A DNA stretch of 63,151 nt, filler included, from Reclinomonas americana ATCC 50394 (Eukaryota), in the NCBI GenBank assembly GCA_048213135.1. It is 4 parts of 2 records of this genome, joined end to end, with 100 filler letters (N's around TTAATTAATTAA, not from the genome) between each part and the next. Parts side by side here need not be neighbours in the genome. Positions count along the whole stretch, not along the records: positions 17,794 to 31,361 come from PS015103.1; 3 more parts are not named here. One strand, written 5' to 3'. Position 1 is the stretch's first letter. Every line of letters begins with the position of its first letter. The notes under the pieces are model-generated. The model was given only the letters and a program-made list of their open reading frames with translations, had not been told where the DNA came from and did no database searches. The position numbers and the translations under genes are program-made. Below are positions 1 through 63,151 of this stretch, piece after piece.

Positions 1-12120: not shown

Positions 12121-15100
12121 ATGGCGCTTCCCATTGTTCCGTCAATTCCGTGCGCACTGCATGCTGGTGGGCTCGGTGTATCTGGTGGCGGTGGCCGCGG
12201 ATGATCAAGCAGATTTTGAGGTGGATATTACGTTGAGACAGGCGCGAGAGTTGCGTGGGGAGTGTGATGGTGGTGGGGCGCGGGAGCGAGGGCCAGGGAA
12301 AGGGAGAGTGATTCTGTGTGACAGACACACTGTCATTAATCGTGACTGACACTGCCGTTGTCTGTGCGACGGACGCGCTCTCGGTTTCTGATCATGTGAT
12401 GAGAAAGACCCGTTTTCGTCCCCTCTCACGCGCTCCCTTCCGCTAATTTCTACCGCATTCGTCTCACTGCTCTCTCCTCTTCTCCCATTCATTTCCTCCT
12501 TCTCTCTCACATGCACACTCCACACTCCACATCGCATCACGTAGTGCTGTGCGTGGACCCTGCACGTGTTGTTTGGCTGCCTTGCATTCTTGTCTCCCTC
12601 TCCCTCGGCCATGATTCATGCACACTCGCGCTTGCCCATCACGAAGCAAAATTTGCTTTCACATTCATGCTCCTCCTGTCCTCCTGACCTCGCTCATTCC
12701 TGTAATTGTCTTGCGCGACACAGTGTGGTCATCAGTTCAGGTGGGCGTGCGGGGCAGGACGTCAACGCAGCCGCGTTGGCACGCCGCGGCCCGAGTTTGG
12801 TTATGGTTAGCTCTGTGTCTTGTGCCTCTCACTATCCATTTCTGTCCTTCCCCCTCACCCTCATCCCTCCACGCGCGCAGGCCCTGGAGGAGATCCTCCA
12901 CGTCCGCGGTGCCACCGACACTGCGCGCGTGCTGGCCCGGAAAGACCGCGATCCGCTGTACTTGGAGACCGACGTCACTCCTCCCCAGTACACGCCGATC
13001 GTGGCCGAGGGAGGCATTCCAAGCAAGCACGCCATTGCANNNNNNNNNNNNNNNNNNNNNNNNNNNNNNNNNNNNNNNNNNNNNNNNNNNNNNNNNNNNN
13101 NNNNNNNNNNNNNNNNNNNNNNNNNNNNNNNNNNNNNNNNNNNNNNNNNNNNNNNNNNNNNNNNNNNNNNNNNNNNNNNNNNNNNNNNNNNNNNNNNNNN
13201 NNNNNNNNNNNNNNNNNNNNNNNNNNNNNNNNNNNNNNNNNNNNNNNNNNNNNNNNNNNNNNNNNNNNNNNNNNNNNNNNNNNNNNNNNNNNNNNNNNNN
13301 NNNNNNNNNNNNNNNNNNNNNNNNNNNNNNNNNNNNNNNNNNNNNNNNNNNNNNNNNNNNNNNNNNNNNNNNNNNNNNNNNNNNNNNNNNNNNNNNNNNN
13401 NNNNNNNNNNNNNNNNNNNNNNNNNNNNNNNNNNNNNNNNNNNNNNNNNNNNNNNNNNNNNNNNNNNNNNNNNNNNNNNNNNNNNNNNNNNNNNNNNNNN
13501 NNNNNNNNNNNNNNNNNNNNNNNNNNNNNNNNNNNNNNNNNNNNNNNNNNNNNNNNNNNNNNNNNNNNNNNNNNNNNNNNNNNNNNNNNNNNNNNNNNNN
13601 NNNNNNNNNNNNNNNNNNNNNNNNNNNNNNTCTCTCTCTCTCTCTCTCTCCCCTCAACCCACCTCATTACTCGAATGACCGGGCATGCCGTACACTGAAC
13701 GCGTGATCTTCCAAATCTCTTCTCTCTATCACTCATTCTCACTCCTACCATCTCATACCTTGCTCTCTCCCCCTCTCTCTCCCTCCCTCCTTCTCTCTTT
13801 TCTTTCTCTCGCTGTCTGTCTGTGCCTCTTTCTCTGTCGCTCTGTTGTATCTTTTCTGTTGCTGTCTCTGTCTCTGTCTTTTGTCAATTTGACTATCACT
13901 CGATGGTCGGCCGTGAACATCATGCCACTAACGGAGCACATGATCGCCTCAAATCTTTACTCTCTCGACGCATACACGCGCCCTCCTTGTCTGCTACCTG
14001 TGCACTTGCTGCTCTTGTTTCTCTCCCTATCTGTCTCCTCCCCTGTCAACTTACCTCTCCTCTCGACGGCCGGTCGTGAACACCGTGCTACACACGAAGG
14101 TCGTCATTTTTCGAATCACATTCCATTTTAGAACACATACAACGCACACGCGCGCTCCGTATCTGCTTCCTTGATGCTTCCCGCTCCCACCATGTCCTCC
14201 CATTCTTTCTCCCTCTCTCTCCTCTACTTTCTCCTTCCTCTGTTGTCAATTTACCTCATATCTCGACACTTGGAGCACTTGATCCTTCCAATTCTCGTCC
14301 CTGTCTCAACACACATATGCACACGCACACACACCCTCCTTGTCCACTGCCTGTGTCCTTCTCTTGTTTTCTCACTCTCTCTCTCTCTCTCTCACCCTTT
14401 CCTCTCTTTCCACTCTGTTTCTCTCTGTCTTCCTCTCTGTCTCCTGTCAATTTACTCACCTCTCGATACTCGGAGCACAATTCTCGTCTCTCTCTCAACA
14501 CAATGCACACGCACCCTCCTTGTCCGCTGCCTTGTGTCCTTCTCTTGTTTTCTCACTCTCTTCCCCCTTCCCTCCTCCCCTCCCCTCGCAGAGTCATGGG
14601 TCTCCGCCGCGCCGACAGCGTGGTCATCAACGAGGACGTACTGTCGGGCATGAAGGCGGCCTCCGTGTCGAATGTGTCGGAGTTTGGCGCCGCCTTTGTG
14701 GCGCCTACCTTGTCGCACCTGAGAAGAGCGCACGGTGAGTCACCACTCAATATTCCGATCACGACGGTGGATTTCTGCAAATGTTCTTCTGTGATATTCT
14801 GTCTCTTTGTACCGTGCAAGAACAGTATAGCAAGGGAGCGAGAACCTCTCGCCCTTGTGTTTCCTGACTCTGCCTTGGCGCGCTGCAGGTGGCGCCTTTG
14901 AGACCGACAACGCACTCAGCTCGGCCTCCGAGGGACCCTCTGGCTCCGCCTCCGCGCCCATCTTCACTCCCACCGCCGCCACGGCATTCACTCCGTCCGG
15001 TGGCTTGTCGCTGACACCCACACCGCCGGCGACGTTCACGGCTCCGGTGCCCACCAAGCCCTCCATTCCTATTCGTTGCGCGTGTGTGTGTCTTTTGGCA

Positions 15101-16371
15101 AGAGATGGTTGACAATCTGTGCGAATCTCAACTCTCGTGTGTTTTTTTTGTGTGCACAGCCGTCAGTCGACCGAGCTCCGAATCCCTTGACTCGTTGGGC
15201 ACTCCCACCGACCTCCGGCGGCAGCCATCACCAGCTCCTGTGGATCCCAAGCGCAACAGCATGAGTGTGACTCCGCCGCCACTGAATGCCGTGCCACCGC
15301 CCATGGTGTCTGCGCCGCCACTGCTGTCCGCCAAACCGCGTGGGCACGATCGACAGCAGTCCGGTTCCATGAGCCTCTCGCCGAGCGCATCGCTCACCGG
15401 CCTCGGCGGCGTCAGCATGATGGAGCTCGCCGGCCTCAACGCCCCCGCTCCCATTCTGTCGGCCCTGCCGGCAGCGCTCGACAAGATTGAACTGCCGCCG
15501 TTGCCGGTTGTTGCGCCCTCATCGTACGACGACGACGACGAGGACGAGCAGGATCCGGAATACATGCGCCGCATCATGGGCTTCTCCACCTCGGCCCCGC
15601 CGCCCACACGCGCCGACTCGCAGGCCGCCGCCTCGGCCAAGTCGCCCACTGGTCATGCGGATGGCGATCATCACGGTGCCGCCGCGGGTGCCGCTGATGC
15701 TGCTGCTGGTGCTGCTGCTGATGGTGCGGATTCCGCCGACAATGGTGTGTTGGTGATGGCCGATGGTGTCAACGATGCGAATGGGGAGGACGAGGGTCCA
15801 CCACCGCCGTCGATGCTGCCGTTGATGATGATGGTGCAGGTGCGTTGGGGGAAGGGAAAGGGGGAGGGGAGAAGAGGAGGAGGAGGAGGAGGAGGAGGAG
15901 GAGGACAGAAAGTGTGGAGGCAGAGAAGGAAGTGAGTGATAGAACGGAGATTGCGTGAGTGAAGCTGTAAACAGAAGACCAGGAGACTAACTGTGCAAGA
16001 GAGAGAGAGAGAAAGAGAGATAAGATGAAGAAGAACAAGAGTAGGAAGAAAGGGTGATTGGAAGAGTGATGGTNNNNNNNNNNNNNNNNNNNNNNNNNNN
16101 NNNNNNNNNNNNNNNNNNNNNNNNNNNNNNNNNNNNNNNNNNNNNNNNNNNNNNNNNNNNNNNNNNNNNNNNNNNNNNNNNNNNNNNNNNNNNNNNNNNN
16201 NNNNNNNNNNNNNNNNNNNNNNNNNNNNNNNNNNNNNNNNNNNNNNNNNNNNNNNNNNNNNNNNNNNNNNNNNNNNNNNNNNNNNNNNNNNNNNNNNNNN
16301 NNNNNNNNNNNNNNNNNNNNNNNNNNNNNNNNNNNNNNNNNNNNNNNNNNNNNNNNNNNNNNNNNNNNNNN

Positions 16372-16443
<72 letters not shown>

Positions 16444-16935
16444 AGAGGATTGTGTGAGAGAGACGGAAAGAAAGAGTACGGATGAAGAGAAGCGCGAAGG
16501 GCGTGAGCTGCAAGGGTTTGTTTGCAAATCGGAAGAGAGATAGAGTGTGTGAGAGAGGGAGAGAGAGAGAATTGGGAGGCTGAGATAGGAGCGAAAGAGG
16601 ACAATCGTCTCGAGAAGTGTGAAGGACGCGAAAGAACGGGAATCGCGTGCGAGAGATTATGAACAGGAAGATAAGGGTTGGGCGAGGAAAGAGAACGAGA
16701 AACTGCAGCATGCTGTTCGTCATCAGTTTCTTACATTCGACGACCCAACAGGAGCACCTCACGCTCAGCATGCGTGGTGCAACGGTGGAGGATTGCTCAG
16801 TCACCGGACGCATTCTCGTGCGCGCCAAGGACGCCAGTGCCACAGCCGCGGACATGATGCACGAGCTGACGGTCCGTGTCAATGGCATTGATCCGGCCTT
16901 GATCAGTCCGAATCCACAGTTCACAGTTCCCGCTG
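12121..16935 (+). CDS. TSET/TPLATE complex medium subunit (TCUP/TML-like): N-terminal longin-like domain, Pro-rich linker, start of mu-homology domain; partial at both ends
   Basis: Spliced N-terminus HCMLVGSVYLVAVAADDQADFEVDITLRQARD-VVISSGGRAGQDVNAAALARRGPSLVM-ALEEIL resembles the plant TML N-terminal domain as I recall it. A long Pro/Ser linker (14889-15839) is followed by LPLMMMVQ-EHLTLSMRGATVEDCSVTGRILVRA (exon from 16752), typical of the first strands of a muniscin-type mu-homology domain. The gene is cut by the linker at 17738. Confidence 0.65.
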
Positions 16936-17737
16936 GTGAGTGTGGGAGGGGGAAGGGGTGGAGCACAAAGGGAGATGAGAGAAGAGGGAGAAAGAGAATA
17001 GCGCGCACGGGGAAGTGGTGCACAGAGGGCGGCTCTAGTCTTCCTGTCGCCCACACTTCCTCTGTGACCACTGTTCTGGCGCTCGTCGTGCTGTTGTTTG
17101 ACTTCTTGTTTTGCATTCTTCGTGGGGTTGGTGACTTTCCTTGCTGCTCTCTCTTTCTTCCATTCTCTTTCTCTCTCTCTCTCTCTATCTATCTATCTGT
17201 TTTACTTGGGGTTAGTGACTTTCCTTGCTTCACTCTTTCTTTCTTCCATTCTCTTTTCTCTCTCTATCTGTTTAACATGCTTGTCTGTCTTTGCTATTTT
17301 GACTATCTCTGTCTGTCTGTCTATTGGTGGTGGTGGTGTTGAGGTTGTTGTTGTTCATGCTGTTTGTGACTGTTATTCTCTGTGGCCTTGTTCAACGTTC
17401 TTAAAGGCTGTCTTATCTGCTGCATTCAGTCGTCCTATTCATGTCTCTCATCTTCCGTCTTCGTTCCTCTTGCTTCACTTCCTGGCAGTTGCATCTCTCC
17501 GAGTTTGCTGTTTTCTTGCTTTCCCTCTTCCTCTTCTCGCTCTTGTTCATCCTCCCTCCTCCCTCCTCCCCCTCTCCCTCTCCCTCTCCCTTCCACCTCT
17601 CCCTCCTCCCTCCCCTCCCTCCTCCCTCCCCCTGTTCCTCTCCCTCTCCCTCTCCTTCTCCCTCTTTCCTCTCTCCCTCTTCCCTCCTCCCTCNNNNNNN
17701 NNNNNNNNNNNNNNNNNNNNNNNNNNNNNNNNNNNNN

Positions 17738-17749
17738 TTAATTAATTAA
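17738..17749. other. Artificial assembly linker TTAATTAATTAA (stop codons in all frames) within Ns
   Basis: The identical 12-mer sits between N runs here, at 31406-31417 and at 56442-56453. Confidence 0.95.
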
Positions 17750-17793
17750 NNNNNNNNNNNNNNNNNNNNNNNNNNNNNNNNNNNNNNNNNNNN

Positions 17794-18665
17794 CCTCGTC
17801 ATCCTCGCTCACTTTCCCCGCCAACACGTGCATTCTTCTCGCACATGGTGCCGGTGCTGGTGTGCAGAGCGACTGGATGCAGCGGTGGTTGCGTGCGTTG
17901 CGTGAGGCGCATCCCGATCACGAGCACAGCGACAGCGCAGTGATGGCGTTCGAGTACGACTACATGGCCAATCGCGGGCGCGGACCTCCAGATGCGCATG
18001 CGACACTGGTGCGTGCTCATCGGCGAGCGGCACTGGCGCTGTTGGAGAAGCGGAGGGCGGTGGTCGGGCCCGACCAACCGATACAGCTGGTGCTGGCGGG
18101 CAAGTCGATGGGATCGCGCATGGGATGCCACCTCGCGAATGAGGTGATGCAGGCGGGAGACGAGGATGAGGTGGAGCGAGGATTGCGCGAGGCACTGACT
18201 GCTGTTGCGTGTGTGTGGTGGAGAAGGAGGAGAAGGAGGGAAGAAGGATGTGCTTATTCTGCATGCAGTGCGTGTGCTTTGGGTTTCCGATCAAGGGCGC
18301 GAATGGGGCAGTGCGCAACGAGGTGCTGCATGAGATGCAGACGCCGGTGCTGTTCTGCTACGGCACGCGAGATAGCATGAGCCCAGCGGAGCTGCTGGAG
18401 GCGGCGCGAGAGAAGATGACCAAGTGTCCGCGGCATGAGACGGTGGTGCGTGCACGTGGCGAGAGTGGGGAGGGGGAGGGAGAGGGCGAAGAGGCACTGA
18501 TGTGTGAGCACGCAGGTGGTGGACGGCGGCGACCACTCGCTGGAGCTGCGAAAGACAGATCTCAAGCGGCAAGGGCGCACACAGGCCGATGTCGATGCGG
18601 AGATCCTGCGATCGGTGGTGCACTTTGTGCAGTCGCTGCAGCAAGGAGAGAGCGCGGAGCAGTGA
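17794..18665 (+). CDS. KANSL3/TEX30-type alpha/beta hydrolase, 5' partial, 3 exons
   Basis: Motifs LLAHGAGAG, nucleophile elbow LAGKSMGSR, CVCFGFPI, GTRD and VDGGDHSL give a Ser-Asp-His triad. The first intron starts GTTGCG at 18204. Stop TGA at 18663-18665. Confidence 0.85.
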
Positions 18666-18777
18666 AGTGCGGAGGTGCCTTACGTGCTCTGACCTGGCTG
18701 TCACAGAGTGCGCAGTGGTAGAGCAGAGATGCCTCCCCATCTGCAGTGGCTGTTGCGATGCGGTGTTGTATCAACAG

Positions 18778-19150
18778 TGAGAGGTGGACACGGAGCTGAG
18801 CTTCAGATCGAATTCGAAACTGGTCGCGATGCACTGCACTGGTTGCATGTGGAGTTCGCATTCGCTGTGATACGCAGAAGCAACAGTTCTCTGCTGCCTC
18901 AATATCACTGCCAGCAATCCAGCTTCGAACACTGCCAGTGTCGGACTGTTGTCGGAGTCATTTCCTCGCACACAATGGTGCGCGTCCACTGTGGCGCCCT
19001 CCAATCAAGCACTCGCCACCTACGCCCATCACTGCACCTCGACTCGGCGGAGACAGTCGCCGACCTCACCGCACACGCCTCCGCCGCCTGGTCGACATCG
19101 ACCACGTGCAGTGGATTCTGCGTGGTGCATCGTCGCCGTCGCACTGCAGT
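18778..19150 (+). repeat. Tandem duplicate of the promoter and first ~58 codons of the downstream ankyrin gene
   Basis: Near-identical to ~19180-19582, including the ATG context (cacaATGGTGCGCGTCCACTGT at 18975 and 19410). The copies diverge after ...RRRRTA. Confidence 0.8.
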
Positions 19151-19409
19151 ACGAGGTGAATGCAGTCATGGAGTCAGCGGTGAGAAGTGGACACGGAGCT
19201 GAAGTGTTGCAATTGGTATTCGAATTCGCGACAGCTGCTGACCATGAATTCGAAACTGGTCGCGATGCACTGCACCGGTTGCATGTGGAGTTCGTATACG
19301 CTGCTGTGATGCGTAGAAGCAACACTTCACCACACCAGCTGATACCGACTGCTTGCAATATCGAACACTGAGTGTCGGACTGTTGTCGGAGTCATTTCCT
19401 CGCACAACA

Positions 19410-22886
<3,477 letters not shown>

Positions 22887-22946
22887 ACAAGTAAACAATT
22901 CTTTCTTAGAGTATTAGAACAACAACAACACAACAGGTGACAATAA

Positions 22947-25255
22947 CTACAACGGGGTGGTGAGCGGCGACGGCTGCCCACTGCTGCTAGCCGACTCCGC
23001 GTCTGAGGCAGCGGAGGACGGCACTGTCAAAGCTTCCGAAGATTCACCCAGACGCAGCCGTCGACCCGCATGACGACGGCCGAGTGGAAGGTGACCCGTG
23101 GGTGCCTGCACAGAGGTCCGGCGCTTCCATTCACGGATGCTCTGCGGCTGTGAGTGGACGCGACAAAACACACGTGTCAGCGAGACATAAACCGGCAAGC
23201 TGCTTTCCCCGCGCGCGCACGCAACATCCAGCGCCCGCAGTGACGACACCGGAGAGGCGCCACCCAAACTGCCGTAGCTGGGTCGCACCTCCAGACCGCG
23301 CAGAGGCTCCAGATCCGATTGTGAAGCAGCACTGGGGCTCATGGCAATCGCGCCAAAGTTTGTCGAGGAGAGAACGGCGGTGCGCAACAACGTACGCTCA
23401 TTGTCTTCCGTCGCTGGACCGGCGGAGCTGTCGCTGCCGTCGCTGGCCGTGATGAGCGACGGGCCTATCGACTGCGGCAACGCAAACGATGACCCTGGCA
23501 TCGAGGCAACAGCGGCCGTCGTGAGCAACGGGGATGGAGTCGATTTGACCGGTGAGGGATTCGGCGGCGAAATGGTGGGGCCAGCAGATGGGGAGACAGC
23601 CTTGTGTGGCACAGAGGGGACGAGAGGAGAGGGAGTAACAGTCAGCACACGACGACACGGGGCCACAGTGTGAACGAATAAGCCTCACCGTCGACACCGT
23701 TGGCACTGGCTGCGTCAAACGAAACAGGTAGAGCAGGGTGATGGTCGGCACCACCTCCAGCATCATGTAGTACACGAACAGCTCGATGCTGCGGTTGGTA
23801 AGGTAATTGTCGCTGCTGTCCACGTCCAGCAGGATGATGATGATGCTCTCGCCCACCATCCACAGGCATCGCACGATAAATACCACCGAGCACAAAATCG
23901 TGGCCACCACGAATTCCTGCAGAGCGGGGGCGTGTGAGAGTCCAGCATCCACCAACAGCGACCTGCAAGCAGCGCAACTCGTAGTCGGCGAGCACGCGTG
24001 GCTGACACGGCATCCTTGTCGGACATGTAGCGATGCAGTCGCGTGCCGTACAGCACAAAGAGCACGGAGAACGTCACCGATACTGCATGTGAATCGAGAT
24101 GAGCACACATTGCGCATGGAAAGGAAGACGCCATCAACGCACCGGCAAAGACGAGGGCAATCGAAAATATGCGCTCCAGCCGAGCACCTGCATCCGTCGC
24201 CAGTAAGTCACCGAGCACCAACGCAGTGGGAGTGAAAGAGAATGTACACGCCGCAACTGAAATTGGCGAGAGCCATGGCCAGCCAGAACAAGCCGGTGAC
24301 GGCATAGGCGATCAACACCAGCATCCAAAACGTCAATCGAATCTTGTGCCGCATCGCCAGCGTGAGCTGCTTCTTCAGGTCGTGGTACAACTCGACCCAG
24401 AAGTAGCACAGCACAACATAGCACGAAAAGAAACACAGCGCCCCCACCCTACACGCATCACACAACAATGAGCGAGACAATCAACAAAAATGCTCCGTGA
24501 CCAAACGCAACGAGTTCATCACAAAGATGACATGGTTCGACTCGTTGAAATGCGTAAAGCGGAACTTGGCAAAGTTGACCACGCGCACTGCACATCAACT
24601 TAATTCTCTTTTTCCTCAACACCCCGCGCCACTACTCACAAACTCACCAATCATAAACAACAGCGCAATCACATGAAATAGCAACTGCACCGCAGGCGCA
24701 GTCGCCGCCCGCCTCTCCTCCAACAACGAGATGCTATCGTGTCCACTCGACATGCTCTGCGCATCGCCTCCCTCCACCAGTCCACTCGGTGTCACCTCAT
24801 TGCCCGCAGCGTCTTTCAGAGTCCCTCCCTGGCCTGTCTCTTGCTGCTCCACATCAGCAGTGTCTTTGCTCGACGACCCCTCAACGCCCTCGTATCGTTT
24901 CCGTCGCCTCCGAGGTCGATGTCGATGTCGACAGCAACAGCCGCGGCGACAGTGACAACATGAGAGCAGTGCGGAGCAGAGGAAGCAGGGAAGGCGAAGG
25001 CGGATCACTTGCACAGAGGTCCACAGGAGCATGAGAGCGTACACACCACAGCTGTGCGGAGAGAGAGTGGGAGAGAGAGAGAGAGCAAGACACATGAGTT
25101 CGGATCCCTGATAACATGCCATCATTCTCTCTCTCACTCACACGCGACTCTTTCTCTCACTCCCTCTCTCTCTCTGTTCGTCTATGTTCACGTTATATTG
25201 CACTCAACAGTGTGAGTCGAAGACACCGCCAGAGCGTTGTCTCATCATCGTCCAT
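22947..25255 (-). CDS. TOM1/THH1 (DUF1084)/GPR137-like multi-pass (7TM) membrane protein with Ser/Pro-rich cytoplasmic tail
   Basis: Seven hydrophobic segments after splicing, with LCFFSCYVVLCYFWVELYH, LFVLYGTRL, CSVVFIVRC and FVYYMMLEVVPTITLLYLFR, characteristic of this family. ATG at 25255. Confidence 0.7.
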
Positions 25256-25558
25256 GATGTGACACTGACTCGCACACTGAGCGTGCCTCTCTTGTTTCGC
25301 GGTGTGCAAGTGTGTGCGCGCGTGTGTTGAGAGAGAAAGTGCGTGGATTCGATTGGATCTAGACAATAAGCGGACGCAGGTGCGTCGACGTGTCTCTCTC
25401 CAGGGCAATAGCTTTGCGCTGGATGCTCTCTGCTGTGCATGCCACTTGGACATGAACAGCGATGGCGGTCGATGCACGCTGCAAGCAGAAACGTCGACAA
25501 CATGACAATATCAATACATGAGAAGCAAGTCAAAGGCGACCAGCTTCAAAAACGAATG

Positions 25559-28500
25559 CTACCGCCGCGCCGGTGGACCCACATACGTGTGGAATCCGTA
25601 TCCCTCGCCCGCATCCACACCCTCCACTCGCACGCGACACACTGGACATTCGCCGTTCTTGCTCACCAGCCGCTCCGCGCACTCCCGACACAGAACTTGG
25701 TGCATGCATGGACGCAGTCGCGTCTCGCGCAGCCCGTCGCACACCATGCACGCCCGTCGGCACGATAACACCGTCAGGTCGCTCAGCTCGCTCGCCAGCT
25801 GCTGTGCCGTCGGACGGCGTGCTGGACGACCATCCAGGCATCTGCAGATTGGCCATGTACGACAGTCAGCGTGTCTCCTCGCAACGCTCTCTTGGAAACA
25901 CACAAGGTACCTCAGTGCCAATCGCACAATCCTCTCACACACAGGAGCCGGCCACGGTCGACCTGCGCCACTATCAGCCAGATCCACCGCGGCGTCGAGC
26001 AGTGCTTCGCCATCGACGCCGTCAATGTCGTCCATCTCCTCCAGTGCCTCCACTCGCCGATGCACCTCCTCGATCGGCAGACCGCTGAACACTTGCAGGA
26101 GGACGAGACCGAGCGAGAACACATCCGAGCTCAGTCGCAGCTGGCCGTGCATGGCTTTGGGGTCGGCGTACTTTGGGTCGCCAGCAAAGTGCACTGACAA
26201 GTGCGTCTGTGGCACGAAGAAGGAGAGGGAAGGGATGAGGGGAGGAAAGGGGAAGGGAGAGACAGAACAGGAAAGTGTCACTCACCCCCTCGGTGCGGAA
26301 CCAGTGTGCCACTCCCAGGTCCGCGATGTATGCCATTCCACTGTGATTGAACAGAATGTTCGCTGGCTTCAGGTCGCGATGGATAACTGAGAGAGGGAGA
26401 GAAAGTGAGTGGAAGAAAATGGGCAAAGGACGGCGAACAGACACACGTACCATTCTGCGCATCCCGACAAGCGCACAGAAAGGCACGAGTGAGTCAACAA
26501 GGAGAGATATGAAGCAAACGCACACAGACAACACGCATGACATCTCTCACTCACATGCCTGCATCATCAGCAACGTGAGCCCGAAACCCATGAAGAAGGA
26601 AACAACAGACATGTGACACGCAACTTGTGCAGCGAAGCAACAGCTTCAGCACATCGCAGCATGCATGTCATTCGTGCCTCAATCGACATGGCCGGCAGTC
26701 CACGCTCCGCCCACTGCAGCAGTCGGTGCTCCAAGTTGTGCTCACTGCGAATCACGAAGGAGTGAGTGCACACGGAAGAGATGACACCCCCCACCCTCTC
26801 TCGGAAAAGACAAAGAGGCGTGCAGGTGATCATCGATCAAGCCAGACGGAAAGACAGAAAAACTGCATCTAGCACTGACGTTCTGCCTCATGCTCTCTCA
26901 TTAAGTCTTGTTCAACCCGCTTGCGTCCCTTACATCTCTGCTCGCCCTTTTCTCCTCACACGCACCTCATTGCCTCAAGCACCACACATCGCTTGCCGTC
27001 GTCCGACTCCGCAAACCCAATCAGCGGTACAACGCCAGCCACGCTCACCGCCTTGAGCTTCTCCAACTGAGATGCAAGCAAGGACGAGAATGAGAAGAAA
27101 ACAACCTCCTTCTCTCATCCTTCCCCCATCCACCACCCTCACCTCATTGGAGAACGACTCAATGCACCACGGCAGTGCGCTGTCAAACACCTTGATGGCC
27201 ACACTCTGTCCGGCCCACTGCCCACAAAACACCTTGCCCTGTCCACCATCACCTCCCAGTCGCTCCGCAAAATTGTTGCTCATCGACACCACTTGCTCCC
27301 ACGAAAATGCCGTCAACGGCGCTACATCGTCAACAAACAAAGTGAGTCTCCAGTCATCATCCTTCCTCCTTCCCCTCTTGCTGCTTCCACACATACCTCG
27401 GTGGGTGAGATCGCGCTGCACGGCGGCCAAATCAGCCTCGAGTCGTTGTGCTCGGTCATGCTCGCGCTGTCGCTGCTCGTCCACACGATCCAGCGCCTCC
27501 TGCAGCGCGGTACGCGCAGTTTCGTGCTGTTGGAGCGAGGCGGCATGCTCAGCAATAGTCGCTTCCTGCTGCTGCACGCGCTGCTCCCACTCGCTCATCT
27601 GTGCTTGCTGCTCGTCCAGTTGTCGCTGCAGTCCCGCCAACTGCTGTTGCACCCGCTGAACGGCTCCCTCCCTATCACGCTGAGCTGCCTCAACTTCCAG
27701 TCGCAGCTGAGCAGCGGTCTGTTCGTGGTGCTGCAATTGAGCCTGCCATTCGCTTGTCCGCTGCCGCTGTTCCTCCAGATCTTGCTGCAGCGCATCGAGC
27801 AGGGGCAGAGCTTGTCCTCTACCACCTCCTGCCTGGCCGACGGGGTCAGCCTGCCCGGCTGGTGCGCGGGAGGAGGCGGCGAGGGGAGAGGAAGGTGCTC
27901 CAGACGTCTGAGTTGACGCATGTAGCGTGAGAGATAGTGTCACACGAAGGAGAGGTCTGCGCGGCCATCAACGAAACTGATGATCCCGGGGACGAATGAA
28001 CAGCGTCGACAAACACTGCACAGATACGAAAGCGCGAAGCAAGTGAGTAAAAGGAGGCGGTGACCAGAGGAGACAAGGCACAAACTCACCGGCAGAAAAA
28101 GCGCCGGCCTGCTCCTGTTGCTCCTGCTTCTTCTTCTTCTTGTTCCTGTTCTTCGTCTTCTTCTTCTTCGCCTCCGTCTCATCTTCGTCGTCAAATACAT
28201 CGGATTCGGATAGTGACTGTGCTGCTGCTCCGCTGCGCCGAGCATTNNNNNNNNNNNNNNNNNNNNGTCAAGAGCGGCACGGATGTCCTCCAACTGCTTC
28301 CGATCGGCTCGCTTCGTGAGATACCGAGCACCAGACAGCCGCTCCTGCCTGGTCACGACATCGGTCATCAGGCGCTCTGCTTCCTCCAAATTCTCCACAC
28401 CACCGAGCTTGGACAGGTGGACCGCATGGGTTTGGCTGTATGAAAGCGTAGCTGAATGATCATCGCCAAAGTCCTCTCGTTGGAGTACGAGAAGTTCTCG

Positions 28501-29771
28501 GCTGAGTCGAACCGCCTTGTCGTAGTCCTGGCAGGCACAGTAAGCACGTGCGAGTTCGTGAGTTGTCTCCGACACACGGCCCCTGTCAATTACGGGCAAC
28601 GATTGCATCAGTTGCAGCGAATCACGCAGTAATTCAACGGCTTCCTGAGGTCGACCGAGTCGTCGCAGGGCGTGCCCTAGTCTGATCGTCATAATTAGCG
28701 TATTTGAATCATCAGCACCAAGCTGCCGTGACCACCGCTCATGCGTACGAGCAATCAAATCATATGCCTCCGCCACATAGCTATCGACATCGGCGGCGAG
28801 CAGGTAGTCGCCAAGGCGAAACGCACACACCAAAGTCCTGCAGTCGTCGCTGCCACGCAANNNNNNNNNNNNNNNNNNNNTTTGTGACTCTGCGCAAGCG
28901 CTTTGCGCGCACAGTCAACTGCTTCTGTTACGTAACCGGAGTACCGAAGCGCCTCGGCGTGGAAGCACATAGTATCCAGCGTCGCCGTGCTGTTTTTCGG
29001 CAACACGCGCTGCTGACGCCGCAGCGTGTCCCGAGACAGTTCAAGAGCATCGTCGTGCCGTCCAAGCTTGCAAAGAACGTCACTCAGCGAGGATGTCAAG
29101 TGCAAGGCGCGAGGATCGTCGGCACCACAGGATTCGCGCATTCTATCAATAACGCGCTCAAGGTGAGAAACAGCCTCCGTCAAGTTTGCCTCACCGCCGA
29201 CTCCACGGAGAGCCAACCCAAGGGTACGCCAAACACTGCACTTATAATCGTAACTCAAGTTCGTCGTTCCCCGCAGCAAGTCTCGACAAACTACAACTGT
29301 CTCCTCGTACAAACATGCGTCATACAGAGCCCAGGAGAGGCTGTCCAAAACCGCCACCAGGTTCAAGTCGTTCTCCGGCAGAACGCGTTTCATTTTCTCT
29401 GCAGTAGTACGAAGAAGACCGACCGCCTCCGTCAGTCGACCCACTTGATACAATTCCTTGCCAAGTACGCTGCATGTACACATCATCACAACGTGGTCGT
29501 CACCATATACACGGCTGTATCGCGCGAACAACTCCTCGAGTACCGAAATCACGCCAGCGTGGTCTTCGGAGCCCAACAAACACGAGAGGTGATTGAGGGC
29601 TGACCGAATCGTCCGCTCCGTGTCGTCAGGGCCAAGAAGCTCAGTGAAGTCGCGCACACACTCGGCGAAGAGTGGAGCGGCTGTAGCATACAATTTCGCA
29701 TCATACAACTTCATCGCCACACAGAAGCGTTCAGTCGCCGCCGCCAATCGCGGACTGTCGTCTGGATCCAT
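25559..29771 (-). CDS. TPR (kinesin-light-chain/TPR_12 type) - coiled coil - RLK/Pelle-like kinase - RING-HC protein, copy 1
   Basis: Intronless TPR block (LG.DD..TL motifs, 28267-29771), a Lys-rich NLS-like segment and a Gln/Glu coiled coil. The kinase has FSWEQVVSMSNNFAERLGGDGGQGKVF, VAIK, HRDLKPANIL, DLG, GDPKYADP and SDVFSLG. C-terminal RING: CMVC...PCMHQVLCRECAERL...CPVCR. Confidence 0.85.
26451..26558 (-). other. Two 4-nt microexons (GCAT 26555-26558; AATG 26451-26454) of kinase copy 1
   Basis: gatgcag|GCAT|gtgagt and tgcgcag|AATG|gtacgt. Joining AA|GCAT|AATG|TT gives K-H-N-V-I-H-R-D in frame. Confidence 0.85.
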
Positions 29772-30122
29772 GATATTGAGTTGAAGGTGTAGTGTTGTTG
29801 TGCTGATGTTGTTTTCCGCGCGTGTGAGAGAGAACTGTGATGTGTTTGGGTGGGACGCCATGACAAAATTGACTTCGACCGCACTGCACACCCCTTCGCT
29901 GGGCGCCACGCAGCAGCAGTAGAGTGCATGGCATGACGACCCGCAATGTAAATGGAGGAATGGATGCGGATGAAAGAGTCAACGTTGAAAATGCAAGTCC
30001 AACAACATCGAAGTCGTTGACGGCATGGCTGCCTGCATGTTCAAGATTACACTATCCTTCTGCAGCGCGGAACACTAAACTCACTACTCGTACATTTACA
30101 ATACACCTTCTCCCCTCGCCCA

Positions 30123-33100
30123 TCATCGCCGCGGCGCCGGGAGACCCACATACGTGTGGAACCCGTATCCTTCGCCCGCATCCACACCCTCCACTCGCAC
30201 GCGACACACTGGACATTCGCCACTCTTGCTCACCAGCCGATCCGCGCACTCCCGACACAACACTTGGTGCATGCATGGACGCAGTCGCGTCTCGCGCAGC
30301 CCGTCGCACACCATGCACGCCCGCCGGCACGACAGCACCGTCAGGTCGCTCAGCTCGCTCGCCAGTTGCTGTGCCGTCGGACGGCGTGCTGGGCGGCCAT
30401 CCAGGCATCTGCAGATTGGTCAGTCAGCGTGTCTCCTCGCAACTCTCTCTTGGAAACACACTAGTACCTCAGTGCCAATCGCACAATCCTCTCACACACA
30501 GGAGCCGGCCACGGTCGACCTGCGCCACCGTCGGCCAGATCCACCGCGGCGTCGAGCAGTGCTTCGCCATCGACGCCATCAATGTCGTCCATCTCCTCCA
30601 GTGTCTCCACTCGCCGATGCACCTCCTCGATTGGCAGGCCGCTGAACACTTGCAGGAGGACGAGACCGAGCGAGAACACATCCGAACTCAGCCGCAGCTG
30701 GCCGTGCATGGCTTTGGGGTCGGCGTACTTTGGGTCGCCAGCAAAGTGAACAGACAAGTGCGTCTGTGGCACGAAGAAGGAGAGGGAAGGGATGAGGGGA
30801 GGAAAGGGGAAGGGAGTGACAGGGTAGGAAAGTGTCACTCACCCCCTCGGTGCGGAACCAGTGTGCCACTCCCAGGTCCGCGATGTAGGCCATTCCACTG
30901 TGGTTGAACAGAATGTTGGCTGGTTTCAGGTCGCGATGGATCACTGAGAGAGGGAGAGAAAGTGAGTGGAAGAAAATGGGCAAAGGACGGAGAACAGACA
31001 CACGTACCATTCTGCGAATGTCGAAAAGCGCACAGAAAGGCACGAGTTAGTTAACAAGGAGAGATATGAAGCAAACGCACACAGACAACACGCATGACAT
31101 CTCTCACTCACATGCCTGCATCATCAGCAAGAACAAAGTGAGTCCAAAAAGAATGGAGAACAACAACAGACAACGAGTCATGTGACACGCAACTTGTGCA
31201 GCGAAGCAACAGCCTCGGCACATCGCAGCATGCACGTCATTCGTGCCTCAATCGACATGGCCGGCAGTCCGCGCTCCGCCCACTGCAGCAGTCGGTGCTC
31301 CAAGTTGTGCTCACTGTGAAACACGAAGGAGTGAGTGCACATGAACAGATGACACCTCCCANNNNNNNNNNNNNNNNNNNNNNNNNNNNNNNNNNNNNNN
31401 NNNNNTTAATTAATTAANNNNNNNNNNNNNNNNNNNNNNNNNNNNNNNNNNNNNNNNNNNNCACCCTCTGCAGGGAACGACAAAGAGGCGTGCAGGTGAT
31501 CATCGATCAAGCCAGACGGAAAGACAGAAAAACTGCATCTAGCACTGACGTTCTGCCTCATGCTCTCTCATTAAGTCTTGCTCAACCCGCTTGCGTCCCT
31601 TATAACTTACATCTCTGCTGTTCTCCGACTGCCGCCCTTCGGCCTCTTCTCGTCACACTCACCTCATTGCCTCAAGCACCACACATCGCTTGCCGTCGTC
31701 CGACTCCGCAAACCCAATCAGCGGTACAACGCCAGCCACACTCACCGCCTTGAGCTTCTCCAACTGCGATGCAAGCAGAAAGAGAGTGTGTAAGAAGAGC
31801 AAATTTTCTCCTTCTCTCATCCTTCCCCCATCCACCACCCTCACCTCATTGGAGAACGACTCGATGCACCACGGCAGCGCACTGTCAAACACCTTGATGG
31901 CCACACTCTGTCCAGCCCACTGACCGCAGAACACCTTGCCCTGTCCACCATCACCGCCCAGTCGCTCCGCAAAGTTGTTGCTCATCGACACCACTTGCTC
32001 CCACGAGAATGCCGTCAACGGCGCTGCATTCATCAACAAGCAAACAATGTGAGTCTCCTTCCATCGCCAATCTTTCCCTTCCCCTCTTGCTGACGCACGC
32101 ACCTCGGTGGGTGAGGTCACGCTGCACGGCGGCCAAATCAGCCTCAAGTCGTTGTGCTCGGTCATGCTCGCGCTGTCGCTGCTCGTCCACACGATCCAGC
32201 GCCGCCTGCAGTGCAGCTCGCGCGGTTTCTTGTTGCTGGAGAGAGACGGCATGCTCAGCGATGGTCACCTCCTGGTGTTGCACATCCTGCTGCCACTCGC
32301 TCATCTGCGCTTGCTGCTCGTCCAGTTGTCGCTGCAATGCCGCCATCTGCTGTTGCATCCGCTGCATGGCTCCCTTCTGCTGCCGCACACGCTCCTGCCA
32401 TTCCCNNNNNNNNNNNNNNNNNNNNGCGCCGTCTTTTGATGTTCTTCCAATTTGCGCTCCTCTTCCGTCAGCTGCTGCTGCTCACGCTCTGCTGTTTGTT
32501 CCGCTTGCTGCATGCGCGAGTGCCACTCACTAGCCACCTGTCGCTGTTCTTGTAGAAGCACCTGCTGCTGCTGATGACAAGCCAGTTGCATAAGTGCGAA
32601 TCGACAACAGGACGATAAAGACAAGTCGCAACTGAGTCGGTTGCCACCGGCACGGGCGCGCTGGACTTGTCGCCACTCTTGCGTCCGCCGCGACGAGCAG
32701 CGTCGAGGGCCCCGCAAGCGCGATCAAAGGCAGCTTGAGCGGCCTTCGTTAGCGAGTTGTTGTTGCCGAATATGCGCCGGTGGCGCATCAGTGAGTCTTT
32801 CAACAGCGCAACGGCCAGCTCCATGTTGGCGACGTCGCCGGTGCGTGTGTACGCGGCGGCGAGACTGCGAATACCAGCCATGACGTCTTGCTGATCTCTG
32901 CAAGGCGCAGATTCAACTCGACGCAGCAGTTCGTTGCCGAATCGAATCGCCTCGTCGACCTTGCCAAGGGCCTCCAGCGCCTGCGTCAGGGCAGACAGTG
33001 TGGCCGCTATGTGGCGGTGATCGCGGGGCAGCACACGGTCCTGTCGCGTGAACGCATCTCGCAGCACTGGCAGCGCCTCCTCGTCGCGCTTCAGCTCGTG

Positions 33101-34196
33101 CAGCGTCGAGCCGATGGCGGAGGTCATGTTGAGTGCGTCCTCACTGTTTTCACCATACAATCGGGTGAACCGCGCCTGCAAGTCTCGGAGATGCGCAACA
33201 CCAGCTCGCTTTCGTGCGCGTTGGCCAGGCACGCCGCATGCGACTGCATCGCTCGCAGCGTCCTGTCATGGTCGACGCCGAGCAGCTCGGCAAACTCGCT
33301 GGCGCACGCCGCGAATTCATCCGCCGCNNNNNNNNNNNNNNNNNNNNNNNNNNNNNNNNNNNNNNNNNNNNNNNNNNNNNNNNGGCCAGCGCGTCACTGC
33401 AGATGAGCTTGTTGGCTTCGCCGAAACGCAGGTCGCAGCGCATGCCACGTATGTTGCGCTGTACTGCCACCGTCTGCTGCGTGAACTCGTGATTCACGCC
33501 CAACACTCGCCGCTGCCGCTCCATGGTGTCGTCCAGCAACCGCAAGCTCTCCTCCAGGTTCTGCATGCCATTGACGGCCGCCAAGTCCTCCGCCAGGAAG
33601 AACGCATTCGCCAGCGACAACATGTGATCGTGGCCCAGCGCACGACGCCGTCCCGCCAGAGCCATTCGGCGGAAACCCACCGCCTGCTCCGTCTTGCCCG
33701 TCTCCTCGCACACCTCCGCCAGTGTCTGCATCACCGACAGTGTGTGATCATCATCGGCCGGCAGCGCTCTCATCATTTGCGGCAGCAGCTTGCTCAGCAC
33801 AGCAAACGCCTCGTCACATCGCTGCTCCTTGAACAGCGCCGTGCCCAAGTTGGAGGTCAACAAGAGCGTCATCAGGTGGTCCTCACCACACACACGCCTA
33901 TTGCGCTCCAACGTGTCCTCGATCAGTGGCAACGCGCGACTGTAGTTCTCGAGGCGGAGGTATACGTGAATCAGTGCGCGTGCGGCGTGGAGCGTGTCCT
34001 CGTGGTCGGCGCCATGCAGCTCCTTGAAGAGGCGCATGCATTTCGTGTAGGCCTGCGCGGCCTCGTGCAAGTCGCAGGCCGCCAGCGAACGCCTCGCCTT
34101 CTCGCACAACTCCTCGGCTTCGGCCAGACGGCGAGCGTTGGGCGGCGAGGAGGAGGCGGCCGCGGAGGGCGACGCTTTCGACTTGCGTTTCGACAT
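30123..34196 (-). CDS. TPR - coiled coil - RLK/Pelle-like kinase - RING-HC protein, copy 2 (apparent frameshift at ~33205-33215; linker inside an intron)
   Basis: The kinase-RING half is nearly identical to copy 1 including introns, while the TPR block (MSKRKSKAS... from 34196) is strongly diverged. Microexons at 31112-31115 (GCAT) and 31008-31011 (AATG). Confidence 0.8.
31406..31417. other. Artificial assembly linker TTAATTAATTAA
   Basis: 12-mer inside an N run. The kinase intron continues collinearly with copy 1 on both sides. Confidence 0.95.
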
Positions 34197-34667
34197 GTGC
34201 AAAGGGGTCAAATTAGCTCGCGGAGACTCTCTCTGTCCGTGAGAGAAAAGGCGGGTCGAGGGAGATGAGGAAGGCGAATGGGTGTGCAGAGGCAAGGGGC
34301 TTGCAGAGGGAGAGGAAAGACGCGCGAGAGAATATGCGATCGTCGACGTCGATCATGGATTCGCAATTTGTGATCAGGATTGTTCCTGAGCATATGCAAC
34401 TTGCCACTGTACACATGCATGTAAGAAGCTTGCACGTCTGCTGGAACGCACAGATTCTCGTCACAGCGACTCCTGCATTTCGAATTCATTGTCGACGTCG
34501 ACTTCGAAATCGAGTTTCTTGCCTCTGCCATGGCCACACCTGCGCACGTGCATTCTTCTGTCAGTTCTTGGGAGCTCTCCCTTGATGACCACTTGCGTAG
34601 CTTCTCTCTGCAGTCCGCGGTGTCCGTCGGAAAAACACTTTTTTGTCCAATTTCGTAATTGGTTGCA

Positions 34668-34952
34668 ATGTCGAGACGAGTGTTTGTCGCTCTCTCGCTG
34701 TCTCTCTTTGCGTTGTTGTTGCTGGTGGTGGTGTCAGTCGCGGAGGCCAAGTCGACTTGGTCGTCCGATCTGCCGATTGTGGTGGTGTATGCTGCGAAGC
34801 CACCTGCTGATAGTTGAGTGAGAGTGAGTGTGAGAGAGAGCATGGGAGAGTGAGAGAGAGAGAGAGAGAGAGCATGGGAGAGAGGATGGGAAAGAGAGCA
34901 TGAGAGAGTGTGTGAGAGAAGGGTATAGGATTGACGCGTATGCATGACAGTG

Positions 34953-34986
<34 letters not shown>

Positions 34987-37934
34987 TGTGTGTGTGTGTG
35001 TGTGTGAGACACTGGGGTGACTGGAGGAATGGCATGTTGTTGCTCAAAGTCTCGTCTTGGTAAGGAACGAGAGATTGACTGAGAGATTGGGTGATTGCCT
35101 TGGTTACAGGTGCCATTGAGAGATAGAGAGAGGGAAAGAGTCTCGTGCTCACTCCTCCCACTCTCCCTCTCCTGCTTATAGAGACGTTTGTTCCCGCGCG
35201 ATGGAGCGTAATTGACAGTGGCGATGGGAAACGCAATCACTTGGACGACACTCCGGCGTGGGGTGATGAGTCGGCGCGTGTTCGTCTGCGTGGCGAGTAC
35301 ACGGTGAAGTTGCGTAGAGAGGGGAGGAGAGGAGAGGGGAGGAAATGAGAGGGAGGAAAGGAGAGGGAGGAAAGGAGAGGGAGGACAGGTGAGGGATGTG
35401 CTACTCTTCCTCTGCCTTCTCTTTCCAGTAAGGAAAGCGAGTCTCAGTTCTCAACCTGCTTCTCTGTGAGACAAGACCGTTCTGTGCTTCTTGCCGTCTC
35501 CTCGCTTTTCGTTCTCTGATGGCTTCGACGGAGCTTCTCCCTCCGTGTCCCCTTTCCGACCTGCGGGAGTTGCCATTCCTCTCATCTCGCTTCTTCTCAG
35601 CTTTCCCAAGAACAACTACGGCCTGAAGCTGTCTAGCGACCACGAAATGCTCGGCATGCCCAAGGACAGCTCGTGGGCTCTCTACGGCGTGTACTCGGTG
35701 AGGTGTGCGCCTCGCGATGTGCCGTGCATGCGATTCTCATTGCATTCGTTCCTCGACTCCCCGCACAGGACAAGACCCTCGTGCGCAACAAGTTCATGAT
35801 GTCGATTGCTGCAAAGGTACTTGCTTTGCCGTGCACTCTCGATTGAAATCGTGTCACGCTCACCTCTGGCGGCACGTTGCAGATGGGCTACTACAGCTCT
35901 CGCATGCGTGCTGTGGAGCTGTTCTTCTGTGCCCCAGACTCCAAATCGCCGGCCGAGTCGGATTATTGGGGTGAGACCTTTTCAGTTTGGATGCGTCGGA
36001 GATGGTCCATTCTCACATGATCCGGCAGGCGTGTACTACGTCATGGAAACGCCGGACCGCGGCTCGCACCGCGTCGACATCAAGGCGCTGCATCCAGAGG
36101 TGAGAAATGCGAGAGAGAGAGAGGCCAGCCGCATTGTCGTTGTTGATGAGTGACGGTTGCCAAAAGGATGACACGGACGGCACGAAAATCTCCGGCGGCT
36201 ACATCATCAAAGTAAGGGAGGGTGTCTCACTCGTCTTGCTTGCCTGTGGATTGACATGTGGTCCAGCACGATGCCATCAACGCCGGCGACATCTGGTTCA
36301 CGACGAACAGTGGTCGCAACTTTACGCTCTCCTATCCCGGCGACTCTACCACCGATGCCGAATTGAGCTACATCAAGGTGAGAAAGGATTCCGACACGCA
36401 CGCCAACCCGTCGGCAGTAGCTGGTTGTGCGGTCTCCGATACGTGTGTCTGTTCTCGGCTTCCTTCTCTCTTGCTCTCACTTTCTCGGAATGCGTGCTCG
36501 GAGACGTCCATCTGCAAACACGAAGAGAGAGGCAAGCAGGCTGGCTGGCTAACAGCGAGAGAATGAGAGAGAGAGAGAGTGGTGTACGGTGACGGGTTTC
36601 ACACTGCATTCTCTCATTTCTAGTCTTTCGTCTCTCTCGCAGCCGTCTCTTCCTCTCTCTACTCTCCGTCTCCCTTTGTTTATTGTCTGTCTTTCTGTAT
36701 CTCTCCATCTTTCCCTCTTTCCCCCCTCTCTTCTCTGTCTGCTGTCTGTTTTGTCTCTCTCTCTCTCTCTGTGCCTGTCTGTCTGTCTCTCGTTCTCGTG
36801 TTCTCAAGTTCTCATCTCTTCCCCCCTCTCTCTCCCTCCCACCTCTCGCCCCCTTCCCCTCCCCTTCCCCTTCCCCTTCCCCCTTCCCCCTCCCTCCCCT
36901 TCACCCCTCCCTCCCCTTCACCACTCCCTTCTCCTTACGTCCCCCCTCGCAGGGCTACTACAACGGCCTCGAAGCAGTGATCCTTGACCCGCAGTACACC
37001 ACCAAGTACTACTCGTGGATCGACGTGCCATCATTTGTTGACACCATCATCTTCAACGAGCTGACCAAGGACCGCGACAGTTACCTGGTGCGTGTGTGTG
37101 TCGCGCATGCTTCTCCCTTCCCCCCTTTGTCTTTCCCCCTCACGAGAGTGTGTGTTCGACAGCGCAATACTCTGTACTACAAGGACCGTGACTCGGTGCT
37201 CGTGTCGGGGCCAGTTGCGGGGCCGTCGAAGCAATTGCGTGTGCACTGCTGCTGTGTCTCACTCTCCATCGCCAGCTGTGGGACCGCGAAGATGGCCTGT
37301 ACAATGGTGTGTGGACACGTGACCAAAGCGCTTCCCCCATTGATATTCACTACCTTCCTCCCCCTCACAGTCAACAAGACAACACCGTTTACGCACAGCT
37401 GCCATTATTATGATGTGCGCATCCCTCACATTGCTTACATCACCACTTTCCTGCTCAATCTGCCTGATGTTGCGCAGTTCACGTGGCCCATGGTGTGGCC
37501 GCAACCGGCAGGCATGGATCGCCGCTTCCCGATCTGGTATGAGCCAGCCTGCTCTTCATTTGGCATTCGCCCCCTGTCTCACATCACCCGACTCCAGGTG
37601 GCCGCGTCTGTACCTCGATCCCGTGTTTGCCCGCCGGCTGCAAACACGCTGGCAAGAGCTGCGTGCTCCCGGCGGCGTTCTCTCCGACGAGAACGTCCTG
37701 GGCCTGATTGACGAGCTGACCGGAGTGGTCAACGAGGCGCAAGCGCGCAACTTTGTGCGCTGGAGCATTCTCGGTCGCAACTTTAACAATCAATGTGAGC
37801 CGACGCCGCTTACGTGGCTCGGTGAAGTGGAGAATCTGCGCGCCTGGCTCGTGAACCGGTGCGAGTGGCTGGATGCGCACATTGTGCCCAGCTCATCGGC
37901 GCCTTTGCGCGGCAATTCACGTGAAAGTGAATAG
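34668..37934 (+). CDS. Secreted CotH-family atypical protein kinase, ~13 exons
   Basis: Signal peptide MSRRVFVALSLSLFALLLLVVVSVAEA, then SDLPIVVV, RLRGEYTVNFPKNNYGLK, GMPKDSSWAL, DKTLVRN, YWGVYYVME, GGYIIK, IDVPSFVD, NELTKDRD, GPLWD and RWQELR, which is the CotH motif series. Stop TAG at 37932-37934. Confidence 0.85.
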
Positions 37935-38037
37935 AAAGATGACGTATCGGCAACATTAAAAGTACACTCTCGTTCACTCTAATCCCACTGCACGGCAACA
38001 ATAACACAAACACCGAGCAGCCGGCCATCACAACCCA

Positions 38038-41000
38038 TTACTCCCAGCAGTCTGTGTCGCAAGGGAAGAGGTCAGCAGCACAAATACACACTGAGGGTAC
38101 GACACAGTGCATCGTCGACCCACCATCTTCATCCACACTTTGCGCTGCAACACACTCGGCAGCTCCCCTCTCCACCTGCGCCAGCGCCTGCATTGCCAAC
38201 GGCGCTTCCTCCTCCTCCTCGCTTACCAATTCATCCATCGCAGCCAGCGCAGCACTGGCGGCGGCTTGCTCCCGCTCGGCGCACCACCGAACTCCCCACG
38301 GCATGGCCATCCACTGCGCACCAGAGGTTGCCGCTGTTTCGGTGCAGTGGCGCGGGTTAGCAAGCACGGTACTGGACGCATACATTCACCAACAGCAAGG
38401 AGGCGTTACCTATCGAAGCCGAGTCCTCGCTTGGTCGCGGCGGCAATGCCGCAAGCACGACAACCGGCACCGGAGCGTCTACCATCGCCGGAGACTCCTC
38501 CGCGACTTGCCGCTCCTCACCCATCTCTGCTGCGGCCACTGCCTCAGCAAGGTCTTGCTCCTCCTCCTCCTCCTCCATCACCACAGTCGCCGGCGGAGCC
38601 ACGACCACCACCTCCTCCTCCACGTCTTGTTCTTCCACCACCTCCGCATCCTCCACAATCGGAGGCCCGCGATACAACGGCGGTGGCTCCGACTGCACTC
38701 CTTCTCCCTCTCCTCCTTGTTCTTCTTCTTCGCCTGCAGCCGTCGGCTCGTCTCCGAAGACGACCATATCGATACCCTCCATGTCGATCACGGTCTCCGA
38801 GCCTCGCACTGTCGGCGCCGGCAGGCTGGCAGCAGACTTTTCGTCTTCGTCCTCTTCTTCCACTTCCACCTCCTCCGCCTTCGCCACCTCCTCGTCATCT
38901 TCGTTGTCATCCTCACCCGGCGTCGTTGCTGCCGCCATGGCAGTCGTCGAGCCGGAAGCTGCAGCCGCTGCTCCAGTTCCAGCCGCATGCAAGCCGGCCA
39001 AGAAACGACCGACCAGCGGCGGAGCGTCGTCCTCTGCGTCGTCCGAGAAGTGGAGACGCTTGGTGGGTGAGGCTGGCGCCACTCCCGGCACTCCAAGATC
39101 GCCAGTGTAGTAGCTCGGCTCAACAACTTCCTCGCCGGCTGCAAACAAAAGTCACATGCTTTAGCATCTCATCGTATTCCCCGAACTTCCCCTGTGCAAC
39201 GGGGCACTCACAGATAACGGCCGAAAGTCGGGCAATGGCGCGCTCCGTCAACGACGGCGGAGAGTCTGGCGGGACGTCCGACACGCTGTATTGGTGCATA
39301 CGCTCCGTACCCGACGGTGTCCAGAGAATTGCCGAGCCCGCTGGCGAGGCAACTGCGTAAAAAAAAAGAGTCAGTCGCAAACTCACGAAAACGAGTTGGA
39401 ATCACGCATACTCCGTACCAGTGGACGACGGCGACGCAGGAATGCCAGTGGAAAACGGAGACAACGAGCCCACAGATGCTGCCTGCGCACGGGCACGACG
39501 GCCTGGTCCCGAACCCGGGTACGCGGAGAGCGCGTGCGACATGTCGTCGTCCTTGTCGCCGTGCTCCACTGTCACGCGAACCCAACCCTCCTCGTCGGAC
39601 TCGGCTACAATGCGAGGGTAGTCCAGGGCTGCCGCCTGCGAGCTGCCCACAGTCTGCTGCTCCTTCTCGCGTCGACGGCGACGTCGAGCGAGCAGCAGGA
39701 GAAGCAGAAGCAGTAGCAGAAGCAAGAACAAGCCGAGTCCAACACTTAGTCCGATGATCAGTGGCAGCTTGCTCTTGCCTGCACGTGGTGCATACGCATG
39801 AGAACCTGTGGCGAGACGCGAGAATCTCCTTGCACTGTTCGCGCACGCAACTTGACGAGCCAGAGTTGGAGGCTCCGTTATTGGACGATCCCACAGACAC
39901 TGCGGCGGTGATGACAAAACTGTCGCTTGTGTCGGCCAGGTACGACGACGTGGACGAGAGAGCGCGTTGGATCGAAGCATCCGACTGAATCAAGAGGCAC
40001 GCAATGTAATTGCCAGTGGCAGTCAACCGCATTGTCATCACCATTTGAGACACATCACTGAAGAGAGACATTGCGTGAGTGTTGATGTGATCGACGAGGG
40101 ACGGGGTGAATGGAAAGGGTGTGTGCGTGCGTGACGCAACGTCTGCGTGCCATTGTTCGGCAGAGTTTCGTAGGTTAGGGAGCCACTGACTGCAGTGACG
40201 GCTTGCGAGAGCATGGCGTCGGTGACATTGGCACACGAACTGACTCCCATGGTCACCGGGATCAACATTGGCACATCGACGGCGCGCAGTGTGGTACCAC
40301 CAATTGTCAACCGAGTATCGTCATTGATAGCCACCAGCAGCGGCTCCACGTGCAGAACGTCCGGAGCTGCAGGCAGGGTCAGCACGGCCGGAGGCGGGGA
40401 GAGCAATGCTCTCTTAGTCTTGTCCCTCTCTCCGTCTCTCTCGCTCTCTTTCCACTCTGCGCACGCAACTGTTCACATTGAACGCCCCGCTGCTCAGACC
40501 AACGACACGACCGCTGGACAGCTGCTGCCAGCCAGCGTGTCGCACGCACAGTTTCCAGCTTGTAGAGCCCTCGGGGCGCACCAGCGGGAAGCGCGCCTCA
40601 GTGCCCGACACAAATGTTGGTTGAACACTGATCGGCTGGTCCACCAGCGCACCATCGCAGAGCGACACTGCTCGCTCGGAAACCCTGCACGCATGCGCAT
40701 ACACCACCAGTTCAGGTGTGCTATACACTTGGTCAACACAGACAAGACACTCAAACGAACCGAGTTTGGCGAGCTCCCGACTGCACATACACAAAGTACT
40801 GATCCCCGGTATTGAGGCCGACACCGGTTACCGTGACAATGGAGAGGATGCCCGTGCGCAAGTTGGCCGGCGTCACACTGGTCACGCTCGGTGCTGCAAC
40901 AGGCGAGTGAGCACGGGAGGAGAATTGAACGAGGAACGTGCGGTGATACGCACTTGTAACAGTGAGCATTTGCGCCAGGGCTACGTAGGGTCGTAGAGGC

Positions 41001-44000
41001 GATGCACTGCGGTGAAGGAGCAAATGAGTCCGCGCGCATCGTACTTTCCCTCTGCCATCATCATTCTTTGCTCACCGCACGCAAACCACCAGCTGTGCGT
41101 ACTGAGGCGGCTCTTGAGTTGTGCCGTCGAGGTTCGGTGTAATGGTGGTTACAGCGGTGACGCCAGCCGAGATCGACACGGTGGCCGGGCGCACCACACG
41201 CAAGTTTGTTACGTCACTGTCCAGCGTGTTGTTGGTGGCGGTGCACGGCGACGTGTTTGCTGCCGACCCCGTGGGAGGAAGACGAAGCACAATGTCGACT
41301 CCACTCAGCGGCATGGCGACACCCGACAGGGTGAGTGTCGAGGACGTGAGGTTGCTGACGGTGAGCGGAGAGATGCTGCCGAATGTCGACTCTGTTTGAA
41401 AACATAGTCAGCGAGCCACTACAGCAGGAGCTTCTGGTGCGAGAAGAACAACTCACCAGTGACTTGGATGCCGTTGCCCGCCACTGGGAGGAAAACGTCG
41501 GACCACTGGCTTGGGCTAGCGAGACATTTGTCAGGTTAGTCAGATGGGTCACGAACGTGCGCAAGTCGTTTGCATCACTCACTGCATACTCACCGAATGC
41601 AGAAAAAGTACCGGTTGCCAAGCATCGACGGTTGCGTAGTAATGGACACAGTGATGCGGGAGCTGTCCGTCGTGTCGACGGTCGGCGTGCCGAGTTGTAT
41701 CACCGAGGCAAACGTGCTCTTGTTTGCGCAGTCGTCAACGCTTGTCGCCGCCACCAGTTGCACGTCTAACAACGCCCAGCCAAAAGAAAAAACGGTGAGC
41801 AGGGAGTTGACAGCGGAGTCGAGAAGCAGTGACACCCACCTGCTGTCAACAGTGAGCCCGACAGTGTGAGAATGGAGGTGCCGAAGGGCGAGATCTGCGT
41901 TGGCTGGATTGACGACACAGATCCTGCACACAACACACACGTTAGCGTCACGACTTCTCCTCCTCATCTCATTTTTGTCACACCCCGCGTACCAGCACAG
42001 GCCGGTCCAAAGGTGCCATTGGTGCACACCGGCAGTGTCGAGAATGCAAGTGGTGCCGAGAGGCCCGACTTGCCGGCCGCAGTATCGGTGAAACGCACAC
42101 GCACATACAGCGGTGTGTTGGCAGTGAGCATGGTCTTGGAGGCGGTCACCGTCACCGACGATCCCGTCGTGCCCGCAAACGGGCCAGTCAAGGGGGGCGA
42201 CAATGGCAACACCTCGAACGCGCCTGCAAAGGTGCTGGAAGACGACAACTCAAAGGTGACCGACGTCAACGAATTCGGCTGCAGGTACACGGTGCTGGTG
42301 AAGACGATGCTTGTCGGTCGCACGTTCGACAAGGTGACAGTGGGCGCTGCGTGAGCATGCGAGTGAGACAACAACGCCGAGTGACGCAGTGATGAAGCCG
42401 CGAGCAATGTGATGACGTACCGACAGAGACGATCAATGTGAGCTCGTCAGTAGCGCCGGCGGCGTCTTGCGCTCGGATCGTGACAAAGAGGATCGGTTTG
42501 GCGACACCCACCTGCTCCAGCCACAGCTGATTTCCGTTCCGCAGGCTAAACGCGGCTGCGTCAGCGCCGCCGATAATGGTAAACGTCACCGCCTGACCCA
42601 CATCGGCGTCCACGTCGACTGCCGACACGGTGCCGATGCGAGTGGCGACCGTCGACGGCGGCGTGTACTCGGAGGGCGACAGGAGAATAGCAGAGGGTGG
42701 AGTGTTGGTGGCTGCGTAATGAAACGCAGATCAGAGAGGGCAAGGGGAAGTGAAAGGAGCACAAAACCTTACGAGATGAGAAACGCACCGGAAATGGTAA
42801 ACGTGACGTCGAGTGTTAGCAGTTGCTTATCGGCTACGCGAACAGTGACATTGAGGCGTGGCTTCGTGACATTTGCGCCCTCCAACCACAGCTCGTTCAT
42901 GTTGCGAATGCTGAAGGAGGCTCCGTCTCCGTCACCAGTCACAATCGAGTACGTGCCGACGTCACCTGGATCCGGATCGTTATTCGTCAGAGTGCCAATC
43001 TTGACCGGCCCTGTGGACGGGCGGTCGTACACGGCCGCCGAGATGAACATGGCGGTGGGCGGATCGTTCTGCTCCGGCGTGGTGAAAGTGACGGCGTCGC
43101 CACCGTAGACGGCCGTGTCGGGTGTGACCGTAATCGCCCGCACAATATACGTGGTCAATTGCACCAGATTTGTGGGTGTTGCAGTGGCACTGACGGTAGT
43201 TCCGGCACTCGCCACGGCGGGCGCTGGTACGACCAAGTTGGGCGCCATTTGCAAGCGGCGCACAACTTGCACGCCGTCAATGGTGTACTCTGCACGACTC
43301 GCGTTAAGAGAGAAGAACCCATCGAAGCAGCGGAGAGAGAATCTCCTCACCGGAAAAGTACATGTTGGCGTTGTCGGCAAACACTCCGCCGTACTGTATG
43401 TACATGGGAGAAACAGCAGGTGAGAAACAACAACTCACCTGCACAATTCAATACATTAACAAGCAGGCGTACCACCCAGTCAAACACGGCGTTGGCGATA
43501 GTGCCATCCTGTACGCCGTACACACCGATGCGGCCGGTGATGGTAGTCAGCTGATTCGTCCACAGATCAAAGGTGTGGATGCCAGCGTAGTAGTCCTGCG
43601 CGAGAGGCGTCAGCGACATTTTCGGGCACATAATGAGAAGTGACGAGCAGCCGTGCGCAACATCGACAATGTACAACACCGACTTGTCCGGTCGCAACAC
43701 GAGACCGACAGCGGAGCCCAGCAGACCGGCATTGTTGCTGCCACCAATCGTCAACTGCACTCCGCACGTACCGGCCAGTACTGTCGCCGAGTCGTCATAC
43801 ACGGGCAAACGCATGACGCACGTCGGTCGCGGACCACTGGACACATAGAGGATGCCGCTGGTGGTGTCGAGAGCCACTGCTTGAGGGTTGGTGAAGCGTG
43901 CGGCGACAGAGCACTGTCCCGCGGCGTAACCGGCGGTGCCACGTGCGCCGCACATGACTGTCACGTTGGTGCCGTCGGTGTTCAGCGACCTGCGAAAGCC

Positions 44001-47000
44001 GAGGTGAGCAAGTCTGCGCCACACACATGCATGCATACGCGCCCGTGTGCCACACTCACCGAACAGCATGCGCATTGGTGTCGGCCACGTATAGCACACC
44101 CGCACCCTTGTCCACGGCAATACCGCGCGGCGCTGAAAATGCTGGCTGCGCACTGTCGTCGGCGCCAACTGTCCACGCCGTTCCCGTGCCGGCCACTGTT
44201 GTCGTCTGCTGCGTACTCAAATCGATGCGTCGAACGCAGTGTGCCTGTCTCATGATACTAGCGAGTGAGCTTCATAATCCACTTTTTGCTACCACAGAAT
44301 GTTACGAATTCACCTGCGTCACATAGAGGTAGCTCGCGCCGGCAGATTGCTCCGCGATAGCAACATCATATGGTCTGCGACCACACACGGGGATGGTGAG
44401 ACAAATAATCACAAGAGCCAGCGCAAACTCACACAAACACGCAACTGGTTGAATCGCGCGGTGGTGGCATCGCCGTCGACGAGTCCCGCCTGTCCGGTGG
44501 TGGAGCCAGCAAAGTGCTGCACGGAGCCAGTGGCGGCAATGATCTTGCGCACACGGTGGGAACTGTGGCGAGAATAGGTGAGCGCACTGCACAGAGAGAC
44601 TGAAGGAGGAGACAGGCGTCCACGCACCCCAGCTCGACAACATACAAGTTGCCGTTCTTGTCGGCGGTGATGCCCTGCAGAGGAGAAGAATGTCAGTGAT
44701 GCGCTCGACAAACACACACTGCCGACACCACGAGCCACGCAACTCGAGGCACATTGAGCTGCGCATTCGTCTTGATGCCATCGACCAGGCCAGCATTGCC
44801 GCCCACAAACGTATTCACAGACGCCGAAAACGGGTTCGAAGCACTCGCGAGTGCCAGCTGGAAGTAGTTTGCCGAATCCGCGCTCGCCGTGTTGGCAACT
44901 TGTGCAGTGAGTGTGGCCTTGAAGTAGCGGATGTCGGTCACCGACGTGACACTGACGGTGGCGGCCAGAGGCGCGGCGAGGGTGGTCAGCGTCTTGGTCG
45001 ACGCCACGTCCATGATCATGTCGGAGGAGATGGTGGCAGCGCGGAACGTGTACGTGCTTGAAGGACGCAGAGCGCTAACAGGCGCCGATACCATGGAAGT
45101 GACACCGGGGGCGGTGGTGGCCGGCGTCGTCTGCACGCGGTTCGGCAACAGACTGGCGCGCTTGACGACGTGCTGGTTGTTGGTCAACGCAAACTCTGCG
45201 CATCGCGGTAGCGAGTGAGTTAGAGACAAAGAGAGATGGCTGGCCTGGCTTTTTTCGATGCTCACCAGAAATGTACAGCGTAGTCAGCTCAGTGAACACG
45301 CCGCCGTACTGTTGTTGCGCAAGAATGCCATGAGGCGGAGGCACGAAGCATCAAAATGTGATTCACGACACGACAAACCACGACATTCAGTTTGGCACCG
45401 GGGAAGAACGGGTTGGCAGTGGCCGCCAGTTCGCCAACAAATGTGCTCACCAGCCGGCCAGTGAGATCAATCATGCGGATGCCGGGGTAACCAACCTGCG
45501 CGAAGTGAATGGTGAGCAACACAAGACAGAGACATACCACATCGCGACTCTGTGCACGCAACATCGACAGCGTACAGCATGTCGGTAGACACAGTGTTGA
45601 ACAGCAGGCTGGACACCTGGCCAAAGGTGGCAACGGCAAAGTCGCCATTATCAGTTCCGGCCGCGGCACATGTGCCGACGAGGAGCGAGCTGGTTCCAGC
45701 AGCCAGGTCGACTCGCACGATGCACGTGTTGGGATTGCCGCTGCTGACGTAGAGCAGGCGCCTGGTCGCATCCAGTTTGAGGCTGACGGGCGAAGTGAAC
45801 GACGCCGTGGTCGCGCAGTCTCCCACGGCGGTACCGGCAGAGCCGCGCTGCCCGCATGCCACGGCAACATTGGAGCCATCCGTGCCCAATTTCCTGTGAG
45901 GAAAAAAAACATCTGTAAGACACCACACAAGAAGCAACCAACGTTGCAGAACTCTTCCTTCCTCACCTCACAACGTGCGCCGCCGAGTCCGCCACATAGA
46001 GAACACCGGCAGCACGATCCACGTCAATGGTTCGCGGGGTGCTGAAACGCGGGAACGCACTGTCGTCGTCGTCGGCCCACGTCGTACCATCGCCGGCCAC
46101 GGTAGTCGTCATTTGGTCCGCCACTCCGACACGACGAACCGAATGCGACTGCAACGAGATGGCAGCGCGTCAGCGACATGCGCTACAGCGGAAACAGGGA
46201 TGACAATGGCACGTAACTTGCGTGACGTAGAGATAGGACGGTCCATTTCCAGTCGCAGGCTCCTCAATGGCGATACCAAATGGACTGCAGTACGAGGATA
46301 CCGAGTTTAGCAGTCGGATTACAGTCACACGTGCGAGTGGATAGACGCAACGAAGTGAAGCGCGCAGTGGTTGCATCGCCGTTGGCGTTTCCGGCAACGC
46401 CAGACGGTGAGCCGGCGAAATGCGTTACCGCACCCGTCGTCGTGTTGACCTTGCGCACGCGATGTGTGCTGAAACGCATTATGAGACACACCATGTAGAC
46501 AAATAGTACTTCAAGAAACAGTGCAGTCACTCACCCATTTTCAACAACATACAGATTGCCTTTCTTGTCCGCGGCAATGCACTGTAGTACAAACGCAAAT
46601 GCGGTAAGTAGACTGTGGACGGCCTGTCACTTATTCAACAAAGCGCGACGCAACTCGAGGCTGTGAAAACTGCGCCGTGCGCTTGATGCCATCTTTCAGG
46701 CCTTGCGCACCGCCTGCATACACTTCGACGGTGGGTGCCAGCGNNNNNNNNNNNNNNNNNNNNACGCCGCGTCGCGACCAAATTGGAGCCAGTTGGCCGC
46801 CGTCAGCAGGCCGTCGACAGACACGCGCACAGTGCCGTTGATGGTCGCCGAGGTGGTCGTAATCCCACTGGCGTTGTTCGTGGCAGCGTTCAGAACCTTA
46901 TCGGTGGTGAAGGTGACGGTGGAGCCGCTAACGAGGGCGCGCTTGGAGATGGCGGCGGCGCGGTACTTGTACGAGGTGGAAGGTTTCATGGCCGACACAC

Positions 47001-49159
47001 TGGCCGACAGTTGCGCAGTGGTGCTGGCGGCCGTGGTGGCCGGCGTGGCCGCGATGCGGTTGGGGAGGAGGTCGACGAGGCGGACGAGATGCAGGTCCTG
47101 CTCGAAGGAGAAGTCTGCGGGAACACAGGGAAAGGGGTGGTGAGGAGGGGGCAAGAGGGGAAGAGAGAAGGGGGAAGAGAGAAAGGGGAAGAGAGAAAGG
47201 GGAAGAGAGAAAGGGGAAGAGAAAAGGAAGAGAAAGGGAAGAGAAAGGGAAGAGAAAGGGGGAGAAAGGGGAGAAAAAGGGGAGAAAGGGGAGTAAGGGG
47301 GAGAATGGGGAAGGAAAGGGGGAAGAAACGGGAAAGAAAGGACAATGCAGCAGGAGAATAAGAGGTCAAGTGAGAAAGAATAAGAGGCATGACAGGAGCC
47401 GAGAATCACGAGATCACACAGACATCAAACTAGGTGACTCACCCGTCACATACAGCGTTGCGCCATCGGTGAATGTGGCTCCACCCTGTTCGACGCGTTA
47501 AAACAACAAGTGGCGATAGAGCAGCTCGGTCAATCCACATGCTCACCAGAGTGCGGAAGAGAGCAATCGCAGATCCACTCTGAATGCCAGACTGGCCGGC
47601 TTGCCCGATCACCGTGCTGACGAGGGAGGTGGCAAATTGAAACACGCGAATGCCCGCGTAGCCAGGCTGCAGGCAACAACAAGAGTATAGTGGAGATGAG
47701 AACAACGGCACCCAATGAGCGTCTCCACAAGAACGCAACATCCAGAATGTAGAGTGCATCGCTGCTGGGCGAGAGCAAAAGAGTGGAAATGGAGAAGAAG
47801 CGGGCGACTGTCGTGTTGCCGTCTGTGTATCCAGTGGACTCGAGTACTCCGGTGACCAGCGACAAGGTGCGAGTCTGCAAATCAACGCGCAATACGGCCG
47901 ACCCGAGACCACTCGAAGTGTACAAGGCCTTGCCGGCTACATCCAGCGCAATACCGCCAGGGAAGCGAAAGCGGGCCACGCTGGTGCAGTCGCCGGTGGT
48001 CAAGTCGTCAACAAACCGCTTGCCGCAGTACACGGTGAGCGCAGAGCCATCGGTTTTCATGTACCTGCACGAGCGAAAACGGTGAGACCCATTTTCCGCA
48101 CTCACTCGCATCTACCACACGTGCGACTCACATAATAGTCTGCGCATAGCGATCAACCATGTATACAGCATCGCCAGCCCCGTCTACGGCAATGTCATTG
48201 AGATAGATGAATGGCGACGAAGTGCCGTCATCGTTTGGCGTCCACGAGCTGTTGCCGTCGGCCACCGTAAAGGTGGTCGCAGAGTCCAGTTGAATGCGAC
48301 GAACGGACGTATTCTGCACCGAGTGAGGATGAGGGAAACAAACAGAGGCGAAATGCATTGCGTTCGTCGAGTGTGCAACGCAACATCGGCCACATAGAGG
48401 ACACCGGGTCCGACCGCCGTCTCGTCAATGGCGACACTAGTTGGACTGTGCATTTTCACGAGAGTACAAGAGTTGAGTGACGGAGTGCGAGGCGTTGATG
48501 CGCACGGTCACTCGACGACGCAACGATTCAAACTGAGCCGTCAGCGGATCGCCGTCTGTCGCTGTACCACATGTCGTGCCCGTAAGCGTCGATACAGTGC
48601 CGGTGGAGGTGGAGACGACACGAATGCGACAGCCGCTGTTGGTATGTGCACAGTGAGAGGGGGCGCAGAGGACTCAACACCAAACACCAAACAAGTGGCA
48701 CGCAACTAGAGCTCCGTCACGTATAGATTGCCACTCTTGTCGGTGACAATGCCCTGTGCCGTTGCTCCACAGGTCAGCAATCTTGCAACAACAGCGGCGA
48801 GGAGACTGGAGCAAGCGACGCAACAGTAGGCGCAAAGAACTGCGCATTCTGCCGAGACCCGTCGACACCATTAGACGCCGCCTGCGATCCGGCATAGGTG
48901 GAGACCGCCGGCGAGAAATCGGCAGTCGAGGCGCCAAACTGGAAGTAGTTGGTGAACGGTAGGGAAGAGTCGCCGTTCACAATGGTGCCTTGCAGCGTGG
49001 CAGTGGACGTGGCCACATCCATGGCCGCGGCAGTGGTGGCCGACGATGCCGCAGCGAGGCAGGAGGTGACTGTCGGAGGGAGAGGGGGAGTGAGATGGAC
49101 GGAGAAGTATGGCAAGGAAGCGAGATATCGAATGTGGTGGGTCTGACGGACTCGGACAA

Positions 49160-49216
<57 letters not shown>

Positions 49217-49973
49217 CGAAGATCGAGAGTATCCATCGGAAATACGAGGAGAGAACGGATAAGAGACACATGTGATGACTGACAGACTCGAGGAAGCTCA
49301 GAAAGAGAGAGAGAGCGAGAGAGAGAGGGAGAGAGAAGAGAGAGAAGAGAGAAGGAGGTCGCACAAGATCATCTTGACTTCCAGAGTGATTGAAAACAGA
49401 GTAAACTGAGAAGAAGAGCGCACAAGACAGTGTTTGACTCGGAAAAGCACACACAGAGAGAGAGAGAGCGAGCGAGAGATCATGCCTTGCATGAGAAGCC
49501 GACATGAATATCACAAACAGCGCACTGTCTTCAGCATCCACTCTCTCTCTCTCACACACACACACATATACATACACAGAGAGCACATGTGCGCGGAGTA
49601 CAAAGAACAAGCACACAAAGAGCGAGAGAGAGCAAGCGTCACTCAAAAAAAATCACGGAAGATCATCGGGAGATACTGCACCAAGAGAGAGAGCGCGCGA
49701 AAGAGAAAGAGAGATGACCACAGCAGACACGCACACACACACAACACACACAAACACGCACTAGCACACTGGCGACCCCCATCGCATATGCATGATTCGG
49801 TTCGCACATACGCACACACACGCGCGGCTCTCTCCCAAGATAACACTCACTCAGCGACACACACACACACACTCACTCACACACGCACCATTCAATAACA
49901 ACAACACCAACAACGTCGCCACCACCATCGCAACAACAGAAGACATGGCCGAACGAGAGCGACGACTACGCAT
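38038..49973 (-). CDS. Giant type-I membrane surface protein: signal peptide, 3x (FN3-like domain with inserted NHL beta-propeller), 2 cadherin-like domains, FN3/IPT-like domains, TM helix, acidic cytoplasmic tail; ~39 exons
   Basis: Exon 1 at 49889-49973 (MRSRRSRSAMSSVVAMVVATLLVLLLLN). NHL blades such as ARF..P.GIA.D..G.LYV.D. Cadherin-like NDPPTAM...IGTLTNNDPDPGDVGTYSIV (~42790-43075) and TNTPPSAI...AVDVDADVGQAVTFTI (~42420-42710). TM LPLIIGLSVGLGLFLLLLLLLLLLLLARRRRR (~39675-39770). All junctions are frame-consistent. Confidence 0.8.
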
Positions 49974-51113
49974 TTCTCCCCTTGCAGTCTCCAAATTATT
50001 GCGAGCAGTTTTCAAAGCAACCGGACAGCTTTGTTTTTTTTTTTTTTGTTTAATGCATCGTTGCCAAAGTCACCAAAAGAGAGAACGAAATCCACCACGC
50101 GAGGCGGCAGCGAGAGAGAGAGAGAAAAACACAAACAGCAATCAGAAGACGGAGAGACCAGCAAACGGCGCAGTTGTTGGGAAAAACNNNNNNNNNNNNN
50201 NNNNNNNNNNNNNNNNNNNNNNNNNNNNNNNNNNNNNNNNNNNNNNNNNNNNNNNNNNNNNNNNNNNNNNNNNNNNNNNNNNNNNNNNNNNNNNNNNNNN
50301 NNNNNNNNNNNNNNNNNNNNNNNNNNNNNNNNNNNNNNNNNNNNNNNNNNNNNNNNNNNNNNNNNNNNNNNNNNNNNNNNNNNNNNNNNNNNNNNNNNNN
50401 NNNNNNNNNNNNNNNNNNNNNNNNNNNNNNNNNNNNNNNNNNNNNNNNNNNNNNNNNNNNNNNNNNNNNNNNNNNNNNNNNNNNNNNNNNNNNNNNNNNN
50501 NNNNNNNNNNNNNNNNNNNNNNNNNNNNNNNNNNNNNNNNNNNNNNNNNNNNNNNNNNNNNNNNNNNNNNNNNNNNNNNNNNNNNNNNNNNNNNNNNNNN
50601 NNNNNNNNNNNNNNNNNNNNNNNNNNNNNNNNNNNNNNNNNNNNNNNNNNNNNNNNNNNNNNNNNNNNNNNNNNNNNNNNNNNNNNNNNNNNNNNNNNNN
50701 NNNNNNNNNNNNNNNNNNNNNNNNNNNNNNNNNNNNNNNNNNNNNNNNNNNNNNNNNNNNNNNNNNNNNNNNNNNNNNNNNNNNNNNNNNNNNNNNNNNN
50801 NNNNNNNNNNNNNNNNNNNNNNNNNNNNNNNNNNNNNNNNNNNNNNNNNNNNNNNNNNNNNNNNNNNNNNNNNNNNNNNNNNNNNNNNNNNNNNNNNNNN
50901 NNNNNNNNNNNNNNNNNNNNNNNNNNNNNNNNNNNNNNNNNNNNNNNNNNNNNNNNNNNNNNNNNNNNNNNNNNNNNNNNNNNNNNNNNNNNNNNNNNNN
51001 NNNNNNNNNNNNNNNNNNNNNNNNNNNNNNNNNNNNNNNNNNNNNNNNNNNNNNNNNNNNNNNNNNNNNNNNNNNGCGCTCACACGTACATGCACTCGTT
51101 GTGTTCTGTGTAG

Positions 51114-52296
51114 CGCGCCATTGCTCCGTTCCTGACGGGCCGCGATCTGATCGCGCAAGCTCAATCGGGAACTGGCAAGACTGCTACGTTTGCTCTGGGT
51201 GTGCTGGAGCGACTGAACATTGCCGACAAGTCGTGCCAGGCGCTGATTCTGGCGCCGACGCGTGAGCTGGCCGGCCAGATCCAGAAGGTCGTGCTGGCGC
51301 TCGGCGACTACTTGGGCGTGACGGTGCACGCGTGCATTGGTGGCACCAAGGTGCAGGACGACGTGAGCATGCTGGAGCACGGCGTGCACGTCGTCGTCGG
51401 CACCCCCGGTCGTGTGTACGACATGATCAACCGCCGTGCGCTCGACACGCGCTCGATCAAGATGTTTGTCCTCGACGAGGCCGACGAAATGCTCTCGCGT
51501 GGATTCAAGGACCAGGTGAGATGATCGGAGGAGGATAGGGGAATGACCCTGCTGTCGACCCACCCTTTTCTTCTCCTTCTCAGATCTATGACATTTTCCG
51601 CTTCCTCCCGTCCGACACCCAAGTCGGCCTCTTCTCGGCCACCATGCCGACGGAGGTGCTGGAGATCACCGAGAAGTTCATGCGCGACCCGATCCGCATT
51701 CTGGTCAAGAAGGAGGTGCTGACCCTCGAGGGTATCAAGCAGTTCTACGTCGCCGTCGACAAGGAGGAGTACAAGCTCGACACCCTGTGCGATCTGTACG
51801 ACACCCTGTCCATCACCCAGGCCGTCATTTTCTGCAACACCCGCCGCAAGGTCGACTGGTTGACCCACAAGATGCGCGAGCGTGACTTTACCGTGTCGGC
51901 CATGGTGAGTGTGATTTGGGGGGAGCGGAAAATAATAGGGTCCCTCTGTGCTAATTGCGTCTCCCCCTACCCTTCGCACAGCACGGCGACATGGAGCACC
52001 AGGAGCGCGAGGTCATCATGAAGGAGTTCCGCTCGGGCTCCTCTCGTGTGCTGATCACGACCGACTTGCTTGCGCGCGGCATTGACGTGCAGCAGGTGTC
52101 GCTTGTGATCAACTACGACATGCCGTCGACCCGCGAGCAGTACATTCACCGCATTGGTCGCTCTGGTCGCTTTGGTCGCAAGGGAGTGGCCATCAACTTC
52201 ATCACGTCGCAGGATGCGCACACCAAGGCCGAGCTCGAGGAGTTCTACAACACGTCGATTGAGGAGCTCCCGGTCAATGTCGCCGAGCTGCTCTAA
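51114..52296 (+). CDS. EIF4A: Translation initiation factor eIF4A (DEAD-box helicase), 3' portion (3 exons)
   Basis: [32 protein letters not shown] and [18 protein letters not shown]. The exon starts after tgtgtag at 51114 with RAIAPFL. Stop at 52294-52296. Confidence 0.95.
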
Positions 52297-52455
52297 TCCC
52301 CTCTCTCTCTTCATCTCTCTGTCTTCCCTCTCTCTCTCTGTGTAACGCTACCGAGTAACATGTTTGCGCACGCGCATTCTGGCGCAGTTNNNNNNNNNNN
52401 NNNNNNNNNTGAGCTTGACAGAGCAGCACAGTCTCTCTCTCCACAACAGAAGCAC

Positions 52456-52939
52456 CTGCTGAATGGCAGACGGCTTCTCGAAACCATACGCGTACACACC
52501 ACGCAGGAGATCCTTGCGCAGGTTCAGCTCATCAAAAGTCTCCACGACCTCATCCCAGTTCGACGTCACAGTGGTACCGGCGCCTGTGTGTGCAGAAGGA
52601 GAGTGAGCGCGACATGCTCAACTGGCGAATACAGATTCGCCACAATCACACAAAGGAGACACATGCGCACGCGCGCTCTCTCTCTCTAACACACACACGC
52701 GCGCGATACACACACACGCACACACAGAGACAGAGAAGGGAACAGATGTGCGCGTATTTGTAGGAGTTGACCAGCACCACTCACCAGACTCTCCAGTGTA
52801 TTCAGTGCTGCTTCTGGACGATTCGAGAAACACACACACACGCACAACAATGAGCGTCACCAGAAGAAGAAGGAGGGGGAGGGCGCGCGTGTGCGTGTGT
52901 GCATGCGCATCATGGCCCAAAAACAAACCCTTCCGCCAT
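52456..52939 (-). CDS. EIF4A: eIF4A 5' portion (3 exons: 52929-52939, 52785-52807, 52456-52583), opposite orientation to the 3' portion
   Basis: [54 protein letters not shown] (Q motif) ends at a phase-0 donor and joins exactly to RAI... at 51114. Confidence 0.9.
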
Positions 52940-53266
52940 GTTTTCGTTCTCGTTCTTTTGTTTTTTTTTAGAGTTCAAGTAGGTTTACCCGGTGAATGGG
53001 GTATTTGGTGCTGTTGGCAACAGTGGGGGTAGCAGGGGATGTTGGCTTGCGAGAGCGCAAGTGATAACTAAGGGGACAACGGACGTCGACCATCCTTTTT
53101 TCATTGCCAACCAAACAAATGCACGCGCACCGGTGGCCAGAGGAGAAGAAGGGTACGCAGTACCTCCCACAAGCTGCGGCACACCGCTACCTCAAGTTGT
53201 CTGGTCGAAGTCGACGTTGACACTTTTGTCTCAAGGCAAACCCCACCTTGCAATTTCGATTCCGCG

Positions 53267-54316
53267 ATGAGCGAGGCACGAAGCCTCTTTCAAGAAGCTC
53301 TGCAACTTGCGCAAGCCGGCGACCACTCGACCGCCGCCGACCTCTTCTCCGAGTGCGTGCGCGAGTTCACACACCTGCACGGCCCCGACGACACCAAGTG
53401 GACACTGGCGGCCGCACAATGGCGTGCAGTGTGTCTCGACAAGCTGGGAGAGCACGACGAGGCACTGGAGATCTACGAGGACACCCTGCAACGACTGCGC
53501 CGTCTTCTGGGCGACGAGCATCGACTGACGCTGCGCGTGGCCAGTGAGATGGGCAACACGTTGCGCGAGTGTGGTCGACTGGACGAGGCCTTGGCGCTGC
53601 TGCTGGATACCATGGAGCGGCAGGAGCGCCTGTTGCCCAAGGATGATAGCAACACGTTGGCGACGATTCATGCGCTGGTAAGGGCGCTCGCGGATTGTGA
53701 GAATCACGATGAGGCGGTGTGCATGTGTCGGGATCTGGTGGCGCGACGACGACGCACGCTCGGCAAGGACAATGAGCAGACGCTGAAGAGTTGCTACTTG
53801 CTGGCGTTTGCGCTGACGGGCTTGGATGGTGTCGAGCACCTGCGAGAAGCCGTGGCGCTGTTTCAGGACACGATGCAGCGGCAGCGGCGTGTGTTGGGAG
53901 CGGATCACGAGGATACGACGACTACCGCGGCCATGTACGAGGTGTACTACTCGGCGTTGATCAGCATTCCCGGAGAGCGTGAACGGATTGAGCAGGCGCT
54001 GCCGCCACCGCCACCTCCGNNNNNNNNNNNNNNNNNNNNNNNNNNNNNNNNNNNNNNNNNNNNNNNNNNNNNNNNNNNNNNNNNNNNNNNNNNNNNNNNN
54101 NNNNNNNNNNNNNNNNNNNNNNNNNNNNNNNNNNNNNNNNNNNNNNNNNNNNNNNNNAGCGGCAACAGCAACAGCAGCTGGAGGAGGAGCGGCAGCGGAC
54201 ACGCGAGTGGGAGGAGCGCACACACGAATACGAGAGGAATGCAACTCAAGTTCGACAGCAGCTGGAGGCGGCACAACGCGAGTTGGCAGAACATCGTGCA
54301 AAGATGAGCGAGTGGC

Positions 54317-54350
<34 letters not shown>

Positions 54351-56356
54351 ACAGCAACAGCAACAACAACAACAAGAACACCAAAATGCCGATGCGCCGC
54401 ACAAGGTGGACGACAGCCTCGCCGCCCTGGACAACGCGGTGGATCGCATGGACGAATGGCGACAGCGTGAACGAGATCGAGCGCAGCGCTTGGAGGCGGA
54501 TCTGGAAGTCGTGCAGCGTCACTTTAGCCAGCGCGGTACGTGGATGGAGGCGCAATGGTGTTGAAAGGACAATCGCTCCAACTCATCCTGCCGTCTCTCC
54601 TCAGTATCTCTCTCGGCCTTTTCGTGGGATCAAGTGGTGCAGATGAGCAACAATTTTGCGCAGCACCTCGGTGGCGGTGGACAGGCGCGAGTCTTCAAGG
54701 GACACTGGGCCGGGCAAGATGTGGCGGTCAAGGTGTTTGACAGTGCGCTTCCGTGGTGCATCGAGTCGTTCTCCAATGAGGTGAGGCAGCAGCAGCAGAG
54801 AGCTGAGAGGAAACAATGTGGTGACGATTGGTTTCTCTCGTGTGCAGCTGGAGAAGCTCAAGGGCGTCAGTGTGGCTGGAGTTGTGCCACTGATTGGATT
54901 TGCCGAGTGTGCTGATGGCAAGCGATGTGTGGTACTGGAGGCGATGAGGTGCGTGGGAGGGAGAAGAGGAAGGAGAGAGAAGTGAGTTTCGACTTCACAA
55001 GGCGCACTTTTATGTTTTCCTGTCGTCTCGCCCATTGCGAGGGATTATGGAAAACGGAGAGATGCACTGCTCACGACCCGTTTCCCGAATGCTTAGTGAT
55101 CACAATCTGGAGCATCGGCTGTTGGAGTGGGAGAAGTACGGCTTGCCGGTCATGACGATCGAAGCGCGCATGTCGTGCATGCTGCGGTGTGCCGAGGCAG
55201 TGGCAGAGCTACACAAGTTGCACTGTGCTTGGAAAACTAGTCTTTTGCTGGTACCCGTCGACTAATCATTCTCTTGCTATGTGCGACAAATGCTTCTTCC
55301 AGTTTGGTGAGTGAGTGAGGGAGGGAGAGCGTGTGTATGTGTGCCTATTCTCTGTTTTTCCTANNNNNNNNNNNNNNNNNNNNNNNNNNNNNNNNNNNNN
55401 NNNNNNNNNNNNNNNNNNNNNNNNNNNNNNNNNNNNNNNNNNNNNNNNNNNNNNNNNNNNNNNNNNNNNNNNNNNNNNNNNNNNNNNNNNNNNNNNNNNN
55501 NNNNNNNNNNNNNNNNNNNNNNNNNNNNNNNNNNNNNNNNNNNNNNNNNNNNNNNNNNNNNNNNNNNNNNNNNNNNNNNNNNNNNNNNNNNNNNNNNNNN
55601 NNNNNNNNNNNNNNNNNNNNNNNNNNNNNNNNNNNNNNNNNNNNNNNNNNNNNNNNNNNNNNNNNNNNNNNNNNNNNNNNNNNNNNNNNNNNNNNNNNNN
55701 NNNNNNNNNNNNNNNNNNNNNNNNNNNNNNNNNNNNNNNNNNNNNNTCCTTTGTTGCTCACTGTTGCCAATTTTGCTGTGGCGTACTCGCTGTGCAGAAT
55801 GGTACGAAGACAACTGCATCGTGTCCATTCCTCTTCGTCTGCCAGTTGCTGACCTATTTTCCCTGCTGTTTCCAACAACAGTGATCCATCGCGACCTGAA
55901 GCCAGCCAACATTCTCTTCAACCACAGTGGAATGGCGTACATCTCGGACCTGGGGGTGGCGCACTGGTTCCGCACCGAGGGGGTGAGTGTCTCCTCTCAT
56001 TGCATGTCATTGTCTCCTTTTTCCCCCCTCACTCTTTCCCTTCCCTTCCTCTCGGCGTAGACACACGTGGCTGTTCACTTTGCTGGCGACCCAAAGTACG
56101 CCGACCCCAAGGCCATGCACGGCCAGCTGCGACCGAGTTCCGACGTGTTCTCTCTTGGTCTCGTCCTTCTGCAAGTATTCAGCGGCCTGCCGATCGAGGA
56201 GCTCCACCGGCGATTGGACGTGCTGGAGGAATTGGTGGAGAGCGACGAAGGTGACGAAGCCATGCTCGATGCAGCTGCTGCCGAGTTGGCCGACACGCGC
56301 GCCAACCACCTGTGGCCCGCTGATGTGTGCGGACGGATTGTGAGGCTTGCGCTTCG
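53267..56356 (+). CDS. TPR - polyQ/coiled coil - RLK/Pelle-like kinase, copy 3 (3' end, presumably RING, lost at the linker)
   Basis: Shorter intronless TPR block and polyQ at ~54317-54375. The kinase has HLGGGGQARVF, VAVK, HRDLKPANIL, DLG and GDPKYADP, with the same intron positions as copies 1 and 2. Microexons TTTG (55303-55306) and AATG (55798-55801). Confidence 0.85.
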
Positions 56357-56441
56357 GTTGGTTATTTCGATTCGCTCATCCTGTGTGCGGATTGCGGNNN
56401 NNNNNNNNNNNNNNNNNNNNNNNNNNNNNNNNNNNNNNNNN

Positions 56442-56453
56442 TTAATTAATTAA
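56442..56453. other. Artificial assembly linker TTAATTAATTAA
   Basis: 12-mer inside an N run. Genes on both sides are truncated here. Confidence 0.95.
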
Positions 56454-56497
56454 NNNNNNNNNNNNNNNNNNNNNNNNNNNNNNNNNNNNNNNNNNNN

Positions 56498-56570
<73 letters not shown>

Positions 56571-56595
56571 AGCACATCAACACAGAGACGCTCAC

Positions 56596-57822
56596 CTGCG
56601 GAGTTGCGATTCGAGTATGGGTCCATGTAGATGGCACCAATGGTCACAAAAATCATCAGGAAAATGGCCACGAAACGGAAAATGGCCATGGCAATCTGCA
56701 AAGAAGCGAATGAGAGGGCGCGCGATCAACACACACTGCGCCCTGAGACACACAAACAGACCTGCACGATTTTCTGCTCGTGCAACTCCATGCACGTGAG
56801 CGGCACGACCACAAGGCCGAAAATCGCCACGTACACCAGATAGTGACCGAGACACGGCCACGACGAGTCCGTGTACACATCGCACGTGGACCACGTCTCT
56901 CCGTTGATGGAGATGGGGAAAGGAATATTGGCCGTCACCGACTGACCAAACACGGCGGCGTAGGACCACAACGCGCCGTACATGTACAACGAGATGCACA
57001 CCTCGTACATGATCTTGCCCCACTGGCCGAGGAAGAGCAGGCAGAGCGAGTTCATCTCGATTCTGGGTGCGATAGTGAGGCACCAAGACGAGCAGATGCT
57101 CAAGTGACAACGAAACTTTCTCGCCAGGTCATACTGCGGTGACCCGACAGCCGCCTCGCCACCATCCTTGCCACTTCTGGCCACCATAGGTTCTCTGCTT
57201 TTAACGGGGGGGCAGAGCAAGAAACGCTTCAATCACTGCACGCAGTGAAGAAGAGGGCGGAGGATGGACAGAGACTAACCCACTATCCAAGTCCACATGC
57301 AGCATGGCATTGGCTCGTGTCAGAGACTCCAAAATCCACTGGGTGGTGATGTAGGCAATCACGCTGACGGCCACCATGAAGAATGGACCAGAGAGGAGAC
57401 CTCCTTCCTGCATGCACACACACACACACGCACGCACGCACGCACACACACACACACAGTCAGAGAGAGAGACACAGCGACAGCACGAATGCAATACATC
57501 ACACCTGGAATGCATGCGGCACACCGAGAATGCCAACTCCACTGCCACGCGTAGTAAGCACATACTCTCTCACACACACGTGCGCACTCACACATCAACG
57601 CAACAGAATGTAGTTGAGAATGAAACAGTAGCCAGTGAAGCTCCCGTACAAGCCACCGACCTGCACACAACACTCAGTCAGCACACTCACTCTCACTCCA
57701 CACGCACTCTCTTATGTTCTCTCAACTGGAACAGTGGCTTCCGTGGGCGCTGTGCGAGACCGTGGTGAGTCGCTGACACCACCAGCGGTGCTCGAGAGCA
57801 AGCGTGAGCGCTCGTCGAGCAT
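56596..57822 (-). CDS. TMEM104-like amino-acid/auxin permease (Aa_trans) transporter, 3' partial
   Basis: Spliced YGSFTGYCFILNYILGVGILGVPHAFQEGGLL, WILESLTRANA, IEMNSLCLLFLGQWGKIMYEVCISLYMYGALWSYAAVF and VPLTCMELHEQKIVQIAMAIFRF, with multiple TM helices. Confidence 0.8.
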
Positions 57823-57911
57823 TTTATGTTCAAGTCCTGCAGCTGTCTGAGCGTCGACGTCTTCGATATCGGAGAAGCAACCAGGCAGCCAATGTTGATG
57901 CTGAAGTTTAC

Positions 57912-60900
57912 TCATATCTTCAACCCCGACGTGCAGTCGCCGCTCGTGGCACATGCGGTCATTGTGGATGTCGCCACCACGCCACTCTTCGGCACACACT
58001 GCTGTGTCGACGCCGTAAATGTCCACGAGCCGCAGGCGGTCAACTGCGAGCACCACAGCGAGCATGCTTGTGGCCCAGTTGTTGTCTTAATGGCCCACGT
58101 GAGATCGCCACCAGGTCGATCTGCACACAATGTCAGTCACAGATCTCTCCCTCACGTCTCCCCTCTGCGAAAACTCACCCGTGCTGGTCTGGAACCCACT
58201 GCTGTCATACGCCGCCGCACTCGTCTTGCGTCCCGACACCAAGCAGAAATGCGAGCCGCACACGTTGCTGGTCTCTGCATTGGCGGCTACAGCCGGCACG
58301 GTGCTCTGCGTGCAACAGTAGTGAGCTAGTCGATTCCTCACAAGTTCCTGCTTATTACCGATCACGTGCCTTCAGCGTGCACACACTCACTCCATACGTA
58401 TTCGATGCCGCAGCAGCATCCAGGAACGTCCACGATCGACACAGTGAGGACTGGTCACATAATTCACAACACCCGACCTCGCTGGCAACAGAAGGCATCA
58501 CAGCCAGGATCGCGCCGCCAGGTCGATCCACAGCCTCGAACTGGCACACTTCCAACGCCGCTGCTCGATGTGACGGAGATTGAGACGCCGATGGCCGACA
58601 ACGGTGCACAGTGCGGAATCTCAACGCAACGAGCCACAATTCCATTCTGTACTGTTGCACAACCAGTATTCGTTGCTGTACACGCACAGCAATCACCGTC
58701 AGCATCGCCCATCTCTCTAACTGACGCCCACAGCTGCGCAGAACGTGCGAGCCTAACGAGGAAATGAACATGACTGAGTGAAAGACACAGCGCCCGACCA
58801 CTTTCTCTTCCGTGGAGAGCGAGAGATACCCCCAACAGGCCGTGCGTATCCCTCTGCTCAATAAATGCACACTCCACCATTCGACGCACGCGCACACACT
58901 TCTCCACCCCTGACATCTCTGCGCTACAATCTTCACTCATTAACGTCGACACTGCGGCACGCTCGCACGCGAGGCGCAAGAAGAATAACCAACCATCACC
59001 TACAACTTCCCTTCTACTCTTTCCTTCCTTTCCGTTTCCCTCCCTTCCCCACCCACGTCACCAAGTCTATGGGACGTGGACTTGCATATGGAGCACAAAA
59101 CGCCAAACTACCCCTCTCCTCTTCCCCCCTTCTCCCCTCCCCTCTCCCTTTCCCATCACGCACCATAGACGATCGTGAACTGCTTGGTGTACGTCAGCGC
59201 GCCATCGCTCACTTGCACAAACACTTGCAGTCGCCGACTCAATGGCGGAGCCACCGAGATTGTCAGTTGATTGCCGCCAACCAGACTGAACAGAGCCGCA
59301 TGCACACCGCCGACAATGCTGAATGTCGGCGTCTGTCCCGTGTTGAGATCCACCATGCTCAGAGTGCCCACCGCGAATGGCACTGTTGCACTCGAGTACG
59401 TCTGCGCACCCGACAGGAGAATGTCGCTCGGCGCCACATTTCCTGCACACCTCACTCGTTTAGCCAACAAGACACACACAAGCCCCATACGTCTATGCAG
59501 TCTCTCCTCCCTCACCAATGGCGAATGCGGAGAGCGCCACATACGAGCTGGTCGAAGTCCATCGCGTGCACAACTCGTAGGTGCCAACAGCTGCACCTGC
59601 CGCCCCAATCGTCAGCGTGATGCTGTTCGAGTTGCCGAATGCACTGCTGATGCTGGTGCTCGCCACGGCCGTCGGAGGTGTCGTGGCGGCACAAAGCGGA
59701 GTGGCAAGCACATACGCCGATGCGTCGGCCGAGTTGTTCAGCAACCCGTATCCCGTCACCGTCACCAGCTGGCCCGCCAGTGCCGACACGAATGTGGTCG
59801 ACAGCGATGTCACAGTGAGAACTGCAGCACATTTTTTGCGACAAATCAGCATCATCTGTGCTCGACACTAATGCAAACGCCCATTCAACCAGTACTCACC
59901 CGCCGTCACACTGAACGTCTTGTCGACAAACATGGACGGTGTACCATTGTCGAACGAGCGAACCGTGACAACAAGTGGACTGGCCGACTGGCCCGCCGAG
60001 GTGATCTGCAGCTGCGCGCCCGCGCTCACCAAAAACGCACTGCCGTTCGCTCCACCGCTGACCGCATACGTGAATGATTGACTACCATCATTGTCGATGG
60101 TGCTCATCGTACACAGTGGCACGTTGGCTGTCGACGGCGCGACGTAGGTGGTTGTACCGGTGCAGGTGAGATCAGTCGGCACGGAGTTGGAGGTGGTGAA
60201 TGACATTGTGGAGCCGGTGAGGGTGCTGGGCACGGTGGAGGTGGAGAGGGCACGAAAGTAGTACGTCGAGTTGGCGGCGAGTGACGTGAGTGACGCGGTG
60301 AGAGCCGTGCTGGAGGCGACGCCTGAAGAAGCTGGAGTGGCCGAGACGGTGGTGGAGCCGATGGTGAGTCGGCGGATGGTGAGACCATTGTAATCTTTGG
60401 TGCAAGATATTGAGCAGGAAGACAAGGGATGACGAAGGTTCAATCTCTTCTTTGATCACGCACCCGCAATATTCAGAGTAGATGATGCGACGTCGTACGC
60501 CATTAACACCTGGACTGACACAATGAGAGACGAATCAGATTAGTCGTCACAAGCACCAGACGAACGAACCGGGCCATTGAATCGAGCACTTGTCACCGGG
60601 CTTCCGTCGGTTGCTCCTGTGGCTCCCGCAGCGCCGGCGATGCTTGTAACGACACCGGTACCAATGACGATTTGGCGAATGGTGGAGTTGGTAAACTTCA
60701 AAAGCCACGTCAATAAATAATGCGAGAAAATACTTCACGCGCACTGCATAACAACCAGACGCAACATCAGCAACGTAAAGAACGCCACGCGCTCGATCAA
60801 GCTGGATGCCAATTGGCGTATTGAATCGAGCCGCAGTGCCTGTGGCATCAGTCGACCCTGTTACGGCGGTGAGGGAGCCGGCCAGAGTTGAAACAGTCAT

Positions 60901-62915
60901 CGCCAGCATGTCGATGACACGAATGTTGTGACGGCTGCGATCGGCTGCTCACACCCAGACGAGTAAGCGCACATCTTGTGTCACAAAGCCTCTCTCCCGC
61001 GCACACACGCACGCAAACACACGCACCGACATACAGCCGATTGCCTGTCGTGTCCAATGCCACACCATTCGGTGCACCAAACCGTGCTGTTGGTACGCAC
61101 GCTCCGTCAACTGCACCCGACGACCCAATCGTACCGCAGAAGGTGGTGACCTCGCCGCCGTATGTGACCTGCGAGATCAGGTCTGAGCGTCGTGTGCACT
61201 TGAACAAAAAACAGAAGGCACAGATACTCGCTCGCTCGCACCTTCCTGACAGCATTGTTATTCCAGTCGCCAACGAACATGACTTTGTTCGCCGAGTCAA
61301 CAACGATGCCGTGCGGAGCGTTAAACCTCGCGCTCGATCCGGTGCCATTTGCAGTGCCGACAGACCCGTTGCCAGCCAGAGTTGATACAGAGCCCGAAGG
61401 AGTGCTCACACGGACTGCGTGATTTCCCTACAGTGCATCGCGGGATGAGAGATCGGCCGTGCACAAAAGTCAGCTGCTACATGGCATATGTGTACGCAAC
61501 ACCAACAATGTACAGATATCCAGTGGTCAGGTCGATCGAAATGTCGGTTGGAGAGGTAAATCGCGCAGCAGCGCCGATCCCGTCCACAAAACCAGATACT
61601 CCTGCTGTTCCCAGAAATGTCGAGGTCACACCTCCGCTCGTCACTCGTCGAATCGTGTGATTGAACTGATCGCAGACGAATGCCGTGCCCGATGCGTCGA
61701 TTGCAACACTCTGCCAATCACCTCGATCATGAGAGATACGGCTAGTGATTTGTGGGACGAATTACGCACAACTGGTCTGTTGAAACGAGCAGCAGTCCCC
61801 GTGCCATCCGTCGAGCCAGACATACCCGCCGTGCCCAACCACGTTGACACAGCTGGCGTGACACCAAATGCAGCCACCGAAGGCGCCCACTCGAACGAGT
61901 TGCTCATTGTCGACGCGGCCACAGAGTTGCCCACCACCGCATTCAATGTCGCCATCGACGTCGTCACACTGCTGGCCGCCAGCGTGGCCAGCGACTGGGC
62001 GACTATGGCACAACAAAGAGGAAGCATTCAGCAGCAGGAACACATCAAGGACGACGAGTAGAAGAAGTAAAAGAGGAAGAATGAGAAGAGAAAGATGAAG
62101 GAGGAGGAAGACGACAAGAATATGAACATACACCGATCAAGAATTTGGTGGTGGAGATGGTGGAGGAGAAGAAAAAAGAAGAAGAAGAGGAAGATGATGA
62201 ACAAGTGCAAAAAAACAGAAAGGGAGAGACGTGGCACCACATCAGGCTGACCTGTGGTGATGGTGAACGCCTTGTCGAAGAACAGCGGCGGCGTTCCATT
62301 GTCTGTCGACCGGATCGTCACCGCCAGCGGGCTGCCCGCCTGCCCCGCCGCCACAATCACCAATGACTGTCCGCTGATCGAAAACACTGCACTGTTCGCG
62401 CCGCCGACTATCGAGTACGTGAACGACTGACCCGCATTCGCGTCCGTTGTCTGCAGCCCGCACACGACTTGATTCGCCACCGACGGCGACACATACGTCG
62501 TCGACGAGCAGCTAATGTCGGTCGGAGCCACATTGGTGGTGGTGGTGAAGGAGACGGTTGCGCCATTGATGGTGCTGGGCGCGGAGGTGACACCGACAGC
62601 GCGATAGAAGTACGTCCAGTTGCTCACCAATCCAGTCAGTGAGGCGGTGATGGAGGTGGCAAGGGAGCCAGTGGCAGAAGCGGGTGTGGCCGACACCGAT
62701 TGCGACGCAAGTGAGAGGCGACGGATGGTGTGCGCACCAAAGTCGGCTGCCAGCACCGACGCCGTCGATGCATCGAATGCGAGTTGATTGATCGAGTTGA
62801 AGCGTGCCGTGGTCAGAGCGCTACCATTGGCCGATCCGCTCACGCCCGCCGCGCCGCCAATGGTGCTCATTGACGAGTCGGACACTCGGAGTTGCCGCAC
62901 GGTATTATTGGCATT
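57912..62915 (-). CDS. Second giant NHL/FN3-like/cadherin-like protein ending in two PAN/apple domains, no TM anchor seen; 5' partial
   Basis: NHL blades (GSTDATGTAARFNTPIGIQLD..LYVAD-FTNSTIR), FN3-like halves (ASLTGLVSNWTYFYRA), three cadherin-like domains (NVAPTDI...TTDANAGQSFTYSIVGG) and an IPT-like domain. PAN domains: DRPGG...CCELCDQSSLCRSWTF...CTLKS and DRPGGDL...CSLWCSQLTACGSWTF...CVPKS. Stop at 57912-57914. Confidence 0.75.
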
Positions 62916-62960
62916 CTACGGATAATCCGCACGCAGTAAGTACTGAAAGCGAAACACGGC

Positions 62961-63010
<50 letters not shown>

Positions 63011-63151
63011 GAGAGACACACAACAGTACGTAAGTAGTAGTAGTAGTACGTTCGTTCCGTACGACTATACGTACGTCGACGTAACGTACCGTAAGTTAGG
63101 TAGTTGTTAGGAACGGACGGCGACGTCCGTTCCGTCGGTACGGACCGAAGG

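What the first reader, a model, noticed from the sequence alone, without database searches (positions are those of the whole stretch)
26387..26624. Two consecutive 4-nt microexons build the residues immediately before the kinase HRD motif, conserved in three paralogues
Copy 1 (-): CAC AA|GTTGCG...cag|GCAT|GTGAGT...cag|AATG|GTACGT...cag|TT ATC CAT CGC GAC reads LHKHNVIHRD (microexons 26555-26558 and 26451-26454). Copy 2 has the same exons at 31112-31115 and 31008-31011. The diverged copy 3 (+) has cag|TTTG|GTGAGT (55303-55306) and cag|AATG|GTACGA (55798-55801), giving LHNLNVIHRD. Length and splice signals are conserved although the flanking introns and the first microexon's sequence differ. With this donor, skipping either or both frameshifts the catalytic domain. 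Inference: this could act as a splicing-level on/off switch that yields a TPR-coiled-coil product lacking kinase and RING activity. Gene predictors would miss these exons.
Basis: partly seen in the sequence, partly recalled or inferred. Interest (0 to 1): 0.85.

Follow-up and report, generated by a model that had tools for sequence, protein, structure and literature searches.

The report
Two tandem four-base exons in kinase genes
Three related kinase genes of an unidentified eukaryote most likely each contain two real exons only four bases long, back to back, that supply the residues just before the catalytic HRD motif; tiny exons like this are already known, and no RNA data could be found to prove these.

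Summary
All six cag|NNNN|gt sites are at the stated coordinates.

The K3-K4 interval reads best as three complete short introns separated by two 4-nt coding exons.
- Each sub-intron is 64-100 nt and has its own CTNAY branch motif, 9 of 9.
- Copies 1 and 3 are far apart (dS 0.94, dN/dS 0.12) and their introns are randomised (51-53% identity). Even so, the longest shared words in the interval are GCAG|AATG|GTACG and GTGAGTGAG.
- 0 of 5000 shuffles gave two such 4-nt sites.
- Only this model gives the same exon structure and a 5-residue LH-to-HRD spacing in all three copies. 47 relatives show 5 or more residues, never the 4 that the direct-splice rival gives in copies 1 and 2.

Weak points:
- No RNA run was listed.
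- The first donor, GTTGCR, is poor.
- In copy 3 an in-frame direct splice scores equally well.

Constitutive 4-nt exons (human MPC1) and adjacent ultrashort exons (plants) are published. I rate this a new member of a known kind, confidence about 0.78.

The parts
26625..26744 (-). Copy 1 exon K3 (120 nt; kinase helix E, ends ...SLH + AA of the next codon)
   Evidence: The acceptor is tcgcag|T. The exon is 120 nt in all three copies, and copy 1 and copy 3 share 89 of 120 positions.
26559..26624 (-). Copy 1 sub-intron A (66 nt; weak donor GTTGCG, CTCAC 17 nt from its AG)
   Evidence: If retained, it reads in frame into a TGA stop, as the sequence shows directly.
26555..26558 (-). Copy 1 microexon 1, GCAT
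   Evidence: cag|GCAT|gtgagt.
26455..26554 (-). Copy 1 sub-intron B (100 nt; donor GTGAGT, CTCAC 35 nt from its AG)
26451..26454 (-). Copy 1 microexon 2, AATG
   Evidence: It lies inside the 13-nt word GCAGAATGGTACG, which is shared exactly with copy 3.
26387..26450 (-). Copy 1 sub-intron C (64 nt; donor GTACGT, CTCAC 19 nt from its AG, 95% pyrimidine tract)
26286..26386 (-). Copy 1 exon K4 (101 nt; (V)IHRDLKPANILF...ADLG...TEG, catalytic loop)
   Evidence: Pkinase PF00069, E 2.1e-7, 31.0 bits for this exon alone (curated cutoff 31.7); residue 1 aligns to profile position 120; matches to PDB kinases.
31194..31313 (-). Copy 2 exon K3
   Evidence: Copy 1 and copy 2 share 116 of 120 positions.
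31116..31193 (-). Copy 2 sub-intron A (78 nt, donor GTTGCG)
   Evidence: It is only 67% identical to copy 1 and has indels, but both ends are kept.
31112..31115 (-). Copy 2 microexon 1, GCAT
31012..31111 (-). Copy 2 sub-intron B (100 nt)
31008..31011 (-). Copy 2 microexon 2, AATG
30944..31007 (-). Copy 2 sub-intron C (64 nt)
30843..30943 (-). Copy 2 exon K4 (HRD exon, starts TG ATC)
55097..55216 (+). Copy 3 exon K3 (120 nt, ends ...ELH + AA)
55217..55302 (+). Copy 3 sub-intron A (86 nt, donor GTTGCA, CTAAT 37 nt from its AG)
55303..55306 (+). Copy 3 microexon 1, TTTG (all four bases differ from copies 1 and 2; the length is kept)
55307..55797 (+). Copy 3 sub-intron B (491 positions, of which 383 are an N gap; donor GTGAGT, CTCAC 37 nt from its AG)
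55798..55801 (+). Copy 3 microexon 2, AATG
55802..55881 (+). Copy 3 sub-intron C (80 nt, donor GTACGA, CTGAC 29 nt from its AG)
55882..55982 (+). Copy 3 exon K4 (HRD exon)
   Evidence: Copy 1 and copy 3 share 93 of 101 positions.

Best explanation
In each of three paralogous TPR / coiled-coil / protein-kinase / RING genes, the stretch between the helix-E exon (...LH) and the catalytic-loop exon (IHRD...) is three complete short spliceosomal introns, not one intron. They are separated by two constitutive 4-nt coding exons.

The 8 extra bases, together with split codons on both sides, encode K-H-N-V in copies 1 and 2 and N-L-N-V in copy 3. This gives the canonical 5-residue LH-x5-HRD spacing.

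Shown by sequence: the splice signals, intron anatomy, frame and conservation.

Inferred:
- The exons are included in the main mRNA.
- A 4-nt exon cannot hold a 3' splice-site complex and a U1 complex at once, so the three introns are removed one after another. The likely order is downstream first (C, then B, then A). Each microexon is then first fused to a long exon, and the weak first donor is used last.
For: (1) Signals. Both microexons carry cag acceptors and GTGAGT or GTACG(T/A) donors in all three copies.

(2) Intron anatomy.
- 9 of 9 sub-introns have a CTNAY motif 17-37 nt from their own AG, against 6 of 7 ordinary introns of the same genes.
- Sub-intron sizes of 64-100 nt match the ordinary introns of 67-221 nt.

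(3) Selection.
- Copy 1 versus copy 3 gives dS 0.94 and dN/dS 0.12 over 264 codons.
- Their introns are 51-53% identical, and 66% for I4.
- The two longest words shared in the K3-K4 interval are the 13-mer GCAG|AATG|GTACG and the 9-mer GTGAGTGAG after microexon 1.
- Ordinary introns share at most 6-7 nt at donors, or a 10-nt CT run.
- Microexon 1 changed at 4 of 4 bases but kept its length.

(4) Chance. 0 of 5000 shuffles gave two ordered 4-nt sites, and 2 of 5000 gave any frame-compatible pair.

(5) Consistency. Of the paths enumerated by hand and, this is the only one that uses the same donor and exons in all three copies.

(6) Protein comparison.
- In 47 of 48 relatives' kinase domains that have the helix-E His, the spacing to HRD is 5 residues or more (14 have exactly 5) and never 4.
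- An HMM built from those 48 domains scores copy 1 at 209.3 bits with the microexons, against 202.2-205.2 for four other in-frame paths.
- Pairwise, 36 of 48 relatives prefer the microexon form to the direct C|GTGTCA form, 10 prefer the reverse and 2 tie.
- The best-scoring relatives (Closterium) read IH-A-H-K/N-F/I-I/V-HRD.

(7) Precedent. A constitutive 4-bp exon is published for human MPC1, with others in TNNI1, KSR1 and TMEM237 (PMC9929638, passages). Adjacent 5+12-nt exons are published in plants (PMC8831610 and PMC11096116, passages).
Against: - The model is untested against any transcript.
- The first donor (AA|GTTGCG, or GTTGCA in copy 3) departs from the GT[AG][AC]G form of every other donor in these genes.
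- In-frame direct paths exist in every copy. In copy 3 the direct T|GTGCTT path scores as well as the microexon path: 182.6 versus 181.3 bits, and 22 versus 19 of 48 relatives with 7 ties.
- The protein-level advantage in copy 1 is modest (4-7 bits).
- The linker length varies from 5 to 44 residues in this family.
- Only three paralogues from one window were available. No orthologue and no genome were at hand.
- Part of the relatives' sequences are themselves gene predictions.
Confidence: 0.78

Rival explanations
1. There is one ordinary intron of about 230 nt, longer in copy 3. It is spliced from a donor a few bases downstream (C|GTGTCA in copies 1 and 2, T|GTGCTT in copy 3) straight to the HRD exon. 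The products would be LHKLLIHRD and LHKLHLIHRD. The cag-N4-gt sites would then be unused relics or decoys.
For: - Both paths are in frame and free of stops.
- In copy 3 this path scores slightly higher than the microexon path, 182.6 versus 181.3 bits.
- The microexon model needs a poor first donor.
- A strong-looking cag|AGAT|gtaag site that cannot be an exon sits in the K2-K3 intron of copies 1 and 2, so such sites do arise without function.
Against: - The two donors are at different positions, and copy 3 has no GT at the copy 1 position. They give different protein lengths in the paralogues.
- The 4-residue linker of copies 1 and 2 occurs in 0 of 47 relatives. It scores 7.1 bits lower, and 36 of 48 relatives prefer the microexon form.
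- This model does not explain why the microexon signals and their exact 4-nt spacing survive at dS 0.94 in otherwise randomised introns.
- It does not explain why each sub-interval has its own branch motif, 9 of 9.
- These donors (GTGTCA, GTGCTT) are no better than GTTGCR.
Confidence: 0.12
2. The microexons are real but regulated. Inclusion gives the active kinase-RING protein. Skipping gives a frameshifted message, so splicing acts as an on/off gate, either through a truncated TPR-coiled-coil protein or through mRNA decay.
For: - Skipping one or both microexons from the AA|GT donor shifts the frame.
- Three closely spaced, sterically interfering introns with a weak first donor could be kinetically fragile. 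This is inference.
- Introns next to plant microexons are often detained (PMC8831610, passages).
Against: - There are no expression data of any kind.
- Single-skip forms stop a few codons after the junction, which typically marks a message for decay rather than for a stable product. This rests on established knowledge of nonsense-mediated decay and was not tested here.
- The examined human non-3n microexons are constitutive even under decay inhibition (PMC9929638, passages).
- Regulated microexon programmes described so far mostly use 3n exons (abstracts listed).
Confidence: 0.08
3. The three genes are decaying or unexpressed pseudogenes, and no splicing model matters.
For: - They are tandem or dispersed duplicates in a gap-rich draft region.
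- No homologous protein from this lineage is in the collections searched.
Against: - dN/dS is 0.12 over 264 codons between copies 1 and 3.
- Under the microexon model the copy 1 kinase-RING part (377 residues) has no stop, and it aligns end to end with relatives at 209 bits.
- The VAIK, HRD, N and D(L)G residues are present.
Confidence: 0.02

Closest known systems
Constitutive 4-bp microexon of human MPC1, with others in TNNI1, KSR1 and TMEM237 (PMC9929638, abstract and passages read)
   Same: It is a 4-nt coding exon whose length is not a multiple of three, and loss of it shifts the frame. Its proximal intron flanks are conserved across species, and short proximal splice signals are sufficient for inclusion.
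   Different: Those are single microexons flanked by long vertebrate introns and were proven by RT-PCR. Here two lie back to back, separated by a 100-nt intron, in a short-intron protist-like genome. RNA proof is lacking here.
Adjacent 5-nt and 12-nt microexons of a Peptidase M1 gene in rice, Zygnema and land plants (PMC8831610 and PMC11096116, passages read)
   Same: These are two neighbouring ultrashort coding exons. They are conserved, encode part of a domain and are missed by gene annotation. They are attributed to stepwise intron gain.
   Different: The sizes and gene family differ. Those were verified by RNA-seq and RT-PCR and traced over many species. Here both exons are 4 nt, and the evidence comes from three paralogues only.
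Single-nucleotide exons: Arabidopsis APC11 (PMC4674806, passages), plant VPS55 (PMC8831610, passages), Fusarium CYP621A (PMC12940212, abstract in the search listing only)
   Same: They are constitutive exons far too short for exon definition. The APC11 authors propose removal of the two flanking introns one after the other.
   Different: They are shorter and single. The sequential-removal model is likewise only a hypothesis there.
Microexons of 1-15 nt in Chlamydomonas reinhardtii, where Pkinase is the top domain they encode (PMC8831610, passage read)
   Same: Ultrashort exons lie inside protein-kinase domains of a unicellular eukaryote.
   Different: I saw no individual example, and the paper's supplements are closed. 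No claim of homology is possible.
Zero-length recursive splice sites (AG|GT ratchet points) of Drosophila and vertebrates, as cited and discussed in PMC4674806 and in listings
   Same: One gap between two long exons is removed stepwise, through internal acceptor-donor pairs.
   Different: Recursive sites leave nothing in the mRNA. Here 4 nt must stay at each site to keep the frame.
SRRM4-dependent neuronal microexons of animals (PMC10250204, passages; abstracts)
   Same: Steric hindrance at very short exons, strong donors and downstream-intron-first splicing are discussed there.
   Different: Those are tissue-regulated and mostly 3n in length, and they depend on an animal-specific factor. Nothing here indicates regulation.

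Membership tests
Ultrashort (15 nt or less) internal coding microexon | An internal exon of 15 nt or less, bounded by an AG acceptor and a GT donor of two separate spliceosomal introns | tested here: met
   cag|N4|gt(g/a)(a/c)g is present at six sites. Each flanking sub-intron is 64-100 nt and has its own CTNAY motif, 9 of 9.
Ultrashort (15 nt or less) internal coding microexon | Presence of the exon in mature mRNA | not testable with these tools
   No RNA run was listed for the locus. No genome or annotation is held. No protein from this lineage is in the collections.
Ultrashort (15 nt or less) internal coding microexon | The exon is needed to keep the frame and to complete a conserved protein motif | tested here: met
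   With the shared donor, omission of either exon shifts the frame. Inclusion gives the 5-residue LH-to-HRD spacing seen as the minimum in 47 relatives and the best HMM score in copy 1. Caveat: in-frame bypass donors exist, and copy 3 is not discriminated.
Ultrashort (15 nt or less) internal coding microexon | Conservation of the exon length and flanking signals among homologues | tested here: met
   The structure is the same in three paralogues. Between copies 1 and 3 (dS 0.94) the flanks are the longest conserved words of the interval.
Ultrashort (15 nt or less) internal coding microexon | Strong splice signals compensating for the short exon | tested here: inconclusive
   The donors after both microexons are the best in the gene (GTGAGT, GTACGT). 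The donor of the first sub-intron (GTTGCR) is the weakest, and two acceptor tracts are only 50% pyrimidine. No organism-specific splice model could be built.
Regulated (switch-like) alternative microexon | Variable inclusion between conditions or cell types | not testable with these tools
   No RNA data.
Regulated (switch-like) alternative microexon | Both isoforms are productive (length usually a multiple of three) | tested here: not met
   Each exon is 4 nt. Skip forms carry 4-6 stop codons.
Zero-length recursive splice site | Acceptor AG directly abutting donor GT, with nothing retained | tested here: not met
   Four bases lie between AG and GT at all six sites, and they are needed for the frame.
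Protein kinase domain (Pfam PF00069), IRAK/receptor-like-kinase-like branch with C-terminal RING | Match to the kinase profile, with the VAIK Lys, HRD Asp, catalytic Asn and DxG Asp present | tested here: met
   - The HRD exon alone matches Pkinase at E 2.1e-7 and 31.0 bits, just under the curated 31.7.
- The spliced domain scores 209 bits against an HMM of 48 relatives' domains.
- VAIK, HRD, N and DLG are present in the translation.
- RING zf-C3HC4_3 matches at 36.2 bits, above its cutoff of 27.
- The branch name is my reading of the relatives' motifs. It was not tested with a tree.

The most novel reading that the evidence does not exclude
Three spliceosomal introns packed into 10 nt of coding sequence, with two successive 4-nt exons, would force a strict order of intron removal. 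That order could serve as a kinetic gate. Any mis-step gives a frameshifted, decay-prone message, so the output of a duplicated TPR-kinase-RING signalling family would be tuned at the splicing step. It would also be the tightest tandem pair of non-3n exons that I could find described. Three full-text searches found no report of two consecutive exons of 4 nt or less.
Probability: 0.12. Interest if true: 0.7.

Novelty: new member of a known kind. Interest (0 to 1): 0.4.

Why it matters
If confirmed, these genes add a compact natural example of two back-to-back 4-nt exons to the short list of ultrashort constitutive exons.

- They would make a useful test case for how intron-defined spliceosomes order their work when simultaneous assembly is sterically impossible.
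- They would also be a test case for gene finders, which would otherwise call a shortened or shifted catalytic loop in a whole kinase family.
- The practical lesson is for annotation. When the helix-E-to-HRD linker of a kinase comes out one residue short, or the frame breaks, the intron should be searched for cag-N-gt islands.

This does not open a new kind of biology. Exons of 1 to 5 nt, adjacent microexons and microexons inside kinase domains are all in print.

Tried and rejected
- RNA evidence: no RNA holder was listed for window:25500-28000.
- Own genome: none is held.
- Close relatives or transcript-derived proteins:
  - The word-index search with the C-lobe+RING exon (longer proteins) found none.
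  - The same search with exon K3 found only 1 candidate, and none scored.
  - The search with a TPR exon returned 58 listed hits of 25-40% identity, mostly metagenomic TPR proteins.
  - The full HMMER scan found 319 hits at E of 0.001 or better, but the best was only 69 bits at 38% identity. No orthologue was available to show the junction.
- Metagenome loci: the K5 exon matched nothing related. The HRD exon was too short for the tool. The K1 exon gave one locus, L001, an unrelated kinase fragment with no HRD motif in any forward frame (only those three were scanned).
- Exon K3 alone gave no Pfam hit and no PDB hit, so profile coordinates could not be used to count the missing residues directly.
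- Origin by tandem duplication or a shared mobile intron: sub-introns A, B and C of copy 1 show no similarity beyond shuffles (p about 0.28, 0.35 and 0.76 from 300 shuffles each). Rejected for lack of signal.
- Other in-frame paths in copy 1 score lower and have no counterpart donor in copy 3: CGT|GTCACA plus one microexon, and T|GTCTGT direct.
- Retention of sub-intron A (66 and 78 nt, both multiples of three) runs into a TGA stop, as the sequence shows directly. Retention of B or C shifts the frame.
- Rfam scan of the window: no match.
- Earlier notes of this scan: nothing for this genome or sequence.
- The organism could not be identified.
Full report
**What is there**

The window is gap-rich eukaryotic DNA (22 N runs, 4380 N). 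GC per 2-kb bin is 32-61%, and 54-61% across the gene copies. No genome is held for it, and I could not identify the organism.

It carries three copies of a gene for a protein with four parts:
- TPR_12/TPR_10 repeats
- a coiled coil
- a protein kinase domain
- a C-terminal RING finger (zf-C3HC4_3, 36.2 bits)

Copies 1 and 2 lie in tandem on the minus strand. Copy 3 lies about 25 kb away on the plus strand. Only three HRD exons exist in the window.

**Check of the observation**

All strings and coordinates in the finding are right. In copy 1:
- Exon K3 (26744-26625) ends CAC AA.
- A 66-nt segment follows, starting GTTGCG and ending cag.
- GCAT follows (26558-26555).
- A 100-nt segment runs from GTGAGT to cag.
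- AATG follows (26454-26451).
- A 64-nt segment runs from GTACGT to cag.
- The HRD exon K4 starts at 26386.

Copy 2 has the same layout (31115-31112 and 31011-31008). Copy 3 has TTTG (55303-55306) and AATG (55798-55801), with a 383-N gap in the middle segment.

Joined by coordinates, the message reads LHKHNVIHRD in copy 1 and LHNLNVIHRD in copy 3. Under this model the copy 1 kinase-RING part (377 residues) has no stop. Leaving out one or both 4-nt pieces shifts the frame.

**Is it chance?**

The strict pattern CAG-N4-GT[AG][AC]G occurs 20 times on both strands of the window, and six of those are these sites. For spacings of 0 to 15 nt the counts run from 5 to 20.

Of 5000 dinucleotide shuffles of the copy 1 interval:
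- 61 had one such 4-nt site.
- None had two in order.
- 2 had any frame-compatible pair of 1-12-nt sites.

A control shows that single sites do arise by accident. A cag|AGAT|gtaag site sits in the K2-K3 intron of copies 1 and 2. It cannot be an exon, because K2 and K3 already join in frame, and copy 3 lacks it.

**Anatomy**

Each of the nine sub-intervals looks like a whole intron.
- Sizes are 66/100/64 nt in copy 1, 78/100/64 in copy 2 and 86/gap/80 in copy 3. The ordinary introns of the same genes are 67-221 nt.
- 9 of 9 sub-introns have a CTNAY branch-type motif 17-37 nt from their own AG, as do 6 of 7 ordinary introns.
- The donors after the microexons (GTGAGT, GTACGT/GTACGA) are as good as the best ordinary ones.
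- The first donor, GTTGCG or GTTGCA, is the one poor signal, although it is conserved in all three copies.

**Conservation**

Copies 1 and 3 are old duplicates under purifying selection: dS 0.94, dN 0.11 and dN/dS 0.12 over 264 codons.

Their introns align at 51-53% identity (I4 at 66%), which is essentially random. Even so, the longest word shared in the K3-K4 interval is the 13-mer GCAG|AATG|GTACG. The second longest is GTGAGTGAG, directly after microexon 1. The ordinary introns share only 6-7 nt at their donors, or a 10-nt CT run.

Microexon 1 differs at all four bases between the lineages (GCAT versus TTTG) but keeps its length and flanks. That pattern is expected if length and signals are selected while the two encoded surface residues are free.

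Copies 1 and 2 are a mosaic. Exons are 95-99% identical and sub-introns B and C 94-98%, but sub-intron A is only 67% identical and has indels. Both ends of A are kept.

**Protein-level test**

No close relative exists in the collections.
- The full HMMER scan with the last exons found 319 proteins at E of 0.001 or better. The best was 69 bits at 38% identity, a Closterium protein.
- Word searches found nothing nearer.

From the 150 listed representatives I cut 48 kinase-domain segments that had an HRD-type motif and enough flank. Representatives without the motif, or truncated ones, were left out, and some proteins gave two or three segments.

In the alignment, 47 of 48 segments have the helix-E histidine. 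The number of residues between it and HRD is 5 in 14 of them, 7-14 in 32 and 44 in one. It is never 4.

An HMM of the 48 segments scores copy 1 as follows:

| Path in copy 1 | Bits |
|---|---|
| Both microexons | 209.3 |
| T\|GTCTGT direct | 205.2 |
| CGT\|GTCACA + microexon 2 | 204.3 |
| CGT\|GTCACA + microexon 1 | 203.7 |
| C\|GTGTCA direct (4-residue linker) | 202.2 |
| Frameshifted skip forms | about 75 |

Pairwise, 36 of 48 segments prefer the microexon form to the C|GTGTCA form, 10 prefer the reverse and 2 tie. The microexon form is the sole best of five in-frame forms for 29 of 48.

The best-scoring relatives read IH-A-H-K-F-I-HRD and IH-A-H-N-I-V-HRD, close to the LH-K-H-N-V-I-HRD predicted here.

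Against my reading, copy 3 is not discriminated. Its direct T|GTGCTT path also gives 5 residues. It scores 182.6 against 181.3 bits, and 22 relatives prefer it against 19, with 7 ties.

**Weighing the models**

The microexon path is the only one found that uses the same donor, the same exons and the same protein length in all three copies. The bypass donors sit at different positions. Copy 3 has no GT where copies 1 and 2 have C|GT, and the bypass paths give linkers of different length.

The bypass model also leaves two things unexplained: the conserved islands, and the three sets of branch motifs.

I put the microexon model at about 0.78. The single-intron model gets 0.12, a regulated gate as the main function 0.08, and pseudogenes 0.02. 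The model is untested against any transcript. No RNA run could be listed. Two metagenome scans gave no related locus.

**How it most likely works (inferred)**

A 4-nt exon cannot carry a 3' splice-site complex and a U1 complex at the same time. This steric argument is made for short exons in PMC10250204 and PMC4674806 (passages read).

With 64-100-nt introns, recognition is presumably across each intron. Removal must then be sequential.

A downstream-first order (C, then B, then A) fits three features:
- the very strong tract of C (95% pyrimidine)
- the strong donors after both microexons
- the weak first donor, which would act last from a long upstream exon

[quoted passage not shown] PMC8831610 reports delayed upstream introns in plants. 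The order was not tested here.

**Comparison with what is known**

- Constitutive 4-bp exons are established in human MPC1, with further ones in TNNI1, KSR1 and TMEM237 (PMC9929638).
- One-nucleotide exons are established in APC11 and VPS55 (PMC4674806, PMC8831610). One in Fusarium CYP621A I saw only as an abstract (PMC12940212).
- Adjacent 5+12-nt exons are established in a Peptidase M1 gene of plants and Zygnema (PMC8831610, PMC11096116).
- In Chlamydomonas, Pkinase is the top domain encoded by 1-15-nt exons (PMC8831610).

Three full-text searches turned up no report of two consecutive exons of 4 nt or less.

Earlier notes of this scan mention a 2-nt exon and a 6-nt kinase exon in Naegleria. 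I treat these as leads only.

The frameshift on skipping is correct. Nothing supports a regulated switch or a useful truncated protein.

**Verdict**

It is an ordinary kind of thing in an unusually compact form, and it awaits one RT-PCR.

Noticed in passing
window 26934-26937 (-) and 31611-31614 (-): A cag|AGAT|gtaag site with good-looking signals sits inside the K2-K3 intron of copies 1 and 2. It cannot be an exon, because K2 and K3 already join in frame, and copy 3 lacks it. It is a useful negative control for microexon hunting.
   Followed up: partly
window 26150-27250 vs 30700-31850 (-): Copies 1 and 2 are a mosaic. Exons are 95-99% identical and sub-introns B, C and intron I4 94-98%. Introns I1 and I2 are 76% identical and sub-intron A 67%, with indels. 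This suggests a gene-conversion tract that starts near microexon 1.
   Followed up: no
window 26611-26624, 31180-31193 (-); 55217-55226 (+): Every copy has an in-frame bypass donor a few bases inside sub-intron A (C|GTGTCA or T|GTGCTT) that would skip both microexons without breaking the frame. These could be used as minor alternative 5' splice sites.
   Followed up: partly
window 25842-25910 (-): A 69-nt intron (GTACCT...ctgcag) between kinase subdomain XI and the RING exon reads through in frame in copy 1, so the 240-aa ORF 25559-26281 looks like one exon. In copy 2 the same spot ends the ORF.
   Followed up: partly
window 20500-22900 (+) and 23398-24207 (-): The neighbouring genes are an ankyrin-repeat gene split over several frames (Ank_5, E 1.3e-7) and an ORF with a weak THH1/TOM1-3 domain match (24.8 bits, cutoff 25).
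   Followed up: no
window 19460-20110: A long (GA)n/(CT)n microsatellite flanks a 105-N gap. It reads as ERERER and SLSLSL in the ORF list.
   Followed up: no
window, whole: The window is a draft assembly with 22 N runs totalling 4380 N. Several are exactly 20 or 44 N, inside the TPR and coiled-coil exons of all three copies, and these break their ORFs artificially.
   Followed up: no
L001:4001-4063: The only metagenome locus recovered shares a GGQGKVF..AVAIK glycine-loop stretch (67% over 21 residues). It shows no HRD motif in any forward frame (only those three were scanned) and is not a relative.
   Followed up: partly
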